Below, one piece after another: positions 1 through 64,000 of a DNA stretch of 64,000 nucleotides. A program made the position numbers and the translations under genes. Position 1 is the stretch's first letter, and the number at the start of each line of letters is the position of its first letter. The notes under the pieces are model-generated. The model saw only the letters and a program-made list of their open reading frames with translations. It searched no databases and had not been told where the DNA came from. Source of the stretch: a virus (Duplodnaviria > Caudoviricetes); IMG/VR virus record IMGVR_UViG_3300031669_005479, positions 128,001-192,000 of that record; one strand, written 5' to 3'.

Positions 1-2189
1 ACATTATTCTGTGTATCTCTCATCTGAATCCAAGGAAAATATGTGCACGAAAAACTACTATCAATTCCAGTATTTGCCATTAAATCTGCAATACCTTGTG
101 CAGCCAATACATCTGTACTTGTGCCATCACTTACTGAAATTGGTGGTATGTAATCAGGCGAATCAATAATATATAAACTATCTGTTCTCTTTTGCTCTAT
201 CATATCGATAGTGTCTTGAACTAAAATTGTATTGTTAGTCCAATCAATACCAGGTGTTGAAAACAAATTAATTGTTACTTGTTCAGGGTTTGAAAATGTA
301 TCAATTGCTGTTTGCCATGCCTGAAAATCATTACTTGGAACAATATTTGGATTTGATGGGTAGCCGCTAAATAATCCACCTTGCTGAAATCCATCAGTAT
401 TTGATCTTGATGTTCTGTTAACATCCCATGCATCAAAACCACCTGCAGGAACAAATGTGAATTTTCTAGTCTTAATATCATAGTAAGGATTTGTTGTTCT
501 ATCCGTGTCCTTATATGTTTGAATTTGACCGCTACCTACTTCGAATTGACCGATTTCTTCAGTGCCCTCATAGTATGTTCCAGTTGCACCGCTATCTAAG
601 TGAAAACCTTTAGTCTTTGTAAAGCCACCTTGACCGTAATAGTTGAAAAAGTTTTGGTTAATACCATCACCAGTTGAACTAGTTGAATCATATCCGTGTT
701 CTGAAATACCTAAGTATGTTTTAGATACCTTATCGGTAGTTAGATAACTTGTTTTATAGAAAATTTTTGGTGCAATACCATATGTTGCATTACCAGTATT
801 TCCAGTACTATAATCGGTAAATTCATATCCTTCGAAACCTGCTGGGAACATATTTGCTGGAATATTGTCAGCAAGTTCTACCATAACATAGCTACTAAGT
901 AATGAATATTCACCATCAGACGTACCAATGCGCTGTGCAATATAACTAGACAATCCTTTGAATAGTGTACATCTTGTATAAGTTTCCAATACAATTGGAC
1001 TATCATCAGTATCGTAGAAATCACGAACCACCACATCGAATTCATATGTTGATGGGTTAATGTTTGCAATAGTTACTTTAATCTCTTGATTTGCAGCATC
1101 ACCATCAGAAATGCTAATAAACTTAAATAGTCTGTTAACGTGGCTACCCATTAATTGCGATACAACCCAAGGCGTTTCTGGTGTTTGATATTTTATTTTA
1201 TAGTCACTAAAATTCTCAGAAGAGCCAGTAATTACATTGCAGTTAACGCCATACGCATAACCCTCAGCATCAATCTTATTAATGAGGTCAGGATAAATTG
1301 CTTGTGTCCAAATTTTTAATTTTTTGTCCTTTGCTGTTCTACCAATAACGTTTGGCAAAAATGCAGTGCTTGTTGGGTCTAATGAAACTGTGTATAATTC
1401 GGTGCTACCAGAATCAGATGCAATCATATTAAATTTACCAAATAGGTCTCCAGAGCCAACAATTGTGGTGTTACCACTAGCTGGAATTTCAAAATTTGTT
1501 GCCCAGAATGTTGTTTGCTGTACATCGTTGGTTGGTATTGTAGAATCTGCTCTACTTCTAATAACGGCAACTACCATATTTTCATACTCACTTAATGATG
1601 TACCAGTATATGATACAACAGTATCTGTAACAGTGCCACTACTTGTTATTGCACTATAGGTTGTTGCAGTAAATTGGTGCACTTGCTTTGTGAAAACACC
1701 AGTATTAATATTTTTTGTGTATCCAGTATCGGTAATACCAGTTGCACCACTACCAACTAATGCTACACCAAGATATGCATTATTAGTGTATGGAATGCCA
1801 GTTGTAACCACAGGTGAACCCGTAGTTCCTTCTGTGCTACTATCAATACCTGCTGATATGGTTAATGCCCATGCTTTACCTGCATCATACCCACTTAAAC
1901 CCAGCACTCTGGTTACCCAAAGTTGATTGGTTTGACTTAAATATGAATTTGCAACATATGGTAACTGAAATTGCAATTGATTTGCATTATTTGGAAATCT
2001 TGCAATGCTTTGTGCACCAAATCTGTTTAAGAATTGAGTTTTATCCTGTATGTATACTGGTTCGAAAGCGGGACCCTTTAGCGTTTCACCAACTAAACCC
2101 AAAGTTGTTACGCCTACATTACGTGTTACGTATGTTATGTCTCGTTCCTTAAATTTTACACCTGGAGAGGTGAATACGAAATCTGCCAT
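1..2189 (-). CDS. gp18: Tail sheath protein (T4 gp18-like), 3' end runs off the window
   Basis: Manual translation from ATG at 2189: MADFVFTSPGVKFKERD...LVGETLKGPAFEP...WVTRV and C-terminal INLFSTPGID...IIDSP...TYFPW, typical sheath motifs. Not in the ORF track because there is no stop in the window. Confidence 0.85.
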   Translation of the reverse strand, partial: MADFVFTSPGVKFKERDITYVTRNVGVTTLGLVGETLKGPAFEPVYIQDKTQFLNRFGAQSIARFPNNANQLQFQLPYVANSYLSQTNQLWVTRVLGLSGYDAGKAWALTISAGIDSSTEGTTGSPVVTTGIPYTNNAYLGVALVGSGATGITDTGYTKNINTGVFTKQVHQFTATTYSAITSSGTVTDTVVSYTGTSLSEYENMVVAVIRSRADSTIPTNDVQQTTFWATNFEIPASGNTTIVGSGDLFGKFNMIASDSGSTELYTVSLDPTSTAFLPNVIGRTAKDKKLKIWTQAIYPDLINKIDAEGYAYGVNCNVITGSSENFSDYKIKYQTPETPWVVSQLMGSHVNRLFKFISISDGDAANQEIKVTIANINPSTYEFDVVVRDFYDTDDSPIVLETYTRCTLFKGLSSYIAQRIGTSDGEYSLLSSYVMVELADNIPANMFPAGFEGYEFTDYSTGNTGNATYGIAPKIFYKTSYLTTDKVSKTYLGISEHGYDSTSSTGDGINQNFFNYYGQGGFTKTKGFHLDSGATGTYYEGTEEIGQFEVGSGQIQTYKDTDRTTNPYYDIKTRKFTFVPAGGFDAWDVNRTSRSNTDGFQQGGLFSGYPSNPNIVPSNDFQAWQTAIDTFSNPEQVTINLFSTPGIDWTNNTILVQDTIDMIEQKRTDSLYIIDSPDYIPPISVSDGTSTDVLAAQGIADLMANTGIDSSFSCTYFPWIQMRDTQNN

Positions 2190-2488
2190 GTTATTTATTG
2201 TTTAAATTTTATAATTTTTCTCTATGATAAGCAATGTTTTATCTTTTCAAATAAATACTAAAAAAATATTGAAAAGGTGTTTAATTCTAATTATTATGGT
2301 GCTGTCATTCTTCTCAATAAACCCAAATTTTCATAGATTTTATGTTTTTTGATTCAAATTTTTAAAAATTTCGGTTTTTATTGCCCAGATTTCGCCAAAT
2401 TTTCTTAAATATTTTTTTTATTAAAATAGAAAATAATTTTCATTAATGTGGATTTCATTATATTAGTATTTATGTTAAATATTTATTT

Positions 2489-4840
2489 ATGAATAAATCA
2501 CAACGAATTTATTTAACTACAGGCAACACAGGTAATTTCATAAATGATAAGTATGTTAAGGTAAAGCTTGAGCAAAATGTTGAAACACTTGAACTTCTTA
2601 CGCTAAGTCTAACTACCGAGGATGCATATCAAAATTTCAATTCTGATTATGGAGTAATTGTTGGAAGAGTATACGCTAATGGTGGAGTTGCGGTTCCCAA
2701 TGCTAAAATAAGCGTTTTTATACCATTATCTGATACCGATGCATTTAATGGTGATATCTATAGCATCTATCCATATACTAGTCCTAGAGATAAGAATAAT
2801 GATGGAAAACGATATAATCTACTACCACGTGTTGCGCTACTTGAGGCAAGCACTGGAATATATAAACCTAAACAACCTTTCGGTAGTTTTCCAATAAAAC
2901 CAGAATTAATAATAAATGAACCATATTTAAATGTATATAAAAAATATTATAAATATACTTCAGTAACAAATGATTATGGTGATTATATGATATTTGGTGT
3001 ACCAATTGGAACACAAACTGTCCATATGAGCGTTGACATAACTGATATTGGAAAATATAGTATGACACCTGCATCAATGATAAAAGCAGGTTATCCAGCA
3101 AATTTATTTACTAAATCAGGTAATGCGATTAAACCTAGTGACGATTTAAATGATTTACCTAATATTGAAACGCAAGAAATTAGTGTAGATATTCTTCCAT
3201 TTTGGGGTGATACAACCAATTTTGAAATTGGAATTACTAGACAAGATTTTAGAGTTAAAGCAAATCTTAGTTCAGATTTTGTTGTATTCGGAACATCAAT
3301 GACAATGGGTGTGTATGGTATATTTGGTAATGCTGCATATAGTGGTGATGATAGGGCATACTATTCAATTGATACTGATAATGGTGGCATGACGACAAAT
3401 AATATATTTTCTGACGGTAATACTGTTGGCCGATATAACAACCTTGATATAAGAACATTTAGAGTAGCAAAACCAACAATTAGCGTATTTACTTATACCA
3501 ATGATATTCCTGTTGTTAATGGAGAAATTCAACTTCCTGCAGATAATGACATTGACTTCGATAGCCAGATACGCCAGCTATCAGATACGGAATATTTCGA
3601 ATATAATGAAAATGGTAATTTTTTTCTAACCATACCCTGCAATAGAGCCAAGGTAATTACTGATGAAAATGGTCAAGACGTGTATATTGACGAGAATTCG
3701 CCAAGTGGTGTATTTACCAAATTTTTTGGTATGATACTTATTGAATATCCAGATTTAAATGACATGCCACAAAATTCTGGTTGGTCACATAAATTTTTTG
3801 GTCGTGATAATGAATATAAGGCACGTGGTTGGTTTAAAATACCACAAAGTGTTGGTTTATTGAGTGATATCAATCAAGACGATCCTAATGGTATTTATCC
3901 TCCAGAATACATTACTGCAAACAATAATGCATGGAGAAGAGAGTATCAGGAATTCAGCGGTGGTAGCATTTATAGTGTTGCACAATTCTATCCAACCAAA
4001 TGGGGTGCTAGTGGTGCTGGTGGTCAGAATTTTGAAAACAGTTTCACCAATAGTAGCAATGTTGGTTATAACTATGCTGAAATTGCAGGTGCTTGGTTTA
4101 AAACTGCAGGATTGGATTGGGTAGTTCAATCAGAACAAACCGATAGCCAAAACTATCTTGTACAGCCATATAGTGGTAGCAGCACAACTCCAACATACTA
4201 TAAATATAATTTCTCGCCCAATGTTGTTAATTTTAATTCCAGTCTTCCAGCATATAGTGCAGATACATTCTTTGGTGGTCAATGGCTAAATTTCTGCCTA
4301 ATGTTTCCACAATACGGTTGGTCGTATGGTAATCATCTTAACTTTGCCGATGTTTACCATAACGATTTTGAAGGTGGTTCACCTAACTTTGTTACCGATA
4401 ACCAGCAGAAAATATTTGCAGGTTTAGTTAATACCAAGTTCCTATTGAAGGGTGATGCGTTTCAAACCGCATTTATTAACCTGCCTAAGCTAGAACTTTC
4501 TAAGCTGCTTCAAGTAGATTTAAAGGGTATTAATGTTACTAGATGGAATAATGGACAAGAAAAGGATATAAATGAAAATTATAATTATCATGACATTCAA
4601 CTTACGCCAAACTACTACAAGTATGCAAAAGTAAAGGAAAGAAGTTCATACTTTTCGAGCAATACTGATGGACGAACCTACAATGCCTTTGGCTGGGATG
4701 AGTGGGATAGGTCACCAAATGCCTATACATATCCATACAATGCATATATTTCTAGTACAGATAATAGAAGTGCCTACCTATTTAAGGGCATGTATGGAAA
4801 TGATTGTATAAAAATGCTATCGGACTTTGGTGTGATTTAA
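2489..4840 (+). CDS. Putative virion structural protein (baseplate/tail associated), 783 aa
   Basis: Long ORF with late-type motif AGTATTTAT at 2465-2473; N-terminal VIVGRVYANGGVAVPNAKISVFIP resembles a prealbumin-like beta-sandwich; adjacent to the sheath gene. Confidence 0.5.
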   Translation: MNKSQRIYLTTGNTGNFINDKYVKVKLEQNVETLELLTLSLTTEDAYQNFNSDYGVIVGRVYANGGVAVPNAKISVFIPLSDTDAFNGDIYSIYPYTSPRDKNNDGKRYNLLPRVALLEASTGIYKPKQPFGSFPIKPELIINEPYLNVYKKYYKYTSVTNDYGDYMIFGVPIGTQTVHMSVDITDIGKYSMTPASMIKAGYPANLFTKSGNAIKPSDDLNDLPNIETQEISVDILPFWGDTTNFEIGITRQDFRVKANLSSDFVVFGTSMTMGVYGIFGNAAYSGDDRAYYSIDTDNGGMTTNNIFSDGNTVGRYNNLDIRTFRVAKPTISVFTYTNDIPVVNGEIQLPADNDIDFDSQIRQLSDTEYFEYNENGNFFLTIPCNRAKVITDENGQDVYIDENSPSGVFTKFFGMILIEYPDLNDMPQNSGWSHKFFGRDNEYKARGWFKIPQSVGLLSDINQDDPNGIYPPEYITANNNAWRREYQEFSGGSIYSVAQFYPTKWGASGAGGQNFENSFTNSSNVGYNYAEIAGAWFKTAGLDWVVQSEQTDSQNYLVQPYSGSSTTPTYYKYNFSPNVVNFNSSLPAYSADTFFGGQWLNFCLMFPQYGWSYGNHLNFADVYHNDFEGGSPNFVTDNQQKIFAGLVNTKFLLKGDAFQTAFINLPKLELSKLLQVDLKGINVTRWNNGQEKDINENYNYHDIQLTPNYYKYAKVKERSSYFSSNTDGRTYNAFGWDEWDRSPNAYTYPYNAYISSTDNRSAYLFKGMYGNDCIKMLSDFGVI

Positions 4841-4843
4841 AAT

Positions 4844-4874
4844 AAAAAACCTCGAAAATACTTCGAGGTTTTTT
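4844..4874. terminator. Bidirectional intrinsic terminator
   Basis: AAAAAACCTCGAA-aatac-TTCGAGGTTTTTT between convergent genes. Confidence 0.8.
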
Positions 4875-4890
4875 GTAGCACAATGGGTGG

Positions 4891-5334
4891 TTACTGTTGC
4901 TTGCTTAATACATATCGAAATGTATCTTCCCCACCACTTACTTCTAACGTCATCATATTGTAATTTGGTTCTAATGGCAATATTGCAATAGTAAGTATTG
5001 TGGGCGAATCACCTGTCTTAGTTAATGTTATTGTGGAATTATCTGAACTCAAAGTCCAAGTATTAAATACGGTATGAACTCCAGAATTAATTCTGTCTGT
5101 CATAATAGCACTACCATTCAAAATAAATTCGTATTGTCTTTGCCCCACCGCATTATTGAGCTGTCCATTTAAGTAGGTAGCGGTATTAATCCACTTGCCC
5201 ACGATGTGAGCAACCATAGGGTTGGTGAGTTGAACTGAAGGAGTTGGATTAACCGCATCATCCTTCTTAGAGCAGCTTGCACTCATCAGTGCAACCATTA
5301 ACATCAGCGTAAATAAGTAAGTTAGTTTCTTCAT
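4891..5334 (-). CDS. Lipoprotein with lipocalin-like domain
   Basis: MKK + hydrophobic stretch + lipobox SASC followed by SKKDD; IVGKW motif typical of Bacteroidota lipocalin-like lipoproteins. Confidence 0.7.
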   Translation of the reverse strand: MKKLTYLFTLMLMVALMSASCSKKDDAVNPTPSVQLTNPMVAHIVGKWINTATYLNGQLNNAVGQRQYEFILNGSAIMTDRINSGVHTVFNTWTLSSDNSTITLTKTGDSPTILTIAILPLEPNYNMMTLEVSGGEDTFRYVLSKQQ

Positions 5335-5427
5335 TTTGTTTAAAGTTTTAAAGTTATATCATATAATACGAAAAGAAATTTAAATTGTTACAGAAACAAG
5401 TATTTATTTTTACGGTATTTATATGAT

Positions 5428-7107
5428 ATGGATAAAACGATTGAAATACTACTTGGGAGTTATAAGAATATTGATTCAGTTAATGTAGATAACCAAGATA
5501 AAATTGAACTATTTAACAGAACTTCAGAATTAACTGATTATGACGTTAATGATGCACTGAGTGCTACGGATGTATTCGACGTTGAAAGAGAAGCAAATCC
5601 TATTTATAGAATTTATGGCAAAATTGAATATATGTCACTATTAAATGGATTAAAAAATAATTATACCAACATTAGCGATTTTTTTACATACGAAACCAAT
5701 GGTTCATATAATATAACCAATTCATTTAATTTTTATTTAGTTAAGGCATCTACGGGTTTTACTAAAATCAGTGGACAAACAACAATTGATGCAGTACCAG
5801 ATGAAATAATTCTTAATGAAAACTTTAATACTTGGATATCTAGTTCACCAAGTAACTATCCTACTGGTTGGACGGTTACGGTTACCCCAAATAGTTATGT
5901 CCAAAAAACTGTGGGAAATCAGGCACAATTTGTACTTAGCACTGGTGCTACAAATATTGTTACGCTATCAAAAGAAATGTTGTCCGACTATGGTAATATG
6001 GTTATTCAAACAAATATTAGCTTATTACCAAATTTTATTGCAAATACTGATTCGCTAAACGTTTCGTTATGGTCTGACGATACGATAATTGGTAGCCATA
6101 ATCTCTTGGCTGGTGGAATTGTTCATAATCAAATTTTAATTAACGTGACTGAAAATTTGCCAATGACTAAGTTAACGATTGAAGCGGGTGGTAATGGTAA
6201 GAGCATAATTATGGATTATGTCAAGTTGATTAAAACAGGCACAACAACATCTAGCGTAATACCAAATGTTGAATATATTAGGTATTTTGATGTAGTTGCA
6301 ACACCAAATGATTTCGAAATATTTCCTGTTGGTTTTAATAAAAACGTGTATAACGAACAGGCGTATGCATTTAGCTTTAGAAAAGATTTTGATGTTTCTA
6401 CATATTTTGATGATTTTAAGTTTCCAGCAACAGAACTTTTTTTATATGCACAGTACATTCCCAAAACAAATGGTAATGGAATACTTGAAACAGTTTCTGG
6501 AACTACATGGGGAATTAGCGATGGAATTGCAAGTAAGTTCAATTTACAATTCGCTGTTTTGAATGTTGGTGATATGGTAAAGTCAAATACCAATATCAAA
6601 ATTGGGGATTTAATTCAGTATGATCGTGAAAATTTTTTACAAACGCAAATATCTGGACAAACAATTTATGTTACAACCGAATGCCATAATGTTAACGATA
6701 TTAGCATTAACTTGGTTTGGAAATACAATCCATTTATTGGATTGAGATTAAGGTATTTTTCTGACACATTAAATGCAGTTAATACTGGAAGTACATCGTA
6801 TGATGATGTTTCGTCAATACCAGAATATGCGACATATTTAGACGATAATGGTAATTGTGTTTGGAGAGATATATTACCTCAAGGATATACCGACCCATCA
6901 ACTGGCGTTGGCGTTAACTATCCATTCATTAATATGAGAAGATACTTATTTACACCAATAATATTTTCAATATCGCCAGATTTAACCAACGATGAAACAT
7001 TAAATGCATTTACTAATATCTGGTTTAGCAGAAATATTACAAATCTTTCAACAAATCTGCAAAGTAATGATGATCTAACAAATAAACTTGGAAAACCATG
7101 TCAGTAA
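5428..7107 (+). CDS. Putative virion structural protein, 559 aa
   Basis: Long ORF, GTATTTATA motif at 5415-5423, Thr/Asn/Ser-rich beta-type composition. Confidence 0.5.
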   Translation: MDKTIEILLGSYKNIDSVNVDNQDKIELFNRTSELTDYDVNDALSATDVFDVEREANPIYRIYGKIEYMSLLNGLKNNYTNISDFFTYETNGSYNITNSFNFYLVKASTGFTKISGQTTIDAVPDEIILNENFNTWISSSPSNYPTGWTVTVTPNSYVQKTVGNQAQFVLSTGATNIVTLSKEMLSDYGNMVIQTNISLLPNFIANTDSLNVSLWSDDTIIGSHNLLAGGIVHNQILINVTENLPMTKLTIEAGGNGKSIIMDYVKLIKTGTTTSSVIPNVEYIRYFDVVATPNDFEIFPVGFNKNVYNEQAYAFSFRKDFDVSTYFDDFKFPATELFLYAQYIPKTNGNGILETVSGTTWGISDGIASKFNLQFAVLNVGDMVKSNTNIKIGDLIQYDRENFLQTQISGQTIYVTTECHNVNDISINLVWKYNPFIGLRLRYFSDTLNAVNTGSTSYDDVSSIPEYATYLDDNGNCVWRDILPQGYTDPSTGVGVNYPFINMRRYLFTPIIFSISPDLTNDETLNAFTNIWFSRNITNLSTNLQSNDDLTNKLGKPCQ

Positions 7108-7922
7108 TTAATAAAACAGTTAAATATAATGCCTTGGATGTTAATCTAAAATTTAGTTTAGGTTCCGATATTCAACCAAGTGGTTATCAACAAGAAATTG
7201 ATAATATTACAGTGAAAACTGAATACGATTTACTTAATCCTGTTAGTGATGTTGAGGTGCGTAGGTTCAAATATATGCCAACGATTCAGGCAAGTAATTT
7301 AGTTTTTAATTTTTATGATATCACTGGAAATACTCATGTAAATTCATTTATTGCTGCAGGATTCGCTTCAAATGAAATATCAATAAATAATAATAGTATT
7401 CTCAATAGTTTTTTTATATTGGATTTTTATGATAGTTTTGATCCAAATATTCAAACTAAAATATTTTCGACATATTTAACTAAAGTAATTATGGGACAGC
7501 AAGATTCCATAACTAAACTTCAAATACCTAAATATAGAATTTATTCTGATACTTCAAATCAATTATATTATTGGCACATACCCCAATCATTTATTAATGA
7601 ACAAACTAGCAATATAATAAATGCATACGTGAAATTTAGTTTCTATAATGCAAAAAAAGGTATTATTACGCTATTCTATAATAAAGATAATGAGCAGTTG
7701 ACAACACCAGAGCATATGTATTTTAAGGTGGAGGTAAATCTAGCAAATATGACTTGGAGAATACTAACAAGTTCGTTTCCAACATTGGTTGCATATGAAG
7801 TAATTCCAAATGAATATGTGGCTAGAATAAATAATACGATTAATACAACTGACAATAAAAAACAAAATTATCCTAATGGAAATGCATTTCAACGTGAGAG
7901 TGGGACATATACTACTGAATAG
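7098..7922 (+). CDS. Hypothetical, probably structural protein, 274 aa
   Basis: Overlaps the stop of the upstream gene; intact ORF. Confidence 0.5.
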   Translation: MSVINKTVKYNALDVNLKFSLGSDIQPSGYQQEIDNITVKTEYDLLNPVSDVEVRRFKYMPTIQASNLVFNFYDITGNTHVNSFIAAGFASNEISINNNSILNSFFILDFYDSFDPNIQTKIFSTYLTKVIMGQQDSITKLQIPKYRIYSDTSNQLYYWHIPQSFINEQTSNIINAYVKFSFYNAKKGIITLFYNKDNEQLTTPEHMYFKVEVNLANMTWRILTSSFPTLVAYEVIPNEYVARINNTINTTDNKKQNYPNGNAFQRESGTYTTE

Positions 7923-8676
7923 ATAATCCAATTCTTGGTTTTCTGATAGTTTTAACTATCTCAAATTCCTTTTCATCTTGAATGAAACCTAAGACCTTTA
8001 GTGCATATTTTGATACAAAAAATCTATCACCATCAATATTTTCAATAGGATTTGATTCAGCAAAACCTTCGAAAAGCATGGGTATTGGATTACCATTAAT
8101 TAAAATGTAATCTTGACGACTTGCAAAATTTTTAAGTACTTGCTCATCATATTTATTAACATCGACCCTATATTTAGTAAATAGTGCTACCTCATAAATC
8201 ATATCAACATTTGTAGGTTCTGGCATTTTAAATTGTAGAAATATGACTTCACCTTCGTCAAGAATTGGAATTTGCATATATCTAAATTTACGGGGCTGTG
8301 GAATACGAAATTTTGTTCCAAGTCTGGTTCCAGGTTGTTTATCAATACGTCTTACTGTAATATATGGGGTAGGCACATTTTTATCATTGTCCACGAACTT
8401 CCAAGTTTTGCTAAATTCACCCCAGCGGTCGTTATCAAGATAAAAGGTTGGAACCAATTTATTATCTAATGTTAGCTGCATGCCATCATTGTTAACATAG
8501 TCAAATAATGCTTGGTCAATATGCTCAAGTAAAATTGTTCTTGGAAGATATTTTGTTTTAGTATCGGTTAAACGCATGAGTTCTTCAATTCTATCCATAC
8601 CATACTTAAGATATTCGTTACCTATCTTTGGTGGATTAGTATCAAGTGTTAATTTTATTTTTTTTGGAAGTGACAT
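7912..8676 (-). CDS. Putative tail completion/neck protein (gp15-like)
   Basis: LPRTILLEHIDQALFDYV...PTPYITVRR pattern, late motif upstream (8692-8700), structural context. Confidence 0.45.
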   Translation of the reverse strand: MSLPKKIKLTLDTNPPKIGNEYLKYGMDRIEELMRLTDTKTKYLPRTILLEHIDQALFDYVNNDGMQLTLDNKLVPTFYLDNDRWGEFSKTWKFVDNDKNVPTPYITVRRIDKQPGTRLGTKFRIPQPRKFRYMQIPILDEGEVIFLQFKMPEPTNVDMIYEVALFTKYRVDVNKYDEQVLKNFASRQDYILINGNPIPMLFEGFAESNPIENIDGDRFFVSKYALKVLGFIQDEKEFEIVKTIRKPRIGLSIQ

Positions 8677-8763
8677 TATTATTTCTTTTTATATAAATAC
8701 TTGTATATATAACATATTTTTCATAACCTTGCATGTATTTATGTAAAGCAAATGATATACCAA

Positions 8764-8916
8764 ATGAAAAAAAAGAAAAATTTAATCGAATCTAAAATGA
8801 TTAATATTAGAATAAATCCCATAGTATTGGATAATTATAGAGTATTTTGTGAAAAAAATGGTTATTCTGTTTCAAAAAGAATTAGAATTTTGATTGAAAA
8901 CGATATGAAACTATGA
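8764..8916 (+). CDS. Small ribbon-helix-helix-like DNA-binding protein (50 aa)
   Basis: Manual ORF MKKKKNLIESKMINIRINPIVLDNYRVFCEKNGYSVSKRIRILIENDMKL with a strand-helix-helix pattern; ATGA overlap with the next gene. Confidence 0.5.
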   Translation: MKKKKNLIESKMINIRINPIVLDNYRVFCEKNGYSVSKRIRILIENDMKL

Positions 8917-10613
8917 TTAATATATTGACGAATAATTTTGGGCACTGTATTAAAGAATCTAAATTATGTGCAATAGATATTAATTTATACAATAAAATTA
9001 TTGAATATAATGTAAGTAAACTACCTTGGAATCAAATGGTGTATAACTATTTGAATTCAATGGCTAAATTACCTAAATGTGCTTGTGGTGGTGAATTAAA
9101 GTTTATATCATTTAAAGAAGGGTATAGAAAATACTGCTCCATTAGATGTGCAACCAATTCTCTTGAATATAAAGAAAAAAAAGAAAACACTTTAATTGAG
9201 AAATATGGTGTAAAAAATATATCACAATCAGAATTAATCAAGAAAAAAAAAGAATTGACATTATTAAATAATTATGGTGTATCACATCCACTAAAATCAA
9301 TGGTGATTAAGAAGCGGGTCGTTATTACAAACAATTGCCGTTGGGGGGTAGATAATGTCTCACAATCAAGCATTGTTGCAGAAAAAAAAAGAAATACCAC
9401 CAATAAAAATTTTGGAGTTGATTATAATTTTCAATCAAATGAAATTAAAAAAAACATTAAATCAACAATAAAAAATAAATATGGCGTGGATTATTATGTA
9501 CAATCAATTGAAAATAAACAACGTATAACGGAAACAAATAATGAAAAAAAAATAAAATTCTGGACGAATCGGTTAAAGATAGACAGTAATGATATTGAAG
9601 TCGAGAATGATAAATTCATTATAAAAAATTTATGTAAAATACATAATCAATTTGAAATCGATAAGTATAATTTATATAATCGTTCTGCTATACAACAAAT
9701 TGAAAATATTTGCACAATATGTAATCCGATATCTAAAAGTATATCAATTAAAGAAAATGAAATTAGGGACTTTATTGAGAATGAATTAAACATTAATACA
9801 GAAAAAATTCGAATAAGCAATAAAGAAATTGATATATTTTTACCAAAACATAATTTAGGAATTGAATTTGATGGATTGTATTGGCACTCGAACATATATA
9901 AAAATAAAAATTATCATTTAAATAAAACAGAACTATGTGAATCACAAAATATTCAACTACTACATGTATTTGAAGATGAATGGATGTTTAAAAAGAGTAT
10001 CGTAAAATCAATAATTAAATCTAAATTAGGAATAGTTGATAATAAAATATTTGCAAGAAAATGTGAAATTATTGAAATTAATTCAAAATTATGCTCAAAT
10101 TTTCTTAACGTTAATCATATTCAAGGTAGTGTTAATTCTAAAATAAAAATTGGTTTATTTTATAATAATGAGTTGGTTTCTGTTATGACTTTTGGTAAAA
10201 AAAGATTATCTATGGGTAATAAGCAACAAGTAGATAATAATTACGAAATATTGAGATTTTGTAATAAATTAAATACTGTTGTTATTGGTGGTGCGAGTAA
10301 AATGCTAAAATTTTTCATAAAAAAATATCGACCTGATTCAATTACAACTTTTGCAGATAGAAGATATTCACAAGGTGATCTTTATGTGCAGTTGAAATTT
10401 ACCTTTTGCAAAAATACTGTTCCAAATTATTATTATTTTCATCCTAATAATATGATTAGATATCATCGATTCAAATTTAGAAAGGATGTGTTAGTTAGAG
10501 AAGGTTTTGATTCAACCAAAACTGAACATCAGATAATGGCCGAAAGGGGTTATAGTCGAATTTATGATTCAGGACACATGAAATTTGAAATACTCTTTGA
10601 TTTTAATATTTAA
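8913..10613 (+). CDS. Hef-like homing endonuclease (PD-(D/E)XK domain + C-terminal GNAT/Mom-like domain)
   Basis: N-terminal KYGV-type repeats and Cys pairs, EIDIFLPKHNLGIEFDGLYWH nuclease motif, C-terminal NHIQG...EILRFC...GGASK...RIYDSG. Confidence 0.7.
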   Translation: MINILTNNFGHCIKESKLCAIDINLYNKIIEYNVSKLPWNQMVYNYLNSMAKLPKCACGGELKFISFKEGYRKYCSIRCATNSLEYKEKKENTLIEKYGVKNISQSELIKKKKELTLLNNYGVSHPLKSMVIKKRVVITNNCRWGVDNVSQSSIVAEKKRNTTNKNFGVDYNFQSNEIKKNIKSTIKNKYGVDYYVQSIENKQRITETNNEKKIKFWTNRLKIDSNDIEVENDKFIIKNLCKIHNQFEIDKYNLYNRSAIQQIENICTICNPISKSISIKENEIRDFIENELNINTEKIRISNKEIDIFLPKHNLGIEFDGLYWHSNIYKNKNYHLNKTELCESQNIQLLHVFEDEWMFKKSIVKSIIKSKLGIVDNKIFARKCEIIEINSKLCSNFLNVNHIQGSVNSKIKIGLFYNNELVSVMTFGKKRLSMGNKQQVDNNYEILRFCNKLNTVVIGGASKMLKFFIKKYRPDSITTFADRRYSQGDLYVQLKFTFCKNTVPNYYYFHPNNMIRYHRFKFRKDVLVREGFDSTKTEHQIMAERGYSRIYDSGHMKFEILFDFNI

Positions 10614-10645
10614 ATCATTATATTTGCCCAAACAATTAAAAATCA

Positions 10646-10984
10646 ATGTTAGTTAAACGAAACGAATATCTTGACACAGATGGTACATTAGGATATATTG
10701 AATCAGTTTTTAATTCTGATAATGTATTAAAAACCACATATTTTCCAAAGTCAGAACGACTATATATTGCATTTGGTAGAGGACACACATATTCCTATGG
10801 AAATATTAGTTCTGAAAAATATGAAGAATTTGAAGAAGCAGAATCCCAGGGAAAATTTTTTCACCAAAAGATAAATAATAATAAACAACATCCCATGCGT
10901 AAAGAATTTACACTTTACCCTAACGAAATAAAGGAACTTAAACAAGTTGTTGAAAATAATAAGCTTGAGGAAGAAGATGAATAG
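10646..10984 (+). CDS. KTSC-domain protein
   Basis: SDNVLKTTY...LYIAF...YSYGNIS...YEEFEEAESQGKFFHQKI matches the KTSC pattern; TATATTTG promoter-like element at about 10620. Confidence 0.6.
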   Translation: MLVKRNEYLDTDGTLGYIESVFNSDNVLKTTYFPKSERLYIAFGRGHTYSYGNISSEKYEEFEEAESQGKFFHQKINNNKQHPMRKEFTLYPNEIKELKQVVENNKLEEEDE

Positions 10985-11264
10985 TATCGAAGAATATCAA
11001 AATCTTGTTAGTTTGCTTGAACAGGCATTAAAATTTTATGCAAATAAGCAAAATTATGTTAGTAATACAAGCAGTAATTCGTTAATTGCTTCCGATGATT
11101 ATGGTTCACAAGCACGTTTTGCATTGAGAAAAATTGAGGAATTGAATAATATCAATACTCAAATGGAAAACGATTTTATTAAACTATCTGAATCCACTGA
11201 TGGTGATACAACAAATAGTGAATTGCTTAGGGCAATTAATGGTATTAATAATATTGGAAAATAA
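10977..11264 (+). CDS. Hypothetical protein
   Basis: ORF track frame; start moved to the ATG overlapping the end of the previous gene. Confidence 0.5.
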   Translation: MNSIEEYQNLVSLLEQALKFYANKQNYVSNTSSNSLIASDDYGSQARFALRKIEELNNINTQMENDFIKLSESTDGDTTNSELLRAINGINNIGK

Positions 11265-11274
11265 ATTTTAATAT

Positions 11275-11733
11275 ATGAAGATTAAATTTAAAAAATTATC
11301 ACCTAACGCCACTACGCCGTTAAAGTTAATTGATATTGATGCAGGATTTGATTTATTTGCTACATCAATGGTAGAAACAAATAGTTTTGTCGAGTATGGA
11401 ACTGATATTTCGTTTGAAATACCAGAAGGATTTGTTGGATTATTATTTCCACGTAGTTCAATCACAAAATATGATTTAATGTTGAAGAATTCAATTGGAT
11501 TAATTGATGCATCATATCGAGGTGAAATTCGTTGTAGATTTTTTGGAACAAATAATACATACTATTCTGTTGGTAGTCAAAAAACAATTATATATAGTAA
11601 AAACAGCTATAAAGTTGGTGACAGAATTGCACAAATCGTGTTCATGGAATTACCAAAAATTGAATTAGAAGAATCCGAAGAATTAAGTAATACCGAAAGA
11701 GGAACTGGTGGTTTTGGACATACTGGTGAATAA
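11275..11733 (+). CDS. dut: dUTPase (trimeric)
   Basis: AGFDL, PRSS, GLIDASYRGEI, RIAQ and RGTGGFGHTG motifs. Confidence 0.95.
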   Translation: MKIKFKKLSPNATTPLKLIDIDAGFDLFATSMVETNSFVEYGTDISFEIPEGFVGLLFPRSSITKYDLMLKNSIGLIDASYRGEIRCRFFGTNNTYYSVGSQKTIIYSKNSYKVGDRIAQIVFMELPKIELEESEELSNTERGTGGFGHTGE

Positions 11734-11757
11734 ATAATATTAATTAAAATAAATAAT

Positions 11758-11952
11758 ATGAAAACAGGAGCAATTACTTCAAGAAGAGAAACAGCAAAAA
11801 AATTACTTGAAACTCAACTAAAAAGAGGGACAAAACCAGAAAAAATTGATGGTAAAACCACCAATAAAATGGTACAATTGAGTCCATCAGATATTACTCG
11901 AATTACCAAAGAACTCGATAGACTAAATAATCCAAAGGGTAGTATAAAATAA
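11758..11952 (+). CDS. Small basic hypothetical protein
   Basis: Co-oriented ORF between dut and thyA. Confidence 0.5.
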   Translation: MKTGAITSRRETAKKLLETQLKRGTKPEKIDGKTTNKMVQLSPSDITRITKELDRLNNPKGSIK

Positions 11953-11972
11953 ACTTATTTTAATTATACATT

Positions 11973-13577
11973 ATGAAGCAATATTTAGAATTGTTAGAGA
12001 ATATTCTTACCAATGGTGTTGAAAAGGAAAGTGGTAGAATTAATATGCCAAATACTATTGGTATATCAAACGCCATGATTAAAATGGATTTAACAGAAGG
12101 TTTTCCATTACTTACCACAAAAAAAATGTATTGGAAAGGTATTGTTCATGAATTGTTGTGGTTTCTGAGAGGTGAAACAAATATCAAATATTTGGTTGAT
12201 AATAATGTAAATATTTGGAATGACGATGCATTTAGATTTTTTCAAGAACGTCTTTGGTTATTGCCTAATATTAAAAATATAACAATGGAAGAATTTCTTA
12301 ATAGAGTTAAGAACGAACAATTCGAAGAAAAATTTCATTATAAATATGGTGATTTGGGTCCAGTTTATGGACATAATTGGAGAAATTATAATGGTAAAGT
12401 GAACTACTATCATATTAGTAAAAAACCTAAGTTTGAATTGGATGATTCGTATGTGTTTGGTGTTGGGATCATTGAAACTTGGAGAGGCATTAAAAAACGT
12501 CCGTTATTTAATACTTGGTATAATATGATTAGTAGATGTTATAACTACTATGATCCCAATTTTTCAGTATATGGTGGTAGGGGCGTATATGTTTCAGATG
12601 ATTGGTTAAATTTTAAATTATTTGATGAAGAGGTAAAGACAATTTTAAATTATAGCAATAAATTAAACGATCCACATAAATATCAATTAGATAAAGATTA
12701 TCTGGGTGGTAAATGTTATTCAAAAGAAAATTGTATTTGGTTTAGTACTGAAAATAATTCAAGATTAACGACTAAAAATTTTGAATATATCATATCTAAT
12801 GGTGAAAAAACAATAACGACAACTAATATTCAAGGAACTGCAAATGAATTGGGAATCGAACCAACAAATTTGAATAGGGTTTGTAGTGGTGTTAGAAAAA
12901 GTGTTGGCGATTGGTATTTGGTAAGTAAAACAGATTTTAGAATTGGTGAAGACCAAATTGCTAATATTTTAAATCAATTGAAAGAAAATCCATATTCGAG
13001 ATATCATATCTTGGATGGTTGGAATCCAATACAAAGAAAAATAAGTGCACTTGCTCCATGTCATCTACTATATCAATTCATTGTAAGACCTTTGAGTTTT
13101 CATGAGAGAGAATCAATTGCAATGCAAAGAAATATTATTACTAAAGATGAGTATGGACATCTAGTTGGAGTTGATGTTGCAAATGCAGAATATGAAGAAA
13201 GAATACTTGGTGAAAATAATATTCCAAAATTTTATCTTGATTTAAATATGTATCAGAGGAGCGTTGATTCTGCACTTGGATTGGGATTTAATTTAGCTTC
13301 TATGTCATTATTGTTAATGCTATTTGCAAAGGTAAGTAATATGATTGCAGGTGTGGCAACATGGATTGGTGGTGATACACACATTTATGTTAATCATATT
13401 GATGGTATTAAAAAGCAACTGGAAAGAGAGCCATATCAATTACCTCAAATGATAATAGATAAAAAAATAAATTCACTGGATGACATTCTAGCATTAACCA
13501 TTAATGATTTTGAATTAGTTGATTATGTATCACACCCAAAAATTGATTTTGAATTATTTACTGGTTTGAAAAAATAG
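11973..13577 (+). CDS. thyA: Thymidylate synthase with an in-frame endonuclease-like insertion
   Basis: GFPLLTTKK, ELLWFLRG, DLGPVYG, PCH, YQRSVD, FN, GDTHIY motifs; about 183-aa insert at about 12399-12947. Confidence 0.92.
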   Translation: MKQYLELLENILTNGVEKESGRINMPNTIGISNAMIKMDLTEGFPLLTTKKMYWKGIVHELLWFLRGETNIKYLVDNNVNIWNDDAFRFFQERLWLLPNIKNITMEEFLNRVKNEQFEEKFHYKYGDLGPVYGHNWRNYNGKVNYYHISKKPKFELDDSYVFGVGIIETWRGIKKRPLFNTWYNMISRCYNYYDPNFSVYGGRGVYVSDDWLNFKLFDEEVKTILNYSNKLNDPHKYQLDKDYLGGKCYSKENCIWFSTENNSRLTTKNFEYIISNGEKTITTTNIQGTANELGIEPTNLNRVCSGVRKSVGDWYLVSKTDFRIGEDQIANILNQLKENPYSRYHILDGWNPIQRKISALAPCHLLYQFIVRPLSFHERESIAMQRNIITKDEYGHLVGVDVANAEYEERILGENNIPKFYLDLNMYQRSVDSALGLGFNLASMSLLLMLFAKVSNMIAGVATWIGGDTHIYVNHIDGIKKQLEREPYQLPQMIIDKKINSLDDILALTINDFELVDYVSHPKIDFELFTGLKK

Positions 13578-13581
13578 ATGA

Positions 13582-13827
13582 ATGATAATACTATACATAT
13601 TAATAGTATTATTGGTGCTAATAATTTTGTTATTAGCACTGGCATTGTTTTATTTTTCGAAGAAAAGTGTATACTTTTCAAATAAAGAAAATGAATTCAT
13701 TACATTTGTTATTGACATATTTGAACAATATGGAGATGATTTAGGTATTCAGTCTAAAGAACAGCATGAAAAATTGACAAATGAACTCGATAAAATTAAA
13801 AAAAAACTAAATAAAAGAGGAGAGTAA
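13582..13827 (+). CDS. Small membrane protein
   Basis: N-terminal hydrophobic helix followed by a charged tail. Confidence 0.55.
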   Translation: MIILYILIVLLVLIILLLALALFYFSKKSVYFSNKENEFITFVIDIFEQYGDDLGIQSKEQHEKLTNELDKIKKKLNKRGE

Positions 13828-13844
13828 ATTACTCTCCCTTTTTT
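13813..13844. terminator. Bidirectional intrinsic terminator
   Basis: GGAGAGTAA-a-TTACTCTCC stem flanked by A and T runs, between convergent genes. Confidence 0.75.
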
Positions 13845-13865
13845 ATTCATATAATACGTTTTAGT

Positions 13866-14570
13866 CTACAATGTATATATATCGTCTTCATTTGAATCAA
13901 TATTGTACCAATTATTATAATCATAAGGGTTAATTCCCTTTCTTTCCAAATATTTTCCAGTAACAATATTTACTAATTTAGGATTTATTTGCATGTCTCT
14001 AATATCATTAAAAAAGTAATGATTTTTATCTAAACGCAATTCTTCTGGGTCATATCCCTTATACTCCCAACCATTTACAATTTTGCCACCATTTTTTAGT
14101 ATTGCAAAATGCGTATATTTGGGATTAACATTAAACATTCGTCTAGTTTCATCCATAGGTTGTTCGTCATTAATGCCATCATATAAATTACTAACAATTA
14201 ATTTGAATTCTTCTTTAGCTGGTTCAATATCGCTTTCATTGGTAATCCAATAGAAATCTTCATTTTGATTACCGTCATAATCCATTTGAATACCATTTTT
14301 TTTCAAATCTTGAATGATTTCTTGTTTTAGACTATCGTTTCTACCAATCTTAGTGACACCATTTTTACTAAACAATTCATTATACATCGTATCTGTAATT
14401 TGTTTAATTTGTGTTGCTTCTTGTTTGCTCACATAAACTTTATTTGTTGGTTTATTATAATATCCACCATCAGAAGCAACTGCAAGTTCTTCATTAAGTT
14501 TTGGTTTAAAATCGGAATTAACTTTACTCATGACCTCAAAAAGCCTTTGTTTATTACTATTTTTCATCAT
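13866..14570 (-). CDS. Hypothetical late protein with N-terminal KQRLFEVM..FKPKLNE tag
   Basis: Late motif upstream (14583-14591); N-terminus shared with ORFs at 46053, 50239 and 52826. Confidence 0.6.
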   Translation of the reverse strand: MMKNSNKQRLFEVMSKVNSDFKPKLNEELAVASDGGYYNKPTNKVYVSKQEATQIKQITDTMYNELFSKNGVTKIGRNDSLKQEIIQDLKKNGIQMDYDGNQNEDFYWITNESDIEPAKEEFKLIVSNLYDGINDEQPMDETRRMFNVNPKYTHFAILKNGGKIVNGWEYKGYDPEELRLDKNHYFFNDIRDMQINPKLVNIVTGKYLERKGINPYDYNNWYNIDSNEDDIYTL

Positions 14571-14639
14571 ACTTAAATTTACTATAAATACATATTAATT
14601 TCTTTTTGTTTCACTACCTATTACTATTTTTCATCATAT

Positions 14640-15200
14640 TTAAATATGAGAATCCCCCTTTTCACCATCATCAAAATTAAAAACATCAGATTTTACGGGA
14701 ACACCAGTAATGCGTTTCCAGTATGACTTAAATCCACCAATGGTTTTGCTCGTTTCGTCTGTTACGTTGTTGGCACTTTCAACTTCATAATATCTATTTT
14801 TCTGACCACTCATGTTGTATTCAATTATATCACCTCTATCTATTTCTAAGTGTTTATCTTCAAGTTCTTTTAAATACACTCCAAATGATATGTTACCAGT
14901 GTCATCACGAGCAATTCCACCTGGATTGTCACCATAATTTACTTGTTTACCTTCCTCAATATTAATCATCACACTGATTTTAACTGGCGACATAAATTTT
15001 TTATCTTTAGTTTTTGTTTGTCCATAAAGATTATGTGATTTTGTCTCAATTATATTTATTTTATGAATAATAACTTCTTGTGCATTGTCTGTTTGTAAGA
15101 AATTTCTACCATACATGACATCCAATTCAAATGAATTGTTTGTCATGAATAATCCCATTCTTTGACTTTCAATATCAATAATTTGTTTTTTCTTTTTCAT
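14640..15200 (-). CDS. Putative neck/head-closure protein (gp14-like)
   Basis: FELDVMYGR...NLYG...F..PV.I pattern, close to the gp13-like gene, late motif upstream. Confidence 0.5.
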   Translation of the reverse strand: MKKKKQIIDIESQRMGLFMTNNSFELDVMYGRNFLQTDNAQEVIIHKINIIETKSHNLYGQTKTKDKKFMSPVKISVMINIEEGKQVNYGDNPGGIARDDTGNISFGVYLKELEDKHLEIDRGDIIEYNMSGQKNRYYEVESANNVTDETSKTIGGFKSYWKRITGVPVKSDVFNFDDGEKGDSHI

Positions 15201-15314
15201 TTATAAATAATGATTTAATATAAATACTTTTTTTATTGAAATTTTTATTATCTTTACGACGATTTTGGTGAAACAGAATAGGATGTATGGGTATTTATAA
15301 AAAATTAAAATATT

Positions 15315-17069
15315 ATGAAGAGTGAAATTATTAATGATTTATCTATAGACAATAAATCTGGTAATAAAACTAGGGAAAATTATATTAAAAATCATTATTT
15401 GATTGATTATGAAAATATCATAAAAATTAATTTTGTTAATAATTGGAACGAAAAATTGTATTGTTATGTTAATAACGTAAATGAAGTGCCCACATGTAGC
15501 AATAAAAATTGTAGTAATCACGTTAAATTTAAAAAATACTCTGAAGGATACCGTGATTATTGTTCAATTCAATGCAGAAATTCTGATTCAAAATTTAAAT
15601 TATTTGGTGAAAGTAATCCAATGAAAATTAGTGAAAATGTTGTAAAAGCGAAACAAACAAAAAAAAATAGATATGATGATGAAAATTTTGTTAATTCAGA
15701 TAAGGCGAAATTAACAAAGAAAAAAAAATATTTGGATGAAAACTATAATAATCGAAATAAATTTAAACGTACTACCTTCGAAAAATATGGTGTCGAAGGA
15801 TTTACTAATAGAGAGAAGGCAAAGAATACGTCGCTAATTAAATACAAGAATGAATTTTATAATAATAGAAAAAAACACGTTGAAACAAATTTAACCAAAT
15901 ATGGTGTTAAATATTATAATAACAGAGAGAAGGCAAAAAATACGTGCCAAAATAAATATGGTTGTGAATCGTTTGTTTTGAGCAATGAGTATAGGCAGAT
16001 AATTTTTAATAAAACCAAAAAAAAATATGCGGATATTTTAAATATTGATGTTAATAATATTGATTATGATGGTGAAAATTTTACAATTAAAATGTATTGT
16101 AAAATACACGAAATATTTAAAATAAATCGATATATATTAAAAAATAGAATTGCATATGGAATTGAAGAGTTGTGCACTGCATGTAATCCAATTTCTGATA
16201 ATTGTTCAATAAAAGAATTGGAGGTTAATAATTTTATTTCAAATGAATTAGGCATTGAGACAATAAAACATAAAATATCCAATAAAGAAATTGACATTTT
16301 TTTACCAAAATATAATTTAGGTATTGAATTTGATGGATTGTATTGGCATTCTAGTTTAATGATTAAACCAAATCAGCATCAAATTAAAACTGATTTATGT
16401 GAAAAAAATGGTATTCACCTATTACATATTTTTGAAAATGAGTGGATAATGAAAAAAAATATTGTTAAATCAATAATTAAATCTAAACTTGGAATTATTG
16501 ATAATAAAATCTATGCTAGAAAAACCGAAATAATGGAAATTTTTGATAATCAATTAGTCAAAAATTTTCTTAAAACAAATCATATTCAAGGATTTGTTGA
16601 AAGTAAAATAAAAATTGGTTTATTTTATAATAATGAGTTAGTATCACTAATGACTTTTGGTAAAAAAAGATTATCTCTTGGAAATAGTATCAATAATAAC
16701 GATGAGTATGAAATGTTAAGATTTTGTAATAAACTTAATACAAGTGTTGTTGGGGGTGCAAGTAAAATGTTAAAATATTTTATAAAAAAATATCAACCTA
16801 ATTCAATAATGACGTTTGCAGACAGAAGGTATTCACAAGGTAATTTATATAAACAACTTGGATTTCTTTTCATAAAAAATACAATACCAAATTATTGGTA
16901 TTTTAAACCACACGAATATATGCTACAACATCGCTTCAAATTTAGAAAAGATGTGCTAATAAAAGAAGGTTTTGATCCTACCAAAACTGAACACCAAATA
17001 ATGGCCGAAAGAGGTTATAGTCGAATTTATGATTCTGGCTCCATGAAATTTGAACTTAAATTGCGATAA
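15315..17069 (+). CDS. Hef-like homing endonuclease, paralog of 8913..10613
   Basis: Same EIDIFLPKYNLGIEFDGLYWH and C-terminal domain; last ~70 bp nearly identical to the paralog; lies between the two neck genes in the opposite orientation. Confidence 0.7.
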   Translation: MKSEIINDLSIDNKSGNKTRENYIKNHYLIDYENIIKINFVNNWNEKLYCYVNNVNEVPTCSNKNCSNHVKFKKYSEGYRDYCSIQCRNSDSKFKLFGESNPMKISENVVKAKQTKKNRYDDENFVNSDKAKLTKKKKYLDENYNNRNKFKRTTFEKYGVEGFTNREKAKNTSLIKYKNEFYNNRKKHVETNLTKYGVKYYNNREKAKNTCQNKYGCESFVLSNEYRQIIFNKTKKKYADILNIDVNNIDYDGENFTIKMYCKIHEIFKINRYILKNRIAYGIEELCTACNPISDNCSIKELEVNNFISNELGIETIKHKISNKEIDIFLPKYNLGIEFDGLYWHSSLMIKPNQHQIKTDLCEKNGIHLLHIFENEWIMKKNIVKSIIKSKLGIIDNKIYARKTEIMEIFDNQLVKNFLKTNHIQGFVESKIKIGLFYNNELVSLMTFGKKRLSLGNSINNNDEYEMLRFCNKLNTSVVGGASKMLKYFIKKYQPNSIMTFADRRYSQGNLYKQLGFLFIKNTIPNYWYFKPHEYMLQHRFKFRKDVLIKEGFDPTKTEHQIMAERGYSRIYDSGSMKFELKLR

Positions 17070-18174
17070 TTGGAAACATTGGTGGCTGAAATCCCCTCTC
17101 TTTATTAACATTTTCAGCAATTTTTGCTCGTTCCTCAGTTAGATTAACCTGACTTAATTTAGCAAGCTGTTCTAGTATTAATTTTTCCGTATCTTCTTTT
17201 AACTTTGTTCCTTCATCAAGTAAATGACGATAATCCATTGTTAATTGTTTTTCAGTTACGCCTAATTCTCCACTATAAAATCCTCTAACTGTTCCCAAAA
17301 CAATCTTAACTTGTGCAATTAATAAATTTCTGATTTGCTGCTGTGCTACATCATTCATATTACCCCATTGTAATACTTTTGTTGGTGGGTCTGATGGTAA
17401 CTTAACAATATCATTATTTTCTTCTAAGCATTTGTCTCTACCCGTTTTATTTGTATCATAATACCAATACCATACCTTTCTACCTGCATAGTGTTTGCCC
17501 CATGCGGGAGCAATTTCATATCTATCGCTTGGTATTGGATATAAATGCAATACTTTTTCGCCACTAGCCAAACCAGTAATTCGATATGTTAATATTGATT
17601 GCAAAATTCTTTGTTTCATTCTTCGGTCCTGTGCAGAAAGTAGCGTTGAAAATGTTGGTTGAACATAAAGTGCGGGACGGCCTAGATATGACATTCCCAT
17701 CATACCTGCACTCCAAGCATTCAATGCAAATGGGTCAACCAATCCACCATCAATTTCTGGTGGTGTTTCCCATAACACTTCATTTACTTCACGACCTGCA
17801 GGAATGATGTAATGTTGAGTATATTCTTCCGTTGTAATGAAGTCTCGTTTTAATTCCCAGCCAGTTGCTGCAGGTGCATTTGTTCCCAACCCAACTTGTT
17901 TTGAATAGGCGTATGTAAATGATTCCATGTAACTATTTGGCTTAGTTGTAAATGCACTAAGAAAATCACTACTTTCTTTATTCAGTCCTTCCAATCCAAT
18001 CCATTGCTGTTGAATCAACCAATTGTTTAATAGCGAAGAATAATCCTCAATAACCATTTCTAAATAAGAATCCATCATTTCATCATTGATTTCAAATGGT
18101 CTTAATGGAAATCCTAGAGTATGCTTAACTTTAAGATATAATTTATTTTTATCTGCAGTTGTTATTAATGCCAT
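17056..18174 (-). CDS. Neck protein (T4 gp13-like)
   Basis: KVKHTLGFPLRPFEINDEMMDSYLEMVIEDY resembles the gp13 N-terminal LG.P...E...D...AL pattern; late motif 18188-18197. Confidence 0.65.
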   Translation of the reverse strand: MALITTADKNKLYLKVKHTLGFPLRPFEINDEMMDSYLEMVIEDYSSLLNNWLIQQQWIGLEGLNKESSDFLSAFTTKPNSYMESFTYAYSKQVGLGTNAPAATGWELKRDFITTEEYTQHYIIPAGREVNEVLWETPPEIDGGLVDPFALNAWSAGMMGMSYLGRPALYVQPTFSTLLSAQDRRMKQRILQSILTYRITGLASGEKVLHLYPIPSDRYEIAPAWGKHYAGRKVWYWYYDTNKTGRDKCLEENNDIVKLPSDPPTKVLQWGNMNDVAQQQIRNLLIAQVKIVLGTVRGFYSGELGVTEKQLTMDYRHLLDEGTKLKEDTEKLILEQLAKLSQVNLTEERAKIAENVNKERGFQPPMFPIIAI

Positions 18175-18272
18175 AATAGCGTTTTGATATAAATACTAAA
18201 AATTTTTTTTAAAAAAACGATTTATTATCAAATAAATAGTTATATTTGCTGAAATAATGAATAACGATAATT

Positions 18273-18737
18273 ATGTATAACATAGATTACGATATATTAT
18301 TAAATGAACAGGGTAGACCATATATACATTTACCTGACGATTATGAACAAAGACCCGAAGATAGGTTTTTTGTTGTTGAACTAACGAGATATATATTACA
18401 AAGTGTTTATAATGCGAAAAGTGTGGAATTCGATAAAAATGCCGCTAAAGTAATTGAATCTGGTATTAGCCTTTTAGGACAAGTTAGTGATGAAATCGCA
18501 GAAATTTTATGGAATCAAATGAAAGTTATGGGTGATGTTGATCTTTTATTAGCAAAAAGATATCACATTACGCTCAACACTGTAGAGGAGATGAATATGT
18601 TGGACGATAAATATATTCATCATAATAATAAAATTTATACAAGACAAGAGGGATTGAGGGTTTTTATTATCGAAAACAATAGCATTTACGAATTAACTGG
18701 TGGAATTACCAATGATTGTTGGACAAAAATTGAATAA
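18273..18737 (+). CDS. Hypothetical protein
   Basis: Intact ORF with TATATTTG promoter-like element upstream. Confidence 0.55.
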   Translation: MYNIDYDILLNEQGRPYIHLPDDYEQRPEDRFFVVELTRYILQSVYNAKSVEFDKNAAKVIESGISLLGQVSDEIAEILWNQMKVMGDVDLLLAKRYHITLNTVEEMNMLDDKYIHHNNKIYTRQEGLRVFIIENNSIYELTGGITNDCWTKIE

Positions 18738-18841
18738 TTTTTTTAGACATTTATTTCCAGTAGTTTTATTGTTATTACCATTTGGAACATTATTATTATT
18801 AATTCTGTTTATAAAACATCCAAAATTTTTAAAGAATAAAA

Positions 18842-21343
18842 ATGATTAATAAACCAACTTCTGAACAAGACCGAGTATTTCTTTTTACAAAAAAAAGACC
18901 CGAAAATATTTTAATTAAGGCATTTGCAGGTGCTGGTAAATGTCTAGGTATTAATACACCAATATTGATGTATAATGGTGAAATTAAATCAGTTCAGAAT
19001 ATTAACATTGGTGATTTATTAATGGGTGATGATTCTACACCAAGAAAAGTAATTAACGTTAACAATGGGACTGGTGAATTATATAAAATAATTCCAAACA
19101 AAGGAGAATCATGGATTTGTAATGATGTTCATATGATGACATTATTTCATGAATATAAACATGAAATAATTGACATGCCGTTGAATGAAATCAATTATCC
19201 GAAATACAGTGGTGGTTGTTATAGATATGTTCGATTAATGAGAACTGGTGTTGATTTTGTTGAGAATGATGTAACAATAGACCCTTATTTGCTTGGTCTT
19301 TGGCTTGGTGATGGAAAAAAGGAAAATGGAGCACCCACAATATTTGTAAACAAAACAGAAAAACCAATATTAGAATATTTAAAAAATATTAATTATTCTA
19401 ACATTACACCTAAATTCAATGAATATCAAAAAAATTTAATTAATGTCGATTTAACTACTAAAAATTTTAATGGACGTAAAATTAATAATGTATTAAGGGA
19501 TGAATTTAAACGATGTTTAAATGCTGATGGTAGTTTCTCAATACCAAAAAATTATTTAATTAATTCAAAAGAGAATAGATTAAAATTATTGGCAGGTATT
19601 ATTGATACTGATGGATATTGTTATGATAAATGTTATGAGGTAACTACTAAATATAAATCATTTGCTGATGATTTATTATATTTGGGTAGAAGTTTAGGTT
19701 TCGCAACATATATAACACCAATAAAAAAAGGTATAAAATCGATTAATTTTATTGGTGATTATTGGAAAATATCTATTTCTGGTTCGTTTGAAGATTTACC
19801 ATGTTTATTAATCAGAAAACAATCTACATGTAGACTACAAATCAAATCTGTTCTGAGAACTGGATTTAAGAAAGAGTATCAAGGTATTGGTAATTATTAT
19901 GGATTTACGTTAGATGGTAATGGACGATTCTTACTAGGTGATTTTACTATTACACATAACACATCAACAATTGTTGAAGCAGTTAAACTATTACCCAACG
20001 ATAAGTCAATCATGTTTTTGGCATTTAATAAGCATATTCAGGAAGAATTAAAAGCAAAATTACCTGAATATGTTAGATGTTATACTACCTATGGTTTAGG
20101 CGTTGCAGCAATTAAAAGAAAATATGGGGATAAAATTCAATTTGATGAATTTAAAGCAGATAAAATAATTCAAAAAAAGTCAAAATCTTGGGATTTACAT
20201 GATGAACTAAAAAGTGAAGAAGAGATTAATTTTTATTTAGGTAATATAAAAAAATTGGTTAATTTATGTAGGTTAACACTTACATTAAAATCAGAATATA
20301 TTCCATATATTTCTGAAAGATACGACATTCCATTAGGTAAACCCAAAGATATTAAACGGGTTCTGAAAGTTCTCGATGAAATGACCACAGATAGAAAGAC
20401 ATACGATTATACAGATATGATATTTCTACCAGCAATTGATAGTAGTATATGGATGTTTCAGCAGGATTACGTATTTGTTGATGAAATACAAGATTTGAAT
20501 AAGTGCCAAATAAGAATTATTGAAAAAATTCTGAAGAGAAACAAATCAACCAATAAATATACAGGTAGACTAATTGGTGTTGGTGATTTTTTTCAGGGAA
20601 TTTATGGTTTTAATGCTGCAGATGAAAAATCATTCGAGTGGTTTGAAAAGTTTCCTAACACTAAAGTATTACCACTTTCAACATCATTTAGATGTTCCAA
20701 GGCAGTAATTAGAAAAGCACAAGAAATTGTTCCAGATATTAAAGCACTTGATGATGCACCAGAGGGCGTTGTACGAGATGGAAGTGTATTAACTGAAGCA
20801 CAAAGTGGTGATTTTGTATTGTGTCGAACTACGATGCCACTAGTTAAACTATTTTTTGAATTTCTAACGCAAAATAGAAAAGCAGTAATTAAGGGTTCTG
20901 ATATTGGCCTACATCTTATTGAATTAATTGGTAGTATTAATAATATTGATCTGTTGGTGAGTTTTTGGGATGGCGAATTGTTGAAATTTAGAAAAGATTT
21001 AAAATCAGAGGGAATATTAAATCCTAGTGAACATAGTGGATATGCAGTACTTGAAGATAAGGTTACGACATTACTGTTTTTAGCAAGACTTTCAGAAAGT
21101 ATTGTTGATTTAAAATATAAAATAAAAACTATATTTACTGATGAGATTCAAGGAATCGTACTAAGCACAGTTCACAAAATAAAAGGATTGGAAGCCAATA
21201 GAGTTTTTATTATTAGACCAGACCTATTGCCCATGCAAAATGTAAAGCCTTGGCAATTTCTTCAAGAAAAAAACTTAGAGTATGTTGCAATAACAAGGGC
21301 AAAATTAGAATTAATATATGACAGAGAATGGAAAGACGAATAA
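18842..21343 (+). CDS. Superfamily I (UvrD/Rep-like) helicase with intein
   Basis: AFAGAGK|T Walker A, FVDEIQD, GDFFQGIYGF, SFRC, STVHKIKGLE, YVAITRAK motifs. Confidence 0.88.
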   Translation: MINKPTSEQDRVFLFTKKRPENILIKAFAGAGKCLGINTPILMYNGEIKSVQNINIGDLLMGDDSTPRKVINVNNGTGELYKIIPNKGESWICNDVHMMTLFHEYKHEIIDMPLNEINYPKYSGGCYRYVRLMRTGVDFVENDVTIDPYLLGLWLGDGKKENGAPTIFVNKTEKPILEYLKNINYSNITPKFNEYQKNLINVDLTTKNFNGRKINNVLRDEFKRCLNADGSFSIPKNYLINSKENRLKLLAGIIDTDGYCYDKCYEVTTKYKSFADDLLYLGRSLGFATYITPIKKGIKSINFIGDYWKISISGSFEDLPCLLIRKQSTCRLQIKSVLRTGFKKEYQGIGNYYGFTLDGNGRFLLGDFTITHNTSTIVEAVKLLPNDKSIMFLAFNKHIQEELKAKLPEYVRCYTTYGLGVAAIKRKYGDKIQFDEFKADKIIQKKSKSWDLHDELKSEEEINFYLGNIKKLVNLCRLTLTLKSEYIPYISERYDIPLGKPKDIKRVLKVLDEMTTDRKTYDYTDMIFLPAIDSSIWMFQQDYVFVDEIQDLNKCQIRIIEKILKRNKSTNKYTGRLIGVGDFFQGIYGFNAADEKSFEWFEKFPNTKVLPLSTSFRCSKAVIRKAQEIVPDIKALDDAPEGVVRDGSVLTEAQSGDFVLCRTTMPLVKLFFEFLTQNRKAVIKGSDIGLHLIELIGSINNIDLLVSFWDGELLKFRKDLKSEGILNPSEHSGYAVLEDKVTTLLFLARLSESIVDLKYKIKTIFTDEIQGIVLSTVHKIKGLEANRVFIIRPDLLPMQNVKPWQFLQEKNLEYVAITRAKLELIYDREWKDE
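18941..19960 (+). mobile_element. Intein (340 aa) with LAGLIDADG endonuclease in helicase Walker A
   Basis: Begins CLGINTPILM, ends LGDFTITHN, +1 residue Thr; internal LLAGIIDTDG. Confidence 0.9.
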
Positions 21344-21393
21344 AATATTGTATATTTGTCTTAAATAAATAACTATATTAAATACATAAATTT

Positions 21394-21675
21394 ATGAATG
21401 AAGGTAATACACAAACAAGGACATTAATGAGTTCTTTGGAGATTTTAAATGAAAATGTAAGACAACTTGAAAAATTATTAAATTTAAGTGAAAAATTAGT
21501 CGATAAATTTGAAAGAACAGAAAATGATCTCAAAAAGGGATCAGCTGAAATTGATTCTGGTTATGAAAAGCAACAAAATATTGTTGGTTTATTTTATGGG
21601 GCAAATGAGCGCATTGTTGTGCTGATGAATAAAATTGAAACTAATGTTGAAAAAGTTATTTCAATGATTGACTAA
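21394..21675 (+). CDS. Hypothetical coiled-coil protein
   Basis: Intact ORF with TATATTTG element upstream (about 21352). Confidence 0.5.
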   Translation: MNEGNTQTRTLMSSLEILNENVRQLEKLLNLSEKLVDKFERTENDLKKGSAEIDSGYEKQQNIVGLFYGANERIVVLMNKIETNVEKVISMID

Positions 21676-21763
21676 CATAATTATTTGGATAATGACATAT
21701 GATGCAAAATAACTGAAAATTTGGGAGACAGATGAACCAGATATCGATTATTCACAAAGCAAA

Positions 21764-22240
21764 ATGCCATTAATTTTAGATGCATGTTGTGGTGGTCGTC
21801 AATTTTGGTTTGATAAAGAAAATCCAGATGTATTATTTGCAGATAATCGTGTAATGCAACCTAAAATGGTTGGAAGTGGAAAAGATGGTCGTATTCGAAA
21901 ATGTTTGCCAGATAGAGTTATGGATTTTCGAAATATGGACGTAGCAGATCAAACTTTTAAACTTGTTGTATTTGATCCACCACACCTATTTTTAGGTGAA
22001 AATAGTTATATGGCTCAAAGTTATGGCAGTTTAGATAGACAAACATGAAAAGAAGATATCACTAAGGGATTTTCAGAATGTTTTAGAGTAATTAAAGATG
22101 ATGGCATTTTAATATTTAAATGGAACGAATCTGATATTTTATTAAAAGAAATATTAAAATTAACTACATATAAGCCATTATTTGGTCATCCTTCAGGAAA
22201 AGCGCAAAAAACGCATTGAGTATGTTTTATGAAACATTAG
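21764..22240 (+). pseudogene. SAM-dependent DNA amino-methyltransferase interrupted by two in-frame TGA codons (pseudogene or recoded)
   Basis: ILDACCG and VVFDPPH motifs. The frame continues through TGA 22046-48 (T*KEDITKGFSECFRVIKDDGILIFKWNE) and TGA 22217-19 (KTH*VCFMKH) to TAG at 22238-40. Confidence 0.75.
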
Positions 22241-22257
22241 TTTAAATATGTCTGATT

Positions 22258-22536
22258 ATGATATGGATAGTAAAAATAGAAAATAAAATAAATCAAAGAA
22301 TTAAAGTGGTTTTTGACCCAATGTCTGAACAATTAACATTTACGGGTCAATTTAAACCACATAATGAAATGTGGACAGATTTTAGTGAAGAAACACATTC
22401 AATAAATATTGATTTAACAACAATCAGTAATTTATTATTTGATGTGCAGCAAAAAATGGAAGAAAGATTATCCACATACAAAAATGTTGAAGAAGTGTTT
22501 AGTAAAATAAAAATTGTTGAGATTAATGGGAAATAA
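22258..22536 (+). CDS. Hypothetical protein
   Basis: Intact ORF. Confidence 0.5.
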   Translation: MIWIVKIENKINQRIKVVFDPMSEQLTFTGQFKPHNEMWTDFSEETHSINIDLTTISNLLFDVQQKMEERLSTYKNVEEVFSKIKIVEINGK

Positions 22537-22565
22537 ATAGATTGGAGATAACATATCTCCAATTT

Positions 22566-24068
22566 TTAATACTTCCATCGAAAATTATTTACAATTTTTT
22601 CGTTTTTACACCATCTTGATATTGTTGATTGATTTACATTTTCGTGTATACTTGCAATTTGTGTTGAATCGTATTCTATTATATTATTTGTTATAGTGTT
22701 AATCTTATATACTTTTTTACATAACACAGTTTTTTGTTTATCCGATAATCCAAGCAGTTTTTTTGTTTTACTTATTTTTTTCTTAGTGTCATCATCACGA
22801 TTTTTTCCAAGCCAATATTTTGGTGAGTTTGCGGATAAATATTCCCTTTCTTCTTCGGTTTTTATTTTACCATATTTTTTAGCTTCATCCGTACCCGATT
22901 TAGCAATTCTTCTGTCAATCCAAACATTAGTTTGTTTTATTCCAATATGTGACCTAGACATTCTCTCAAGTGTTTCTGTATTGGGAATCGCATTTCTACC
23001 TCCCAATTCAATATTATAGCCGAATTCTTTTTGATTTGATTTATATTGTTGGATGTAATTAATTTCTTTTTCATTTAATTCATTTATATCTTTGGCAGTA
23101 TCAATAACCTCAAATTTAAAATTATAAAATTCATATTTTTTAAATGAATTATATAGATGTTGATTAGAATTGATATTATTATATAATAAAGATTTTTTGT
23201 ATTCACCAATTCTTTTACTCAATTCTCTTGTTGTTTGGCCAATATAAACCTTGTTGTTTGTTAGATTAGTAATCTTATAAATAAAACCAAATATGACATG
23301 TTGTGTTGAATCAAGAAATAATTGATATTTATATTTCCCACAGTCCCAAATTCTAACGTATCCAAGTTCTTTAGCCAATTCAGATTCAGTCTTATTTTCA
23401 TTAAAAATATTTGGAAATTTTAATTTAATTTGAGATTTACCTAAGTTAAATTTATGTAATAATTTACCGTTTTTATAGTAGAGATAGTCTTGTGGTAGTG
23501 TTTTTGTTAATTTAAAGCCATTTTTTGAATATATATTATCTTTACTTAACGTCCATCTTTTATTTGCAAATGTGGTAATTTTAGTTGGCTTATATTGAAC
23601 AATAAATTTATTTAACATCTTCGGGAAGATGCCAATAACAACATAATTATTGTCAGTTGCAAACCTAGATAATTCATACTCATTATCTATTTTCCCCCCA
23701 TTAAAAGTTCTTTTATCATCAAAAGTTAATACTGCAATTAATTTATTTTCATAATATGCACCATAACATATATTTGACCTATCAGTTCCTTGTATATGAT
23801 TCAGATTTAAAAATTTATTTTTATTTATATTATCTATTTCAGATATAATACATTTTCTGGCAAAGATTTTTTCGGAAATTTCATTATTATGATATTTAAT
23901 CGATTTTTTTATAATTTTCTTTTTTGATAATTCTGCTGAATAATAAACATATGTTTTTTTATTGTTCTCTTGTAAAATTTTAACTGATTTTCTATTGGAG
24001 AGAATGTTAATATCTTTTTCTTCATGAAGAAAAAGAAAAATTGAATCAAAAGTTTCTATCTTTTTCAT
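22566..24068 (-). CDS. Chimeric homing endonuclease: Hef-type GNAT/Mom-like domain + GIY-YIG + NUMOD3-like repeats
   Basis: NHIQG...YELSRF...RIWDCG followed by GFIYKITNLTNNKVYIGQT and ETLERMSRSHIG/KKISKTKK motifs; directly downstream of the capsid gene. Confidence 0.75.
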   Translation of the reverse strand: MKKIETFDSIFLFLHEEKDINILSNRKSVKILQENNKKTYVYYSAELSKKKIIKKSIKYHNNEISEKIFARKCIISEIDNINKNKFLNLNHIQGTDRSNICYGAYYENKLIAVLTFDDKRTFNGGKIDNEYELSRFATDNNYVVIGIFPKMLNKFIVQYKPTKITTFANKRWTLSKDNIYSKNGFKLTKTLPQDYLYYKNGKLLHKFNLGKSQIKLKFPNIFNENKTESELAKELGYVRIWDCGKYKYQLFLDSTQHVIFGFIYKITNLTNNKVYIGQTTRELSKRIGEYKKSLLYNNINSNQHLYNSFKKYEFYNFKFEVIDTAKDINELNEKEINYIQQYKSNQKEFGYNIELGGRNAIPNTETLERMSRSHIGIKQTNVWIDRRIAKSGTDEAKKYGKIKTEEEREYLSANSPKYWLGKNRDDDTKKKISKTKKLLGLSDKQKTVLCKKVYKINTITNNIIEYDSTQIASIHENVNQSTISRWCKNEKIVNNFRWKY

Positions 24069-24106
24069 ATGGACATTATTTACTTATGTATAAATACGCA
24101 CAAACA

Positions 24107-24139
24107 TAAAAAAAGGTTGCAATATTTGCAACCCTTTTT
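24107..24139 (-). terminator. Intrinsic terminator after the major capsid gene
   Basis: GGTTGCAA-tat-TTGCAACC stem with A/T tails. Confidence 0.75.
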
Positions 24140-24163
24140 AAAATTATATTTCGATATTATCGA

Positions 24164-25867
24164 TTATTGTAAATCACCGATTCCGAAAGTCTGAAGACCG
24201 TCGCAATATACTCTACCGTAATAACGGTTAAGAACCATTTTCTTTGCATACCTTGTCATAATACCACGAATTGGTGTAAAGTCAAAAGGATTGTACATGA
24301 CTGGTGTTAATTGCATTGGAACGTATGGAGCGTATATGTATCCGGTCTCTAAGATGCTAGTTCCCTTATGTCCAATAAGCATTGTGTTTGCTGGAGCATA
24401 TGGGTCACGATAGATTATGTAACGTCCACCAAGAGTACCGATTTTCTCAATACCCATGTTATACTTGTCCTGTTCTGGAGCAGCATTACTTACGTGGAAA
24501 TATTCTAAGTCATCAAATACAGCAGAAATTTCAGGAGAAACTACTACCCATGATGCACCACCACGAAGGGTTGATTTATGGATTTGTGCAGAAATTTGGT
24601 TGATCTTTGTTAACAAAGTCTGATTCCAGTCTTTCTGTACACCATAGTAAGTGTTAGTACCCTTACGTAGTCCATTATAGTCCCATCTTGCGGTCCAAGC
24701 TGCACCACGTCTAAGGTCACGAAGAATTTCACGGTCAATTTCTGCAGCCATTTGCTCAGAAAGTAGGGCAGTTAATTCAGCCTCAGCATCAATGTTATGG
24801 AAAGCACTTACGTCTTGTGCAAGTTCAGGTGTCCACATAGCACGCATTTTACGTGTTTCTACAGATACGGTAACTTGGTCAAGCACGAATGTAACTTCAG
24901 CCATTCTTGAATCTTCTTCAATATCACTGTAACTTCTGTAAGTTGCTGTGAAAGTAGTAGCACCAGTTGCACCACTAAGTGCCTGATAACCGTTAGCACC
25001 TGGATACTGTACGTCAACAACAAGAGTAATTTTACCTGTTGTATCTACAATACCTTGTCCATATTTCTGAACCTTTACGTTGAAAGGAATTACACTACCT
25101 GCGGTAATGGTTTCACTTGCGTATGGTGCAGGAGCAGTCAAGTCTTTATTTGCGAAAATTTGTAAACCAGCAAGGAATGACTCGGTATCAATTTGAACAC
25201 CTTGTGGGCCAATCAATTTACCATCATTAGTTGTGCTGAAACCAGTAAGACTAATTGTTGCAAATTTGTCAGTTCCTAAAGTAAATCCTGCAGCAGTTAA
25301 ACCAGATACAGAGTGTGCTGTGATAGAACCTTTTGAACGGTCAAATAATGAAGTACCTTCAGTATTGTATTCAGATGCATAAAATGCGTCATACAATGAA
25401 CGTGTTTCGAATTGAGTTTTTACGTTTGCAGCCTTAGTTGCAGCGTTTCCATATGCGCCATCTGGTGATGTTTGCATACCTGTCGAACCATCGGTCCCAA
25501 CATTAGGATTAGCTGTATTATCAACAACTCTAACGCTAGTTTTTGGGTTGATAAAATACAATTTACCAATTGGTAAGTTAAGTGCCTGTACTGACACGAT
25601 ATCATTTGCTAAAAGTTTAGCAAATACTCTACGGATTACAGGGAATGCAACTGTTTCAAACTGTCCACTTGAAGAAGAATCTGACGACTCATTAATCATG
25701 TGTGATAGTTGGTTTTCAAATAACTGCGCACAGTTTTCTCTTACATTACCTTCCAAACCTTCTAGCAGACCAATTTTTTCCCATCTGTTAGTGGTTATTT
25801 CTCTTTGCTCACGAAGTTGTTTTAATCCAATATTACCAACTTCAGCAGATTCCATTAAAAATCCCAT
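24164..25867 (-). CDS. gp23: Major capsid protein (T4 gp23-like)
   Basis: RRVFAKLLANDIVSVQAL, VETRKMRAMWTPELAQD, DAEAELTALLSEQMAAEIDREIL, YAPYVP, GIMTRYA. Confidence 0.95.
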   Translation of the reverse strand: MGFLMESAEVGNIGLKQLREQREITTNRWEKIGLLEGLEGNVRENCAQLFENQLSHMINESSDSSSSGQFETVAFPVIRRVFAKLLANDIVSVQALNLPIGKLYFINPKTSVRVVDNTANPNVGTDGSTGMQTSPDGAYGNAATKAANVKTQFETRSLYDAFYASEYNTEGTSLFDRSKGSITAHSVSGLTAAGFTLGTDKFATISLTGFSTTNDGKLIGPQGVQIDTESFLAGLQIFANKDLTAPAPYASETITAGSVIPFNVKVQKYGQGIVDTTGKITLVVDVQYPGANGYQALSGATGATTFTATYRSYSDIEEDSRMAEVTFVLDQVTVSVETRKMRAMWTPELAQDVSAFHNIDAEAELTALLSEQMAAEIDREILRDLRRGAAWTARWDYNGLRKGTNTYYGVQKDWNQTLLTKINQISAQIHKSTLRGGASWVVVSPEISAVFDDLEYFHVSNAAPEQDKYNMGIEKIGTLGGRYIIYRDPYAPANTMLIGHKGTSILETGYIYAPYVPMQLTPVMYNPFDFTPIRGIMTRYAKKMVLNRYYGRVYCDGLQTFGIGDLQ

Positions 25868-25892
25868 TTTATTGTTTTTATTATTTATTTAA

Positions 25893-27515
25893 TTATTTTT
25901 TTTTGCCCCTATTTTCTACGTAATTAATGACATTTTTCATTCTATTAAGATGTTCATTATTTGCGTATGCCGTTTTTTCAACAACCTCATCAAGTTTTTG
26001 CTTTGAGGATGGTTGTATTGAGGCAGATACTTTATTCTCAATATTTTCAGTTAAAGTTTTTTTACTACCTTTCATTTCTGTAAGGATTGTTTTATACTTT
26101 TTCTGTGATTCAGAAATGCTATCAACTCGTTTAAATTCGTTGATAATCCTAATCTTATCCTCTTGTGTTAAAGCAAGACTTTCATTCACCAATAGGTTAT
26201 TAACATGTGCCAAATTGGTGTTGAATGTGGCCATTTCTTTCAATTGATTGCGATACTTTTCAAGTGCAGATTTGTATTGTTCAATCAATGTGCTTGCTGA
26301 TTGTTTGTATTTCTTGGTTTCATTTAATTTTTTTGTTAATTTTTTGTTCTCTTCAATTAAACTACCAATCTTCATGTTTGATTCTCTCATTTCTGGACGT
26401 TTCTTATTTACAGCACCAGAAGGTTTATATTCATTACCTGGTATTTGTGCCGTTTGGTGTCTCATATTTGAAAGATTACTAGCAATAGTTTCGTCAACTG
26501 GTTGCTCACTTCCTAATACAGAATTAACGTCATCAATAGAAATTTCGTCATCATCTTCTTCATCAATCAGCGGATTTCCCTGATGTAACTTAGCAACTTG
26601 GTCATGTGAACCAAATCTCTGTTCATCTCCCTTAGCATGCATTTCGTCCATGCCAATTTCATCAATTAATTTATTGTCAATATGTGGTGAACTGTCTGCG
26701 TGTTGTCTCGAAATTTGACTTTTGGTTCCATATCTTTCACCACCAGCAGCATGCATTTCTTCCATGTTCATGCCATTAAGTATTTCATCTAGTTGATTTT
26801 TTAAACCAACAAGTTGATTAAATGCAATTCCTTTATTATCTTTTTCCATATATGATGGTGAATCTTGGTTAATATCTCTAAGTTCTTCCATTTCTGAAAT
26901 TTCTTTTTCAATGTCTTCCATGCCAATTACGTCATCATCGCCATCATCGTCGATAAAAATTTCATCATCGTCCTCAACACCTTCTAATGCCATACCCGCA
27001 TCATGTACGTTAAGTTCTGTTATGTCAAATTCTTCGGTCACCTTTTGAAGAGGTTTTTTAGTTTTTTCGTTAAATGGTTTGCCTTCACCTGCAGTTTCTT
27101 CTACCTTTTTATTACCCTTTGCTTTTTCTGTAAATGGGTCTGGCTTACCAACAGTATCAGTGATTTTTACATCTTCTTCTACTTTTGCAACTTTTTGCGC
27201 TGCTTTTTCAAAGGGTTTGCCCTTTCCTGCAGTTTCTTCAACCTTCTTGGTCTCTTTTTCTTGATTTTTCATAACAGATTCTTCATTATTTAGGTTTGAT
27301 TCATCTTCCTCAGATTCTTCAACATTGTCCAATTTTTTATAGGACTCTTTTGTTTTTTTATTTTTATTTTGTAGTTCTTCCTTTAACAGACTATTAAATT
27401 TCTCTGGAAATTCGTCTGCCAATTTTTTTTTGGCATTTGCATCCGCAGCCTCTTTGATTGCGTTATAATCTGTTAATGCATCTTTTAGTATTGATGGTTT
27501 TTTATCGTCTTTCAT
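25893..27515 (-). CDS. Prohead core/scaffolding protein (gp22-like)
   Basis: Acidic N-half, coiled-coil C-half, position between protease and capsid genes, many (L/I/V)xE sites. Confidence 0.7.
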   Translation of the reverse strand: MKDDKKPSILKDALTDYNAIKEAADANAKKKLADEFPEKFNSLLKEELQNKNKKTKESYKKLDNVEESEEDESNLNNEESVMKNQEKETKKVEETAGKGKPFEKAAQKVAKVEEDVKITDTVGKPDPFTEKAKGNKKVEETAGEGKPFNEKTKKPLQKVTEEFDITELNVHDAGMALEGVEDDDEIFIDDDGDDDVIGMEDIEKEISEMEELRDINQDSPSYMEKDNKGIAFNQLVGLKNQLDEILNGMNMEEMHAAGGERYGTKSQISRQHADSSPHIDNKLIDEIGMDEMHAKGDEQRFGSHDQVAKLHQGNPLIDEEDDDEISIDDVNSVLGSEQPVDETIASNLSNMRHQTAQIPGNEYKPSGAVNKKRPEMRESNMKIGSLIEENKKLTKKLNETKKYKQSASTLIEQYKSALEKYRNQLKEMATFNTNLAHVNNLLVNESLALTQEDKIRIINEFKRVDSISESQKKYKTILTEMKGSKKTLTENIENKVSASIQPSSKQKLDEVVEKTAYANNEHLNRMKNVINYVENRGKKK

Positions 27516-27636
27516 ATTATTAAATATCGTATCTAATACAATAATTTTTATATAAATACATTCTTATTATAAAAAAGTATTATTTAAACCCAAATTTATT
27601 GGTTCTTTGAAAAATTATATTTATATTGCAAAACAC

Positions 27637-28302
27637 CTATAGTATGAATTTATCTAAAGCAGTTATTAACTTATTGTTATCTTCCCTAAGATAAATACCG
27701 TTTTTATTAACATAATTCTCAGAAAAATTTGCATCATTATGCTTATCAAAGAATAAATAAGCACCAGGAGTACTAGGTGTTGCAACTAAGTCAAAACCAA
27801 TTAATTCAAAATCATTTTGAACTAGATTTTCCCCATTTACTTCCTTAAGTGTACCAACACCACGACTTGAAATACCTAACTTGATTTTGTTTTGTAGGTA
27901 TAATACAATCTTATCCCCAATCACTGAAACAATGCCATATTTAATGTAACCTGGACTGACAATTAATTTTAATTGACCATATAAAATATTTTCTTTATTA
28001 CCCTCACCCCACCACATTTTAGTAATCATATGTGAAATGTTTTGTAATGAGATAATGCTTGAATCTGGATGATCAGCTTCTGATACGGCACTATTTGTTT
28101 TTACCAATTCCTCGTATACTTGAACCTGTGGCACTAGAACATCTTTTGGATATATCCGACCATTTTTGTTTTTAACTCCCCATTTTTGCAAAATACAGTT
28201 AACTAAAACTGGTTCATTTGGTTTGAGTTCAAAGTTTTCATTGAGAATATCTCTATTAGTTTCTGAACTAATAAATCCAGCATCATGTTCAATTAAAATC
28301 AT
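27637..28302 (-). CDS. gp21: Prohead protease (T4 gp21-like)
   Basis: NKNGRIYP, EADHP, LGISSRGVG, FDLVATPSTPGA; likely start MILIEHDAG at 28302 with GGAGAG upstream (alternative start 28350). Confidence 0.9.
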   Translation of the reverse strand: MILIEHDAGFISSETNRDILNENFELKPNEPVLVNCILQKWGVKNKNGRIYPKDVLVPQVQVYEELVKTNSAVSEADHPDSSIISLQNISHMITKMWWGEGNKENILYGQLKLIVSPGYIKYGIVSVIGDKIVLYLQNKIKLGISSRGVGTLKEVNGENLVQNDFELIGFDLVATPSTPGAYLFFDKHNDANFSENYVNKNGIYLREDNNKLITALDKFIL

Positions 28303-28354
28303 TTTCTCTCCAAATCTATTTTCAGAATAGAAATCAATATATTTTGTCATAAGT

Positions 28355-29041
28355 TTATTCTTTATATTTCCATTTATATCCACCAGCAGTTTTTTTTCTA
28401 TTATTACAAACATCTGTGATGGTACATCTATTAATTTTTAATTCTTTTGAGGCAACAACAATTCCTTTCCAAGTACTTATATAATTATCATATAAGTCAT
28501 ATTGAATTATACATCTATAATGTTTAGAACTTTCAGGTCTTTTTTTACCATACATTGGGTTTCCAATACCAGTGCGATGAATTGATAAACTAATTCTACC
28601 TTCTAAACTAATTTTTCGCTGTTTAGCACTCGTTTTCATTTTTTCCTTACTTTCATTGGTGAAGGTTCTATTTTTTAATGCATCTGATATTTTTTTATTT
28701 ATAATGGGTCCTTGATTACCACCACGACCACCATTTGCAATATTGGTTAAATTAAATCCCCACATTTTCATTGTCTCAATCCAATAAGTTTCCCAAAAAC
28801 CCCAATCATTATTATTGACTTCATCAAGTACTTCAATAACTGGTTTTAAATTTTTAGATAATAACGATTTAATCCAATTGTTTTTATGTGTTTTAGCATA
28901 TTTACATTTTCTTATATGTTCACCTAATCTTAATTTTAAATTATCTGATTTACCAACATATCTAATTTCATTAGTAATTGGGTCAGATAGTGTATATATA
29001 AATGTTGTTTCAGTATCACCTGCTTGTAATATTCTACTCAT
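28355..29041 (-). CDS. GIY-YIG homing endonuclease with NUMOD3/NUMOD1-like tail
   Basis: FIYTLSDPITNEIRYVGKS...RL..H, NIANGG.GG, C-terminal ASKELKINRCTITDVCNNRKKTAGGYKWKY. Confidence 0.8.
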   Translation of the reverse strand: MSRILQAGDTETTFIYTLSDPITNEIRYVGKSDNLKLRLGEHIRKCKYAKTHKNNWIKSLLSKNLKPVIEVLDEVNNNDWGFWETYWIETMKMWGFNLTNIANGGRGGNQGPIINKKISDALKNRTFTNESKEKMKTSAKQRKISLEGRISLSIHRTGIGNPMYGKKRPESSKHYRCIIQYDLYDNYISTWKGIVVASKELKINRCTITDVCNNRKKTAGGYKWKYKE

Positions 29042-29244
29042 TTTAAATATATTTTATATAAATAGTTTTAATTACTATTTTGTCTCAGTAATTGGTTTTG
29101 GTTTTTCGTTGTTGATAAATTTTTCATTAACGATATAGATATTTTCTATAAATGCCTTTGTTTCCAACTTATTGATTATGTTCACAAGTGTTGTGTTAAC
29201 TTCTCTGAGTTTATCGAGTTTTTTTGACATAATTATTTTAATAA

Positions 29245-29682
29245 TTATTCGATCTTTGTTATTTTTTCAACCTTTGTTTGGATTTCATCAAGTTTCTTTA
29301 ATATTTTTTCTGATTCGACTCTTCCAATTTTTTCACTTAAATCTAATAGTGTTGAGACACCATTTAATACATGTAGAGTTTCCTTTTCTGATTCAATCCA
29401 CTGACGGCTTCTTTCTTCTTCACGCTTTAGCATTTCCACTCTTATTTTTTCAAGTGTGTCTGAATGTTCTTTTCTAATAATATCAATCTTTGCTGAGTGT
29501 TGCTGCTGCATTGTCTTTATGCCATTATTTTTCCTTTTCAATTCTTTCATCATGATTGTTGTAATAATAATAATTACCAGAATAAGTGAGAGAAACAAAT
29601 AGAAATATTCATTCTGCCACACAGGGTGCAAACTGTGTTGGATGGCTTGTTGTAGCTGTAATAATATTAGTTGAAATTGCAT
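29245..29682 (-). CDS. Single-TM coiled-coil protein (holin-like candidate)
   Basis: One hydrophobic helix then a coiled coil; start reassigned to MQFQL at 29682, just downstream of a late-type motif. Confidence 0.45.
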   Translation of the reverse strand: MQFQLILLQLQQAIQHSLHPVWQNEYFYLFLSLILVIIIITTIMMKELKRKNNGIKTMQQQHSAKIDIIRKEHSDTLEKIRVEMLKREEERSRQWIESEKETLHVLNGVSTLLDLSEKIGRVESEKILKKLDEIQTKVEKITKIE

Positions 29683-29780
29683 AATTTTTGGTTTACTAAT
29701 AAATAGTATTAATATGTCGATTATCATATTAATAATTTATATTTTTTGTTATTTAGTATTTATGTGAAAATCAAATAAAA

Positions 29781-32700
29781 ATGTCAAGTCAACCTACGAA
29801 TAAATATAGTTCAACTGTCAGAAATGGTAATGTAATACTTGTTGAACCAAATTCAATAAATATTAATACAACAAATATTGGTAATATTCCATTTGTAAAT
29901 GGTGTTCCAGAATATCAGGATATGTATATATTCGCAGAATTAAGTGCTGAAAGTAGGGGCAGAACGCTTATTATTAATAATAATGGAAGCAGTAGCAATG
30001 GAACTAAGGTTAATTTAATGGGTGTTAATCAAGACAGTAGTGTTGGAAATCCAGATTTGAATAAATTTACTACAAACTATTACGATGGTAGTATGGGCAC
30101 TCGTGAAGTGCTTGAAAGTTTTGGTATTAGTAGTATTAAGGTCACAGTAAATTCATCTTATGTGCCACAAGTAAATATTCAATTTATTGACATTAGAGGT
30201 TTGTCATTTTTTAATCAAGAAAAATCACCATATAGAATATTATTTGATTTTCCACCCCCAATATTTACACTAACAATTAAAGGTTATTATGGAAGGGCGT
30301 TAAGATATCAATTACATTTGGTGAAATATACATCTGAATTTCAAGCCCATAGCGGTAATTTTGTGATTGATGCTGATTTTGTTGCAATGACATTTGCACC
30401 ATTATCAGACATACTATTTAGATATATTGTAAATGTGCCGTTAATTATTAGTCATGCTGCAAGTCCAAATCCTGCTTCTCCACCTGTAAACACAAATGAT
30501 TTAATCATTAAATTACGTGGATTGTATTCAAGAATACGTGATAAAATAAATACTCAAACAGAAACAAAATCATATGATGAAATACTCAACCAGCAAAAGA
30601 CTATTGCAAATGTATTGGATATAATCAATGGCTTTGGAAATAATAGTAGGTTAACGCAAGGTGGTGCAGTTCCATATATGATGGTAAAAACTGTTGAAAC
30701 TAATGCGAATTGGATTATAAAAAATTCCCCACCAACTCAACCAGATGAATATGCAGTATTACAGAGAATAAAAACAAGTAGTGATTATGACACAATAATT
30801 AAGCAGCAAGAAACTGATGGTACGACAACAACTTTTGTAAATAGATTACTTATTGGATATGTTGCAGAAACAAACTTATCGTCGTCTGATACTGGTGATA
30901 CAAAACCAACATTTCCTTCATATACTGGAAATACATTACATTTTAGTGATTTATCTGATAATTTAAATTACTACGCTAAACTATTAATGGATAATCAGCC
31001 AACTAGTAATAGATTAACTGTTAATAGTGCTGATAAAAATATATACAACGGTAAAAATATTAGTAATGATGGTAACAGTAGAACTAGATATGTAGTAATT
31101 GATATTACTGATTATTATAATGCAATATATAAAATAAGTGATAAGTTAGAGAAACAAAGGATTGAACTTGGTAATCAGATTAACGTAAAAGTTAATGCAA
31201 TTACTATTGGGGAATTAGGTATGTTGCCAACAATTTATAATGTATTTAAAATAATATTGGATGATGTTGATGACTTCTTTTCTCAACTCAGGACAGTATC
31301 GTTGAATGCAGAAACAGAACATAATAAAAGTACAGCCAAGGCAATAATTTTAGGTGAAGATAAGAGTGTTAACCCCAAGGATAATTATGTATATTCATTT
31401 CCATTGATTGTTAGACGTTCAGATAATGGCAGCGAAGAAAGAATAGCACCTGTTGAATTAAGTAAAAGAACTGCATTTCCCGAATTAGACTTTGTTCAAA
31501 ATTTTATAGATACTTTTCAGCAACAACACGCATTAAATATTCAAAATGATTTAAGAAATCAACAAAACGCTGATGGCTCATTCAAATGGATTCCAATATC
31601 ACCACTAGATTCAACAATTGGTGGTGGAACAGCACAAAGTCCATATATTGGATTAGATACATCAGGTTCTTCCGACGATAAAATCACACAAGTATATAAA
31701 ATATTGTTGAGAAGATATTATATTCTAAGTCAGGCAATAATGCCAGATGAATTTGGTGGAATCGACGATAATGGAAAAAGAAGCGATGCATTTCGTACAT
31801 TGTATGCAAATGCCGAGGCAAGTAATTTAGCAGAAGCACTTTCCGCATCACTAAACACAGATTTTTTGAGTAAAATGAAAGATGAATCGTTACAATATAA
31901 TTCTGCAACTAAAATTAGTAAGTTCTATAATAATATTAAAGATATAACCGATATTGATGCCCAAGGAAATACAATCAAATTAACTAATTTCCCAAATAAT
32001 ACAGTAAAAGGTTTTAAGTTAAATCCAAACGATGATATTATTTCATATGTTGATAAAGGTAATATTGATTTTCATGGTGTTAATTTAAATGTTGGACTTA
32101 TTGAAATACGTGATAAAACAAGTGATCCAAGTGAATCAACAGACCCTGTTGAAAAATTCTTTTCTGATGCTCAAGGTAGTTGGTGGAAAACAATATTTAT
32201 TGGTGAACCAAATGTATATTGGTATGATTTTTCACTTCAGAATGTGTTTTATATTAGGGATGGACAAGATGAAGAAAGTAAAAAGGATTCTACTGTGGAT
32301 GGAATTGTACTTAAGTCAATATATTTGGCATCACCTAATGTTATGTCAACTGTATATTATTATCAGGACTATTATAAAGCATTGGCTAAAGGTAATAATA
32401 TATGGGAAAGTGCTGGTGCAAAAAGTAGTACAAATTTAAATAGTTCAACTGATATTACCAAAGTTTGGAGTTCATTTCTGGGTGATTTTGGTAGTATTGT
32501 GTATAGTGACATAATTGCTCCTGACAATAGTGATGCATCAAAACTTTTGAGTGCAATGTATATTCTTTCTAATTTTGGTAATACATACGGACCATTCAAT
32601 GTTGTTGGAAACGATTTAAATTATAATGTATTTAGTCAACCCGCTGCAGTTGAAGTTCCAACATTTTTTCCTGCATATATTGGTGCACTCGTTCATGCAC

Positions 32701-34403
32701 TTGAGGGAGATGGTGATATTCTACCTTGGGTTGACAATATTGCAATATTTTTTGATAAGTATGTCAACTCAGTGGCAGCGACAAACAGTAACATAAAATT
32801 TAATAATGGTAGTTTAATTGCTGCAGATTTGCATGACATTAAAAATTATATGTCGGTTAATGATAAGGAATTATTCAAAAAAGAGTTTATTAACTTTTAT
32901 AGCGGTAGTGGTTCATTTAACTATGCAAGTATCTTGGTGCAATTACAGGCAATGTGGAGTGATGCAACATCGCTTGCATCAAATACTTCTTTTAGTGGAA
33001 CCTTAACTGATGCAATTAATGCATATATTAATCCTAAAGCAGATTCAATTGAAAATGGCCCATCTACTTCAACATATTATAGTGAATTGATTAAACCATT
33101 AATTGAAAGAACTAATATTCTGGTTTATAGTCAAATAACATTTAAAATGCCAAGCATTGACAAACCAAAAAATCCTACATATATGTCAGGTGGAACTGGC
33201 TGCTATAAATCAATTGGGACGGGTAATGCAACAAGTAATGCATTTTTCTCGACATTTTTCTTAAAATTGGGTCAAAATATTACTGATAAAAATAAACAAC
33301 TTAAGGATGAGCAGGATGCTCAGGATAAATTAAAGGGTGATATAGATATTTTAACACAAACATACTATTCGTTTAAAAATATTAACGATAAGTGGCTAAC
33401 TGGTCCAACAACAAAAACAAATAATACTGGATATCCATTTAATCGTAAGGGTTCAAAATTAATTGATTCGTTTGCTTTTGTTGATAGGGCAATGAACCCT
33501 ATTGGAGATACAATAATTAATGCCGAACTATTATTACAAATATTTGACGATCCTAATATTTCGGTGTTCAGCGCATTATCACAATTGCTATCATCAAACG
33601 GATTTGAATTTTTTCCATTACAAAATTTTATGAATTTTGGACAAAAAACTGATGGGTCTGATGAAAAGGCATGGGAAGAATCATTTAAAATTGATATGAG
33701 CGGTCTAGTTAAAAGCGATACTGCCTTTGTGTGTATGTATATTGGTGGTGCATCAAGTTATCCGTCAGTATCTAGTAATGGATTTCAAAACGATGGTATA
33801 ATAAATATTGCTGCTCCAGGAGTTGGTGGTTTTTCTACAAATAGTGATGCCATAGAAACACAAGAAACTAATTTTTCTGAATTTCCTTGGAAAGCAGTAC
33901 GTGCGTTTAGAGTTAGATTTGGCGAACAAAATCAGAGCATGTTTACTGACGTTAAGATAGAAAGTAAAGAATATCCAGAAACTAATGAAAGCATTCAAAT
34001 ACTTTCAAGACTTGCTGGGGATAATAAAATAAATGCGCCGACACCTAAAGGTCAAAATTTATATAATTTATATGAAAATAGATCATACAATGCAACAGTC
34101 ACTTCATTTGGAAATGTAATGATTCAACCAACCCAATATTTTCAATTAGAAAATGTGCCAATGTATAATGGTGCATACATTATTTTAAGTGTTGAGCATA
34201 ACATTACACCAAATAAAATGACAACAACATTTAGTGGAACTAAAATGCTTAAATATCCTTCACCACGAGTATTGAGTCCTGTTGCATTTGTGGGTTTTTC
34301 TGATATATCTAACTTAAGTGCTGGTCAATTTACACAGGCAGCATTAACATCAAACATTGATAAAACAAAATTTAATTCAATGTATACATTTAAAATTGAA
34401 TAA
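29781..34403 (+). CDS. Large virion protein (baseplate hub/tail associated), 1540 aa
   Basis: Late motif 29755-63; C-terminal GNVMIQPTQYFQLENVPMYNGAYIILSVEHNI resembles hub/gpD-like C-termini. Confidence 0.55.
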   Translation: MSSQPTNKYSSTVRNGNVILVEPNSININTTNIGNIPFVNGVPEYQDMYIFAELSAESRGRTLIINNNGSSSNGTKVNLMGVNQDSSVGNPDLNKFTTNYYDGSMGTREVLESFGISSIKVTVNSSYVPQVNIQFIDIRGLSFFNQEKSPYRILFDFPPPIFTLTIKGYYGRALRYQLHLVKYTSEFQAHSGNFVIDADFVAMTFAPLSDILFRYIVNVPLIISHAASPNPASPPVNTNDLIIKLRGLYSRIRDKINTQTETKSYDEILNQQKTIANVLDIINGFGNNSRLTQGGAVPYMMVKTVETNANWIIKNSPPTQPDEYAVLQRIKTSSDYDTIIKQQETDGTTTTFVNRLLIGYVAETNLSSSDTGDTKPTFPSYTGNTLHFSDLSDNLNYYAKLLMDNQPTSNRLTVNSADKNIYNGKNISNDGNSRTRYVVIDITDYYNAIYKISDKLEKQRIELGNQINVKVNAITIGELGMLPTIYNVFKIILDDVDDFFSQLRTVSLNAETEHNKSTAKAIILGEDKSVNPKDNYVYSFPLIVRRSDNGSEERIAPVELSKRTAFPELDFVQNFIDTFQQQHALNIQNDLRNQQNADGSFKWIPISPLDSTIGGGTAQSPYIGLDTSGSSDDKITQVYKILLRRYYILSQAIMPDEFGGIDDNGKRSDAFRTLYANAEASNLAEALSASLNTDFLSKMKDESLQYNSATKISKFYNNIKDITDIDAQGNTIKLTNFPNNTVKGFKLNPNDDIISYVDKGNIDFHGVNLNVGLIEIRDKTSDPSESTDPVEKFFSDAQGSWWKTIFIGEPNVYWYDFSLQNVFYIRDGQDEESKKDSTVDGIVLKSIYLASPNVMSTVYYYQDYYKALAKGNNIWESAGAKSSTNLNSSTDITKVWSSFLGDFGSIVYSDIIAPDNSDASKLLSAMYILSNFGNTYGPFNVVGNDLNYNVFSQPAAVEVPTFFPAYIGALVHALEGDGDILPWVDNIAIFFDKYVNSVAATNSNIKFNNGSLIAADLHDIKNYMSVNDKELFKKEFINFYSGSGSFNYASILVQLQAMWSDATSLASNTSFSGTLTDAINAYINPKADSIENGPSTSTYYSELIKPLIERTNILVYSQITFKMPSIDKPKNPTYMSGGTGCYKSIGTGNATSNAFFSTFFLKLGQNITDKNKQLKDEQDAQDKLKGDIDILTQTYYSFKNINDKWLTGPTTKTNNTGYPFNRKGSKLIDSFAFVDRAMNPIGDTIINAELLLQIFDDPNISVFSALSQLLSSNGFEFFPLQNFMNFGQKTDGSDEKAWEESFKIDMSGLVKSDTAFVCMYIGGASSYPSVSSNGFQNDGIINIAAPGVGGFSTNSDAIETQETNFSEFPWKAVRAFRVRFGEQNQSMFTDVKIESKEYPETNESIQILSRLAGDNKINAPTPKGQNLYNLYENRSYNATVTSFGNVMIQPTQYFQLENVPMYNGAYIILSVEHNITPNKMTTTFSGTKMLKYPSPRVLSPVAFVGFSDISNLSAGQFTQAALTSNIDKTKFNSMYTFKIE

Positions 34404-34404
34404 T

Positions 34405-35340
34405 ATGGCATATACTGCAATAACACAAGAAGGCAAAAGTTTTATACTAAACGCTTGTAAAACGCCATCATCACGGGTATCAAAGTTAGGCTATGATGTG
34501 TTTCATGGCAAAAGTCCTGATAGAATAAACGACCCAAAAGATAGTAATTATAATACTGATGGTCATTTACCATATTGTAGTCCACAAATTAGTGGTGATA
34601 AAATTTGGTATTCTAGTCCAAAAGATGATGCAGGAAATTTGATTACAACAACAGATATGTTGGCAGAAAATTTAATTAAATGGTTTGACTTATACGCAAA
34701 TCAATATCAAATTGATGCGAATATTGTTGCAGCACAAGCGTATCAAGAATCTGGATATTTATTATGGAACTATCCATTAACTAGTACTGCATCTGGTATA
34801 AATCAATTTACTGCAGATACAATATTTGGTTTTTTTGGTAATGGTCAGCAATTTAGTTCAGAATTTACCGTAGGTGAAAGAAATTTAATTACTGCAAATT
34901 TATCTGGAAATCTCGGTATTAAAGATACGTTTAGTGTTTCAGCACAACTCGGTAAAGAAAATAGAGCAACATTGCATCAAAATATAATAAATAACCCCAA
35001 AGTGATGATTAAAGCACAATGCATCTACTTAAAATATATTTCAGGTAGATGTGGTGGTTTAGCAAGTAGTACGTTGTTTGGATATAGTAGAGGCCCAGGT
35101 CTTGCTAAATCATCCTACACAAAAAGTATACAGGCAGCCTCAACATCCAAATATGGTGCTAATTATTATTTAGAGGGTGTTAACTATGTGTATGGAATAT
35201 TTAATTTTCTTGGAAATCCTAAGTATAGTAAATTAGGATATTTTGGATACGATAAAGAACCACACGATCTTAAACTAAATCAGCCATATGACACATATGC
35301 TGCAGAGGTTGAAGAAGGAAAACACATACTATCAAACTAA
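34405..35340 (+). CDS. Lytic transglycosylase (SLT/GH23-like)
   Basis: ANIVAAQAYQESG and ASGINQF motifs; start moved to MAYTA at 34405. Confidence 0.65.
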   Translation: MAYTAITQEGKSFILNACKTPSSRVSKLGYDVFHGKSPDRINDPKDSNYNTDGHLPYCSPQISGDKIWYSSPKDDAGNLITTTDMLAENLIKWFDLYANQYQIDANIVAAQAYQESGYLLWNYPLTSTASGINQFTADTIFGFFGNGQQFSSEFTVGERNLITANLSGNLGIKDTFSVSAQLGKENRATLHQNIINNPKVMIKAQCIYLKYISGRCGGLASSTLFGYSRGPGLAKSSYTKSIQAASTSKYGANYYLEGVNYVYGIFNFLGNPKYSKLGYFGYDKEPHDLKLNQPYDTYAAEVEEGKHILSN

Positions 35341-36119
35341 AGTAATTCCCTTTTTAGTTCATGTAAATTGATAATGTTGTCTTCAACATTATCAATTTTA
35401 TATGCCATTTCCTTAATTTTCTGTATTGCAATTGCAACTTTATCTTTTGTATTTTCTTTGTTTATATTCTCTAGTATAGAGATTGTTTCAGATTTATATG
35501 ATTCAAGTAATGATTTTTTTTCTTCGTTGCTTGACTTAATGAGAATTTTTAATAGGTTCTTATCGTCCTCATTTAACATATCATATTTTTCATTAAATTT
35601 ATCTACAGCAATTTCTATAACATCTTCATTTATGTCGTTAATATTAATGTCTTCAAGCATTACGCCTCGCTTTGGTTGTTTAATATGATTTAGAACAACT
35701 TCAAATGACTCATGAATACTATCCACATCAATTTCGTCATAATTTGTAAGTGATTCCATAATCAGATCATCGATTGCATTATATAGTTTCACCTTATTCT
35801 CATCGAGAGAAATATTGTTTTCTGAAATTATTGATGCAACTCTTTTACGTTCTTCAATAATCTCATCTATTGTATATACTTCAAATAGTTTAATGTTATT
35901 ATCAATATAACGAGTAGCAGCCAAATCGTTTTCAATATGCTTATTTTCCATATTATTAAACACTTTGAATTCCAATTGAAGTATTGGGGAATTTTTTATA
36001 ATATCAAAAAAATTAAATGCTAATTTCTTGGATTCTTCTAGCAGTGCATCATTAAAATATGATTCCTTTAATCTATTGGAAATTATCAAATTAACAATTC
36101 CTATATTAGTGTTTTTCAT
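35337..36119 (-). CDS. Hypothetical acidic late protein next to portal
   Basis: Intact ORF, late motif at about 36138-47. Confidence 0.55.
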   Translation of the reverse strand: MKNTNIGIVNLIISNRLKESYFNDALLEESKKLAFNFFDIIKNSPILQLEFKVFNNMENKHIENDLAATRYIDNNIKLFEVYTIDEIIEERKRVASIISENNISLDENKVKLYNAIDDLIMESLTNYDEIDVDSIHESFEVVLNHIKQPKRGVMLEDININDINEDVIEIAVDKFNEKYDMLNEDDKNLLKILIKSSNEEKKSLLESYKSETISILENINKENTKDKVAIAIQKIKEMAYKIDNVEDNIINLHELKRELL

Positions 36120-36200
36120 ATGGTATGTTTCGATTTAATATAAATACTATAATTAGTTATAAATGTTATCTTAATGTCATATTAATGTGCAATATATTAA

Positions 36201-39200
36201 CTATTCGTTTAACTCGAAGTTCTCAATATTCTCAATATCAATATCTTCTGACTCATCAATTTTTTGCAACATGTTGATACTTTTGTTGTTTTCTAAAAAA
36301 CCACTAATTTCATTAATCATATCAAGTGCTTTATTGTTTAGTGAATCATTAATTTCAGTATTTTCTCGAATTATTTCTTTATGTCGAATTTCATTTTTTA
36401 CGTCAGATTCGTTACTGCTGCCATAAACTAATTGTTCCACATGTTGATTATATTCTTCAGCAGTTAACCTACGATTATTTTCCATCATTGGTTCACCACC
36501 AACGCCTCCAATAGGGGCATTTGTAGTGGTTGGACCACCCATTGGAGTACCTGCTCCACCAGTGGGTGCAGCACCTGCTTCGGGTGGCATTCCAGTTGCT
36601 GGAGTACCAGTTGCAGCACCTGCTTCAGGTGGCATTCCAGTTGCTTCGGTTCCACCACTAGATGGCATGTTGTTTGTAGGTTCACCAAATTTTTTATCGA
36701 TATCAGCAAATAATCCAGATTTTTTTATTGTGACTGGAGCATCTGCAAGTTCTTGCATAACAACCTTTTCCATTTTTTGTTGTTTCAAGTCTTCAACAAT
36801 TTCCCTATCTGACATATTGAATATCATGCGTTTTGCTGAAGTATGTGACATTGCAGCAATACCACCATCATTACGTGTTAATTCGGCATATGTTTGTGCC
36901 TTATCTCGCATTAATTCTGATTTCAATAATTCTGCTTGTGTACTTGGATTCGTAAGTGTTAGCGTAAAACTATTAAGGTCTTCAGTATTATAGCCTAGCA
37001 AAAATAGGTGAACCATTGCCATTTTATTTAATTCCTGAATTATTGCCTGTTGAATACGATTAATTTTTTTTGCAAATCTTATGTCGTATTGTGCCATATT
37101 TTTACCAGCACCTGCAGCATCTTGAAAACTTAAAAATGGTTTAGGGATACCTAATCCAATAAATAAATTATCTCTAAGATATTCAATATCTTGAATTGCA
37201 TCCAAATTTGAATTATATGTAAAAATACCATTTGTTAATGCAAACGTGTGATGATTATGTAATTTTTCTTGTCCATCAATAGTAATTGTACCCGTATCTT
37301 GTTTTTCTGTTAAATGTTCAATAGACACAATCTTATGATTATAACAAGGAACTTTGTGTTTAAAGTCGTTCCAATTAGTATATCCAAAATGTTTTAATAA
37401 TTTATCAATATTATTTCGAGTAATTTCAGTCATTTTATTCAACTGTTTATTATTCGGATTTAATATGTTAAATTCATTTAGCCATTCAGAATTATCAGTA
37501 TTTATTTTCTTTTCAAGAATTAAATCAATTCTGCCCAACTCATTATAATAATCAACAATTAAATCAAGTAGTTTTTCAGAATATTTAATTGATTGTTTTT
37601 CTTTAATAATGTTTCCCAAATTAGTATTTTTCCATTGTAATTTAGTGTTATTTGAATATCTTAACTTATTTTCTGGTTTATTTTTTGTTTCAGCAGATTT
37701 TAATCTAATATTTTCAATAATTACGTTTTTATTTGGATTATTACTAAAAGTATTTGCTGATTTAGTTCTTGATTTTAATGAATTATTAATGGCCGTTTTT
37801 CTTTTTATTGTAAGATTTTCAACTGAAATATTATTCCAATATGTGTTAAGTCCCAGTTTTCTTAAATTTTTATGTAGAATTTTTGTATCATTATCATATA
37901 AATCATACATTTCTTTAGCAGTATTATTATGATAATAAAAATGATCCTTAGAATTCATAAAACATAAATTTTCTGGATTATTATTATGTCTATTATAATC
38001 TTTATGATGAATTGTTTGTAAATTATCTGTATTAATTTTATGTATTAAAATTTCATGTTTATTTTTTTCTTTCATATAATTGGCAACTACTCGATGCGTA
38101 TATAACCAATCATTTATTGAATGATCATAAACCATTTCATAAGTATTTCTCACGCCAGAACCACCCTTTATAATATTTTCTTTTTTATTAAACGACCACA
38201 TGGATTCACCAACTAACAAATCTTTAGCTTCCTTTTTACCGTTAAATTTTGTTGGGAATTTATGGTCAGGAGTACAAATAATTGATTTTCCACTATCTAA
38301 TGTAATTTTAATAACATCGGTATTTTTTCTTGTAATACCTGCCCACGTAATTTTACCTGGAACAATTGATCCAGTATTTGGATTAATAGAATATGTCCAA
38401 AGTTCTTTTCCATTATTAAATTCATTAATTATTTCATTTAATTCTAAACTTCTACCATTAAGTAAATCAATCTTAGTATCTAAAGCTAAACATGCACCAG
38501 GTAGAGTATCAATTCCAGTTTGCGTATTTGCATTTCTTACTGGAAGAAAATAGTCTTCATCATTTCCAAGTATATTAAAACGATAGTCAATTTGGCCATC
38601 ATTTGGATTTATTTGTGCAGTTTTTTTAAATTTTGTCGCTACCTTATAGATATATTCTTCAATATCGTCTTCATCAATATTTCCTACGTCAATTTTAAAT
38701 ACCTTCTTTTCACCTGCTCTAATTATACGATAGGTTAACATGGCATCTTCTGCCATTACTAATTGGCGAAATACTCTTCGTACCTTATTTAAAACCGAAC
38801 TACCGTATGGAAGATACTTATCGTCACCAAGTAGTCTAAAATGGGCAATTTCAAATACATTAAATTCGTCACCCGTCATCCTTTCTTTAAATTTAACTAC
38901 TGGTTTACCGTTTTGAATTCTTTCATATCTTTCGATTTCATAATTAACCAATTGTTTTACGTGTGTTATACCCTTTTTACGCTCACCGTATAGTAAGACA
39001 AAATTATCACCATACTTTACAGTATTTCTTACCCAAAATGGTAGATTAACATTAACATTTACAATATCATAAAAAAATTCTTCTAGCAACAACTTTATTC
39101 GTTCCTTGTTAGAATAAATATTTAACATTTTGCCATTCAATCCAATTGTTGTTGCCTCTTCCATAAATAAATCCAATGCACTTGAAATGATTGGATAATA

Positions 39201-39503
39201 TTCCATTCCTTCATAATCAATATATGCTGGAAGCCTTGCTGCTTCATACTGTAATGCCTTTTGAAATCCCCTATCTGTTGTTCTAAAAAACTTGCTTTCT
39301 AGTTCACGTTTCTGTTCTAACTCTAAACCCTTCCTATGTATTTCTTCTGGACTATTACCCTTAATTATAATCTTTGCTTTTTCTTGTGTTGTTGTTGATT
39401 GTGAAACCAATGGTTGTGCATCCTGAAAACCAAACCCATCAAGATTTAGCATTTTATTTAATTGCTGATATATTGTCCCGTTTTTTTGTTCTTCGTTAGC
39501 CAT
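36201..39503 (-). CDS. gp20: Portal protein (T4 gp20-like) with intein
   Basis: AEDAMLTYRIIRAGEKKVFKIDVGN, EDYFLPVR, IDTLPGA|SNL, DIEYLRDNLFIGLGIPKPFL, DIRFAKKI. Confidence 0.93.
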   Translation of the reverse strand: MANEEQKNGTIYQQLNKMLNLDGFGFQDAQPLVSQSTTTQEKAKIIIKGNSPEEIHRKGLELEQKRELESKFFRTTDRGFQKALQYEAARLPAYIDYEGMEYYPIISSALDLFMEEATTIGLNGKMLNIYSNKERIKLLLEEFFYDIVNVNVNLPFWVRNTVKYGDNFVLLYGERKKGITHVKQLVNYEIERYERIQNGKPVVKFKERMTGDEFNVFEIAHFRLLGDDKYLPYGSSVLNKVRRVFRQLVMAEDAMLTYRIIRAGEKKVFKIDVGNIDEDDIEEYIYKVATKFKKTAQINPNDGQIDYRFNILGNDEDYFLPVRNANTQTGIDTLPGACLALDTKIDLLNGRSLELNEIINEFNNGKELWTYSINPNTGSIVPGKITWAGITRKNTDVIKITLDSGKSIICTPDHKFPTKFNGKKEAKDLLVGESMWSFNKKENIIKGGSGVRNTYEMVYDHSINDWLYTHRVVANYMKEKNKHEILIHKINTDNLQTIHHKDYNRHNNNPENLCFMNSKDHFYYHNNTAKEMYDLYDNDTKILHKNLRKLGLNTYWNNISVENLTIKRKTAINNSLKSRTKSANTFSNNPNKNVIIENIRLKSAETKNKPENKLRYSNNTKLQWKNTNLGNIIKEKQSIKYSEKLLDLIVDYYNELGRIDLILEKKINTDNSEWLNEFNILNPNNKQLNKMTEITRNNIDKLLKHFGYTNWNDFKHKVPCYNHKIVSIEHLTEKQDTGTITIDGQEKLHNHHTFALTNGIFTYNSNLDAIQDIEYLRDNLFIGLGIPKPFLSFQDAAGAGKNMAQYDIRFAKKINRIQQAIIQELNKMAMVHLFLLGYNTEDLNSFTLTLTNPSTQAELLKSELMRDKAQTYAELTRNDGGIAAMSHTSAKRMIFNMSDREIVEDLKQQKMEKVVMQELADAPVTIKKSGLFADIDKKFGEPTNNMPSSGGTEATGMPPEAGAATGTPATGMPPEAGAAPTGGAGTPMGGPTTTNAPIGGVGGEPMMENNRRLTAEEYNQHVEQLVYGSSNESDVKNEIRHKEIIRENTEINDSLNNKALDMINEISGFLENNKSINMLQKIDESEDIDIENIENFELNE
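37212..38492 (-). mobile_element. Intein (427 aa) with HNH endonuclease in portal
   Basis: Begins CLALDTKI, ends HTFALTNGIFTYN, +1 Ser; internal THRVVA...IHHKDYNRHNNNPENL. Confidence 0.88.
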
Positions 39504-39526
39504 TTTTATAATTTTTTATATTTTTT

Positions 39527-39536
39527 TATAAATACT
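39527..39536 (-). promoter_or_regulatory. Late-gene motif AGTATTTATA (example upstream of portal)
   Basis: The same motif lies on the sense strand upstream of about 20 structural/late genes (e.g. 2251, 2465, 5415, 18188, 27551, 29755, 41643, 46598). Confidence 0.7.
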
Positions 39537-39580
39537 ATTAATTTTTTGAAAAGTCTGTTAGATATAAATACAAATCAAAT

Positions 39581-41626
39581 CTACTTTCTTTCTTTTATCC
39601 CATTAAACAACCATGCATTTACTCCGTATGGATTTAATGGCGATACGCTGTTGGGTGAAATCATTGGTCTATTATTTACATCATGTTTTTTTCCTATTTC
39701 ACCAATATCATTATTTGTTATGATTGCATTAAGCATTTTTTCTGTAATTCCCTTACTTTGCTTATATCTTGCCATATCAAAATTTAATACGTATAGGCCA
39801 ATTGATAGTCCCATAATACTATCATCGTGAAAACTACGTTTATGGTCTGCAACACGATTACCTGCTACAGTTACAAATGTTTTCAATTCATTTAATAACC
39901 TTATTGATCTAATAATAACATCCTCTAAATGAATTGCTCTTTGCATTTCTAATACAACTGACGGTCGATTGTTGCCAATAAAAAATCCAGGAATTAAGTC
40001 TACATTTAATACTGCGCCATCTGGCATAATTTTTTGTCCTTTTTTTATGTAGCCTTGTAATCTATCACGACTTGGCTTATGAGTAACTTCTGCATAGTGA
40101 ACATTTTCGTATCCGACTTCAAGTAATTTTTCAACAGTTTGTACACCATATCCACCTGTGATATCTACAACACCATATGCATTGTTATATCTTTTACCAA
40201 ATTGATATGCAATTTCAGCAAGCATTTGGGGAGTTACCTTACCATAATATTCTGCAACTTGTTCAACTTTATGTCTCTTAATTTTAATTTTCTTGGTTTT
40301 ATCACCCTTTTTTATTATTTTTTCCTCAATAATTTCAACGGTTTTTAACATATTAAGTGTTGAATTGTCTTCACCGTGACCAGGGGATGCATCCAATGCC
40401 ATTATATAGTCTTCTCCAGCAATAGGGTCTTCCCAAATCCACATGCCATTGTCAGTATATTCTTGACGTATTGGTGTCAATATTTCATTTTCTTCGATAC
40501 GTTTAAGATATTCTTCTGCAATAAAATTGTCACCTGAACCTAAAAATGAACATAGTAATTCTTGAGCAATTTTACGCATATCACCATTGGCATTACGAAC
40601 CTGCTCTTCAAACCACGGAGAACTGGCTTCCCAGCCATCATCCATTAATTGAATTCTTTTCTCGCTATCCCAATTTTCATCAACAATTCTTATTTCGTTC
40701 TGCTTACCTTTATTTTTTAACCAAACCAATTCTTTATTATAGCGTGGGTCATTATACCACCATAGTTCAACCGCTTTAAAGTTATTTGTTTGGTTTCTTG
40801 CACCTTGGAATGTTTTATAGAATACTGCATCGAGACCAGATGGTGTACTTACCATAATTGCAGCACCACCTGTTTGTAATGTGGGTTGTGCAGAAGTCCA
40901 GAATTTGTCACCTTTCTCTGCCCATGCAGTTTCATCCCAAAATAGTAGTGTAGGTGTCATACCACGCAAACTCTTTGATGCAAATGCACCTAATTTTGAA
41001 TCGTTATCATAGTATTTTAATTTTTGGGTGTCTTTTAAATTTTTTTCTGTATCTCTACCCGTTTTGGGTTTAAGCCATGTTGGACAGTTTTCAATAAAAT
41101 CAACAACATCGCTCATCAATTCATCACGTGCTGTTTCAAGTTTATCTGCAACAATTGCTACCTGTCTATTTCTATTAAACATAACGTACCAAGCAATGTA
41201 GGCACATGTCGTTGTGGAAATACCTGCTTGACGATACTTGTTTGCAACAACAAATCGATTTCCGAGATATGCCCTAATTAATTCTTTTTGATATTCAAAT
41301 AGTTTAAATGATACAATTAAACCCGATTTACCTTGCGTTTGATCAAAAATTGTTAAATATGTTTCAATAAAATAAATTGGATTTGATGCACAACGTATAA
41401 TTTCATCTTCTTGCTCTTCGTAATTTAGTTCACTTGCTCTTTTAACCCCATTCGATTTTGTAATAATAATGGCTTCAACACTACCAGATTTTTTACGTAA
41501 CTCTTTTGCTAATTTTCTTTGTTCTTCCTTTTCTCTTTCTTTTTGCACATCAAATGGAACCACAGGAACGTGATCTGGAAATATTTCTTCTTCCTTATCA
41601 TTTATTTTGTTAATATCTTCGGACAT
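39581..41626 (-). CDS. gp17: Terminase large subunit (T4 gp17-like)
   Basis: NPIYFIETY, KYRQAGISTT Walker A, LLFWDETAW Walker B, STPSG, QELLCSFLGSG, HDDSIM. Confidence 0.93.
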   Translation of the reverse strand: MSEDINKINDKEEEIFPDHVPVVPFDVQKEREKEEQRKLAKELRKKSGSVEAIIITKSNGVKRASELNYEEQEDEIIRCASNPIYFIETYLTIFDQTQGKSGLIVSFKLFEYQKELIRAYLGNRFVVANKYRQAGISTTTCAYIAWYVMFNRNRQVAIVADKLETARDELMSDVVDFIENCPTWLKPKTGRDTEKNLKDTQKLKYYDNDSKLGAFASKSLRGMTPTLLFWDETAWAEKGDKFWTSAQPTLQTGGAAIMVSTPSGLDAVFYKTFQGARNQTNNFKAVELWWYNDPRYNKELVWLKNKGKQNEIRIVDENWDSEKRIQLMDDGWEASSPWFEEQVRNANGDMRKIAQELLCSFLGSGDNFIAEEYLKRIEENEILTPIRQEYTDNGMWIWEDPIAGEDYIMALDASPGHGEDNSTLNMLKTVEIIEEKIIKKGDKTKKIKIKRHKVEQVAEYYGKVTPQMLAEIAYQFGKRYNNAYGVVDITGGYGVQTVEKLLEVGYENVHYAEVTHKPSRDRLQGYIKKGQKIMPDGAVLNVDLIPGFFIGNNRPSVVLEMQRAIHLEDVIIRSIRLLNELKTFVTVAGNRVADHKRSFHDDSIMGLSIGLYVLNFDMARYKQSKGITEKMLNAIITNNDIGEIGKKHDVNNRPMISPNSVSPLNPYGVNAWLFNGIKERK

Positions 41627-41720
41627 TTATAAATATTTATAAATAAATACTATTCCATACAAAAAATAATAATGCACGTATAAAACTATACGTGCATTAT
41701 TGTATATTGTATTGGTAGTA

Positions 41721-42206
41721 TTAAAATTTTATTGATGATGTTTCAACAAATTCATTGTTTTTTAGAATAATCTTTCTGGTATTTAACATGTCCATAACCT
41801 TTGTTAATGTCATACCGTAATGAAACACTAATAATGGAATATCGTCATTTTCACTCTCAAACATTTTTTCATAATCACCAAAACCACCATTTTCATTTGA
41901 TTGTTTTTCTGTCTCATATGCCAAGCAATGTATTGTATGATACCCGTGCATATATTCTCTATCAACGGATTCGTGTAAACAAAATAAATCAAATGAACTT
42001 GTTTTTAGATTATATGTCGCATCAATGTAGTCTTCACTTGGTGGAAGTGCATTATCACAAGCAGGAGAAATGTCCCACATCCAACCTTCAACATCAATAT
42101 TTGTTGAGTCTAACGAAAAAATGAATTCGTATAGTCCATCACCCTTTGCATTATAGCCAATTTTATTAATGTATATTAATTTTAATTTATCTTCATCATT
42201 TTTCAT
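41721..42206 (-). CDS. Hypothetical protein
   Basis: Intact ORF with late motif upstream. Confidence 0.55.
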   Translation of the reverse strand: MKNDEDKLKLIYINKIGYNAKGDGLYEFIFSLDSTNIDVEGWMWDISPACDNALPPSEDYIDATYNLKTSSFDLFCLHESVDREYMHGYHTIHCLAYETEKQSNENGGFGDYEKMFESENDDIPLLVFHYGMTLTKVMDMLNTRKIILKNNEFVETSSIKF

Positions 42207-42240
42207 ATGAATATGATTTTACAATAAATACTGTAAAAAT

Positions 42241-42266
42241 AAAAACCCGAATTTCTTCGGGTTTTT
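42241..42266 (-). terminator. Intrinsic terminator
   Basis: AAAAACCCGAA-tttc-TTCGGGTTTTT. Confidence 0.75.
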
Positions 42267-42275
42267 ATTTAATTA

Positions 42276-44903
42276 TTAATTAATTTTTTTTCGAATTACA
42301 GTTTCATATAAATTATATTGCTTATCAATAATAGCATCAAGTTTTTTTAAATTTTCAGATTTCTTACTTTCAGTAAGAACTGGCTTTCTTAGACCTGCAT
42401 GTTCTTCAAGCCTATTGCGAATATATTTTCTTAGTTTTGCTTCACCTTCGGACATTTCCTTACCTTCATTCCAATGATTTTTTGCTCTTTTTGCAAAATT
42501 TAGTTGGTGTTCCTTTTTCTTTATGTCTTCAGGCACTTTTTCGCCCCTATCTTGAATTGCCTTACTTTTCTTTTCAATTCCGCTGAGTTCTTTATCTATT
42601 TGCCCAACACTTTTTTTTGAGTTTTCTCCAGTTTTATTGATTTTAACATTGCTATCCCATTTTTCTTCTACTTTTGCCTTTGCTTCACCTTTGGACATTT
42701 CCTTACCTTCATTCCAATGATTTTTTGCTCTTTTTGCAAAATTTAGTTGGTGCTCTTTCTTCTTCATATCTTCAGGCACCTTTTCACCCTTATTTTGAAT
42801 CGCACTGCTTTTCTTTTCAATTCCGCTAAGTTCTTTATCTATTTGTCCAACAGATTTTTTTGAGTTTTCTCCAGTTTTATTGATTTTAACATTACCATCC
42901 CATTTTTCTTCTACTTTTGCCTTTGTTGTTAATTTTGTTGAAATTTCATCAAGTGCTTCACGTAGTTTATTAACCACTTCATTTACTGCAATATTAATTG
43001 TTTTGTTCTCACCATCAACGTTTATGTCAATGCCCGTTGTAGGAGCACCGTTTGGTTTTACAACTCCACCGCCCATAGATTGGCCTTCAGGTGCAAAATT
43101 AATTTCATCGTTTTCTTCTTCGTTACCATCACCTAATTCAACATTTTCATCGTCTTCAAATTCTTCCTCTTCTTTAATTGATTTCACGGGTACATTTGTT
43201 CCAAGTTTTTTACCAGTTTTTGGTTCAGGAATTGTAATTTCTTCGATAGGTTGTGTTTCAACATTTGCTGGGTCCATACTCTCTGCAGTTCGAAACTTAT
43301 TTAAATTTGCAGCGTTACCGTTTTTGACTTGATTTGCAATTGTTTGCAATATACTTTGAACGTTAACTGGTTCCTGACCAGCCTTAACTGCATTAGCGTT
43401 TACCGCAGCAACTTGTTTGCCTAAATCAGATGCAAGTGTTTGGAGTTTTTGAATTGCAGCATTTTTTTCACCTGCATAATATCCTTGCTTAATATTCTGT
43501 GCTGCTTGACCAACTGCATGTTTTACTTGACCAGCCTTTTCTACACCAGAATTGTATGCGTTCTGTGCTGTTCGGCCAAGTGCATTTGCACCATTTTTAA
43601 TCGCACCACCCACTGCATTGCTTGCTTTCTTACCCAAATAGTTTAATCCACCGAATAATTCACTGATTTGTGTTTTAACATCTTCTTCAGTAGATTCATC
43701 CATTGAATTAACTTCTGGTTCTAGTTCATCTGCATATTCCTCATGTCCATATTCATTTCTTAAGATATCCAATACTTGTGGCATAAGTTTAATAAATAAT
43801 GAAACAACTTCTTTATCACCATCATTTTGCCCTTCGCTGTGTGCTGTTGCATAACCACCAATCAAATTCCCCATTTCTTCTTCACCACATTCCATTAATG
43901 ATTCTGGTGTATATCCTCTTGATTCAGCATATCTTGCAAAACCACCACATTCTGAGCATTCTTCTTCTAATCCATTATCATTATTTGTGTCTTCTGTTCC
44001 TGCAGTATCTTCAACATTTTGGCCTAAATCTTGAATTTCTTCTGGTGACACAACATTAAGAATCATATCAGAAATTTCGTGTCTATCATCATCATCGATT
44101 TTTGCCATTTTATTTGCATTAGAATTTTCATCCTCATCTTTATTTGGTAAAAATCCCTTTACAAATGTTTTAAGTAGCCAAGTTAATTCACTGCCATCTA
44201 AGTTGGAATTTTTGATTTCGCTTGCTAATTTACCAACTTTACTTTGCATGTCAGATAAAACTTCATCATCATCTCCGTTATCACCTTCTGCATCCATTTC
44301 ATCATCAGCAGCCATCTCATCATCACTTGCTGCATCCATTTCATCATCAGCGGCCATCTCATCATCACCTTCTGCACTCATTTCGTCATCAGCAGCAGCC
44401 ATCTCATCATCACCCACAGTATTGCCCAAATCACCAGTTGGCATTGCTGGTGTTGCATCTGCAGCATCACTTGCAGCGTCCAAATCATCGAGTTTACTTT
44501 CGGCTTTATCTATTTCATCACTTGCCTTGTCTTCATTTAATTTCTTTTTTTTACTTCCAGTTAGACTTGGTTTAAATGTGTTTGCTTCATTAATTGTATG
44601 AAACATCATATTTCTTTGTTTATCTGCCTCGCCTAATGATTTATATTGAAATTCTGTAATATTTTCTAAACCACCAATATATGCAAAATCAGAAATGTTT
44701 GGGTCTTGTTTTAGTCCACTTTTTTTAATATAGTAGTTATGGTTTTCCTTAATTATACCATATGCAACACCATCTGCTGCTCTTTTATAGTCAATTAAAG
44801 TGCCAGCTGTACGATTATTAGATTCTCTTATCGAATCCTTATTGGGATTTGCTAATGTTCTCATTCTTTCGTAGTATGCTGCTTCCGATGTACGTTTTTT
44901 CAT
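42276..44903 (-). CDS. Large acidic, probably internal-head/prohead protein with internal repeats (875 aa)
   Basis: Late motif upstream, (A)ADDEM low-complexity repeats, duplicated 81-aa module, many xxE sites. Confidence 0.6.
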   Translation of the reverse strand: MKKRTSEAAYYERMRTLANPNKDSIRESNNRTAGTLIDYKRAADGVAYGIIKENHNYYIKKSGLKQDPNISDFAYIGGLENITEFQYKSLGEADKQRNMMFHTINEANTFKPSLTGSKKKKLNEDKASDEIDKAESKLDDLDAASDAADATPAMPTGDLGNTVGDDEMAAADDEMSAEGDDEMAADDEMDAASDDEMAADDEMDAEGDNGDDDEVLSDMQSKVGKLASEIKNSNLDGSELTWLLKTFVKGFLPNKDEDENSNANKMAKIDDDDRHEISDMILNVVSPEEIQDLGQNVEDTAGTEDTNNDNGLEEECSECGGFARYAESRGYTPESLMECGEEEMGNLIGGYATAHSEGQNDGDKEVVSLFIKLMPQVLDILRNEYGHEEYADELEPEVNSMDESTEEDVKTQISELFGGLNYLGKKASNAVGGAIKNGANALGRTAQNAYNSGVEKAGQVKHAVGQAAQNIKQGYYAGEKNAAIQKLQTLASDLGKQVAAVNANAVKAGQEPVNVQSILQTIANQVKNGNAANLNKFRTAESMDPANVETQPIEEITIPEPKTGKKLGTNVPVKSIKEEEEFEDDENVELGDGNEEENDEINFAPEGQSMGGGVVKPNGAPTTGIDINVDGENKTINIAVNEVVNKLREALDEISTKLTTKAKVEEKWDGNVKINKTGENSKKSVGQIDKELSGIEKKSSAIQNKGEKVPEDMKKKEHQLNFAKRAKNHWNEGKEMSKGEAKAKVEEKWDSNVKINKTGENSKKSVGQIDKELSGIEKKSKAIQDRGEKVPEDIKKKEHQLNFAKRAKNHWNEGKEMSEGEAKLRKYIRNRLEEHAGLRKPVLTESKKSENLKKLDAIIDKQYNLYETVIRKKIN
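42436..42921 (-). repeat. Tandem 243-bp (81-aa) near-identical coding duplication
   Basis: KVEEKWD...QLNFAKRAKNHWNEGKEMS occurs twice with a 243-nt offset (42658 vs 42901). Confidence 0.9.
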
Positions 44904-44982
44904 TTGAATATGTTTTATATTGTGTATTATTTACGTTATATTTTTTTATAAATACTTAAATGTGAACAAAAAAATGAACATT

Positions 44983-45231
44983 TTAGATTATTTCATTTTT
45001 TTCATCAATGACTTTGTATTTAATAAGCATTTCATTTACTCTTGGTGTTATTAAATTTTTTCTTTTATAGTTATTAATAACAGATTGATTTGCCTTTTTT
45101 TGTGAAATCTCCTCATTCAAAAATTTCACATTTTTGTGCAAACTCTCCAATATGTCATAAAAAATCTTTTCAGTTTTCTTTGTTTCGACATATTCAACTA
45201 ACTGCTCTTTTGTTACAACAATTCTTTTCAT
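44983..45231 (-). CDS. Hypothetical protein
   Basis: Third gene of a co-oriented minus-strand run. Confidence 0.5.
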   Translation of the reverse strand: MKRIVVTKEQLVEYVETKKTEKIFYDILESLHKNVKFLNEEISQKKANQSVINNYKRKNLITPRVNEMLIKYKVIDEKNEII

Positions 45232-45234
45232 AAA

Positions 45235-46050
45235 CTATTTAATGAATTCATTTAGACTTAATTCTTTAGTCAAATAATCATTTTTACTTGTAATCATTTT
45301 TTCGAGATAACCAGTATTTCTTAAAATTTTAAATACCAAATTTTCTACAGAAAATTCACCACCAGCACTATCAAGTCCAGATTGTCTATATTTTTTTATT
45401 TTGTTCTTTAAGGCTTCATGTTTTTTTAGAAAATCTGCCTTATTTTTATTACTTTGTAAATCATCGATTGTATTCATAATATCTGCTGCTTTTAATTGTA
45501 CATCAGCACTATCGATATTTACAATTTTCTTTGTTGGTTTTCTAATCCATTCGTTATTTATTAATGAATATGTGCCTGATGAATGATGTGGTTCAGCACT
45601 ATCTTGAAAATACATTTCAACATCATGTCCTTTAACTTGAATAGGCAATTTATCTGCCCATAATTGTTTCTTTAATTTAAAATAGTCACCAACAAATTCT
45701 TTATTTTCTGAAATTTGATTAAAATCGAGAATTATATGAACATCAAGATCAGAATTTTCATTATAATTATAATTTGCAAGACTACCAGTTAAAATAATGT
45801 CGTTAAATTTAAGATTTTCAGCATCACAAAACTCGATAAATCTTTTAGCATTAAGTAATAATATTTTTCGAATATCTGGTTTTATTGTTTCCTCGTCTTT
45901 CCAAATAAAAGGATTTAATGTATCGTGCATTTGTATAGACGATACATCAACACCATCTGGTTCAACAACTTCTTTTAATGTGTCAGAAATGTTATGACCT
46001 TTCCAGTATCTGCTAGACCAAGAACGTGGCGTTTTTTTTTCTTCAATCAT
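45235..46050 (-). CDS. Pol-beta-family nucleotidyltransferase
   Basis: IILTGSLANYNY..SDLDVHI and VEMYFQD motifs. Confidence 0.8.
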   Translation of the reverse strand: MIEEKKTPRSWSSRYWKGHNISDTLKEVVEPDGVDVSSIQMHDTLNPFIWKDEETIKPDIRKILLLNAKRFIEFCDAENLKFNDIILTGSLANYNYNENSDLDVHIILDFNQISENKEFVGDYFKLKKQLWADKLPIQVKGHDVEMYFQDSAEPHHSSGTYSLINNEWIRKPTKKIVNIDSADVQLKAADIMNTIDDLQSNKNKADFLKKHEALKNKIKKYRQSGLDSAGGEFSVENLVFKILRNTGYLEKMITSKNDYLTKELSLNEFIK

Positions 46051-46052
46051 GA

Positions 46053-46445
46053 TTATTTACCTACTTTTGCAATGGGTGTAATTCGAATATTATTGCTTTT
46101 ATTTTCATAAACATTTTCTTCAGGTTTATCGTCATCTTCATCATCTTCATCATCGTCGTCATCTTCATCTGTCTCACCTTCCAAATCTTCTTCTTTTTTT
46201 TCGAATTCCTCTTCTTCTTCTTCATTGCCATGAACCATAGCATATAGACTATCAATTTTTGCTGTCAATGCCGCAATTTTTTCATCTGGTGTTAATTCTT
46301 TTGGCTGTTCATCATTTGTTTCTGTAGGTAGTTCATTGTCAGTTTCTGTCGATATTTCTTCAAAATCTTCATTTAATTTTGGTTTAAATGTTTTATCGAG
46401 TCTACCCATAACTTCGAAAAGTCTTTGCTTGTTGTCTTTTTTCAT
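46053..46445 (-). CDS. Acidic late protein with N-terminal KQRLFEVM..FKPKLNE tag
   Basis: Late motif at about 46460-69; poly-D/E tract. Confidence 0.6.
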   Translation of the reverse strand: MKKDNKQRLFEVMGRLDKTFKPKLNEDFEEISTETDNELPTETNDEQPKELTPDEKIAALTAKIDSLYAMVHGNEEEEEEFEKKEEDLEGETDEDDDDDEDDEDDDKPEENVYENKSNNIRITPIAKVGK

Positions 46446-46625
46446 GTTTTTAATTTTTATATAAATACTACTGTTTATTCATTATGATAATAAAACATTA
46501 TCAAACAAAAAAATCACAAAATGTTATTTATGTCGATAATGAAAATTTCTTAATTTTATCATTTTTAATAAATACTTAATTATATTCAAATAGATTTAGT
46601 ATTTATAATTAAATTCCTCAGTAAA

Positions 46626-48695
46626 ATGAATTTAGAATGTTTAAATGATATAATCACTAACAACTTAGCAATTCACATCGATTTGACCGATTTGAAATCA
46701 TGGAACTTAAACACTGGTTTAACTGCATTCAGTTTAACTAAGTGGAATAATGCCATTTCTAATAACATAAATTTAGTTGATTTTGGATTAACTTCTTTTG
46801 ATAATGGTAGAACAAATACTATGTGGAGTGGTATTACATTAATGCCAAGTGATACATTATTTTCAATGTATAGGGTTGGTTATAATGATGTATACAATCC
46901 AACTACTGGTGAAACAAGTGGTATTACTACAATCACTCAATTTTTACCAATGAGTGCAACTTCAGCATCTGGTGGAAGTTTAAATTATTTTGACTTAAGT
47001 GGTGGATATTTACAAGGATTTTTTAAATTAGATGGATATGATTATGAATTATTACCTGCAAGGTATAATGATGGCATCACCATTGAAACACTATTATATT
47101 TATATCCAAATTCTTCAGGAATTTTCTACATGATGGGTGCACGTGCAGAAGATAAGTATAACACATATTTTAGTGGAGAAACAATGATTAATATACCTTC
47201 AGGTATAACGTCAAATACAACAATTATTACCCCAACTGGTGTAACGAGTAGCCTTAATAATTTTTTAGATTCTATTACAGAAAAATTTATACCCAAAATG
47301 GGATTTAAATTACCTGAAGATATGATGAGAACGTCTTACTCGGAAACACAACCAATAAAAAATATTGAAAATAACGTAATTGCTTTTGAATTAACTCAGG
47401 ATAGAAGATTAGCATATAAATATGTTGATGCTAATGGTATGGTTATTACTAATGCATCACCAACAGTAGTTGCTGCAACTGGATTTACTATGATAGATAT
47501 GGTATTTACACCAGATGCTAAAATTGATGATCCCGATTTAATTGATTGTGCACCACAAAGATTAGGTAAATTAATTTTTTACGTTAATGGTCGTTCAGTT
47601 TGGATAATTAAAGAATTTCCCGAATATTATTTCAAATCATTTGCAAATGATAAGGAAAAACAATTAGGTGTGCCTTATTCAATAAGTTGGGGTGGTGGTA
47701 GTTTTGGATTAGAGCATTCATATCATTATGATTACCAGACATATGTAATATATCACAATCAAGATAGTAGTTATATTAATTCTAAATTTATTGTTGAAGC
47801 AGACCCGATTTCAACTGAATGTTATATTGCACCAACAGGTGATACTATTCTAGCAGGTTTTTCATTAAGTGCTAATAGCAATACGTTCAAATATTTGGAT
47901 AATTGTGATTCAAATATTGAGCATGCGTTAACGGTAATGCAGGTTGAATATACTGGTGGTACAGGTAATACGTATTTTTTAAAATTTAACCAACCAATTT
48001 CTGTTTTATCAAATAGGGATTATGTTGCCAACTTATCGATATATGTTGATAACTTATTTAGTGGTGGAACTAATAATGTAGTTTCAATGTTAATGTATAG
48101 CGATATTACTGATGTTAATATTGTAAGCGATATTGAATATGTTAATCCAATAACTGAAAACTATATACTAAGTCATAGTAAAGGTTTATATCCTTGGGGA
48201 TTTGGTGAAGAGTATGAATATAGTTTAAATGGTGTATTATATTATGGTGTATCTGGATTGCCAGTTACGTTAGAAAATTCAAATGTTGTTGGTTATGATA
48301 CATATAATCCATATGGATTAAATTATGTTGTTACAGGTAATAATATTTGGCTACCAATAACTAGTAAATTCAGAACACCAGATAATAGTGGTCAAAATAA
48401 CATATATTTAGGATTATTGGTTAAAACTGATGGGGCATTTAATGTTGGTGGTAGAATATATGTTAAAAATTTCACATATACTGCTGAGGATATTTTAGTT
48501 ATTGATGATAGAAAAAATAACCTAACCATTGAACAAAATTTTAAGCCTTCGTTTGTTGGAGGCATACAAAAACTTAGAATATATGATAGGGCATTTACAT
48601 CTCCAGAAGTATTGCACAATGCATTAATTGAATCAATAAATCATCCAGAAATAAATCTTATTGTAAATAAGGGTGGTAGAATAATATATCGTTAA
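46626..48695 (+). CDS. Virion protein with LamG/concanavalin A-like domain
   Basis: C-terminal FVGGIQKLRIYDRAFTSPEV; late motif 46598-46607. Confidence 0.6.
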   Translation: MNLECLNDIITNNLAIHIDLTDLKSWNLNTGLTAFSLTKWNNAISNNINLVDFGLTSFDNGRTNTMWSGITLMPSDTLFSMYRVGYNDVYNPTTGETSGITTITQFLPMSATSASGGSLNYFDLSGGYLQGFFKLDGYDYELLPARYNDGITIETLLYLYPNSSGIFYMMGARAEDKYNTYFSGETMINIPSGITSNTTIITPTGVTSSLNNFLDSITEKFIPKMGFKLPEDMMRTSYSETQPIKNIENNVIAFELTQDRRLAYKYVDANGMVITNASPTVVAATGFTMIDMVFTPDAKIDDPDLIDCAPQRLGKLIFYVNGRSVWIIKEFPEYYFKSFANDKEKQLGVPYSISWGGGSFGLEHSYHYDYQTYVIYHNQDSSYINSKFIVEADPISTECYIAPTGDTILAGFSLSANSNTFKYLDNCDSNIEHALTVMQVEYTGGTGNTYFLKFNQPISVLSNRDYVANLSIYVDNLFSGGTNNVVSMLMYSDITDVNIVSDIEYVNPITENYILSHSKGLYPWGFGEEYEYSLNGVLYYGVSGLPVTLENSNVVGYDTYNPYGLNYVVTGNNIWLPITSKFRTPDNSGQNNIYLGLLVKTDGAFNVGGRIYVKNFTYTAEDILVIDDRKNNLTIEQNFKPSFVGGIQKLRIYDRAFTSPEVLHNALIESINHPEINLIVNKGGRIIYR

Positions 48696-48696
48696 T

Positions 48697-48900
48697 ATGA
48701 GTAAATTATCTGAAATATATGATGGATGGAAAAATCTTACATTTCCAGACCAGAAAATTGAAATAGAGGCAAAACGTAGAATTGAAATCTGTATTAATTG
48801 CGATAGGCTGACAAAAAGAAATACTTGTAAAATATGTGGTTGCTATATGCCAGCAAAGGTAAGAAGTATCAAATCAATTTGCTCATTAAAGAAATGGTGA
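48697..48900 (+). CDS. Small Cys-rich (Zn-binding) protein
   Basis: CxxC...CxxCGC...C..KKW. Confidence 0.6.
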   Translation: MSKLSEIYDGWKNLTFPDQKIEIEAKRRIEICINCDRLTKRNTCKICGCYMPAKVRSIKSICSLKKW

Positions 48901-49335
48901 ACTCGGTCTATTGTTTGTTGTAATTATATACGTGTTTTCAAGTGCCCTACCCTCAAAAAAATTTGTATTTAAGCATTTTTTTTGATTGCCAGTTATGACA
49001 TAAACACTATTTTCAGTTTTTATTTCAATGCACCCATTTAGGCATAACACACAATTAATGTGTGATCTTTCCTTTAATTTGAAGTATGCTCCTTTAGGTA
49101 AATAATAAAATATAATTATTTCATTACTATTATCAGTAACAACTTTTTTATATTTAATTTCTATATTATCGTTGCAGTTATCCCATTCAGCAAAAAAACG
49201 AATAATAATTCCATCATCAACTTCATGAACTATGGGTAGTTGCTTTAATAGTTCTTTTTTTTTCTTTTCGATTAAACCATTAACTTTATCTAATATTTCT
49301 TTTTTTTCATTGGTCATTTTATTGAAATTTAGCAA
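48886..49335 (-). CDS. Hypothetical cupin-like protein
   Basis: Beta-rich C-half (YLPKGAYFKLKERSHINCVLCLNGCIEI); start uncertain. Confidence 0.4.
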   Translation of the reverse strand: MLNFNKMTNEKKEILDKVNGLIEKKKKELLKQLPIVHEVDDGIIIRFFAEWDNCNDNIEIKYKKVVTDNSNEIIIFYYLPKGAYFKLKERSHINCVLCLNGCIEIKTENSVYVITGNQKKCLNTNFFEGRALENTYIITTNNRPSSPFL

Positions 49336-49952
49336 TATGGTGTATTCGCTACACTATCCCTCATTTCAGTAGTATTGATTTTCAATGTTTCCCCAACAAT
49401 GAAATTTTCAGTAAATGCCCTAATAAATAGTGCTCGTATTTTTTGTGGTGCTTTTTTAAATGCAATAAAATCAATCTCATCACCATTTTCTGTATATAGT
49501 GAAACATTAATGTCGTTCCATTGAAATGCATTAAACCATGTGTCTTCTGTTGGTTCAATATCAGTATCTGGAGTGCCACCAAGTCTTCCATAGTTACGCT
49601 TACCATCAACACTAATTCCTATATTATCGCTGTCAAAATCAAGACCAAATTCAATTGGGTTTTTTTGCGAGTCGTATAGATATTTTACCTTAAGGTGATA
49701 TTCGATTGTTAATCTATCTGCATCATCAAAATTATATTCATCCCAATTACCACCAATTTGTGAATCTAATATTTCAATAATTTTTATTTTGGAATTTATA
49801 TTCAGTAGTGAATCACAAATAAATTGCTTTTGTAAATCTTCGTTATTTAGTAATTCAATGGTTTCCTGTTCTTTGTTATATTCTTCGTTACCCAAAAAAT
49901 CGAATTCTGAAATTACCTCGTTAATGACTTTTATAATATTCTTATTTTTCAT
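49329..49952 (-). CDS. Hypothetical late protein
   Basis: Late motif upstream; N-terminal IIKVINEVISE. Confidence 0.55.
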   Translation of the reverse strand: MKNKNIIKVINEVISEFDFLGNEEYNKEQETIELLNNEDLQKQFICDSLLNINSKIKIIEILDSQIGGNWDEYNFDDADRLTIEYHLKVKYLYDSQKNPIEFGLDFDSDNIGISVDGKRNYGRLGGTPDTDIEPTEDTWFNAFQWNDINVSLYTENGDEIDFIAFKKAPQKIRALFIRAFTENFIVGETLKINTTEMRDSVANTPYC

Positions 49953-50238
49953 TAGACATATTTTACAATAAATACTAAAAATATTTTAATATTTACTTGC
50001 CCTAATCACAATATTAACATTTTAAATATTAGTTCATAGTATTTATATTAGAAAAATCATTGCTTAGTATATGAATTAAGTTATGTTAAATTGGCAAAAA
50101 TGATTTTTAAAATTTTATCTCCAGATAGTGGTTATGTAAAATTTTAATTGCTAATAAATAAAAAATTGCATCATAAGTTCTAATTACGGTGCAATTTTTT
50201 TTATGCTATAATTAAGTATTTATTTAAAAGATACTGAT

Positions 50239-50544
50239 ATGACAAATAACAAACATAGACTTTTTGAACTTATGGAAAAAGTTAACCCTAACTTCAAAAA
50301 TGAAGATGTACTACAAAAAACAACAGAACCAGTTCCTACAGATGTTGCAAATCTTGAAAAGGCAGTAAAATCTTCAAGTTCTGTTCAATATGCAGATTCT
50401 CGTATTGATACACCAAAGGAATTCGAATTTGCATTTAAGGATTGGTTGAGTGGTACGGGTTTTCATCCACAAAAAAATCCAATATCTATTTCTCAAGCGC
50501 AAAGTTTTGTTAAAAATGCAATGGAAAGTTTAGGATATAAATAA
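50239..50544 (+). CDS. Late protein with N-terminal KHRLFELMEKVNPNF tag
   Basis: AGTATTTAT upstream; tag shared with three other ORFs. Confidence 0.6.
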   Translation: MTNNKHRLFELMEKVNPNFKNEDVLQKTTEPVPTDVANLEKAVKSSSSVQYADSRIDTPKEFEFAFKDWLSGTGFHPQKNPISISQAQSFVKNAMESLGYK

Positions 50545-50559
50545 TTTTTTTAAAAAATG

Positions 50560-50590
50560 CTTGTATTTATAATTTTATTATATATCTTTG
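50560..50590 (+). promoter_or_regulatory. Bacteroidota sigma-A-type promoter for tRNA cluster 1
   Basis: CTTG-N19-TATCTTTG matches the -33 TTTG / -7 TAnnTTTG consensus. Confidence 0.65.
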
Positions 50591-50628
50591 TATCGATTTT
50601 GTTTATACATAGTTTTAAAGTTTTAGTT

Positions 50629-50703
50629 ATGAAAAATTTAACACATACACAACCCCAACCGAAACAACAGCCACAAATTGTTGAATGGGGAAGTTATGCT
50701 TGA
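50629..50703 (+). CDS. Putative attenuator leader peptide (MKNLTHTQPQPKQQPQIVEWGSYA)
   Basis: 5 Gln, 3 Pro and 1 His codons ahead of Pro/His/Gln tRNAs; contains GAATGGGG, a copy of the terminator 3' arm. Confidence 0.75.
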   Translation: MKNLTHTQPQPKQQPQIVEWGSYA

Positions 50704-50733
50704 ATTTTTCGAAAGATGATTTTAAGTGAAAAA

Positions 50734-50764
50734 AACCCCATTCTTAATTGAATGGGGTTTTTTT
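50734..50764 (+). terminator. Attenuator terminator 1
   Basis: AACCCCATTC-ttaatt-GAATGGGGTT followed by a T run, between the leader and the first tRNA. Confidence 0.85.
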
Positions 50765-50821
50765 GTAACAAAAAAATTTTTATTTCGTACAATAGTTCAT
50801 TGACATATTAATATTTTATAT

Positions 50822-50896
50822 CTAGGTGTTCCGCAGATGGATATACGGGCGTGCCTTGGAAGCACGTGTTCGCAGGTTCGAATCCTGCTACCTAGA
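50822..50896 (+). tRNA. trnP: tRNA-Pro(UGG), copy 1
   Basis: Acceptor CTAGGTG/TACCTAG, anticodon arm CGTGC-CTTGGAA-GCACG, TTCGAAT loop. Confidence 0.85.
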
Positions 50897-50981
50897 GGTA
50901 ATCAAATTAAACTACCTGCACGTGGTGATTACTGCACGGTTGAATAAACCGACCAAATGTTTAATGTATAATATATATGGT

Positions 50982-51491
50982 ATGAGTAATATAAGCGATA
51001 TACTTAAAGAAGCAAAAAGTAAAGGATATTATGCCGATGAATATGGTAAAATTTATTCAGCGAAGAAATTAATTTCATTACGAAATAGAGATAATCGGTT
51101 AAATTTTACCATAAGATATTATGGAAAAAGAGTTACAATTGCCGTACATAAGTATGTTGCATATTTAAAATATGGTGATAAAATTTTTGATGATGGTATT
51201 GAAGTAAGACATTTAAATGGAAATTCGCTAGATAATTCATATGAAAATATTTTAATTGGAACTCATAGCGATAATATGCTTGATATTCCAAAAAATGTTA
51301 GAATAAAAAAAGCAATATCAGCATCAAGTAAAAATAGAAAATTTGGTGATGATATCATTAAGAATATTATGAATGATAAAAATAATGGTATGTCATATAG
51401 TAAATTATGTGAAAAATATAATACAAGTAAATCGACATTAAGTTATTTATTTAATAATGCGTATTATAGTGGTGCTAGAAATATAGAGTAG
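50982..51491 (+). CDS. HNH homing endonuclease
   Basis: VHKYVA...EVRHLNGNSLDNSYENILIGTHSDN; stop overlaps the next tRNA; start could be 50964. Confidence 0.8.
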   Translation: MSNISDILKEAKSKGYYADEYGKIYSAKKLISLRNRDNRLNFTIRYYGKRVTIAVHKYVAYLKYGDKIFDDGIEVRHLNGNSLDNSYENILIGTHSDNMLDIPKNVRIKKAISASSKNRKFGDDIIKNIMNDKNNGMSYSKLCEKYNTSKSTLSYLFNNAYYSGARNIE

Positions 51492-51557
51492 TAGCGCAGT
51501 TGGAAGCGTACCGCATTTGGGATGCGGGGGTCGTGAGTTCGAGTCTCACTTACTCTA
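51485..51557 (+). tRNA. trnP: tRNA-Pro(UGG), copy 2
   Basis: Acceptor AGAGTAG/TTACTCT, CCGCA-TTTGGGA-TGCGG, GTGAG-TTCGAGT-CTCAC. Confidence 0.9.
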
Positions 51558-51565
51558 CTAAACAT

Positions 51566-51637
51566 GGTGATTGAAGCATTAAAGTGATGCGTCAGACTGT
51601 GAATCTGAAGAAGACGGGTCAGTACCGTCCTTTCACC
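51566..51637 (+). tRNA. trnH: tRNA-His(GUG), atypical
   Basis: TCAGA-CTGTGAA-TCTGA, G-1/C73; two U.U mismatches in the acceptor stem and a non-canonical T loop GTCAGTA. Confidence 0.65.
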
Positions 51638-51642
51638 CAAAT

Positions 51643-51707
51643 ATCGATTCTACAATCGATAAATATATATTATCGGTTGTAGAATCGATAAATATATATT
51701 TATCGAT
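51643..51707. repeat. Nested inverted repeats (20-bp hairpin + perfect 24-bp palindrome)
   Basis: ATCGATTCTACAATCGATAA-atatata-TTATCGGTTGTAGAATCGAT overlapping ATCGATAAATATATATTTATCGAT. Confidence 0.85.
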
Positions 51708-51870
51708 GTGATAGACGGCAAATGAGTTGGTGTTAAAGAAGACATAACCAAAGATAAGTTAAATAATCTTAGAGTAGATGTAATGCAGAAGATACGAAAA
51801 GATATTGTAGATGGTAAATGTCAATTATTTACATACGAAAGAAAATTTTATTAATTAATTAATATAATAC

Positions 51871-51944
51871 TGTCTCGTGGCGCAATCGGCTAACGCTCCT
51901 GACTCTGAATCAGATGACTACGGGTTCGAATCCTGTCGAGACAA
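51871..51944 (+). tRNA. trnQ: tRNA-Gln(CUG)
   Basis: TGTCTCG/CGAGACA acceptor, loop CTCTGAA; C27.A43 mismatch. Confidence 0.85.
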
Positions 51945-52006
51945 CAATAGTATTTTTTTGCAAAAAGTAGCATTTTTCGATACTTTCCGCAAAATATAAC
52001 TAATAT

Positions 52007-52091
52007 TGACCTCTGGTGGAATTGGCTAAACACAACTGTCTTTGAAGCAGTCGTCCGTAAGGATTTGCAAGTTCGAGTCTTGCGAGGTCAA
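52007..52091 (+). tRNA. tRNA with UUG (Gln) anticodon and long variable arm
   Basis: TGACCTC/GAGGTCA, ACTGT-CTTTGAA-GCAGT, variable arm TCC-GTAA-GGA. Confidence 0.8.
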
Positions 52092-52222
52092 CAAAAATAG
52101 GGTAGAATGGTGAGACAGCTTCCCCTCGGACTAAAGGCATCAGGATTTGACGATGCCGATGTGAAGCATAGGTCAAGCAATGCATTGACTTAGGTCGAAC
52201 CAAGAAAATCGAGGTTATTTAT

Positions 52223-52295
52223 TGCTATGTAGTGTAATGGTTTAGCACAAGTGACTTTGAATCACTTAGTTACAGTTCGAATCTGTACATAGCAA
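52223..52295 (+). tRNA. trnQ: tRNA-Gln(UUG), canonical
   Basis: TGCTATG/CATAGCA, AGTGA-CTTTGAA-TCACT. Confidence 0.9.
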
Positions 52296-52304
52296 CTATT
52301 TTTA

Positions 52305-52386
52305 ATGTGGAAGTTAAAAAAATTCATTATTTTTACAAAAACATTATGTGGAAGTTAAAAAAATTCATTATTTTTACAAAAACATT
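52305..52386 (+). repeat. Exact 41-bp tandem duplication
   Basis: ATGTGGAAGTTAAAAAAATTCATTATTTTTACAAAAACATT twice. Confidence 0.9.
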
Positions 52387-52389
52387 ATT

Positions 52390-52773
52390 ATGAAGTATAA
52401 CCTATATCTTGATGACTTCCGTGACCCCATAGATTCTGCATATTATCTTAATAATCCTATTTATGAAACACTTCAATGGATTGTTGTTAGAAATTATGAT
52501 GAATTTATTAAGTGTGTTATAGAAAATAGTATTCCAGAAGTAATATCCTTCGATCATGACTTGGCAGCAACACATTATGACCATCAATCTAATATAGAAT
52601 ACGATGTATTTACAGAAAAAACTGGTTATGATTGTGCTAAATGGTTTATTGATTATGTGATTGATAATAAATCGAAACTACCAAAAACAATACTTATTCA
52701 TTCGATGAATCCTGCTGGAAGTGCTAATATTAAATCGCTATTTGATAGTTATATTAAATCATTAAATCTGTAA
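52390..52773 (+). CDS. Cyclic-phosphate processing receiver-like domain protein
   Basis: LYLDDFRDP...VRNYDEF...ISFDHDL...TGYDCAKW...HSMNPAG..NI; start moved past the duplicated upstream segment. Confidence 0.75.
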   Translation: MKYNLYLDDFRDPIDSAYYLNNPIYETLQWIVVRNYDEFIKCVIENSIPEVISFDHDLAATHYDHQSNIEYDVFTEKTGYDCAKWFIDYVIDNKSKLPKTILIHSMNPAGSANIKSLFDSYIKSLNL

Positions 52774-52825
52774 CAAATTTTAAATGTTTTCGTATAATCA
52801 ACATATTTATATATAAATCGATATT

Positions 52826-53467
52826 ATGAAAAATGGATTAAATGAAAAACAAATACTATTCGAAATGATGGAAAAAATAAATCCAGATTTCAGATATAAT
52901 ACCGATGTCATTGAAGGTGTTGGAGATAAATTTTTATCTAATAAACATATAGTTCCCGATGAATTTGATGAATTCGATAAAACATATTCTGCAACACAGA
53001 ATGATAAAAATGGTGTTGTTTATCAGGAAGGTAATTGGCAGATATTAAAAAATCCCCAATCATTAACGGGTTTTGGTGCATCAGTCAGAGGAATCATTAT
53101 GGATAATGGTGATTTATATCTTGAATCTCATGCAAAAAAAATTCATAATGATATACTTAAGATTTTAACAGAAATTGGTGTATTTACACAAATGCCACAA
53201 ATAAATTGGGGTATGAGAATTCCCCAAGAGAGTGGGTTTTTAACCGTTCAGAGATATAAAAATTCTCCATATATTGCTATAGGTGAAAGTAATCGAATTA
53301 TATATAAAATCGATAACTACGATAAACTAAAAAAATATTATGATGAATATATTGATAAGGCAAAAATAAAAATGCCAAACATTGAATTTATCGATAAACT
53401 TGTTGGTTCAAAAAGTGTTGTAAATACAAGTGGTGCTAATATTATGAATGAAACCTATTTAAAATAG
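52826..53467 (+). CDS. Late protein with N-terminal KQILFEMMEKINPDF tag
   Basis: ATATTTATA upstream; tag shared. Confidence 0.6.
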   Translation: MKNGLNEKQILFEMMEKINPDFRYNTDVIEGVGDKFLSNKHIVPDEFDEFDKTYSATQNDKNGVVYQEGNWQILKNPQSLTGFGASVRGIIMDNGDLYLESHAKKIHNDILKILTEIGVFTQMPQINWGMRIPQESGFLTVQRYKNSPYIAIGESNRIIYKIDNYDKLKKYYDEYIDKAKIKMPNIEFIDKLVGSKSVVNTSGANIMNETYLK

Positions 53468-53746
53468 TTATTTCATCATCTAATTTCCTAAGTATTTATC
53501 ATTAAAGATATAAACATATTTACAATATAACAGTTAGGACTGTTATGGTTTCGACCAAATTAGGGATGATAAACGTTCGCTACTATTATCATCCCTTTCT
53601 TTATTGTAAAAATTTATCCAAAATTATGCATTAATTATGTTGCTAATATTATTGGTAGATTGATAATAAGATATTTAAAATATTTTTTCTTGTTTTTATA
53701 ATAATTAAATATTTCCTTTGCATTGAAAATTTAAACACACAAAACT

Positions 53747-54649
53747 ATGAAAATTACTATTGATTATCTTAAAAAAATTAGGGCTTGTGATGAAGCAATT
53801 GCTAGGTTTAACAACACACCTGAACTACATTCAGTTAATATTGAAAAATCAACTGAAATTATTGTTGGTGATGTATCATTATTTAATGATATTAATTGGT
53901 TAGTTAATAAGTTAAAAGGTAAACTGCCTGTTAGAAAGTTAACCTATAAAGGTTCTGATGGTTATTGGTCAGAAATGACTTATGATGATAATGGAAATAA
54001 GTTAACATATAAAAATTCTGATGGTTATTGGTTAGAATATACCTATGATGAAAATGGAAAATTGTTAACCACTAAAAATTCTGATGGTTATTGGTTAGAA
54101 TATACCTATGATGATAATGGAAAATTGTTAACCACTAAAAATTCTGATGGTTATTGGGAAGAAAACACCTATGATGATAATGGAAATAAGTTAACACATA
54201 AGAAATCTAATGGTAGTTGGGAAGAAAACACCTATGATGATAATGGAAATAAGTTAACATATAAAAATTCTGATGGTTATTGGGAAGAAAACACCTATGA
54301 TGATAATGGAAATAAGTTAACATATAAAAATTCTAATGGTTATTGGGAAGAAAACACCTATGATGATAATGGAAATAAGTTAACATATAAGAATTCTGAT
54401 GGTTATTGGGAAGAAAACACCTATGATGATAATGGAAATTTGTTAACCACTAAAGATTCTAAAGGTTATTCGTGTGAATATACCTATGATGAAAATGGAA
54501 ATAAATTAACCTATAAGGATTCTAAAGGTTATTCGTGTGAATATACGTATGATGAAAATGGAAATAAATTAACCAATAAGGATTCTAATGACAATATTAC
54601 TGATTACCCTAAATTAAAATATGATTTGACTATTTTTGAAATAAAATAA
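53747..54649 (+). CDS. YD-like tandem-repeat protein (10 x 21 aa)
   Basis: Repeat KLTYKNSDGYWEENTYDDNGN (63 bp). Confidence 0.8.
   Translation: MKITIDYLKKIRACDEAIARFNNTPELHSVNIEKSTEIIVGDVSLFNDINWLVNKLKGKLPVRKLTYKGSDGYWSEMTYDDNGNKLTYKNSDGYWLEYTYDENGKLLTTKNSDGYWLEYTYDDNGKLLTTKNSDGYWEENTYDDNGNKLTHKKSNGSWEENTYDDNGNKLTYKNSDGYWEENTYDDNGNKLTYKNSNGYWEENTYDDNGNKLTYKNSDGYWEENTYDDNGNLLTTKDSKGYSCEYTYDENGNKLTYKDSKGYSCEYTYDENGNKLTNKDSNDNITDYPKLKYDLTIFEIK
53936..54591 (+). repeat. 63-bp coding tandem repeat, about 10.4 copies
   Basis: Directly visible; several copies near-identical. Confidence 0.9.
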
Positions 54650-54710
54650 TTCTAATAACTAATTGAGAATTAAGTATTTGAGAAATATATTGAAAATATT
54701 TTAAAAATAG

Positions 54711-54741
54711 TTTGCAATTATTGTAACATTTTATACCTTTG
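54711..54741 (+). promoter_or_regulatory. Bacteroidota sigma-A-type promoter for tRNA cluster 2
   Basis: TTTG-N19-TACCTTTG. Confidence 0.75.
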
Positions 54742-54789
54742 CATCGTATTTAGATAGAAAGAAACAAAAACAATTTAAATTATAAAACA

Positions 54790-54879
54790 ATGAAAAATTT
54801 ACTCGACATATTAATGGCAACTTTGGTGGAAGTCCTATTATGGGCAGACGCAGAGGATAAATTACGCACAGTCGGGTAA
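54790..54879 (+). CDS. Putative attenuator leader peptide (MKNLLDILMATLVEVLLWADAEDKLRTVG)
   Basis: 19 of 29 codons are L/D/A/V/E/W, the amino acids of the downstream tRNAs; ends in AGTCGGGT, a copy of the terminator 3' arm. Confidence 0.8.
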   Translation: MKNLLDILMATLVEVLLWADAEDKLRTVG

Positions 54880-54908
54880 TGTATATTACACACTCCTTTC
54901 TTAATAAG

Positions 54909-54943
54909 AAAAACCCGACAAACGAAAGTAAGTCGGGTTTTTT
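54909..54943 (+). terminator. Attenuator terminator 2
   Basis: AAAAACCCGAC-aaacgaaagtaa-GTCGGGTTTTTT between the leader and tRNA-Asp. Confidence 0.85.
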
Positions 54944-54983
54944 GATTTTTAGGTTGGATGTTCTTTGACATGTTGGAAATTTT

Positions 54984-55060
54984 GGTGATGTAGTTCAGTT
55001 GGCTAGAATGGGGCACTGTCTATGCTCAGGTCGAGGGTTCGAGTCCCTTCATCACCGCCA
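54984..55060 (+). tRNA. trnD: tRNA-Asp(GUC), CCA encoded
   Basis: GGTGATG/CATCACC, GGGCA-CTGTCTA-TGCTC, G73, CCA. Confidence 0.92.
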
Positions 55061-55076
55061 AATTATAATATTAAAT

Positions 55077-55160
55077 GCGGCGTTATACAAGTGGCTAAAG
55101 TGGCAAGACCTTCAATCTTGTATCGAAAGATTTCGAGGGGTTCGAATCCCCCACGCCGTA
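55077..55160 (+). tRNA. tRNA with UUC (Glu) anticodon, C33 and long variable arm
   Basis: GCGGCGT/ACGCCGT, CAAGA-CCTTCAA-TCTTG, variable arm ATC-GAAA-GAT, Tyr-like D loop AAGTGGCTAAA. Confidence 0.7.
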
Positions 55161-55255
55161 CGAAGTTCAATATGAAATATAGTGGTTTCAGAGGTTTGTT
55201 CATATTGAGGTTTAGTAATTCCAAGGTCGATAATAATGACCAAAAATCTCGCCAT

Positions 55256-55327
55256 GCTCGATTCGTCTAACGATTAGGACAAATGGTTTTCGTCCATTAA
55301 ATGAGGGTTTGATTCCCTCATCGAGTA
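55256..55327 (+). tRNA. trnE: tRNA-Glu(UUC)
   Basis: GCTCGAT/ATCGAGT, AATGG-TTTTCGT-CCATT. Confidence 0.85.
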
Positions 55328-55335
55328 CAATAATT

Positions 55336-55406
55336 TGGGGAATTGATGTAATGGTAGCGTGTTTGGCCTACATCCAAAACGAAATAGTTCGATTCTATTA
55401 TTCCCT
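55336..55406 (+). tRNA. trnV: tRNA-Val(UAC), atypical (C33, U1.U72)
   Basis: TTTGG-CCTACAT-CCAAA, AATAG-TTCGATT-CTATT. Confidence 0.75.
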
Positions 55407-55418
55407 ACAAAATAAATT

Positions 55419-55493
55419 GCGAGTGTAGCCGAATGGTTAATAGGCAACTGTTTTAGAAACAGAAATTTGCGGGTTCGACTCCCGCCATTCGCA
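55419..55493 (+). tRNA. tRNA with UAG (Leu) anticodon and short variable loop
   Basis: GCGAGTG/CATTCGC, (A)CTGT-TTTAGAA-ACAG(A), 5-nt variable region, A73. Confidence 0.75.
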
Positions 55494-55516
55494 CAAAGGG
55501 TTAAAAACAAAACTAT

Positions 55517-55603
55517 GGGGATGTGATGAAATTGGCGATACATGCCAGACTTAGAATCTGGTGCTAATAAACTGGCGTGTGGGTTCGAATCCCACCATCC
55601 TCA
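55517..55603 (+). tRNA. trnL: tRNA-Leu(UAG), canonical class II
   Basis: GGGGATG/CATCCTC, CCAGA-CTTAGAA-TCTGG, long variable arm, A73. Confidence 0.92.
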
Positions 55604-55716
55604 CGTTTAGACCGTTTAGAATTTTTATTAGTAATGAAAATGCTAGTAAACATAAAAGTTGTTCAATCACATTGGATGAATTATTGACGAGAATTAAAAT
55701 GTGGAATGTGAAATAT

Positions 55717-55791
55717 GGGGCGTTAACTCAGTCTGCCTAGAGTGCTGCACTTGCAATGCAGAGGTCATCGGTTGAAATCCGATACGTTCCA
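55717..55791 (+). tRNA. trnA: tRNA-Ala(UGC)
   Basis: GGGGCGT/ACGTTCC with G3.U70, CTGCA-CTTGCAA-TGCAG. Confidence 0.92.
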
Positions 55792-55848
55792 CGAGTAGAC
55801 CGTTTTAGAATTTTTTATTGACTAAGAGTAACGTAGAAAAATTCATAT

Positions 55849-55922
55849 GGCTCTGTAGCCGAACTGGAATAGGCAACTGTTTTAAAATCAGAAATTTGTG
55901 GGTTCGAGTCCCACCAGAGCTA
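55849..55922 (+). tRNA. tRNA with UAA (Leu) anticodon and short variable loop
   Basis: GGCTCTG/CAGAGCT; body paralogous to the 55419 tRNA; weak anticodon stem (CTG/CAG). Confidence 0.7.
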
Positions 55923-56081
55923 CAAATCGTCTGGAGATTCCAGACAAAGTTTTTATAGTAAAATTTATTATTGTTTAATGAATGAAATTGAGTTACATGT
56001 TATTGATACTACAGAACAAAAATGTTTTAAAAAATGTATCTCTGAAAAGTATTTAAATATGATTATTAATATCATTAATAC

Positions 56082-56164
56082 ACGTCCGTAGGCATTGGTA
56101 AGCCAAACAGTCTCCAAAACTGCAACCCGAAAGGGTCTTGCTCGTTCGAATCGAGCTGGACGTG
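56082..56164 (+). tRNA. trnW: tRNA-Trp(CCA) with long variable arm and 4-bp anticodon stem
   Basis: ACGTCCG/TGGACGT, G73, (A)CAGT-CTCCAAA-ACTG(C), variable arm ACCC-GAAA-GGGT. Confidence 0.82.
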
Positions 56165-56257
56165 CTAATTTTTATAAATTTTGTAACATTTTGAATAGAG
56201 TATACGTATCATAAGAATCATTTAGTATTTTATTAATTTTGTAAAATTTATAAAGTT

Positions 56258-56995
56258 ATGTATATTATTGCAAAGAAAAACGAAAAGGATTATTATGATG
56301 GTGTTGTTGGTACCGTAGGTATTGATAAAACAATTGTGTATGAACGTAATATTATTGATGTCGAAAACAATAAAATTCCACCATTATTTAAAGAAGCAAC
56401 ATTATCCAATTTCGATAATATTAAAAATAATTACTTTCATCAACTACATGACTTCAGAATTGATAAAATCCATGAAAATAAATTTCCATACGATTCATAC
56501 TTTATTGTAGGATTTTGTGGAAAACTATATGTGGGTTGGAAACTTTATAGTTTTAAAAACATCAATAACGATGTGCTTATTACAATTACGTATGATTTGG
56601 ATTATATCTTTGAACTTTTTGACGAAAAAAATCGATTTGGTAATAGTCTATATGATATTGTTAGTTATATTTTAAACTATGATGCCATCGATTTGTTTAG
56701 AGAATTAAATACACCAATTTTCATATATGATTATGATAGTAATGTGAAAAATATTAGTGGTTATTGTCGTGAATATCATAATTCAAAATTCATTATAAAT
56801 CCACTATTAAAAAACTATGAATTTTATAAAAAATTTGATAGTTTTCAAACATTTCAAGAAATAAGTATGTTTATTGGTGGAGTGTTAGGTAGTAAAGAAA
56901 AGAAAATTATTGAAGTTGAGGACAAGTATAAAATTGCACAACATGGCTTTAATAAATGGAGTTTTAGAAAAGAACCTAAAGATAAATCGATATAA
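56258..56995 (+). CDS. Hypothetical protein
   Basis: Intact 245-aa ORF. Confidence 0.6.
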   Translation: MYIIAKKNEKDYYDGVVGTVGIDKTIVYERNIIDVENNKIPPLFKEATLSNFDNIKNNYFHQLHDFRIDKIHENKFPYDSYFIVGFCGKLYVGWKLYSFKNINNDVLITITYDLDYIFELFDEKNRFGNSLYDIVSYILNYDAIDLFRELNTPIFIYDYDSNVKNISGYCREYHNSKFIINPLLKNYEFYKKFDSFQTFQEISMFIGGVLGSKEKKIIEVEDKYKIAQHGFNKWSFRKEPKDKSI

Positions 56996-57101
56996 TTTCA
57001 ATATACATGAATACTGGTATTGTAAGGAAAAATTGTCGTTACTTTTGAAATGTTAAAATTTTGTTGTTTATTTGTAACCATAAATTAATAAATATTGTGC
57101 T

Positions 57102-57539
57102 ATGTTTAATCCAGAGAGAAAAAGGGAAGAATTTGAAATAGAATTACATAATTTTATTAATTCATCTGAAGGAGATGCTTACTTTGAGAATGAAAGAATC
57201 AAAGAAGAGTTAAAACAAATTCGTTACAAACATTTTGAAAAATTTCTTGAATCAAACGATTTTGATAAACTCATGTATCGTTTAATTCTTGAACATGATG
57301 ATGAGTGGAGAGAAAAATGTTGGCATAATGGATGTGAGCCATATCCAAATAATAAATTAGGATTTGTTATTGATTATGTTACAAATAATTTTGATACCAT
57401 AGATGTTCCACAACTTCAAAATTCTTTTAATACACAAATTTGGTTTTTTAAGGGATATTATTTTAGAATAACGTTTGGACAGGGAGTTGTCTTTGATTTG
57501 TATAACGGAGACGATTTTAGTCATTTGTTACATGCATAA
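57102..57539 (+). CDS. Hypothetical protein
   Basis: Intact ORF with promoter-like TATTTG upstream. Confidence 0.55.
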   Translation: MFNPERKREEFEIELHNFINSSEGDAYFENERIKEELKQIRYKHFEKFLESNDFDKLMYRLILEHDDEWREKCWHNGCEPYPNNKLGFVIDYVTNNFDTIDVPQLQNSFNTQIWFFKGYYFRITFGQGVVFDLYNGDDFSHLLHA

Positions 57540-57639
57540 TTATTTGGCGAAGTGATGAATTGGTGGGAGGTAGAACTTGGTGGAGTTAATAAAGGTGCAG
57601 AAAGATTACGTGCTAAAACAGAAATTAAAAAAGAATTAA

Positions 57640-57831
57640 ATGAGTTTACTTTTTAGAAATTGGCTCGATGAAGGTTATTATAAAGAAGATGGTTATGATG
57701 ATTTAACTCGAATTGAAGACCGTGCAGATATTCTTCGTGCGCAAAAGGAAAACACACTATATCAAAATGATGGTATGACTACCACAAAAGTAAATGATGG
57801 TGAAAATATTGAATTATGGCAAAAGCAATAA
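57640..57831 (+). CDS. Small hypothetical protein
   Basis: ORF track; plausible codon usage, unverified. Confidence 0.35.
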   Translation: MSLLFRNWLDEGYYKEDGYDDLTRIEDRADILRAQKENTLYQNDGMTTTKVNDGENIELWQKQ

Positions 57832-57941
57832 AAAACAATAAATCTATACCCAAAGAGGATGATTGTAAATGTGGTAAATCTGTTAAAATAACACAAAGAA
57901 AAAATATTGGATATAAAAAAACAATTAAAAAAAGAATATAG

Positions 57942-58016
57942 CCCCTAGTGACGTAACTTGGCAAACGTGTTCGGCTCAAACCCGAAATTTTGTGGGTTCG
58001 AATCCCACTTAGGGGA
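57942..58016 (+). tRNA. tRNA with CAA (Leu) anticodon and short variable loop
   Basis: CCCCTAG/TTAGGGG, TTCGG-CTCAAAC-CCGAA, 5-nt variable region, A73. Confidence 0.8.
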
Positions 58017-58091
58017 CAACTAATTTAAATTTAATGTTATGAAAAAAATGTATGAAGTTTTGTAAATTGCTCTAATGCAATTGCAAAACAA

Positions 58092-58373
58092 ATGAAAAGT
58101 AAAAAAATCGTGGACACTACCACAAATCGTGGCGAATTCAATCGTGCTTATAAATCGTATCTTGAACATGATGGTAAAATTCGTTGCACTTATTGTTCAT
58201 ATCATCGTGGCGAAAATAAAACCACTCATATGTATTGGGGTGATGATGAGCATATTAAATACCCTAACTGGAAATTAGTTTCAAAGTATTCTAAACGGTG
58301 GATGAAAAAACCGATGAGAATGATTGAACGCACCAATCGATGGGGTAATAATTACGTTGAGATTAAATTTTAG
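58092..58373 (+). CDS. Small basic hypothetical protein with CxxC
   Basis: RCTYCSYHRGEN motif. Confidence 0.55.
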   Translation: MKSKKIVDTTTNRGEFNRAYKSYLEHDGKIRCTYCSYHRGENKTTHMYWGDDEHIKYPNWKLVSKYSKRWMKKPMRMIERTNRWGNNYVEIKF

Positions 58374-58382
58374 ATGCTCTTT

Positions 58383-58453
58383 GGCGACATGGTATAAAGG
58401 TAGAACACCTCTCTCATAAGGAGTTGATACGGGTTCGATTCCCGTTGTCGCTA
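58383..58453 (+). tRNA. tRNA with CAU anticodon (elongator Met or Ile2)
   Basis: GGCGACA/TGTCGCT, loop CTCATAA, ACGGG-TTCGATT-CCCGT; followed by the perfect palindrome ATCCCCTCGAATTCGAGGGGAT. Confidence 0.8.
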
Positions 58454-58494
58454 CAATCCCCTCGAATTCGAGGGGATTATAATTTCCAACATGG

Positions 58495-58746
58495 TTATTT
58501 TTTAATAAACCATTTCCATCCTGCATATGCTATGGATGTAAATATCCAAAGTCCTAAAAGAATGTTGGCGAGTCCAACACCATCTTTATTGTAAACATTA
58601 TTGTAAGATAAAACAATTACAATATAGTTTACAACAATAAACCAATTTTTTTTAAGCCATGATAATGGCTTTGTAATAAACCATGTTTTTATTGCAGTCC
58701 ATTTAACAAATAGCCATGCTACAATTTTGTTCCAGAGATTTTTCAT
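58495..58746 (-). CDS. Small membrane protein
   Basis: Trp-rich amphipathic N-terminus plus two hydrophobic helices. Confidence 0.55.
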   Translation of the reverse strand: MKNLWNKIVAWLFVKWTAIKTWFITKPLSWLKKNWFIVVNYIVIVLSYNNVYNKDGVGLANILLGLWIFTSIAYAGWKWFIKK

Positions 58747-58764
58747 AATTATATTTAGATTATA

Positions 58765-59232
58765 TTATTTGTTGAAATTTAATGTGCAGGTATTTGTGCT
58801 AAAATCAAATTCTAAATCCTTAACAAATAAACCGCTACCATACATAAGTGCAATATCCTCTGGAACCTTAAATTTCCATTGAAAATCACCTATTTGTTTC
58901 ACACTACCATTTGATTCTGGAACAACCGCATCGCTTTGTTTATCACGAAATTCTAGCAAATATTGACCTTCGACACTTTCTCCAACAACAATAAAATTTT
59001 CAATACCTGCATTATTAATTCTAAATCCTGCTTTCCACGTTATTGTGATTTCAGCATTAATTATGTCGGCATCATAATCGCTAGAAAAATTTTCATAGTT
59101 ATAGAAAAAAACGTTTGGGTGTAATATTGTTTGTTTAAATGTGAAATGATTGCTATCATTTGTTGTATTTTGATTTAAAAAATTTTGTACCTCTTCTGTT
59201 ACAATATTTTTTGTTTTAAATTTATTTATCAT
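58765..59232 (-). CDS. Hypothetical late protein
   Basis: AGTATTTATG upstream (about 59247-56). Confidence 0.55.
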   Translation of the reverse strand: MINKFKTKNIVTEEVQNFLNQNTTNDSNHFTFKQTILHPNVFFYNYENFSSDYDADIINAEITITWKAGFRINNAGIENFIVVGESVEGQYLLEFRDKQSDAVVPESNGSVKQIGDFQWKFKVPEDIALMYGSGLFVKDLEFDFSTNTCTLNFNK

Positions 59233-59298
59233 ATTTGTGATTTTTCATAAATACTATATTCTATTCAAATTGTTTTGTATATTTGTAAAAAAAAGTAA

Positions 59299-59835
59299 AT
59301 GCATAACATTATTGAACAGGAATATAGTTCAGCAAAAACATCAATAAAACAAATTCCAGCTGGTGTTAATATTATTGATAAATATTTTGGTTGGAAGCCC
59401 AATACAATTAATTTGGATATTGGTGGTGGAAAATATGAGTTAATGACAGAGAATTTACATGAGAAGCATGTTTTGAATTTAGTTTATGATCCCTATAATA
59501 GAAGCATTGCACACAATCAAATGGTTTTAACGGCATGTAAATCACTTGTAATAGATACTGTAACCATATTTAATGTGCTGAATGTTATTAAGGAGCGTGA
59601 AATTCAAATAGAGGTGATTAATCTTGCATTAGCGATGCTTAAAATGAACGGTATGTTATTTGTCAGGTCAACATATATGAATAAAAATAAGGTGTCTGGC
59701 GTAACAAAATTGGGCACATTTCAGCATCACATGAAGCAATCAGAGTATCTTAAGATAGTTCAGAATGTTTTTCCAAATGCTGAGTTAAATCATGGAATAA
59801 TCTTTGCAAAAAAGTTATCCAACATAGTAACATAA
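59299..59835 (+). CDS. Class I SAM-dependent methyltransferase-like protein
   Basis: NLDIGGGK, VYDPYN, NVLNVI motifs. Confidence 0.65.
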   Translation: MHNIIEQEYSSAKTSIKQIPAGVNIIDKYFGWKPNTINLDIGGGKYELMTENLHEKHVLNLVYDPYNRSIAHNQMVLTACKSLVIDTVTIFNVLNVIKEREIQIEVINLALAMLKMNGMLFVRSTYMNKNKVSGVTKLGTFQHHMKQSEYLKIVQNVFPNAELNHGIIFAKKLSNIVT

Positions 59836-59879
59836 AGTAAAAATATTCGTATAATTAGTAAATTATAATTCTTACTATA

Positions 59880-60965
59880 ATGGAAATGTTAAAAAAGGTT
59901 GATTGGAATTTGTTGAATACTTATATTGATAATAGTCATATTGTAGCAAATAAACACCCACAATATGATATTTGGATATTGAACTATTCACCAAAGGCAC
60001 AATCTAATAAATTTTGGGATATATATACCCTATCTTGTCGTGGATTGGTGATTGATGTCGATGGTAATATATTAGCACGTCCATTTCAAAAATTTAAAAA
60101 TTATGAAGAGCATAATCCATCAGAAATCGATATGTCACAAGAATTTGATATTTTCGAAAAAATGGACGGTTCGTTAATCATAGTATTTTACTATGTGCCA
60201 CGTATGGAATGGATTGTCGCTTCAAGAGGTTCATTCATTTCTGAACAGTGTATGGAAGCAAAGAAAATGATTGATGTAAATATTTACAATAAACTTAAAA
60301 CTGATTGTACATATTTATTTGAAGTAATATATCCAGAAAATAGAATTGTTCTTGACTATGGAAATAGAAGAGAATTGGTATTGCTTACAAGGATTAAAAC
60401 TGAATCTGGTATGGAAATGTACTATGATGATTTAGTTGCAACATATTCAAAATACTTTACTGTTGTAAAGAAATACATACTAAATGATATTCATGACCTA
60501 AATGATTTAAAAGCAATTGAAGAGGAAAACAAAGAAGGATTTGTTGTTAGATTCTTAAGTGGATTTAGAGTTAAGGTGAAATTTAGCGAATACATTAGAT
60601 TGCATGGTATTTTAACAAATGTTTCTAATCTAACTGTTTGGGAACACTTAAAAAATAATTATGATTTCGATGATTTGTTGGATAGAGTTCCAGATGAATT
60701 CTACAGTTGGCTGAAAAGAACAGTAAGGATATTACAAGGAGAATTCAATGAAATTGAAAGATTGGCGTTGAAGGATTTTGTAAGAATTTACTATACTAAT
60801 GGAGTCACAGAACGCAAAGAATTTGCAATGGAAGCAATTAAAACTGAACATCGTTCAATACTGTTTAGATTGTACGATAAAAGAGGTTATGATGAAATTA
60901 TTTGGAAACTGGTGAGACCAATATATTCAAAGCCATTTTCTAAAAATTTTGAAAATATTTCATAA
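59880..60965 (+). CDS. RNA ligase (T4 Rnl1-like)
   Basis: YS...WD...CRGLVID, RPFQKFKN, EKMDGS motif I, FEVI, EGFVV, RVKVK. Confidence 0.85.
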   Translation: MEMLKKVDWNLLNTYIDNSHIVANKHPQYDIWILNYSPKAQSNKFWDIYTLSCRGLVIDVDGNILARPFQKFKNYEEHNPSEIDMSQEFDIFEKMDGSLIIVFYYVPRMEWIVASRGSFISEQCMEAKKMIDVNIYNKLKTDCTYLFEVIYPENRIVLDYGNRRELVLLTRIKTESGMEMYYDDLVATYSKYFTVVKKYILNDIHDLNDLKAIEEENKEGFVVRFLSGFRVKVKFSEYIRLHGILTNVSNLTVWEHLKNNYDFDDLLDRVPDEFYSWLKRTVRILQGEFNEIERLALKDFVRIYYTNGVTERKEFAMEAIKTEHRSILFRLYDKRGYDEIIWKLVRPIYSKPFSKNFENIS

Positions 60966-60976
60966 AAAATTAAATT

Positions 60977-61210
60977 ATGGGTGGAATATTAGAAAAGAAA
61001 GAAAATGGATGGTATGTTAGATGGTCAGACCTACATTCATTTATCAATGGAACGCATTGGATGTGCACACCATTACATCCAACAGAAATTGTTGATGAAA
61101 CAAAATATAGTGATGGTGATGAAGTAGAATTTGAAATGGTTGTTACTACTGGTTACGATGTAGAAAATTTCATTCCATTTAGATATGTTAAACTCTTAAA
61201 ACAAAAATAA
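60977..61210 (+). CDS. Hypothetical protein
   Basis: Co-oriented after the RNA ligase. Confidence 0.5.
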   Translation: MGGILEKKENGWYVRWSDLHSFINGTHWMCTPLHPTEIVDETKYSDGDEVEFEMVVTTGYDVENFIPFRYVKLLKQK

Positions 61211-61254
61211 TATTTTATTTGTGGTAGTACTAGTATTTTTAATTAAATAATTAT

Positions 61255-61446
61255 ATGATGAAAGAAAGATATATGATTGTGAGAATAGTGAATATTCTTG
61301 CAGAAATGAAAGATAATGGTTCGATGATAACTGAACCATGTTATCAAATAGTTGATAAAGATTATGAGACACCAGATTCTGCTTATAATGTTAAAGAAAA
61401 TTATAGAGAACCGAAACACTATATCGTTGTACAATATTGGTGCTAA
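61255..61446 (+). CDS. Small hypothetical protein; stop lies inside attC-like site 1
   Basis: TAA within TGCTAAC. Confidence 0.55.
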   Translation: MMKERYMIVRIVNILAEMKDNGSMITEPCYQIVDKDYETPDSAYNVKENYREPKHYIVVQYWC

Positions 61447-61569
61447 CGTCAAATGTATGGTTAGTGGCGAATTAGAAACCACAAACCTATCAAACTGAAC
61501 AAAAGTAAGTAGATAAAACAAATGTTAAACCACACACAAAACCGCCATTAACTATACATATTGTTAGGC
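61441..61569 (+). other. attC-like site 1
   Basis: TGCTAAC gtcaa ATGTATGGTTAGTGGCG ... CGCCATTAACTATACAT att GTTAGGC. Confidence 0.8.
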
Positions 61570-61594
61570 GTATGTGCTTTAAAATCATAAAAAT

Positions 61595-62014
61595 ATGAAA
61601 TACGAATTAAGACATCATTCATATAAACCAACTTTAGGAGGTAAAAGTGTTCTGTCGAATAAAACAATAAACGACCTTGGTGAAAGTGCATTATATTACG
61701 TAGGAACATTTAGTGAGTATAATCCATTGTATTTGGGAAACAATTCATTATTATATATAAGAAAAAACTGGACAACAGATGGGAATATACTGCACAAGAT
61801 TAACTTAAAAGGATTAAAATTTAAAGGCGGAATTAATCATTCTGGTTCTGGTATTTGCACTCATGGAGGATTCCAATTAACTAAACAAGATTTATTAAGA
61901 ATTGCTAATGCTATGGATGAAACAGATACCCTTGTTTTATCTGAAATCATACAAAAGACAGAGGAAGGAATTAAAATGTTCAAAGATGGACTAATAGAGG
62001 TTGTAGGTTCTTAG
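61595..62014 (+). CDS. Cassette A hypothetical protein
   Basis: 139-aa ORF between sites 1 and 2. Confidence 0.6.
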   Translation: MKYELRHHSYKPTLGGKSVLSNKTINDLGESALYYVGTFSEYNPLYLGNNSLLYIRKNWTTDGNILHKINLKGLKFKGGINHSGSGICTHGGFQLTKQDLLRIANAMDETDTLVLSEIIQKTEEGIKMFKDGLIEVVGS

Positions 62015-62020
62015 CATTAC

Positions 62021-62113
62021 GCCTAACGATTGGGTATATACGAAGTACCCTAACTACAAACTTAAAAATTAGTACAAACCTTAATAGGGTATTTCGTATA
62101 TACCTTGTTAGCA
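62021..62113 (+). other. attC-like site 2
   Basis: GCCTAAC gattg GGTATATACGAAGTACCCT ... AGGGTATTTCGTATATACC tt GTTAGCA. Confidence 0.85.
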
Positions 62114-62126
62114 AATCGTAAAAATT

Positions 62127-62267
62127 ATGCCAAGAGAACCACTACCATTAAAAAGAGAACATAAAGGCGATGTAACAATAAACATCGCAGATATATTTAG
62201 AAATCCTGAAATGCAAAAAGAAGCTATAAAAGGTTGCAAAAAACTTAAACCACGTAAACGTAAATAA
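62127..62267 (+). CDS. Cassette B small basic protein (46 aa)
   Basis: Manual ORF MPREPLPLKREHKGDVTINIADIFRNPEMQKEAIKGCKKLKPRKRK. Confidence 0.55.
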   Translation: MPREPLPLKREHKGDVTINIADIFRNPEMQKEAIKGCKKLKPRKRK

Positions 62268-62277
62268 TTTATATGTT

Positions 62278-62397
62278 TGCTAACGGTTTTAATATAAAAC
62301 GTTGCAACATAAAGGTAAATACATGTAACAAAACTTGAAATTAAACGTATAATATAATAGAAACCACAACAGCAATGTTTTATATTTGTTGTTATAA
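62278..62397 (+). other. attC-like site 3
   Basis: TGCTAAC ggtttt AATATAAAACGTTGC ... GCAATGTTTTATATT tgtt GTTATAA. Confidence 0.8.
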
Positions 62398-62424
62398 ACA
62401 GTTTCATCATTTAATTTTTTTATT

Positions 62425-62589
62425 ATGAAAGAAGATAAAGTAATAAAAGCAATTGAAATATACATAAGAGAAACGGGTAATAAGTATGGTATAAGTTTAA
62501 TTAAAAAATTAAATGATTACATATACCAAATAAATGACCGAGAAATAAATATAAACACAAACTCTATTGGATACACAGATATTGAGTGA
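62425..62589 (+). CDS. Cassette C small protein (54 aa)
   Basis: Manual ORF MKEDKVIKAIEIYIRETG...GYTDIE. Confidence 0.55.
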   Translation: MKEDKVIKAIEIYIRETGNKYGISLIKKLNDYIYQINDREININTNSIGYTDIE

Positions 62590-62595
62590 AATTGT

Positions 62596-62717
62596 TTATA
62601 ACGTTGATTGTATGGCACGTTGCCACTACTAAGTTTAATTTGAAAAACAAAATATTATGATTACAGAAATAGAAAAATTGAAAAAACTACAGCAATGTGC
62701 TATACAATGTGTTATGG
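62596..62717 (+). other. attC-like site 4
   Basis: TTATAAC gttg ATTGTATGGCACGTTGC ... GCAATGTGCTATACAAT gt GTTATGG. Confidence 0.85.
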
Positions 62718-62965
62718 CACGTACTTCTGATGCTGAATTAGCTACAAGAGCGACACGAGTTGGAGAGCTTCATTGTTTGCACATAGCAGCAACTATGAAT
62801 ATAGAAGAAACTGCCAAAAGCTTAACACAAATACTTGAATACAAACAAGAACTCGCAAAAGAGATGCTGCGGTGTTCGGACGAAAAAGCAACCGACCAAT
62901 TAGCGGATGCAATTACATATAGTGACGAAATGATTAAAAAGGTGCTTGGTATGTATGTGCCATAA
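62657..62965 (+). CDS. Cassette D protein; starts inside site 4 and crosses the GTT core
   Basis: ...QQCAIQC-V-MAR..., GTT = Val codon; stop TAA inside site 5. Confidence 0.65.
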   Translation: MITEIEKLKKLQQCAIQCVMARTSDAELATRATRVGELHCLHIAATMNIEETAKSLTQILEYKQELAKEMLRCSDEKATDQLADAITYSDEMIKKVLGMYVP

Positions 62966-63239
62966 CGGCTGGCGGTATGGTGTCGGTTGCCGTTGAATAA
63001 CCCACCGACTTTGATTAAATGAACAAATGTTGAATAACTTAAATAGTGAGCGATTATGAAACAAGCGGAAATAGTAAAACAAAGATTAAATTACCACTTT
63101 AGAAAAACAGATGGTGGATGGTTAATACCAGAAAATATGCCATTTATGAATGAGTTTTTAAACGAGGTAAGTAAATTATGTGAATTAGCGAACGGTGCTG
63201 AACAAAGAGAAAGCAACTGCAATATACCGCTTGTTAGCA
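62960..63239 (+). other. attC-like site 5 (280 bp, coding loop)
   Basis: CCATAAC ggctg GCGGTATggtgtcgGTTGC ... GCAACtgcaatATACCGC tt GTTAGCA. Confidence 0.75.
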
Positions 63240-63394
63240 CACGTTATTTTGCTAAAATTAAATACTACCCTTGCACGGGTGGAGAACCAATATGGACTGT
63301 TGATGAAGTAGATGCAACAAGTATCGAGCACGCTACCGAATTGTTTAATGATATATGGCACATGAACGCAGAAGTTAAATGCGTGTATAAATAA
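63056..63394 (+). CDS. Cassette E protein; N-terminal half encoded in the site 5 loop
   Basis: ...ESNCNIPL-V-STR..., GTT = Val codon. Confidence 0.65.
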   Translation: MKQAEIVKQRLNYHFRKTDGGWLIPENMPFMNEFLNEVSKLCELANGAEQRESNCNIPLVSTRYFAKIKYYPCTGGEPIWTVDEVDATSIEHATELFNDIWHMNAEVKCVYK

Positions 63395-63398
63395 TGTG

Positions 63399-63492
63399 TG
63401 CTAACGGTTGGGTGTATGAGAAGGTTTGCTTAGATGAACTTTCAAATTACTACTAAACTTTATAGCAAACTTTCTTATACACCTTGTTATGC
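63399..63492 (+). other. attC-like site 6
   Basis: TGCTAAC ggttg GGTGTATGAGAAGGTTTGCT ... AGCAAACTTTCTTATACACC tt GTTATGC. Confidence 0.85.
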
Positions 63493-63606
63493 TCTCGTGC
63501 CGACTTATTAACCACAAATCTTAATTTGAAACACGAAATAAAAACAAAAAGAATTTTAGGGTGGATTTTTTAAAATTGAATATTTATATATATAAAACAA
63601 AAACCT

Positions 63607-64000
63607 ATGAGTGAAGATATACGTAAAATGATTGATAAGGTGAAAAACTTTAAGCAGTTTGTTAATGAGAATGTTGATAATTATTACACATTATATCATG
63701 GAACAAGTAGTGGTAGATTAGATTTTATTAAATCAAAACCAACCAAATTATTTTTAACTGATAGTGAAGATGTTGCAACATATTATGCTGCAAAAGGTGG
63801 TGAAGATTATTTTATGACTAAAGAAATTGAATTTGAAAAACAATATGGCGAAACACCAGATGATTATTTTAACACACAAGAAAATGGCGAACTACCTATG
63901 TTTAAAGCATTATATCCTAAAAATGAAACCCCAATTGTTATAAAATTTCAAATACCTAAAAGTTTAATTAAAAACATTAATGATTTTATTGGATATAAAG
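63607..64000 (+). CDS. Putative ADP-ribosyltransferase-fold protein, truncated by the window end
   Basis: Manual translation MSEDIRKMIDKVKNFKQFVNE...LYHGTS...LFLTDSEDVATYYA; ATATTTATA upstream. Confidence 0.5.
   Translation, partial: MSEDIRKMIDKVKNFKQFVNENVDNYYTLYHGTSSGRLDFIKSKPTKLFLTDSEDVATYYAAKGGEDYFMTKEIEFEKQYGETPDDYFNTQENGELPMFKALYPKNETPIVIKFQIPKSLIKNINDFIGYK

Follow-up and report, generated by a model that had tools for sequence, protein, structure and literature searches.

Leader region and tRNA array of unit A

Four units, each combining a short leader with tRNA genes (A, B, D and E), were found in the 203-kb record of a giant uncultured phage. Units A and B lie within the window, i.e., the whole stretch of 64,000 nucleotides analysed here, and D and E outside it. 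Coordinates below are those of the window, and all features they refer to are on the plus strand. The control region of unit A (50561-50764) is located upstream of the tRNA genes and consists of a promoter, a 24-codon open reading frame and an intrinsic terminator.

The promoter (50561..50590), recognised by reading the sequence, has the form TTG-N19-TATCTTTG and belongs to the Bacteroidota -33/-7 type. A promoter had been placed here in the preliminary description as well. It is not sigma-70-like, and a scan for sigma-70 promoters at unit A gave nothing useful. The Bacteroidota-type motif is enriched genome-wide (51 copies versus 28 +/- 4.7 expected), is located 35-55 nt in front of the leader ATG in all four units, and the unit A copy is kept upstream of the leaders in relatives.

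The leader ORF (50629..50703; ATG at 50629, TGA at 50701-50703) comprises 24 codons plus the stop and codes for MKNLTHTQPQPKQQPQIVEWGSYA. Its codons include four CAA, CAG, CCC, CCG, CCA, and CAT, so that Pro, Gln and His account for 9 of the 23 residues following Met1 (expected 0.078; binomial P 3e-5, empirical P 0.005). Here and below, the baseline for empirical P values is a set of 1042 random short ORFs from the same genome.

Four RNA segments can be delineated. Segment 1, CCCCA (50653..50657), lies within the CAA-CCC-CAA codons and pairs with UGGGG of segment 2 in the minimum free energy (MFE) structure of the leader folded alone, before segment 3 is added. Segment 2, GAATGGGG (50683..50690), is the 5' strand of the antiterminator as judged from sequence and predicted pairing, and its end is 10 nt away from the stop codon. 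The terminator (50729..50764) is made up of an A run (50729-50735), segment 3 or 5' arm CCCCATTC (50736-50743), the TTAATT loop, segment 4 or 3' arm GAATGGGG (50750-50757) and a T run (50758-50764). RNAfold predicts it to form a 15-bp hairpin of about -20 kcal/mol. With the stem prolonged by the A and T runs, it escaped a simple terminator scan.

The end of the leader ORF is thus a perfect 8-nt complement of the terminator 5' arm. About one copy of the GAATGGGG 8-mer is expected per window on both strands; five are present, three of them within 75 nt. The folding z-score of the whole leader is -5.1. The promoter, the 24-residue ORF with its listed codons and the terminator had all been noted before and are all present in the sequence; the claim that the late leader codons repeat the terminator 3' arm and can sequester its 5' arm is likewise borne out. 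One more stretch, UUGAAUUUUUC (50700..50710), runs across and past the stop codon and pairs with the start codon region (50629-50641) in the MFE structure of the full-length leader. This helix is also predicted in two related genomes, G001 and G002, and may limit re-initiation.

Array A, located 3' of the terminator, contains two Pro, one atypical His and three Gln tRNA genes. All except His were called by both ARAGORN and Rfam: tRNA-Pro(UGG) at 50821..50897 (46 bits in Rfam), a second tRNA-Pro(UGG) at 51485..51558, tRNA-Gln(CUG) at 51871..51945, an 86-nt tRNA-Gln(UUG) with a long variable arm at 52007..52092 and another tRNA-Gln(UUG) at 52223..52296. The tRNA-His(GUG)-like gene (51567..51637, anticodon GTG) was found by Rfam (36.3 bits, gathering score 29) with no ARAGORN call. 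Aligned with the His genes of relatives, it shows a non-canonical T arm and is possibly decayed. The tRNA order described previously therefore stands, with the qualification that His is atypical and supported by Rfam only, and with one addition: a homing endonuclease gene of the HNH_3 family (50982..51491; Pfam PF13392, E 2.6e-9) is inserted between the two Pro genes, its 3' end overlapping the second of them (51485). The genes following the unit A terminator are tRNA genes and this homing endonuclease; biosynthesis or synthetase genes are not among them. A conserved neighbouring gene codes for a protein with a cyclic-phosphate-processing receiver domain, known from an RNA-repair context.

Unit B and the correspondence between leaders and arrays

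The leader and terminator region of unit B (54712-54943) has the same organisation. A TTG-N19-TACCTTTG promoter (54712..54741) is followed by the leader ORF MKNLLDILMATLVEVLLWADAEDKLRTVG (54790..54879), in which Leu, Asp, Glu, Val, Ala and Trp together account for 19 of 28 residues (empirical P 0.002). Segment 1, UACUCGAC, is at 54800-54807, and segment 2, GUCGGG (54871-54876), abuts the TAA stop codon (distance -1 nt). The terminator with its T run (54908..54943) includes segment 3, CCCGAC (54914-54919), and segment 4, GTCGGG (54932-54937). The array that follows (54984..56165, ARAGORN) comprises genes for Asp, Glu, Glu, Val, Leu, Leu, Ala, Leu and Trp tRNAs. The unit B peptide is hydrophobic and has a fairly conserved sequence.

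Lys and Tyr make up 10 of 29 residues of leader D (empirical P 0.006), and Thr, Cys, Asn, Ile, Ser, Phe, Gly and Arg 34 of 39 residues of leader E (empirical P 0.002). Each of the four leaders is enriched in the amino acids of its own tRNA set only (empirical P 0.002-0.006 each): enrichment z-scores range from +2.8 to +3.5 for the own set and do not exceed +0.7 for the others. Jointly, the leaders spell 19 amino acids, all except Met. A relation between leader composition and tRNA content, proposed earlier as a check, holds within this genome. The array of unit E is cut by the contig end in this record; two complete relatives, G001 and G002, possess it.

The correspondence has exceptions. Array D of this phage has no Tyr tRNA, yet leader D holds three Tyr codons. 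In another relative, G006, protein genes and a tmRNA have taken the place of most of array B, and the leader still has Leu, Val, Ala and Glu codons. Leaders are not always updated when the array changes. G003, a more distant relative, has a single mixed array for all amino acids, preceded by a 56-codon ORF in which each of the 20 amino acids occurs (P 0.027); antiterminator and terminator are laid out there as in the other units. In the distant relative G004, one candidate leader is located in front of Ser-Gln-Met-Tyr-Asn-His tRNA genes; its enrichment, counted by hand, is no more than suggestive.

Conservation of the leaders in related phages

Relatives were found via the downstream cREC-domain gene. 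Searching for related loci with the upstream 101-aa ORF gave no match, nor did an exact search with the unit A terminator sequence. In a blastn search against cultured phages only tRNA genes matched, so there is no close relative among these. Four public sequencing runs with DNA of this phage contain only fragmentary contigs of it and its relatives, from which nothing on transcript starts, ends or levels could be read; two runs labelled RNA-Seq are probably DNA.

At least eight related phages possess the complete set of four units, and some 30 contigs have a leader of class A. Related phages keep the leader ORF and the terminator as well as the complementarity between leader and terminator. 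The ORF is open in all leaders of relatives examined despite many substitutions, and length differences amount to whole codons. In the Pro-Gln-His core of leader A, variation is mostly synonymous and at the third position (CCC/CCG/CCA, CAA/CAG). CCCCAA of segment 1 is constant in relatives while the remaining Pro codons vary.

Over whole leaders, no excess of third-position variation was detected; it is limited to the Pro-Gln-His core. Variable columns are evenly distributed between the codon positions (73/68/75), and of 1023 codon differences between pairs of sequences 809 are non-synonymous, so the leaders bear no classical signal of purifying selection. Such an absence is expected for leader peptides and is no proof of translation.

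Antiterminator pairing

All 25 leaders examined in nine genomes carry a 7-12 bp complement to the 5' arm of their own terminator. Among 144 terminator-like hairpins of the present genome, about 10% have an upstream complement of at least 7 nt.

For unit B, 14 true leaders were picked by a script out of 118 loci, as the gapped search pattern was too loose. In their alignment, 90% of the antiterminator cells are paired, and three pairs and 11 cells are changed on both sides. The covariation score is 0.146 against 0.060 +/- 0.020 in shuffled alignments, none of 500 shuffles reaching the observed value, and antiterminator covariation is as good as that of the terminator. For unit A, the alignment of 23 sequences was selected by the peptide core and not by the RNA arms. 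Eight core pairs of the antiterminator are 91-100% paired with two compensatory changes, one of which, in L198, converts an encoded Trp into Arg; the terminator helix is 97% paired with three compensatory pairs. The covariation in unit A is thin because its arms are nearly invariant. One extra antiterminator pair (alignment columns 7 and 79) was considered for unit A and is unsupported.

Segment 2 of the GAATGGGG type is retained in L220, where the stop codon overlaps it, and in G002/L299, where it is read in a different frame. Judged from these sequences, segment 2 is an RNA element rather than a peptide motif.

The predicted folds form a hierarchy, obtained for units A and B in three genomes. 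The leader alone adopts the 1:2 pairing; with segment 3 added, the 2:3 pairing is preferred; the full-length transcript returns to 1:2 together with the terminator. The 2:3 helix, GAAUGGGG:CCCCAUUC, is the MFE structure once segment 3 is present and is mutually exclusive with the terminator. Segment 1 is clear for units A and B only. A ribosome standing at the stop codon may mask segment 2 by its footprint. In leaders of unit D, 18-24 nt separate the end of segment 2 from the stop codon, and a ribosome at the stop would not cover the segment. The simple masking model suits units A, B and most of E and fails for D.

Proposed mechanism and alternative explanations

We propose that transcription of the phage tRNA genes is coupled to decoding speed by ribosome-mediated attenuation, and put the probability of this reading at roughly three in four. 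An attenuation of the his/trp type had been suggested for unit A in the preliminary description, and conservation, compensatory changes and predicted fold switching now support it. Host RNA polymerase would start at the Bacteroidota-type promoter and transcribe the 24-codon leader. With an ample supply of charged tRNAs for Pro, Gln and His, the first ribosome would reach the stop codon and cover part of segment 2 (GAAUGGGG); when the leader is not translated, segment 2 would be held by segment 1. In either case segment 3 (CCCCAUUC) would be left to pair with segment 4, and transcription would stop at the T run. Slow decoding at the Pro, Gln and His codons 6-14 would stall the ribosome upstream and leave segment 2 free to capture nascent segment 3; no terminator would form, and polymerase would proceed into the genes for the Pro, His and Gln tRNAs. 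Once made, these tRNAs would relieve the stall, closing a negative feedback loop by which the phage adjusts its tRNA output to what decoding demands. The phage thus probably makes Pro/His/Gln tRNAs only when ribosomes slow down at those codons.

A different arrangement is suggested by a conserved motif, GTTCATTGACAT (consensus GTTCTTTGACAT; 50795..50806), which lies past the terminator, about 20 nt in front of the first tRNA gene. Several genomes have it between terminator and first tRNA of units A, B and E, and it may serve as another promoter or as a site of processing. In the former case, the attenuator would not be the only control over the arrays. Taken further, the ORF and terminator could be a separate small unit or an insulator, with the arrays transcribed, ungated, from a start site at GTTCTTTGACAT. 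Terminators are common ahead of tRNA arrays. However, the motif is absent from unit D of the present phage and occurs elsewhere as well, it lies anywhere between 0 and about 30 nt from the T run, and the TA of the TAnnTTTG box is missing from it. No constant distance separates it from any TTTG -33 box, so it does not read as a canonical host promoter. Ungated arrays would also leave unexplained why four ORFs mirror the tRNA sets downstream of them and why ORF ends are complementary, with compensatory changes, to the 5' arms of their own terminators. We consider this explanation unlikely.

The leaders might also be translated and sense decoding, but with another output, such as Rho-dependent polarity, processing or stability of the precursor, or functional small peptides. 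The fairly conserved sequence and the hydrophobicity of the unit B peptide, and the unit D geometry, which misfits simple masking, could be read this way. Against it, every leader is followed by a canonical, covarying G+C-rich hairpin with a T run, and the antiterminator competes for precisely the 5' arm of this terminator, which makes a different output quite improbable. Even less credible is a switch operating at the RNA level only (a riboswitch, a PyrR-like protein-binding attenuator or a T-box-like leader), where a ligand would decide and the ORF would be incidental. The alternative pairings it needs are real and covary, and Rfam weakly matches the PyrR binding site (RF00515). This match scores 34.1 bits, below the gathering score of 54, and its alignment consists of generic hairpins and the terminator; we rejected it, as well as a sub-threshold Thr_leader match driven by the terminator. 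The covariance model of the T-box had no match on 50540-50830 even at E up to 10, and no Rfam family reaches its threshold. Nor would an RNA-only switch need an ORF, while the ORF is open in all leaders examined and, in four units, has a composition corresponding to the tRNAs that follow.

Comparison with known attenuators and significance

To our knowledge, all classical leader-peptide attenuators control amino acid biosynthesis or synthetase genes. Those of ilvGMEDA (Ile/Leu/Val) and thr (Thr/Ile) resemble the phage units in having a short leader ORF mixing codons for several amino acids, segments 1-4 with mutually exclusive 1:2, 2:3 and 3:4 pairings where ribosome position sets the fold, and an intrinsic terminator ahead of the regulated genes. 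They differ in that the phage units would regulate tRNA genes instead of biosynthetic enzymes, are phage-borne with Bacteroidota-type promoters, and cover 19 amino acids with four units; the sequences show no similarity, and none of the Rfam leader families reaches its threshold. trpL and hisL share the predicted fold hierarchy and a stop codon close to segment 2, but sense one amino acid via tandem identical codons, whereas the codons of phage leader A are interspersed and belong to three families (Pro-Gln-Pro-x-Gln-Gln-Pro-Gln).

The pheST attenuator with its pheM leader and the T-boxes, both acting on aminoacyl-tRNA synthetase genes, likewise tune translation apparatus genes to charged tRNA through a choice between terminator and antiterminator. 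pheM, however, controls a synthetase gene and the phage leaders would control tRNA genes, while T-boxes bind uncharged tRNA directly and do not need an ORF. As the regulated genes are tRNA genes, the phage units are a variant outside all named leader families. The openly accessible literature that we searched contains no account of tRNA genes controlled by a leader peptide.

Phage tRNA genes are usually viewed as constitutive cargo which adjusts codon usage or replaces degraded host tRNAs. The regulation of such genes is, as far as we know, largely unknown. The present arrays resemble those of other large phages in having dozens of tRNA genes and being invaded by homing endonucleases, and they adjoin a gene with an RNA-repair-associated domain. 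In contrast to arrays seen as compensating for codon bias or host tRNA loss, these would have a leader-peptide sensor governing their transcription.

More speculatively, the four leaders may constitute a complete sensor of decoding capacity, each gating the tRNA block of its own subset, by which the subset failing during infection would be rebuilt, including after attack by host anticodon nucleases or other tRNA-targeting defences. Such an inducible and self-limiting counter-defence, going beyond an adjustment of codon usage, is a tentative idea which we hold to be possible but rather doubtful; the neighbouring gene with the cyclic-phosphate-processing receiver domain fits this theme and does not prove it.

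The correspondence described above yields a testable rule, namely that the tRNA content of an operon can be predicted from leader composition. The fourth leader is an example: it is located at the cut contig end here, and the matching array is found in complete relatives. The leaders could also serve as compact parts for sensing the decoding capacity of chosen codon families. If the proposed mechanism is true, it would extend textbook attenuation to a new class of targets and to Bacteroidota-type hosts, and in these phages decoding speed would feed back directly on the supply of tRNA.

Organisation of the Pro/His/Gln tRNA unit

The Pro/His/Gln unit (unit A, plus strand) begins with a promoter-type element TTG-N19-TATCTTTG (50561-50590), followed by a 24-codon leader ORF encoding MKNLTHTQPQPKQQPQIVEWGSYA (50629-50703) and by a terminator hairpin flanked by A and T runs, with the 5' arm CCCCATTC at 50736-50743 and the 3' arm GAATGGGG at 50750-50757. 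A further copy of GAATGGGG is located inside the leader ORF (50683-50690). Counting both strands, the window should contain about one copy of this 8-mer by chance; five are present, three of them within 75 nt. The promoter, the 24-aa ORF, the terminator and the shared 8-mer, from which the preliminary description had proposed a leader-peptide attenuator, are thus all in place.

Behind the terminator, ARAGORN and Rfam identify Pro(UGG), an HNH_3 gene, Pro(UGG), a His(GUG)-like gene, Gln(CUG), a long-armed Gln(UUG) and Gln(UUG). The Pro and Gln genes agree with the tRNA list of the preliminary description, with small corrections: the His gene is called by Rfam only and has an odd T arm, and the Pro pair is interrupted by the HNH_3 homing-endonuclease gene (50982-51491), the end of which overlaps the second Pro gene. 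Similar insertions occur elsewhere in the arrays of related phages, e.g., in G002, where one separates the leader A terminator from the first tRNA. Repeated ATCGATAAATATATAT units and an inverted pair TCTACAATCGAT / ATCGGTTGTAGA lie in the AT-rich spacer that separates the His-like gene from Gln(CUG) (51641-51715).

Three further units in the same phage

Four units with a leader and a terminator are present in the record, two in the window (A and B) and two beyond it (D and E). Unit B (54712-54943) has the same layout as unit A: its promoter is TTG-N19-TACCTTTG, its leader encodes MKNLLDILMATLVEVLLWADAEDKLRTVG, and the final leader codons GTC GGG TAA duplicate the 3' arm of its terminator (CCCGAC...GTCGGG). 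The array that follows consists of Asp, Glu, Glu, Val, Leu, Leu, Ala, Leu and Trp tRNAs. The 30-codon leader of unit D (L056:916-1057, L056 being the same record beyond the window) has seven Lys and three Tyr codons and precedes two Lys tRNAs. The 40-codon leader of unit E (L056:10636-10811) consists almost solely of Thr, Arg, Asn, Ile, Ser, Gly, Phe and Cys codons; the contig ends 3 bases past the T run of its terminator, and the complete relatives G001 and G002 have Thr, Cys, Asn, Ile, Ser, Phe, Gly and Arg tRNAs behind this leader.

Leader composition, which the preliminary description had tied to the tRNA content downstream, follows it: each of the four leaders in this genome is enriched in its own tRNA set only. 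With the amino-acid sets defined from the downstream tRNAs, own-set residues make up 9 of 23 in unit A (expected fraction 0.078), 19 of 28 in unit B (0.316), 10 of 29 in unit D (0.132) and 34 of 39 in unit E (0.454), with binomial P from 3e-3 to 7e-8. A comparison with 1042 random short ORFs, drawn from all six frames of this AT-rich genome, gave empirical P values of 0.005, 0.002, 0.006 and 0.002 for units A, B, D and E; z is +2.8 to +3.5 for each leader's own set and at most +0.7 for the other sets. Leaders B and E have no Pro, His or Gln residues at all.

Conservation in related phages

The window covers bases 128001-192000 of a phage record of 202,814 bases with an estimated completeness of 66% (CheckV). 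The complete relatives have 362-365 kb with 45-55 matches to the Rfam tRNA model each. Relatives were collected through a conserved gene downstream of array A. In eight of them a leader of the same kind and a terminator precede the Pro-His-Gln array, the consensus core of the leader being Pro-Gln-Pro-Gln-Gln-His-Pro-Gln, and units B, D and E are also found wherever the contig extends far enough. Pattern scans of IMG/VR added at least about twenty unit A leaders and at least eight unit B leaders from many samples. Variation in the Pro-Gln-His core is mostly synonymous (CCC/CCG/CCA, CAA/CAG); outside it the peptides vary freely, yet mostly within the cognate set.

The distant relative G003 has a single large mixed tRNA array spanning all amino acids. 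Upstream of it lies a 56-codon ORF (L037:1302-1527, i.e., G003 3302-3527) in which all 20 amino acids are present (chance probability 0.027) and the 3' part of which can pair with the 5' arm of the next terminator; this fits the rule that the leader matches its array. Arrays decay or get invaded faster than leaders adapt: most of array B has been lost in G006, and the present genome lacks a Tyr tRNA behind leader D.

Proposed antiterminator pairing

All 25 leaders examined in nine genomes carry, near the end of the ORF, a 7-12 bp segment 2 that is the complement of segment 3, the 5' arm of the respective terminator, against a background of about one tenth of the 144 terminator-like hairpins in this genome having an upstream complement of at least 7 nt. 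In 14 aligned unit B sequences this antiterminator (2:3) helix is 90% paired, and three pairs (eleven cells) are changed on both sides. Its covariation score of 0.146 (0.060 +/- 0.020 after shuffling) was reached by 0 of 500 shuffles; slid controls scored far below it and the terminator helix scored 0.113.

The 23 unit A sequences were picked via the peptide core, a choice that puts no selection on the RNA arms. The eight core pairs of their 2:3 helix are 91-100% paired, with two compensatory changes: L198 has GAACGGGG in segment 2 and CCCTGTTC in segment 3, which replaces the encoded Trp by Arg, and the divergent G005 has GGTGAGG opposite CCCCACC. Most unit A sequences have GAGTGGGG as the terminator's 3' arm, and hence a G.U pair in the hairpin; segment 2 is still a perfect complement. 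As GAATGGGG is retained where the leader stop codon overlaps it (L220) and in a different reading frame (G002/L299), the constraint there is on the RNA and not on a Glu-Trp-Gly peptide.

Predicted folding and ribosome position

For units A and B of three genomes, the predicted folds change with transcript growth as they do in the trp attenuator. Before segment 3 is made, segment 2 is paired with a segment 1 further upstream (CCCCA within the Pro/Gln codons of unit A, UACUCGAC at codons 4-6 of unit B); once segment 3 is added the minimum-energy fold switches to 2:3, and the full-length transcript returns to 1:2 plus the terminator. Segment 1 is clear in the predictions for units A and B only, not for D or E. 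An extra predicted helix, formed by the sequences around the start and stop codons, could restrict translation to the first, polymerase-coupled ribosome.

A ribosome covers about 12 nt downstream of its A-site codon. With this value assumed, a ribosome stalled at the cognate codons would be far enough upstream to leave segment 2 free, and one that has arrived at the stop codon would extend over part of segment 2 in unit A (10 nt away), unit B (overlapping) and most of unit E. Unit D does not fit this simple masking picture, as 18-24 nt separate the end of its segment 2 from the stop codon. In unit B, a conserved CTCCTTTCTT stretch (54893-54902) follows the leader stop codon and precedes segment 3, in relatives too. 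It resembles the 3' end of 16S rRNA, and its predicted pairing partner is the A run in front of the terminator.

Other features of the tRNA region

A conserved motif (consensus GTTCTTTGACAT) is located between the terminator and the first tRNA of units A (GTTCATTGACAT, 50795-50806), B (54960-54971) and E, about 20 nt before the tRNA. It is found in many relatives and also at some other sites of the tRNA regions. Its role may be that of a second promoter or of an RNA-processing site, among other options; in the former case the tRNA genes would have a further input besides the attenuator.

Gln, Glu, Trp and Lys tRNAs normally have short variable arms. Here, versions of 84-88 nt whose variable arm is long and paired are present at 52007-52092, 55077-55161, 56082-56165 and L056:1078-1165, often adjoining a copy of normal length that has the same anticodon. 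Long-armed versions of Pro (96 nt), Val, Cys, Asn, Ile and Thr tRNAs occur in relatives.

The gene directly after array A (52390-52773) keeps this position in all relatives. Its product has a cyclic-phosphate-processing receiver domain (PF20274, E 1.7e-21), a type associated with RNA-repair contexts. A 41-nt tandem duplication just 5' of the gene (52306-52387) creates two alternative GTG starts with identical first 13 residues. Between the two tRNA units, 53747-54649 encodes a 300-aa protein of RHS/YD-type repeats.

Related phages carry a tmRNA gene within the tRNA region, downstream of unit B (L006:8673-9027; L047:4939-5303, 97 bits in Rfam; L009; L010); none was found in the 64-kb window. 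ARAGORN reports a tRNA with the anticodon CTA (amber suppressor, labelled 'Pyl') in the relatives G001 (L033), G002 (L036), G003 (L038) and G009 (L054), suggesting that TAG may be a sense codon in part of their genomes. This tRNA was not found in the present incomplete record.

Probable attenuation of tRNA arrays

Overall, the comparative evidence supports the attenuator interpretation, and we consider it fairly probable (roughly three chances in four) that unit A senses decoding speed and attenuates its tRNA array accordingly. The mechanism that we infer would be classical ribosome-mediated attenuation, most defining structural features of which are present, and the multivalent ilv and thr leaders are its nearest known match. 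No named leader family in Rfam matches the unit A region at threshold, and our search of openly accessible full texts turned up no account of tRNA genes, phage or cellular, under the control of a leader peptide. The difference from the classical attenuators lies in what is controlled: judging from the sequences, tRNA genes would be a new target class of otherwise classical attenuation.

Follow-up and report, generated by a model that had tools for sequence, protein, structure and literature searches.

Organization of the leader 2 locus

The window analysed here is a 64,000-nt stretch of DNA from a phage of the class Caudoviricetes (IMG/VR record IMGVR_UViG_3300031669_005479, positions 128,001 to 192,000), and all positions below refer to it. 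Near its 3' end the plus strand carries a promoter, a short open reading frame (leader 2), an intrinsic terminator and a boxA-like element followed by a block of tRNA genes (Table 1). The leader 2 unit is one of four leader-type units in the 202.8-kb phage contig.

Table 1. Features of the leader 2 unit; positions are those of the window
Feature	Position	Strand	Description
Leader 2 promoter	54711-54748	+	Bacteroidota sigma-A type: TTTG (54711-54714), 19 nt, TACCTTTG (54734-54741)
Second promoter motif	54723-54748	+	GTAAC-N17-CGTA; overlaps the sigma-A type signal of leader 2
Leader 2 ORF	54790-54879	+	29 codons, MKNLLDILMATLVEVLLWADAEDKLRTVG, then stop
Segment 1	54799-54807	+	UUACUCGAC; UUA CUC GAC, codons 4-6, Leu-Leu-Asp; partner of segment 2
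Segment 2	54871-54879	+	GUCGGGU-AA; codons Val28 and Gly29 plus stop
Segment 3	54913-54919	+	ACCCGAC; 5' arm of the terminator, antiterminator partner of segment 2
Segment 4	54932-54938	+	GUCGGGU; 3' arm of the terminator, pairs with ACCCGAC
Intrinsic terminator	54908-54943	+	12-bp stem, -17.1 kcal/mol, U6 run to 54943
boxA-like element	54960-54983	+	GTTCTTTGACATGTTGGAAATTTT; abuts tRNA-Asp
tRNA block	54984-56165	+	Asp, Glu, Glu, Val, Leu(UAG), Leu(UAG), Ala, Leu(UAA), Trp (ARAGORN, Rfam)

The promoter motif TTTG-N19-TACCTTTG, described in an earlier note on this DNA, is indeed present at 54711-54741 and can also be read as TTG-N20-TACCTTTG. It ends 48 nt upstream of the leader 2 ATG, with no gene in between. 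In regex scans from 54650 to the end of the tRNA block it was the only promoter-like site of either recognised class, and none was found between the leader 2 terminator and the tRNA block. The tRNA genes of this unit should therefore be expressed only through read-through of the terminator. It should be noted that the generic promoter scan uses a sigma-70 model, which is ill suited to Bacteroidota, and that the generic terminator scan allows loops of 3-8 nt and so missed the leader 2 hairpin, which has a loop of 12 nt.

The leader contains seven Leu codons (four TTA and one each of CTC, TTG and CTA), three Asp (two GAC and one GAT), three Ala (all GCA), three Val (one GTG and two GTC), two Glu (GAA and GAG) and one Trp, the same counts as given before. 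Its end, AGTCGGGT-AA (54870-54879), holds an 8-nt identical copy of AGTCGGGT in the 3' arm of the terminator ahead of tRNA-Asp, a duplication that the earlier note had also pointed out. Segment 2, which lies in this copy, is able to pair with either segment 1 or segment 3.

ARAGORN calls nine tRNAs in the block: Asp(GUC), two Glu(UUC), Val(UAC), two Leu(UAG), Ala(UGC), Leu(UAA) and Trp(CCA). The amino acids singled out in the leader are thus those of the downstream tRNAs, as had been claimed. Eight of the nine genes are tRNAs by Rfam as well. For the ninth, that of tRNA-Trp, the best Rfam score is to tRNA-Sec and stays below threshold, an effect of the long variable arm of this gene. The gap between terminator and first tRNA is 40 nt in this unit and 18 nt in the unit with the Lys tRNA. 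Among public sequencing runs, no RNA run with this DNA was listed. A sequencing run labelled cDNA, but probably DNA, yielded a contig spanning 54704-54952; since it begins upstream of the leader 2 promoter, it is uninformative on transcripts.

Leader composition and the downstream tRNA blocks

After the initiator Met, 19 of the 28 residues of leader 2 are Asp, Glu, Val, Leu, Ala or Trp, against 31.7% in the long ORFs of the phage (binomial p = 9e-5). A fraction this high is reached by 0.19% of the 1041 short ORFs in the genome. When Met is included in the set, the count is 20 of 28 after Met1 (p = 4.8e-5). The other three leaders are likewise rich in the amino acids of their own sets: Pro, His and Gln in leader 1 (9/23, p = 3.4e-5), Lys and Tyr in leader 3 (10/29, p = 2.8e-3) and Thr, Cys, Ile, Ser, Asn, Phe, Gly and Arg in leader 4 (34/39, p = 6.9e-8). 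The third, Tyr-like tRNA of the Lys unit is called in this genome by neither ARAGORN nor Rfam. Tested against the sets of the other units, the leaders gave p > 0.18 in all twelve off-diagonal comparisons. Enrichment in each leader is therefore confined to the amino acids that its own tRNA block carries.

The copied terminator arm is also a rare feature. Among 35 terminators of the hairpin-plus-T-run type on both strands of the genome, three have 7 nt or more of their 3' arm repeated exactly upstream, and these are the terminators of leaders 1, 2 and 4; leader 3 is recovered as well once the rule is slightly relaxed. The composition of leader 2 and the scarcity of such copies bear out the earlier view that coincidence is an unlikely explanation.

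At the codon level, the homologs of leader 2 are nearly devoid of GCT, CTT and GTT, with 3 such codons in 92, whereas these make up 23%, 18% and 56% of the respective codon boxes in long ORFs, and they over-use GAG, GTC and CTC. We set this codon-level match aside as evidence, as the bias is partly forced by the pairing segments.

Predicted folds and covariation

The minimum-energy fold of the naked leader 2 RNA combines the 1:2 pairing with the terminator (-22.2 kcal/mol). With a ribosome mask on codons 4-7 the predicted fold is the 2:3 antiterminator (-12.8 kcal/mol), and with the mask at the stop codon it is the terminator (-17.1 kcal/mol). The fold of the whole leader 2 region has z = -3.1. 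In these models the masked folds are mutually exclusive and reproduce the classical attenuator scheme. The locus has a promoter, an ORF rich in cognate codons, a terminator, a 2:3 antiterminator and a 1:2 pairing that overlies the regulatory codons, and as modelled leader 2 is a four-segment attenuator in this phage.

In one respect the folds depart from what had been foreseen. The earlier note predicted read-through when the start codon is mutated. Codons 4-6 pair with GUCGGGUAA (54871-54879), and a start-codon mutant should therefore terminate, that is, show super-attenuation. On the folding models, read-through of such a mutant is expected only in L002 and G005, two relatives in which the 1:2 pairing is missing.

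The 2:3 pairing is 100% pairable in all seven leader 2 sequences and its core is invariant. For the 1:2 pairing, 89% of the cells are pairable in these seven sequences, with no compensatory change. The pairing UUACUCGAC:GUCGGGUAA is present here and in three close relatives and absent in L002 and G005. In a divergent relative, L036, segment 1 has been relocated, but still lies on cognate codons (Leu-Val-Asp-Asp). The stop codon of L002 and G005 lies 7-11 codons beyond segment 2, and occlusion of segment 2 would therefore hinge on kinetics in these two and not on a ribosome parked at the stop.

Covariation comes only from the other three classes and is nil for the leader 2 unit. Segment 2 and the terminator change together in leader 1 (GAATGGGG / CCCCATTC versus GAACGGG / CCGTTCA), in leader 3 (GAATCGGG / CCCGATTC versus TAAGACTGG / CCGGTCTTA) and in leader 4 (ATCGGG / CCCGAT versus TTCGGG / CCCGAA). 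Complementarity of a leader to its own terminator (about 8.2 contiguous pairs) is weakly discriminated from that to foreign terminators (5-8 pairs) because classes 2-4 share a CCCGA core.

Conservation in related phages

Leader 2 recurs in six relatives (50-68% identity in the anchor proteins) as an open frame of 28-37 codons with the same pairing segments. Residue exchanges stay inside the cognate set, as in the stretches MATLVEV, AAVLMVDV, LISALVA and MVVLAVD. The earlier note had called for a scan for leader-terminator pairs at tRNA clusters; about 100 related loci comprise some 35 distinct units of the leader design, and all but 4-5 of these lie at most 400 nt upstream of tRNA genes. The distant phages L065 and L069 have a single leader of mixed composition ahead of a mixed tRNA array, and a copy of the terminator arm is present there too.

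Leader 4 lies at the end of the contig and has no tRNAs in this genome. Its composition predicted a downstream set, and the prediction held: in the three relatives with readable downstream DNA (G001, G004 and G005), homologs of leader 4 precede tRNAs for Thr, Cys, Ile, Ser, Asn, Phe, Gly and Arg. A fourth relative, G002, has tRNA-Cys in the little DNA available after its leader 4 homolog.

Among phage isolates, a megablast search with 50500-56300 gave no match, and a search in distant mode gave only scattered tRNA similarity. A tblastn search of the isolates with the RNA ligase returned nothing above 36% identity; the phage therefore has no cultured close relative.

The boxA-like element

A boxA-like element, which the earlier note does not mention, follows the leader 2 terminator and is conserved in all relatives. 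Exact matches to GTTCTTTGACATNTTG come mostly from Bacteroidota genomes, and at least 20 of them sit 1.85-2.3 kb past the start of the 16S gene. In the rRNA operons of Bacteroidota an identical motif is found in the spacer between 16S and 23S; in Pedobacter hartonius it lies between the spacer tRNAs and the 23S gene. A boxA-type RNA signal acts only on transcripts that were begun upstream of it. As with an rrn-type boxA, the element resembles the rrn boxA of the host lineage and lies in transcribed DNA ahead of an operon of untranslated RNA. The boxA of the E. coli rrn operons is UGCUCUUUA, and positions 54960-54976 are identical to this boxA and its spacer at 12 of 17 sites (PMC2724277). The element probably loads Nus antitermination factors of the host. 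We also considered the box as a promoter and rejected this, as the spacing between terminator and box ranges over 4-18 nt and no conserved element lies upstream.

Proposed mechanism and alternatives

We consider it very likely that leader 2 acts as a transcription attenuator of the ribosome-mediated (leader-peptide) kind and gates a tRNA operon of the phage. The sequences show the anatomy, the mutually exclusive folds, the match of codons to tRNAs and the conservation; from these we infer that the leader is translated, that ribosomes stall in it, which way the switch works and what the boxA-like element does. In brief, transcription would start at the leader 2 promoter and ribosomes would translate the 29 codons. 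With fast decoding of the Leu, Asp, Ala, Val, Glu and Trp codons, the ribosome would reach the stop codon and cover segment 2, so that segments 3 and 4 form the terminator and transcription ends at 54943. Where the ribosome lags, above all on Leu-Leu-Asp in segment 1, segment 2 would be free to pair with segment 3 as it emerges, the terminator would not form and the polymerase would continue, transcribe the boxA-like signal and proceed through the nine tRNA genes. With no ribosome on the leader, segments 1 and 2 would pair and the terminator would form. Since the tRNA product would relieve the stall, the loop would act as direct negative feedback on tRNA supply, for host and phage tRNAs alike.

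Three other explanations have to be weighed. The first is a general sensor of translation capacity, in which any slowing of the ribosome opens the switch, as in the ermC or cat leaders. The single mixed leaders of L065 and L069 would suit such a sensor, but the four leaders of the present phage divide the amino acids along the lines of the tRNA blocks, which a general sensor would not need, and we find this explanation quite improbable.

The second is that leader 2 is an ordinary gene for a small protein, for example a hydrophobic micropeptide, with its own terminator, that the tRNAs arise from leak-through or an unrecognised promoter, and that the composition has no regulatory meaning. The leader 2 peptide is hydrophobic and partly conserved (LLWA...VG), and it may have a role of its own. 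Cluster 1 does have a bypass promoter, of the form GTAAC-N16-CGTA, downstream of the terminator and ahead of tRNA-Pro, by which at least the Pro-tRNA block can bypass its attenuator; the corresponding interval in the leader 2 unit holds no promoter motif. The VG end, moreover, is imposed by the pairing segment GUCGGG, and the substitutions in relatives shuffle residues within the cognate set without keeping their positions. One architecture is common to four peptides of wholly different make-up, each of them matched to its own tRNA block only, and the composition of leader 4 foretold tRNA sets later found in relatives. A small-protein gene is on these grounds very improbable.

An RNA switch that works without translation, with hairpins set by a protein, by directly bound tRNA as in a T-box or by polymerase kinetics and with an incidental reading frame, has a very slim chance of being right: the alternative hairpins do not depend on translation of the ORF, and Bacteroidota lack Shine-Dalgarno sites, so that translation cannot be read from sequence, but no T-box or other Rfam family matches, the ATG, frame and stop are retained in all of the roughly 35 units despite an AT-rich background with frequent stops, and it is amino acids that are enriched, with several codons for each, a pattern to be expected only of a frame that is read.

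A multi-amino-acid ribosomal sensor of tRNA supply, as proposed in the earlier note, is the best-supported explanation, given the four block-specific leaders, their conservation and the outcome of the leader 4 prediction.

Phage tRNA genes are usually viewed as a fixed supplement to codon usage or as decoys against defences that cleave tRNA. To our knowledge, little is known of how their expression is controlled, and leader-peptide attenuation has been little studied in Bacteroidota. Very probably the present case is a new variant of known leader-peptide attenuation, one that controls tRNA genes, in a giant uncultured phage of Bacteroidota. The phage appears to gauge, one codon at a time, whether decoding is limiting, and to restrict transcription to the tRNA block in demand. 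A classical attenuator would here be turned into a direct product-feedback loop, with RNA genes as its target in place of enzyme genes. The layout suggests a layered order in which the attenuator decides first and the boxA-type antitermination signal acts after it. The design allows predictions of the tRNAs that are missing from an infected host or degraded by it, and such compact, amino-acid-specific decoding sensors may be of use in synthetic biology.

More tentatively, the four leaders might form a sensing network over all 20 amino acids that reports missing host tRNAs, whether from codon-usage mismatch, host shut-off or an anticodon-nuclease defence, and that transcribes only the matching block, aided by the borrowed rRNA-type boxA and neighbouring RNA-repair genes. 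The network would then be an inducible counter-defence and homeostat and not a static tRNA supplement. We offer this wider reading as a possibility that we ourselves hold to be somewhat doubtful.

Comparison with known systems

The tRNA clusters of T4, T5 and jumbo phages show the same clustering with homing-endonuclease inserts, and RNA-repair neighbours are common to them; here these are an Rnl1-type ligase and a protein with a cREC_REC domain. For those clusters we are aware of no published codon-matched leader ORFs with attenuators, and a literature search found no prior description of codon-matched leader attenuators at phage tRNA clusters or tRNA genes.

T-box riboswitches also gauge the status of tRNA and choose between terminator and antiterminator. 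They bind uncharged tRNA directly and have no ORF, whereas leader 2 has one, and the T-box covariance model gave no match at E <= 1 in 49500-59500. The boxA of rrn operons, with its Nus antitermination, precedes a long untranslated RNA array, as does the box of the phage. The phage box differs in its setting, with a leader-peptide attenuator ahead of it and tRNAs behind it, and in belonging to a phage.

Leader peptides are also found ahead of genes for aminoacyl-tRNA synthetases, as in pheM-pheST of E. coli. In bacilli, a His leader precedes hisS paralogs (PMC2965389). The logic is the same, as a gene of the translation apparatus is ruled by the decoding of codons for its own amino acid, but these leaders target a protein enzyme for one amino acid and the phage unit would target an array of tRNA genes.

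A close likeness is to the trpL, hisL, leuL, pheL, thrL and ilvL attenuators of Proteobacteria, which have the same order of promoter, short codon-rich ORF, 1:2, 2:3 and 3:4 pairings and terminator, and in which the fold likewise depends on where the ribosome stands. Leaders that respond to more than one amino acid are known among them, namely thrL and ilvL. There is no sequence similarity to these attenuator leaders, and leader 2 has no match to an Rfam leader family; the nearest Rfam matches, on the sister leader 1, are Thr_leader (25 bits) and PyrR (34 bits), both far below threshold. Unlike the attenuators of Proteobacteria, the phage leaders occur in a phage of Bacteroidota, a single leader would sense six or seven amino acids without long tandem runs, and the four units jointly cover all 20 amino acids. 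Biosynthetic attenuators control enzymes, whereas the leader 2 unit would control tRNAs, a product that itself relieves the stall.

Organization of the leader 2 unit

Leader 2 is a short ORF that is followed by a terminator and its own tRNA block. In the proposed switch, a ribosome that is slow on the cognate codons would give read-through into the tRNA genes, and a fast one would give termination. Sequence and tRNA calls bore out the promoter, ORF, terminator and nine tRNA genes of the earlier note. The codon counts also agree (seven Leu, three Asp, three Ala, all GCA, three Val, two Glu and one Trp), and the 3' arm of the hairpin is duplicated over 8 nt by the end of the ORF (final codons and stop, AGUCGGGU-AA). 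That leader 2 is translated, that ribosomes stall on it and which way the switch works are inferred from anatomy and comparison; we consider an attenuator mechanism probable.

Features of the leader units and neighbouring genes (window coordinates unless marked genome)
Feature	Position	Strand	Remarks
Leader 1	50630-50704		MKNLTHTQPQPKQQPQIVEWGSYA; then Pro, Pro, His-like tRNA, three Gln tRNAs
GTAAC-N16-CGTA promoter	50765-50790 (genome 178765)		between terminator 1 and tRNA-Pro; also in L005
boxA-like box, other site	50795-50806		between attenuator terminator and first tRNA
HNH homing-endonuclease gene	50979-51491		inserted between two tRNA-Pro genes
cREC_REC (cyclic-phosphate processing receiver) domain protein	52387-52773		among tRNA blocks
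Leader 2 promoter	TTTG at 54711; TACCTTTG at 54734-54741	+	19-nt spacer; sequence reading
GTAAC-N17-CGTA motif	54723-54748	+	second promoter motif, overlaps leader 2 promoter
Leader 2 ORF	54790-54879	+	product MKNLLDILMATLVEVLLWADAEDKLRTVG
Leader 2 terminator hairpin	54908-54943	+	arms ACCCGAC / GUCGGGU, then U6
boxA-like box	54960-54976		GTTCTTTGACATGTTGG; between terminator and tRNA-Asp
boxA-like box, longer form	54960-54983		GTTCTTTGAC(A/G)T(G/A)TTGG
Nine tRNA genes	54984-56165	+	Asp, Glu x2, Val, Leu(UAG) x2, Ala, Leu(UAA), Trp
T4 Rnl1-type RNA ligase	59880-60965		among tRNA blocks
Leader 3	genome 192917-193009		just beyond window; MRTFGKYYFSKKSYKKQLIGIGNSMSKRKS; then two Lys tRNAs
Leader 4	genome 202637-202759		nearly all T, R, N, I, S, G, F, C

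An anti-Shine-Dalgarno-like CUCCUUUCUU lies between the leader 2 stop and the terminator (54893-54902), and is also present in the related-phage loci L001, L005 and L016. It is complementary to GAAAGGAG directly past the terminator in L001 and L005; no such complementarity was found in this genome.

Folding and proposed switch logic

In the minimum-energy fold of leader 2 (z = -3.1 against shuffles), UUACUCGAC, covering codons 4-6 (Leu, Leu, Asp), pairs with GUCGGGUAA (segments 1:2), and the terminator (3:4) is formed as well. A ribosome mask on codons 4-7, with the RNA folded before segment 4, gives the 2:3 helix GUCGGGU:ACCCGAC. With the mask at the stop codon instead, the terminator forms. 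The domain energies are -22.2 (1:2), -12.8 (2:3) and -17.1 (3:4) kcal/mol. In these folding models leader 2 is a classical four-segment attenuator, and termination would be expected when it is not translated. The prediction of the earlier note that a start-codon mutant reads through has thus been corrected, since four-segment folding implies termination without translation. The 1:2 pairing is kept in three close relatives, segment 1 is shifted onto Leu-Val-Asp-Asp codons in L036, and the pairing is absent from L002 and G005, where the modelled default state would be read-through.

In the leader 2 family the 2:3 core is invariant and 1:2 has no compensatory change, which makes formal covariation counts uninformative. 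Covariation support is provided by the sister classes, in which segment 2 tracks the terminator. The segment 2/terminator pairs are GAATGGGG / CCCCATTC versus GAACGGG / CCGTTCA in the leader 1 class, GAATCGGG / CCCGATTC versus TAAGACTGG / CCGGTCTTA in the leader 3 class, and ATCGGG / CCCGAT versus TTCGGG / CCCGAA in the leader 4 class.

Four leaders and the amino-acid sets of their tRNA blocks

With 134 long ORFs of the phage as background composition, D/E/V/L/A/W make up 19 of the 28 leader 2 residues after Met1, against 31.7% expected (p = 9e-5), a fraction matched by just 0.19% of the genome's 1041 short ORFs. Counting both strands, the genome has 35 terminators of the hairpin-plus-T-run kind; an exact upstream copy (at least 7 nt) of the 3' arm was found for three of them, those of leaders 1, 2 and 4, and leader 3 joins them once the rule is slightly relaxed. 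Both the composition and the arm copy go beyond chance. Leaders 1-4 are each enriched in the amino acids of their own block (p = 3.4e-5, 4.8e-5, 2.8e-3 and 6.9e-8), and no enrichment was seen for the sets of the other blocks (p > 0.18 in all 12 cross-comparisons).

Leader units in related phages

Syntenic loci were collected from IMG/VR and metagenomes, using the neighbouring 245-aa protein and the Rnl1-type RNA ligase as anchors. Six relatives encode leader 2 homologs (MKKLLDILAAVLMVDVLLWAAEEDKLCTVG, MKNLLDILMVVLAVDLLWADAEDKLCLVG, MKNLLDILMVVLDAVLWAADEDRLCSVG, MKNLMDIMLISALVALLWADNDVDELCSVGFNKLRC, MKNLLNILSVVLVDALLWAADEDMVYRVGSKDTGVGY and the divergent MMIMLNFRHMFNKLEWSLLVDDAYLCFVG), all six followed by an Asp/Glu/Val/Leu/Ala/Trp tRNA block. 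Their alignment shows a conserved open frame, whole-codon indels and a peptide middle reshuffled inside the cognate set. In these homologs hardly any codon of the Ala, Leu(CUN) and Val boxes ends in T (3/92, alignment A2), although such codons are common in the genes of the phage; GAG, GTC and CTC are over-represented (same alignment).

Leader 4 and its terminator run exactly to the contig end (genome 202637-202814; L009:10637-10814). The terminator is the final contig sequence, so the leader 4 tRNA block is missing here, and the contig is incomplete. Leader 4 homologs in G001, G004 and G005 precede Thr, Cys, Ile, Ser, Asn, Phe, Gly and Arg tRNAs; the set spelled by leader 4 is thus, as predicted, the set found in three relatives. 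Downstream DNA is short in G002, with tRNA-Cys alone visible.

Across approximately 100 loci we found approximately 35 distinct units of leader-terminator design, all except 4-5 located at most 400 nt from a tRNA gene. More distant phages, with an approximately 41% identical RNA ligase, carry one mixed-composition leader of 44-46 codons before mixed tRNA arrays (L065:5918-6118 and L069:14617-14815). The L065 leader draws on 19 of 20 amino acids. In both, a segment of 8-12 nt close to the end of the ORF matches the 5' arm of the terminator that follows, and they may be 'universal' leaders.

Elements between terminator and tRNAs

Scanning for both promoter classes gave no motif in the 40 nt from the leader 2 terminator to tRNA-Asp. 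The leader 3 terminator ends 18 nt before the first of its two Lys tRNAs. The promoter past terminator 1 would let the Pro/His/Gln block bypass its attenuator. Motifs of the GTAAC/CGTA class precede genes at approximately 19 sites in the genome and overlap the leader 2, 3 and 4 promoters.

The boxA-like box also lies between attenuator terminator and first tRNA in L001, L002, L005, L016, L036, L069 and L103; it is kept in all relatives and upstream of the tRNA array of a distant phage. It is identical to a motif of the Bacteroidota 16S-23S rRNA spacer. Exact matches in reference genomes are mostly from Bacteroidota, e.g. Pedobacter, Sphingobacterium, Mucilaginibacter and Chitinophagaceae; of the Bacteroidota matches, at least 20 sit 1.85-2.3 kb past the 16S start, and in one Pedobacter hartonius rRNA operon the box follows the spacer tRNAs and precedes 23S. 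Against the rrn boxA of E. coli and its spacer, UGCUCUUUA-ACAAUUUA, 12 of 17 positions are identical (PMC2724277). The box is probably a boxA-type site for Nus-factor loading and antitermination. Located past the attenuator decision point, it would protect the long untranslated tRNA transcript.

tRNA genes

Unusual tRNA shapes are found at 55077-55161, 55419-55494, 55849-55923 and 56082-56165. A long variable arm is present in tRNA-Glu(UUC) and tRNA-Trp(CCA) and absent from two Leu tRNAs of 76 and 75 nt. For the Trp tRNA gene the best-scoring model was tRNA-Sec, below threshold. The motif TAGACCGTTT(T)AGAATTTTT(T)ATT occurs past the second Leu(UAG) (approximately 55606-55635) and past the Ala tRNA (approximately 55794-55825), and Leu(UAA) is followed by a hairpin of 7 bp whose T-run is interrupted (55929-55945); such elements may serve in processing or in internal termination. 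Gaps of approximately 0.7-1 kb between tRNAs, similar to the one that holds the HNH gene here, are frequent in relatives. Most relatives encode a tmRNA between cluster 2 and Leu(UAA). ARAGORN found no tmRNA in this genome.

Phage, host and function

The window is part of one viral contig of 202,814 bp and 30% G+C with Bacteroidota-type promoters. Its DNA is found chiefly in soil metagenomes, and searches of phage isolates, by DNA and with the RNA ligase protein, gave no cultured close relative. The box match points to a putative soil host in Sphingobacteriia or Chitinophagia. With lower probability than the attenuator mechanism itself, the leader system may be induced as a response to depletion or cleavage of host tRNAs; the Rnl1 ligase and the cyclic-phosphate-processing domain protein encoded nearby make this further reading plausible.

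Comparison with known attenuators

Rfam gave no match to any leader family or T-box, and a full-text literature search no description of such control for tRNA genes. The proposed working principle is shared with the trp, his, leu, thr and ilv attenuators; thrL and ilvL are precedents for a multivalent leader, and pheM is a leader peptide before synthetase genes. A leader peptide before hisS paralogs is also known (PMC2965389). Compared with these known systems, the leaders described here differ in belonging to a phage, in dividing all 20 amino acids among four units, in their coupling to a boxA-like box, and in targeting tRNAs, which would themselves relieve the stall.

What the first reader, a model, noticed from the sequence alone, without database searches (positions are those of the whole stretch)
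61441..63492. Integron-like cassette array in a phage genome
Seen: six hairpin sites of 93-280 bp with consensus TAAC-N8/9-TAT...ATA-N6-GTTA separate small ORFs, three of which stop within or just before the TAAC core. Decisively, each left core is complementary to the PREVIOUS site's right core over 9-10 nt (GTTAGGCGTA, GTTAGCAAA, GTTATAAACA, GTTATGGCAC, GTTAGCACAC) but to its own right core over only 4-5 nt. Established: this offset is the signature of cassettes that circularise and insert at G/TT in integrons. The arm geometry and TAT inner box differ from classical attC, and no integrase is in the window. Inference: a phage-borne or host-integrase-driven gene capture and shuffling platform.
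Basis: partly seen in the sequence, partly recalled or inferred. Interest (0 to 1): 0.92.

Follow-up and report, generated by a model that had tools for sequence, protein, structure and literature searches.

The report
Integron-like gene-cassette array in phage
This large phage carries rows of small genes, each preceded by a folded DNA hairpin site, that related phages gain, lose and swap as whole units exactly at a four-base TAAC core; in relatives the rows end at a short Xer-type recombinase gene, so this works like a bacterial integron built from different parts.

Summary
The six sites are real. A seventh site and an orphan core lie just past the window, and a second seven-site array sits at the other end of the 203-kb contig. 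Each site's left flank is complementary to the previous site's right flank over 9-10 nt, against 4-6 nt to its own.

The same site family occurs in 87 public viral stretches. I counted 329 sites there against 8 in a reversed-sequence control. In 14 of 14 relatives examined, an array ends directly at a 266-aa Xer/IntI-like tyrosine recombinase gene. That enzyme lacks the insertion specific to integron integrases.

Mobility is shown for this lineage:
- A 99.5-100% identical relative has one extra unit inserted exactly at the TAAC of site A.
- The site F unit occurs alone in a different genomic context.

The interpretation needs two corrections. The mobile unit is the site plus the gene downstream of it. 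The crossover lies in the left TAAC core, not at the right-hand G/TT.

This contig and a relative's continuation of the second array lack the recombinase. Both arrays end in a remnant resembling attI, the integron's primary insertion site.

I found no paper describing this system, although this scan noted it earlier on other DNA. No circles or enzyme activity were seen.

The parts
61255..61446 (+). 63-aa ORF just upstream of the array; its TAA stop lies inside the TAAC core of site A
61444..61566 (+). Site A (123 nt, TAAC to GTTA), the first site of the array. A near-identical relative carries one extra unit inserted right after this TAAC.
61595..62014 (+). 139-aa ORF of unit A; no known family
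62024..62110 (+). Site B (87 nt); its left flank TACGCCTAAC is the reverse complement of A's right flank GTTAGGCGTA
   Evidence: z -4.7
62127..62267 (+). 46-aa ORF of unit B
62281..62394 (+). Site C (114 nt). It is a paralogue of a site in the second array (genome 1455-1569, minus strand) and 92.6% identical to a site in the 462-kb phage LR756500.1.
62425..62589 (+). 54-aa ORF of unit C
62599..62714 (+). Site D (116 nt). The ORF of this unit starts in its loop (62657) and reads through the right arm and core.
62657..62965 (+). 102-aa ORF of unit D; its stop lies inside the TAAC of site E
62963..63236 (+). Site E (274 nt, long-loop subtype with weak arms). The ORF of this unit starts in its loop (63056).
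63056..63394 (+). 112-aa ORF of unit E, crossing E's right core
63402..63489 (+). Site F (88 nt); its left arm is the 18-mer found in 87 viral stretches
   Evidence: z -5.5
63402..64000 (+). Unit F: site F, a 117-nt leader and a 155-aa ORF. It runs on to genome 192152, 152 nt past the window end. The whole unit is 99.6% identical in four contigs from other samples, where it stands alone in one and the same different context.

Best explanation
The region is one of two arrays of mobile gene cassettes in a large phage, probably of Bacteroidota.

Structure of a unit (shown). Each unit starts with a folded hairpin site of the form TAAC-G, left arm, loop of 30-200 nt, right arm, T-GTTA. A short leader and one small gene follow. 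The unit ends with six bases complementary to the six bases after its own GTTA, and then the next TAAC.

Mechanism (inferred). Units are cut and joined within the left TAAC core by a short Xer/IntI-like tyrosine recombinase. Excision gives a circle in which the unit's two ends pair into a 10-bp stem, a G.T pair and 4-5 further base pairs. The circle re-enters at another TAAC core, or at a simple attI-like site (attI being an integron's primary insertion site): TAAC followed by T..TATATAT, which in relatives lies 50-70 nt upstream of the recombinase gene.

This phage (shown). It has the arrays and the attI-like ends but no recombinase gene on the contig, so any activity needs an enzyme from the missing third of the genome, a co-infecting phage or the host.

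Shown here: the sites, their structure and polarity, the offset rule, unit-wise gain, loss and transfer at TAAC, and the link between array and recombinase in relatives.

Inferred: catalysis by that recombinase, a circular intermediate, and single-stranded folding.
For: Sites and offset rule:
- Both hold in this genome.
- 14 of 17 stem pairs covary.
- In related viral contigs I found 329 sites against 8 in the control.
- Of 234 neighbouring site pairs, 141 have 9 or more complementary nt, and 103 have exactly 10. Position 11 is then G.T in 91 of 105, and positions 12-15 pair again.

Recombinase:
- A PF00589 gene is present in 15 of 30 site-bearing records. It lies directly after the last site, on the same strand, in 14 of 14 refetched loci.
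- An attI-like TAAC|TA..ATATATAA lies before its start codon.

Unit mobility with breaks at TAAC(G):
- L022/L110, 100% identity over 732 bp.
- L103/L110, 100% over 315 bp, with the downstream site only 44.5% identical.
- L039/L103, 97% over 428 bp.

In this lineage:
- One extra 480-bp unit in a 99.5-100% identical relative, placed exactly after the TAAC of site A.
- Unit F alone elsewhere, bounded GCTAAC...CATAAC|TCGTTTATA.
- L160 and L159 diverge at CCATAACG.

Support for the unit definition: 45 of 139 unit ORFs start inside the site and cross the right core.
Against: No recombinase gene or remnant lies on this 203-kb contig, in the relative contig that continues the second array, or in the 462-kb LR756500.1.

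No circles were observed. The only read data were metagenome contigs, and their joints were short-sided and ambiguous.

The enzyme lacks the I2 region held to be needed for recombining folded single-stranded attC (PMC7790495 abstract).

The strong G.T polarity on the sense strand would also fit an RNA hairpin.

Related loci were retrieved with one site subtype, so the census is biased. Most shared cassettes come from near-identical phages, so independent transfer events number only about six.
Confidence: 0.8

Rival explanations
1. The hairpins are regulatory elements of the transcripts: processing or stabilising stem-loops with a nearby promoter, like the PeSL modules of T4-type phages. Gene shuffling would then come from ordinary homologous recombination between these repeats, not from a site-specific enzyme.
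For: The sense strand folds better than the antisense strand at every site tested. Non-Watson-Crick oppositions are mostly G.T with fixed polarity, which would be G.U in RNA. Sites are often followed by a conserved 100-190-nt leader shared among phages at 88-92% identity. PeSL modules are a published precedent for shuffling at promoter and stem-loop cassettes (PMC2839356 and PMC4122927, titles; details from my own knowledge).
Against: Breaks fall within a 5-nt core even where the adjoining sites are only 44-66% identical, which is too little homology for homologous recombination. Homologous recombination does not explain the 10-nt offset complementarity with a fixed G.T at position 11. A tyrosine recombinase gene and a simple TAAC site sit at the array end in 14 of 14 loci. 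No T-run follows the hairpins, so they are not intrinsic terminators. A dual role in both recombination and RNA is not excluded.
Confidence: 0.1
2. These are ordinary integron attC sites (a CALIN, that is, a cluster of attC sites with no integrase nearby) picked up from a bacterial integron and served by a host IntI, as reported for some virulent phages.
For: The sites have AAC/GTT cores, imperfect hairpins with unpaired bases and the cassette-end offset, as in integrons. Qi et al. 2023 found CALINs of 2-4 attC sites in virulent phages, and IntI1 recombined five of the six sites they tested (PMC9892861).
Against: The linked enzyme in relatives is not an IntI. The site lies 5' of its gene and the crossover is at the opposite core. 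The 7-bp consensus RYYYAAC/GTTRRRY is only partly met: the base before TAAC is A in 62% of sites, and the base after GTTA is T in 62%. The site family is spread through viral contigs with its own recombinase.
Confidence: 0.05
3. The arrays are inert relics in this phage. The sites were once active, but the recombinase is lost and the arrangement is now fixed.
For: There is no recombinase on the contig or at the end of either array. Both attI-like ends are followed by a small unrelated ORF.
Against: A relative that is 99.5-100% identical over the 7 kb compared (the two blocks on either side of the insertion) differs by exactly one unit at site A, which implies recent turnover. The offset complementarity is intact in 6 of 6 junctions here. 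The contig is only about 66% complete.
Confidence: 0.2

Closest known systems
Integrons (IntI integrase, attI, attC-bounded cassettes; sedentary chromosomal integrons)
   Same: Both have arrays of single-gene cassettes separated by imperfect hairpin sites with AAC/GTT cores and variable loops. In both, cassette ends are complementary across the cassette, not within a site. Both have a tyrosine recombinase of the Xer/IntI clade with a SAM_4 N-domain next to the array, and a simple attI-like site by its 5' end. Cassette content is hypervariable and mostly of unknown function.
   Different: The recombinase is 266 aa and lacks the IntI-specific insertion: 34 residues where V. cholerae IntI4 has 82. 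The site lies upstream of its gene and often holds the gene's start. The crossover is at the core on the other side. The genes and the recombinase all point the same way. The paired core is 10 bp flanked by fixed G.T pairs, and the left arm is 3-4 nt longer. The carriers are large phages.
CALINs and attC sites reported in phage genomes (Qi et al. 2023, PMC9892861)
   Same: Both are clusters of attC-type sites without an integrase in virulent phage genomes, one of them a Polaribacter (Bacteroidota) phage.
   Different: The published cases have 2-4 sites, were found with attC models for classical integrons, and were recombined by IntI1. Here a distinct site family forms arrays of up to 14 sites, linked to its own non-IntI recombinase in relatives. 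I did not test whether attC models detect these sites.
PeSL regulatory cassettes of T4-type phages (PMC2839356, PMC4122927)
   Same: Both are stem-loop modules between small accessory genes in variable regions of large phages, and related phages differ by whole modules.
   Different: PeSLs act through homologous recombination between promoter and terminator repeats and have no dedicated recombinase (my own knowledge). Here the breaks sit in a 4-5-nt core, the flanks show the offset rule, and a recombinase gene is linked.
Xer/dif systems and the archaeal XerA recombinase
   Same: They give the closest sequence matches to the recombinase: NCBIfam XerA_Arch at 195 bits and PDB 4a8e at E 4e-37.
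   Different: Xer enzymes act on a single 28-bp duplex dif site to resolve dimers. No dif-like site was seen here, and the enzyme is tied to arrays of long hairpins.

Membership tests
Integron | Integrase of the IntI type, carrying the additional domain (I2 helix region) | tested here: not met
   The recombinases of relatives score below cut-off for TIGR02249 (161 bits against 265) and match in two stretches. Aligned with IntI4 (2a3v), they have 34 residues where IntI4 has 82. This contig has no such gene at all.
Integron | attC-type sites: inverse AAC/GTT cores, an imperfect palindrome with unpaired or extra bases, a variable loop | tested here: met
   TAAC and GTTA are invariant, 14 of 17 pairs covary, and the left arm is 3-4 nt longer in 94% of 274 sites. 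The 7-bp RYYYAAC/GTTRRRY consensus is only partly met.
Integron | Cassette ends are complementary to each other (offset between neighbouring sites) | tested here: met
   6 of 6 junctions in this array have 9-10 nt, and 141 of 234 in related arrays have 9 or more.
Integron | attC lies 3' of the cassette gene, with the crossover at G/TT of the R' core | tested here: not met
   Homology breaks at the left TAAC(G) core. Bodies travel with the upstream site, which is 96-100% identical, while the downstream site is 44-66% identical.
Integron | The integrase gene adjoins the array through an attI site | tested here: inconclusive
   Met in 14 of 14 relatives, but the gene is co-oriented with the cassette genes. 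In this phage only the attI-like sequence is present.
Integron / CALIN | Detection by the curated attC covariance model (IntegronFinder, HattCI) | not testable with these tools
   Rfam gave only tRNAs in the window. The attC model is not available here.
PeSL-type regulatory cassettes | Exchange by homologous recombination between long similar repeats, with no dedicated recombinase | tested here: not met
   Breaks lie at a 5-nt core with 44-66% identity beyond it. A recombinase is linked in relatives.
IS200/IS605 or REP/RAYT hairpin elements | A Y1 HUH transposase | tested here: not met
   No PF01797 in the contig. The flank pattern is an inverted offset, not a target-site pattern.

The most novel reading that the evidence does not exclude
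Large phages of Bacteroidota run their own integron analogue. A short Xer-type recombinase without the I2 helix would recombine folded single-stranded hairpin sites whose active strand is marked by polar G.T pairs. It would move promoter-bearing gene units between phages, and apparently into bacterial chromosomes. If so, integron-type chemistry arose or persists without the domain thought to define it, and phages have a dedicated gene-capture device.
Probability: 0.45. Interest if true: 0.9.

Novelty: new variant of a known kind. Interest (0 to 1): 0.8.

Why it matters
Integrons are the textbook gene-capture device of bacteria, and their integrase's extra domain is held to be what allows recombination of folded single-stranded sites. 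Here the same logic appears in large phages with a different, shorter enzyme, the site on the other side of the gene, and every gene carrying its own start region. The shared logic is hairpin sites, offset cassette ends, an attI-like entry point and hypervariable cargo.

This would explain how variable regions of such phages turn over. It offers a natural test of whether the I2 domain is really required. It also points to hundreds of small unknown genes that selection keeps mobile, which makes them candidates for host take-over or anti-defence functions.

For this window, it explains the small ORFs at the 3' end, and probably why the assembly breaks inside an array.

Tried and rejected
- Rfam at gathering thresholds gave only tRNAs.
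- A Y1 transposase search found nothing.
- Pfam and PHROGs on nine array ORFs and one neighbour gave nothing, apart from a borderline DUF551 hit.
- Public runs: only Logan contigs were available. They break at the sites, the joints listed have 20-45-nt sides, and they probably mix related phages. I take nothing from them about circles or deletions, except one bioreactor contig that carries unit F with the same bounds as found later.
- The lower word shares of runs X2 and X3 turned out to be low coverage of the same phage, not variants.
- I walked out from the second array through exact-protein look-ups hoping to reach a recombinase. The 268-aa ORF past the array end (after the attI-like end and three small ORFs) is not one.
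- I looked by eye for the Bacteroidota promoter consensus TAnnTTTG in loops and leaders and found no convincing match.
- Bacterial genome hits to the 18-mer are mostly short MAG contigs, likely phage DNA. Only one isolate locus (Flavobacterium cheonanense) showed a 43%-identical recombinase next to a site, and I did not pursue it.
- A shufflon-type inversion model was considered and dropped, because all unit ORFs keep one orientation in every array.

Full report
**1. The observation**

The window is bases 128001-192000 of a 202,814-bp linear viral contig, judged about 66% complete. Each runs from an invariant TAAC to an invariant GTTA. The geometry is TAAC-N8/9-TAT on the left and ATA-N6-GTTA on the right.

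The key claim holds exactly. The left flank of B, C, D, E and F is the perfect reverse complement of the previous site's right flank over 10, 9, 10, 10 and 10 nt. The run to a site's own right flank is 4-6 nt (with one coordinate corrected by hand). Random pairings of real flanks reach 9 nt in about 2% of cases, so this is not chance.

Thirteen sites of this genome align to one hairpin of 17 pairs, 14 of which show compensatory double changes.

**2. More of it in the same genome**

The array continues past the window. A seventh site lies at genome 192149-192264. An orphan left core, GCCACATAAC, follows at 192520-192529 and is complementary to that site's right flank.

A second array of seven sites lies on the minus strand at genome 2328 to 39 and runs off the contig start. 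The offset rule holds there too.

A genome-wide scan finds such sites only in these two places.

**3. A widespread family**

The 18-nt left arm of site F has exact matches in 87 stretches of IMG/VR viral contigs. A simple scanner (TAACG...TGTTA plus arm complementarity) finds 329 sites in those loci, against 8 in the reversed sequences. Arrays reach 13 sites in 6 kb there, and 14 sites in one refetched locus (L103), always in one orientation.

Of 234 neighbouring site pairs, 141 show 9 or more nt of offset complementarity, and 103 show exactly 10. Beyond the 10 nt, position 11 is a G facing a T in 91 of 105 cases, never a Watson-Crick pair, and positions 12-15 pair again.

The 462-kb phage LR756500.1 has such an array too.

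**4. The enzyme**

Fifteen of 30 site-bearing viral records encode one strong PF00589 protein. In all 14 refetched loci this gene lies directly after the last site of an array, on the strand of the array and its ORFs.

It is about 266 aa, with Phage_int_SAM_4 and Phage_integrase domains. Its best family matches are archaeal XerA/integron integrase (195 bits, below cut-off) and integron integrase in two stretches (161 bits, below cut-off). Against solved structures it is nearest to XerA 4a8e. Aligned with V. cholerae IntI4 it has 34 residues where IntI4 has 82, so the IntI-specific insertion is absent.

The family is very large in metagenomes and is usually labelled XerD.

**5. Units move, and where they are cut**

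Cassette bodies are hypervariable: 260 bodies fall into 218 families at 75% identity. The informative shared pieces are all bounded by left cores:

- L022/L110: 100% over 732 bp, from TA|TAACGG to CATAAC|.
- L103/L110: 100% over 315 bp, from |ATAACGG to CCTAACG|.
- L039/L103: 97% over 428 bp.

Where a body is shared in different contexts, the upstream site is 96-100% identical and the downstream site 44-66% identical. The unit is therefore the site plus the downstream body, and the crossover lies within (A)TAACG.

This fits the gene layout. In 45 of 139 non-redundant units the longest ORF starts inside the site and reads through the right core. In 95 of 139 the stop lies in, or within 15 nt before, the next TAAC. 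In the window, the ORFs of units D and E start in the loops.

**6. Evidence in this phage's own lineage**

- An ENA contig (L149) matches the region at 99.5-100% identity but carries one extra 480-bp unit: a site and a 111-aa ORF ending GCACATAAC. It is inserted exactly after the TAAC that opens site A.
- The unit of site F, from GCTAAC to the TAAC of site G (755 bp), is 99.6% identical in four contigs from other samples. There it stands alone in the same foreign context each time, flanked upstream by unrelated sequence and downstream by TAAC|TCGTTTATAACC. On the one contig long enough to show neighbours (L150), it lies next to transporter and protease genes.
- Contigs that continue the second array (L160, L161) share a 69-aa unit with another contig (L159). 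Their homology stops at CCATAACG.

**7. The entry site**

In relatives, the last body ends in N6'TAAC and is followed at once by TA..ATATATAA..AAGTA, 50-70 nt before the recombinase start codon. This shares TAAC plus a TATA-rich box with the left arm of the sites. I read it as the counterpart of attI, the integron's primary insertion site.

This phage's array ends CATAAC|TCGTTTATATATGCACC. The second array, followed in L161, ends TTTTATAAC|TCGTTTATATATACACC. Both ends are followed by homologous ORFs of about 75 aa, not by a recombinase.

No recombinase or remnant is on the contig.

**8. Strand polarity**

In 274 distinct sites, 52% of all non-Watson-Crick oppositions are G in the left arm facing T in the right arm (575 cases). 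The reverse arrangement occurs 37 times. The left arm is 3 or 4 nt longer in 94% of sites.

The sense strand folds more stably than its complement at all six sites tested. This marks one strand. It fits a strand-selective folded DNA substrate, but it would equally fit an RNA hairpin, so a second role in transcripts is open.

**9. Comparison with what is known**

Viewed from the other strand, the layout is that of an integron: recombinase, attI, then cassettes each ending in their site. The differences are that every gene points towards the recombinase and carries its own start region, and that the enzyme lacks the domain said to have enabled single-strand recombination (PMC7790495, abstract).

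Phage CALINs of 2-4 classical attC sites are published (PMC9892861). PeSL modules of T4-type phages shuffle by homology (PMC2839356).

Six literature searches found nothing on this system. Earlier notes of this scan describe the same system on other DNA and reach the same reading. I consulted them after my own analysis, and they are not independent evidence.

**10. Limits**

- There is no experiment, no circles were seen, and the read data were uninformative.
- The related loci were fished with one site subtype.
- My scanner misses weaker sites; C, D and E score low.
- Independent transfer events number about six.
- The host is inferred only from isolate hits in Bacteroidota and from the lack of Shine-Dalgarno sequences.

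Noticed in passing
window 53936-54590: A 63-bp tandem repeat, 10.4 copies at 89% match, inside the tRNA-rich region. The period is a multiple of three, so it may be a coding repeat.
   Followed up: partly
window 50822-58453: Sixteen tRNA genes lie in about 7.6 kb upstream of the array. Three more lie just downstream of the array, at genome 193080-193320.
   Followed up: no
L002:4586-4819 and L161 about 2730-2950: Both arrays of this lineage end in the same attI-like sequence, followed by homologous ORFs of about 75 aa ending in CPF. These occupy the position that the recombinase holds in other phages. The copy at L002:4586-4816, the only one searched, has no Pfam or PHROG family.
   Followed up: partly
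L150:2880-4204: Unit F stands alone on a 4.2-kb metagenome contig beside an MFS transporter gene and an NfeD/SDH-type protease gene. This is possibly a bacterial chromosome, which would mean cassette transfer between phage and host.
   Followed up: partly
L161:2670-2700: An apparently empty unit: GTTATAAAAT, then 9 nt, then GTTTTATAAC, lying directly between the last site and the attI-like end.
   Followed up: no
L119 (Flavobacterium cheonanense), also L118 and L132: Bacteroidota genomes and MAGs carry the same site 18-mer next to recombinases 41-57% identical to the phage enzyme. In L119 the gene and the site are on opposite strands.
   Followed up: partly
L001 (LR756500.1 394605-406712): This 462-kb uncultured phage has an array of at least five sites obeying the offset rule, but no PF00589 gene anywhere in the record.
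   Followed up: partly
L149:6954-8468 (= genome about 194.6 kb onward): The ribonucleotide reductase large subunit downstream of the array carries intein and LAGLIDADG homing-endonuclease domains.
   Followed up: no
contig ends, genome 1-130: The contig starts inside the second array, 38 nt after a site. Public contigs also break at the sites, so repeated sites or population variation probably ended the assembly here.
   Followed up: partly

Follow-up and report, generated by a model that had tools for sequence, protein, structure and literature searches.

Phage-borne array of integron-like hairpins that probably precede, and partly encode, their own genes

A row of small open reading frames (ORFs) with imperfect hairpins in between, found in the genome of a giant uncultured phage, is best explained as a phage-borne, integron-like hairpin array with a polarity opposite to that of bacterial integrons, so that each hairpin precedes its gene; the probability of this reading is estimated at about 60%. 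The mobile unit would begin at the C of one ...TAA/C box, take in the hairpin with its GTT and then the gene body, and finish with the AA of the following ...TAA/C box, and the crossover would take place at AA/C on the sense strand, 5' of the hairpin, with a recombinase as the likely agent of exchange. The hairpin would serve as a start or expression module. Long-loop hairpins (about 112 to 128 nt, sometimes several hundred) would carry the start codon in the loop, and the first 15 to 20 codons (rarely about 60) would come from the loop, the 3' arm, and the GTT box, mostly read as Val. Such ORFs would cross only the non-exchanged edge of their own hairpin, and reordering would leave them intact. 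Over long times, hairpin types have come to be joined to unrelated bodies, probably at cassette formation, resulting in the same N-terminal part (head) on different proteins. ORF 63056 would be an exception: the loop of hairpin S5 accommodates the whole of a small gene (domain X), which lacks its stop codon and is read through the arm into a 53-aa body.

The source is a linear 202,814-bp viral contig, 66% complete, and the window, that is, the whole stretch of 64,000 nucleotides that was analyzed, comprises its bases 128001 to 192000. The window is AT-rich and contains 16 tRNA genes, and the hairpin array is placed between two tRNA clusters. Each hairpin of the array is closed by ...TAAC on the left side and by GTTA... 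on the right side. Our own hairpin scan gave six sites (S1, S2, S3, S4, S6, and S7); S5, which fell under the scan threshold, was added, for seven sites (S1 to S7) in the array of the window region, where no recombinase was seen. The features, in window numbering, are as follows.

61445-61565, plus strand: hairpin S1, from our scan; its ORF starts after GTT
62025-62109, plus strand: hairpin S2, from our scan; its ORF starts after GTT
62282-62393, plus strand: hairpin S3, from our scan; its ORF starts after GTT
62596-62720, plus strand: hairpin S4 including core and extension; AAC 62600-62602, GTT 62711-62713
62596-62602, plus strand: R'' core of S4, TTATAAC
about 62603-62625 and about 62690-62710, plus strand: 5' and 3' arms of S4; the loop between them contains ATG 62657
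62711-62720, plus strand: R' extension of S4, GTTATGGCAC
62657-62965, plus strand: ORF 62657 (ORF-E, protein P0002), 102 aa; 19-aa head from the loop and the 3' arm, Val19 = GTT
62957-62966, plus strand: R'' extension GTGCCATAAC, fully complementary to GTTATGGCAC; cassette E ends here on the right
62964-63235, plus strand: hairpin S5, 272 nt; AAC 62964-62966, GTT 63233-63235, loop of 215 nt
about 62967-62992 and about 63210-63232, plus strand: 5' and 3' arms of S5, the latter translated CNIPL
63056-63394, plus strand: ORF 63056 (protein P0001), 112 aa; domain X, arm-encoded linker, Val60, and a 53-aa C-part
63062-63190, plus strand: domain X (residues 3-45), within the S5 loop
63233-63249, plus strand: 17-nt R' extension of S5, with a complementarity of 94% to the R'' extension of S6 (63389-63405)
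63236-63391, plus strand: C-part of ORF 63056, orphan, 53 aa
63389-63488, plus strand: R'' extension and hairpin S6; AAC 63403-63405, GTT 63486-63488
64150-64263, just beyond the window: hairpin S7, from our scan

A second array (locus L067), outside the window at contig bases 34-2323 on the opposite strand, has six hairpins, and four of its ORFs likewise begin within hairpin loops and read through GTT. Its hairpin T3 and S3 share 80% identity across 192 nt, and the genes that adjoin the two are unrelated. Searches of six cassette proteins against Pfam and PHROGs produced no match, scans of viral contigs for peptide patterns taken from just P0001 and P0002 retrieved no relatives, and a search of GenBank phages for the array hairpins returned a single match, of the S3 type. 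Several cassette ORFs in the two arrays end on the TAA of a ...TAAC box (61444-61446 and 62963-62965 in the window, 613-615 in L067), so that both gene ends overlap recombination boxes; the stop codon of ORF-E thus belongs to the next R'' core, CCATAAC. The sequence TAATTTGAAA, which resembles the Bacteroidota -7 promoter element TAnnTTTG, has three exact matches in the 64-kb window, all within the array (62636-62645, 63440-63449 on the minus strand, and 63522-63531), and may be a candidate cassette promoter.

The TAAC...GTTA boxes surround paired arms at all 13 sites of this genome and at 88 distinct sites in related contigs, and the RYYYAAC consensus is loosely kept (e.g., TTATAAC). The arm type of S5 is that of the short 93-nt hairpins of L056 (7850-7942) and L038 and of the 90-nt hairpin of L041 (10056-10145). 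The S4 fold has an energy of -13.7 kcal/mol (z = -2.5) for the top strand versus -8.7 kcal/mol for the bottom strand, and in S2, S4, and S6 the sense strand is more stable than the antisense strand by 2.3 to 5 kcal/mol. Two L-stem positions are fixed at all 13 sites, where a 5'-arm G always faces a 3'-arm T (e.g., 62616/62704 and 62621/62699). Such a pair forms a G.T wobble when the sense strand folds and a C.A mismatch when the antisense strand does, and the sense strand folds better because these two conserved positions are G.T there. There are no clear bulges of the kind expected for extrahelical bases; instead, the spacers are 5 versus 2 nt long, in addition to the two fixed G.T positions, and these pairs are a possible strand marker that replaces extrahelical bases. 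On the sense strand, it is the 5' arm that has the longer spacer; this is hard to reconcile with the extrahelical bases of the classical attC and counts against the preferred explanation. The consensus fold derived from four contigs (the window, L064, L023, and L026) retains the R and L stems. The minimum-free-energy fold of S5 does not form the long-range stem, which counts against the preferred explanation.

An earlier note on this DNA had proposed that ORFs 62657 and 63056 start inside the loop of the preceding site and cross its core with GTT as an in-frame Val codon. Both do: ATG 62657 lies in the S4 loop, with GTT as codon 19 (..QQCAIQC-V-MAR), and ORF 63056 starts in the S5 loop, with GTT 63233-63235 as codon 60 (..SNCNIPL-V-STR), which leaves 59 residues ahead of it, in agreement with the estimate of about 59 N-terminal residues encoded by this loop. 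The predicted junction peptides spanning the head/body Val are LQQCAIQCVMAR and, for ORF 63056, SNCNIPLVSTR.

For the protein P0002, 34 homologues were found; almost all have a length near 100 aa, and their alignments begin at residue 4-8. The ORF-E family is full length almost everywhere. In the alignment, A15 is more than 90% conserved, and L8, L11, and Q12 recur; the N-terminal residues are conserved across 23 aligned homologues. ORF-E combines an S4-type head with a conserved family of 100 aa, in which the head is kept even where the hairpin has been lost, as in L061, L069, and L070. Across ORF-E relatives, the 3' arm and the R' extension are near-invariant, and the ORF itself is about 74% identical. 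Between the window and L064, the changes in the head are synonymous and conservative; one compensatory change within the hairpin turns the residue pair QC into HD. In L064, the 5' arm is about 60% diverged and ORF-E is 93% identical, which counts against the preferred explanation; this divergence could be a breakpoint inside the hairpin.

The same organization was looked for with a 3'-arm pattern, which pulled 59 viral loci and, from them, 88 distinct oriented hairpins in about 40 viral contigs. An ORF of at least 40 aa with an ATG inside the hairpin reads through GTT in 35 of these 88, compared with 9 of 88 on the antisense strand and 17.7% of random intervals. Such starts are found in 32 of the 50 hairpins of 101-135 nt and in 1 of the 29 hairpins of up to 100 nt. 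GTT is in frame 0 in 22 of the 35 through-reading ORFs; part of this bias arises because GTTAG read in frame 1 gives the stop codon TAG. Seven frame-1 "heads" (MFYTRC) were discarded, as their ATG inside an S7-type arm is probably spurious and the true start is likely to follow GTT. Long loops with large N-terminal parts or whole ORFs occur in L064, L041, L002, and L058. The loop of the 441-nt hairpin of L064 (461-901) holds an entire ORF of 95 aa, stop codon included, and a 55-nt compartment of the same contig (903-960), which lies between matching R' and R'' extensions and contains no ORF, is possibly a cassette scaffold without cargo. In L037 (3154-3278), a body of 198 aa is joined to the hairpin head MKNKSTELAQNPPFCKTDV; its LDIETMG motif is reminiscent of a DnaQ-type exonuclease, so that hairpin starts appear to be used by more than tiny ORFans.

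The polarity of the array can be read from the boundaries of the conserved units. ORF-E and its upstream hairpin are conserved jointly in the window, L064, L023, and L026, and the flanks outside the two bounding AACs are unrelated in all four; the similarity of the window to the other three contigs stops at 62957-62966. A 966-nt contig from a bioreactor metagenome (X4) agrees with 63400-64152 except at a single position; this shared stretch comprises exactly S6 and its gene up to the next AAC, and it has foreign flanks on both sides. In L030, body C retains S2 upstream and has a different hairpin downstream. Arrays open with a hairpin, and in 10 of 10 arrays the body behind the last hairpin ends in the complementary R'' extension; the array of the window terminates in GCCACATAAC with no hairpin after it, and S1 has no upstream partner. 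The R' and R'' extensions, complementary over 10 to 17 nt in the window, follow a chain rule, with at most one mismatch in 10 nt for 33 of 55 neighboring sites. Similar sequences follow the terminal AAC in this phage (TCGTTTATATATG; L001 6516-6540, which is 64516-64540 in window numbering), in X4 (TCGTTTATAAC), and in a relative with a recombinase gene (TATTATATATC; L068, about 2310-2330), and this shared sequence may be the primary insertion site.

In G001, the contig that holds L030, a gene for a 268-aa Xer-like tyrosine recombinase starts 36 nt past the terminal AAC, on the same strand as the cassette genes. The protein scores 138 bits against integrase_gron (cut-off, 265), and its best match is XerA. 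No match to PF00589 was found in the 203-kb phage contig (66% complete), and searches of this contig for Y1 transposases and serine recombinases were likewise negative; an IS200/IS605-like reading, also considered, has no support. The lack of a recombinase hit in this contig counts against the preferred explanation, as does the fact that neither circles nor junctions were seen.

The unit boundaries, the array ends, and the adjacent recombinase speak against the classical model, in which the hairpin belongs to the upstream gene, and they point to a crossover on the other side of the hairpin, at the AAC edge; the more stable sense-strand folds of S2, S4, and S6 fit this polarity. With the crossover at that edge, ORF-E and ORF 63056 would lie inside one cassette each, the latter closing at the AAC of S6 (63403-63405), and cassette reordering would not split them. 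Two of the previous suggestions have to be revised in this light. The N-part had been assigned to the upstream cassette, whereas the conserved unit is a hairpin with its downstream body, bounded by AAC...AAC; and a reorder at G/TT, which had been expected to create new in-frame chimeras, would not do so if the crossover is on the opposite side of the hairpin and each ORF is contained in one cassette.

Exchange confined to the AAC edge is called into question by the breakpoints of metagenome contigs, which pile up also at the GTT edge, at 61561/2 and 62105. Joints with sides shorter than 30 nt link similar hairpin arms and were left out of the rearrangement counts. At the site of ORF B (139 aa; 61583-62007), unrelated genes are found instead in L030 (reverse complement) and in metagenome contigs, with identical extensions (R' = GTTAGGCGTATGTGC and R'' = GCATTACGCCTAAC); here, the cargo seems to be replaced and the extensions retained. 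These breakpoints and the replacement of ORF B make exchange at the GTT edge possible. That this edge is a second active exchange point (e.g., through recombination on the opposite strand), at which heads are swapped in frame in phage populations, is nevertheless unlikely.

The same heads do occur on different bodies. The S4-type head (..QCAIHDV; consensus, roughly ME..KLKKEQQCAIHDV) continues after the Val into five mutually unrelated bodies, including ORF-E and those in L004/L041, L038, and L058, and a complete 18-aa head is common to L009 and L010, whose bodies are unrelated. Among 20 pairs of proteins with similar heads, the bodies are similar in only three or four; most of these pairs share just the 8 residues that are dictated by the hairpin arm. 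The bodies of ORF-E, T4, and P0038/P0039 always carry the same head. A similarity between the N-terminal halves of P0001 and P0038 was dropped, as it is not significant (E = 0.05) beyond the arm-coded CNIPxV. Our analysis suggests that shared heads probably arise when cassettes form. The hairpin would be a portable start module rather than a protein-diversifying device.

Domain X, the N-terminal part of ORF 63056, is found elsewhere as a stand-alone protein of 55-74 aa in three other contigs, e.g., as the 62-aa P0003. In L065, it follows the GTT of another hairpin type and has its own stop codon; in L066, it is a 55-aa protein whose gene, inspected by eye, is not flanked by hairpin boxes. The search for proteins that share only one half, which had been suggested as a check, was therefore positive, with S4-type heads on unrelated bodies and domain X standing alone. 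The idea of the Val codon as a boundary between separable parts is upheld by the independent assortment of heads and of domain X, but this assortment would not come about through routine cassette reordering. The further inference of a combinatorial protein-diversification system found no backing, as there is no sign of selection and the shared parts are mostly the 8 arm-coded residues.

In the window, domain X lacks a stop codon and is read via the arm (CNIPLV) into the 53-aa part, for which no sequence homologue was found; a search for shorter homologues of P0001 also returned none. This appears to be a genuine fusion across the hairpin arm, represented by a single case. The chance that it is instead a recent loss of the stop codon of domain X, with a read-through that is untranslated or harmless and no functional fusion, is small. 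The uniqueness of the fusion, the fact that domain X homologues end after KLC, the orphan state of the C-part, and the weak Atlas model of the whole protein (pTM, 0.38) would all fit such an accident; on the other hand, the seventy codons past domain X stay open in no more than 0.4% of shuffles, the Atlas model of the C-part resembles 70-aa phage proteins (TM, 0.84 by query), and the body itself lacks a start codon. An annotation artefact, with translation starting after GTT (for ORF-E, at ATG 62714) and the upstream extension being a chance frame, is highly improbable. It would account for the ATG that directly follows GTT in ORF 62657, but in the homologue P0006, which lacks the hairpin, the Val is followed by Ile in place of this Met, so the upstream ATG must be the real start. 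The artefact is further contradicted by the conservation of the N terminus in the 23 aligned homologues, by the nature of the head changes between the window and L064, by the strong excess of through-reading starts over the controls, and by ORF 63056, which has no in-frame start after GTT until codon 95.

Two other explanations concern the array as a whole. An active crossover at GTT, in which the head belongs to the upstream unit and shuffling routinely makes chimeras as a selected form of diversification, would be in line with the frame-0 excess (22 of 35), with the same heads on unrelated bodies, with domain X under different heads or none, and with the contig breakpoints at GTT. It is judged quite unlikely in view of the unit boundaries and array polarity, which put the exchange at AAC, and because the shared head is mostly just the 8 residues coded by the arm, the bodies of ORF-E, T4, and P0038/P0039 never change heads, and the frame bias is partly due to the frame-1 TAG. 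Hairpins that act mainly in RNA, with the loop presenting the start codon and controlling translation, processing, or mRNA stability, could explain the G.T (G.U) positions that favor the sense strand, the start codons in the loops of 32 of the 50 long hairpins, and the confinement of the A-rich, promoter-like TAATTTGAAA to the array within the window. Such a mainly RNA-based role has a low probability, given the occurrence of cassettes in other contexts with sharp AAC boundaries, the chain rule of the R'/R'' extensions (at most one mismatch in 33 of 55 neighbors), and the recombinase that adjoins the array in a relative; a role in RNA may coexist with recombination rather than replace it.

The preferred reading, an integron-like array of reversed polarity, can be compared with several known systems. 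Virulent phages carry attC clusters without integrase, known as CALINs (Qi et al. 2023, PMC9892861). Like integrons and CALINs, the array has imperfect hairpins closed by ...AAC and GTT... boxes, units whose start is complementary to their own far box, and rows of small orphan genes; a tyrosine recombinase at one array end, as in integrons, is present here in the relative G001, and the absence of an integrase from this contig, with sites recognized by our own scan, is CALIN-like. Unlike attC, which lies 3' of the ORF with the crossover at G/TT behind the hairpin, the hairpin here is 5' of the gene, so that all ORFs are reversed relative to the classical integron direction; the integron layout of recombinase, primary site, and cassettes is matched only on the opposite strand, with every gene reversed. 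Further differences include gene starts inside the hairpin loop, R-box complementarity over 9 to 17 nt instead of 7, two fixed G.T positions and a 5- versus 2-nt spacer in place of obvious extrahelical bases, and, in the relative, a 268-aa recombinase that is Xer-like and below the IntI cut-off.

In sedentary chromosomal integrons (Vibrio VCR type), one hairpin type is attached to many unrelated ORFs. The present array shares this feature, which is best explained by cassette formation and not by shuffling; in contrast to VCRs, the attached hairpin adds coding sequence, so that what is shared becomes visible as the same N-terminal peptide on different proteins. In class 1 integrons, the integration site supplies translation starts (ORF-11 of attI1 and fused cassettes), and the recombination site thus gives the cassette gene an initiation signal or N-terminal residues, as it does here; the donor, however, is a single attI or an accidental loss of attC, whereas here it is each cassette's own hairpin. 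PeSLs of T4-type phages are described as composite promoter-terminator motifs that mediate modular shuffling (PMC2839356, PMC4122927), and they resemble the present sites in being conserved stem-loop modules between small accessory phage genes, with modular swapping and, in the present array putatively, expression signals. No description of reversed cassettes with genes that start inside the hairpin was found in the literature.

In integron biology, the recombination site is taken to come after the gene and to have little coding content; here, the site precedes the gene and encodes its start and first residues, a natural case of one DNA stretch constrained by both DNA structure and protein sequence. 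Because the heads are encoded by hairpins, unrelated small phage proteins share N-terminal peptides, which matters for the annotation and clustering of phage ORFans. If the GTT edge were active as well, N termini would be shuffled in real time, and a head could be anything between a 17-aa peptide and an entire small protein like domain X. The correction of polarity matters for anyone modeling cassette exchange in such arrays.
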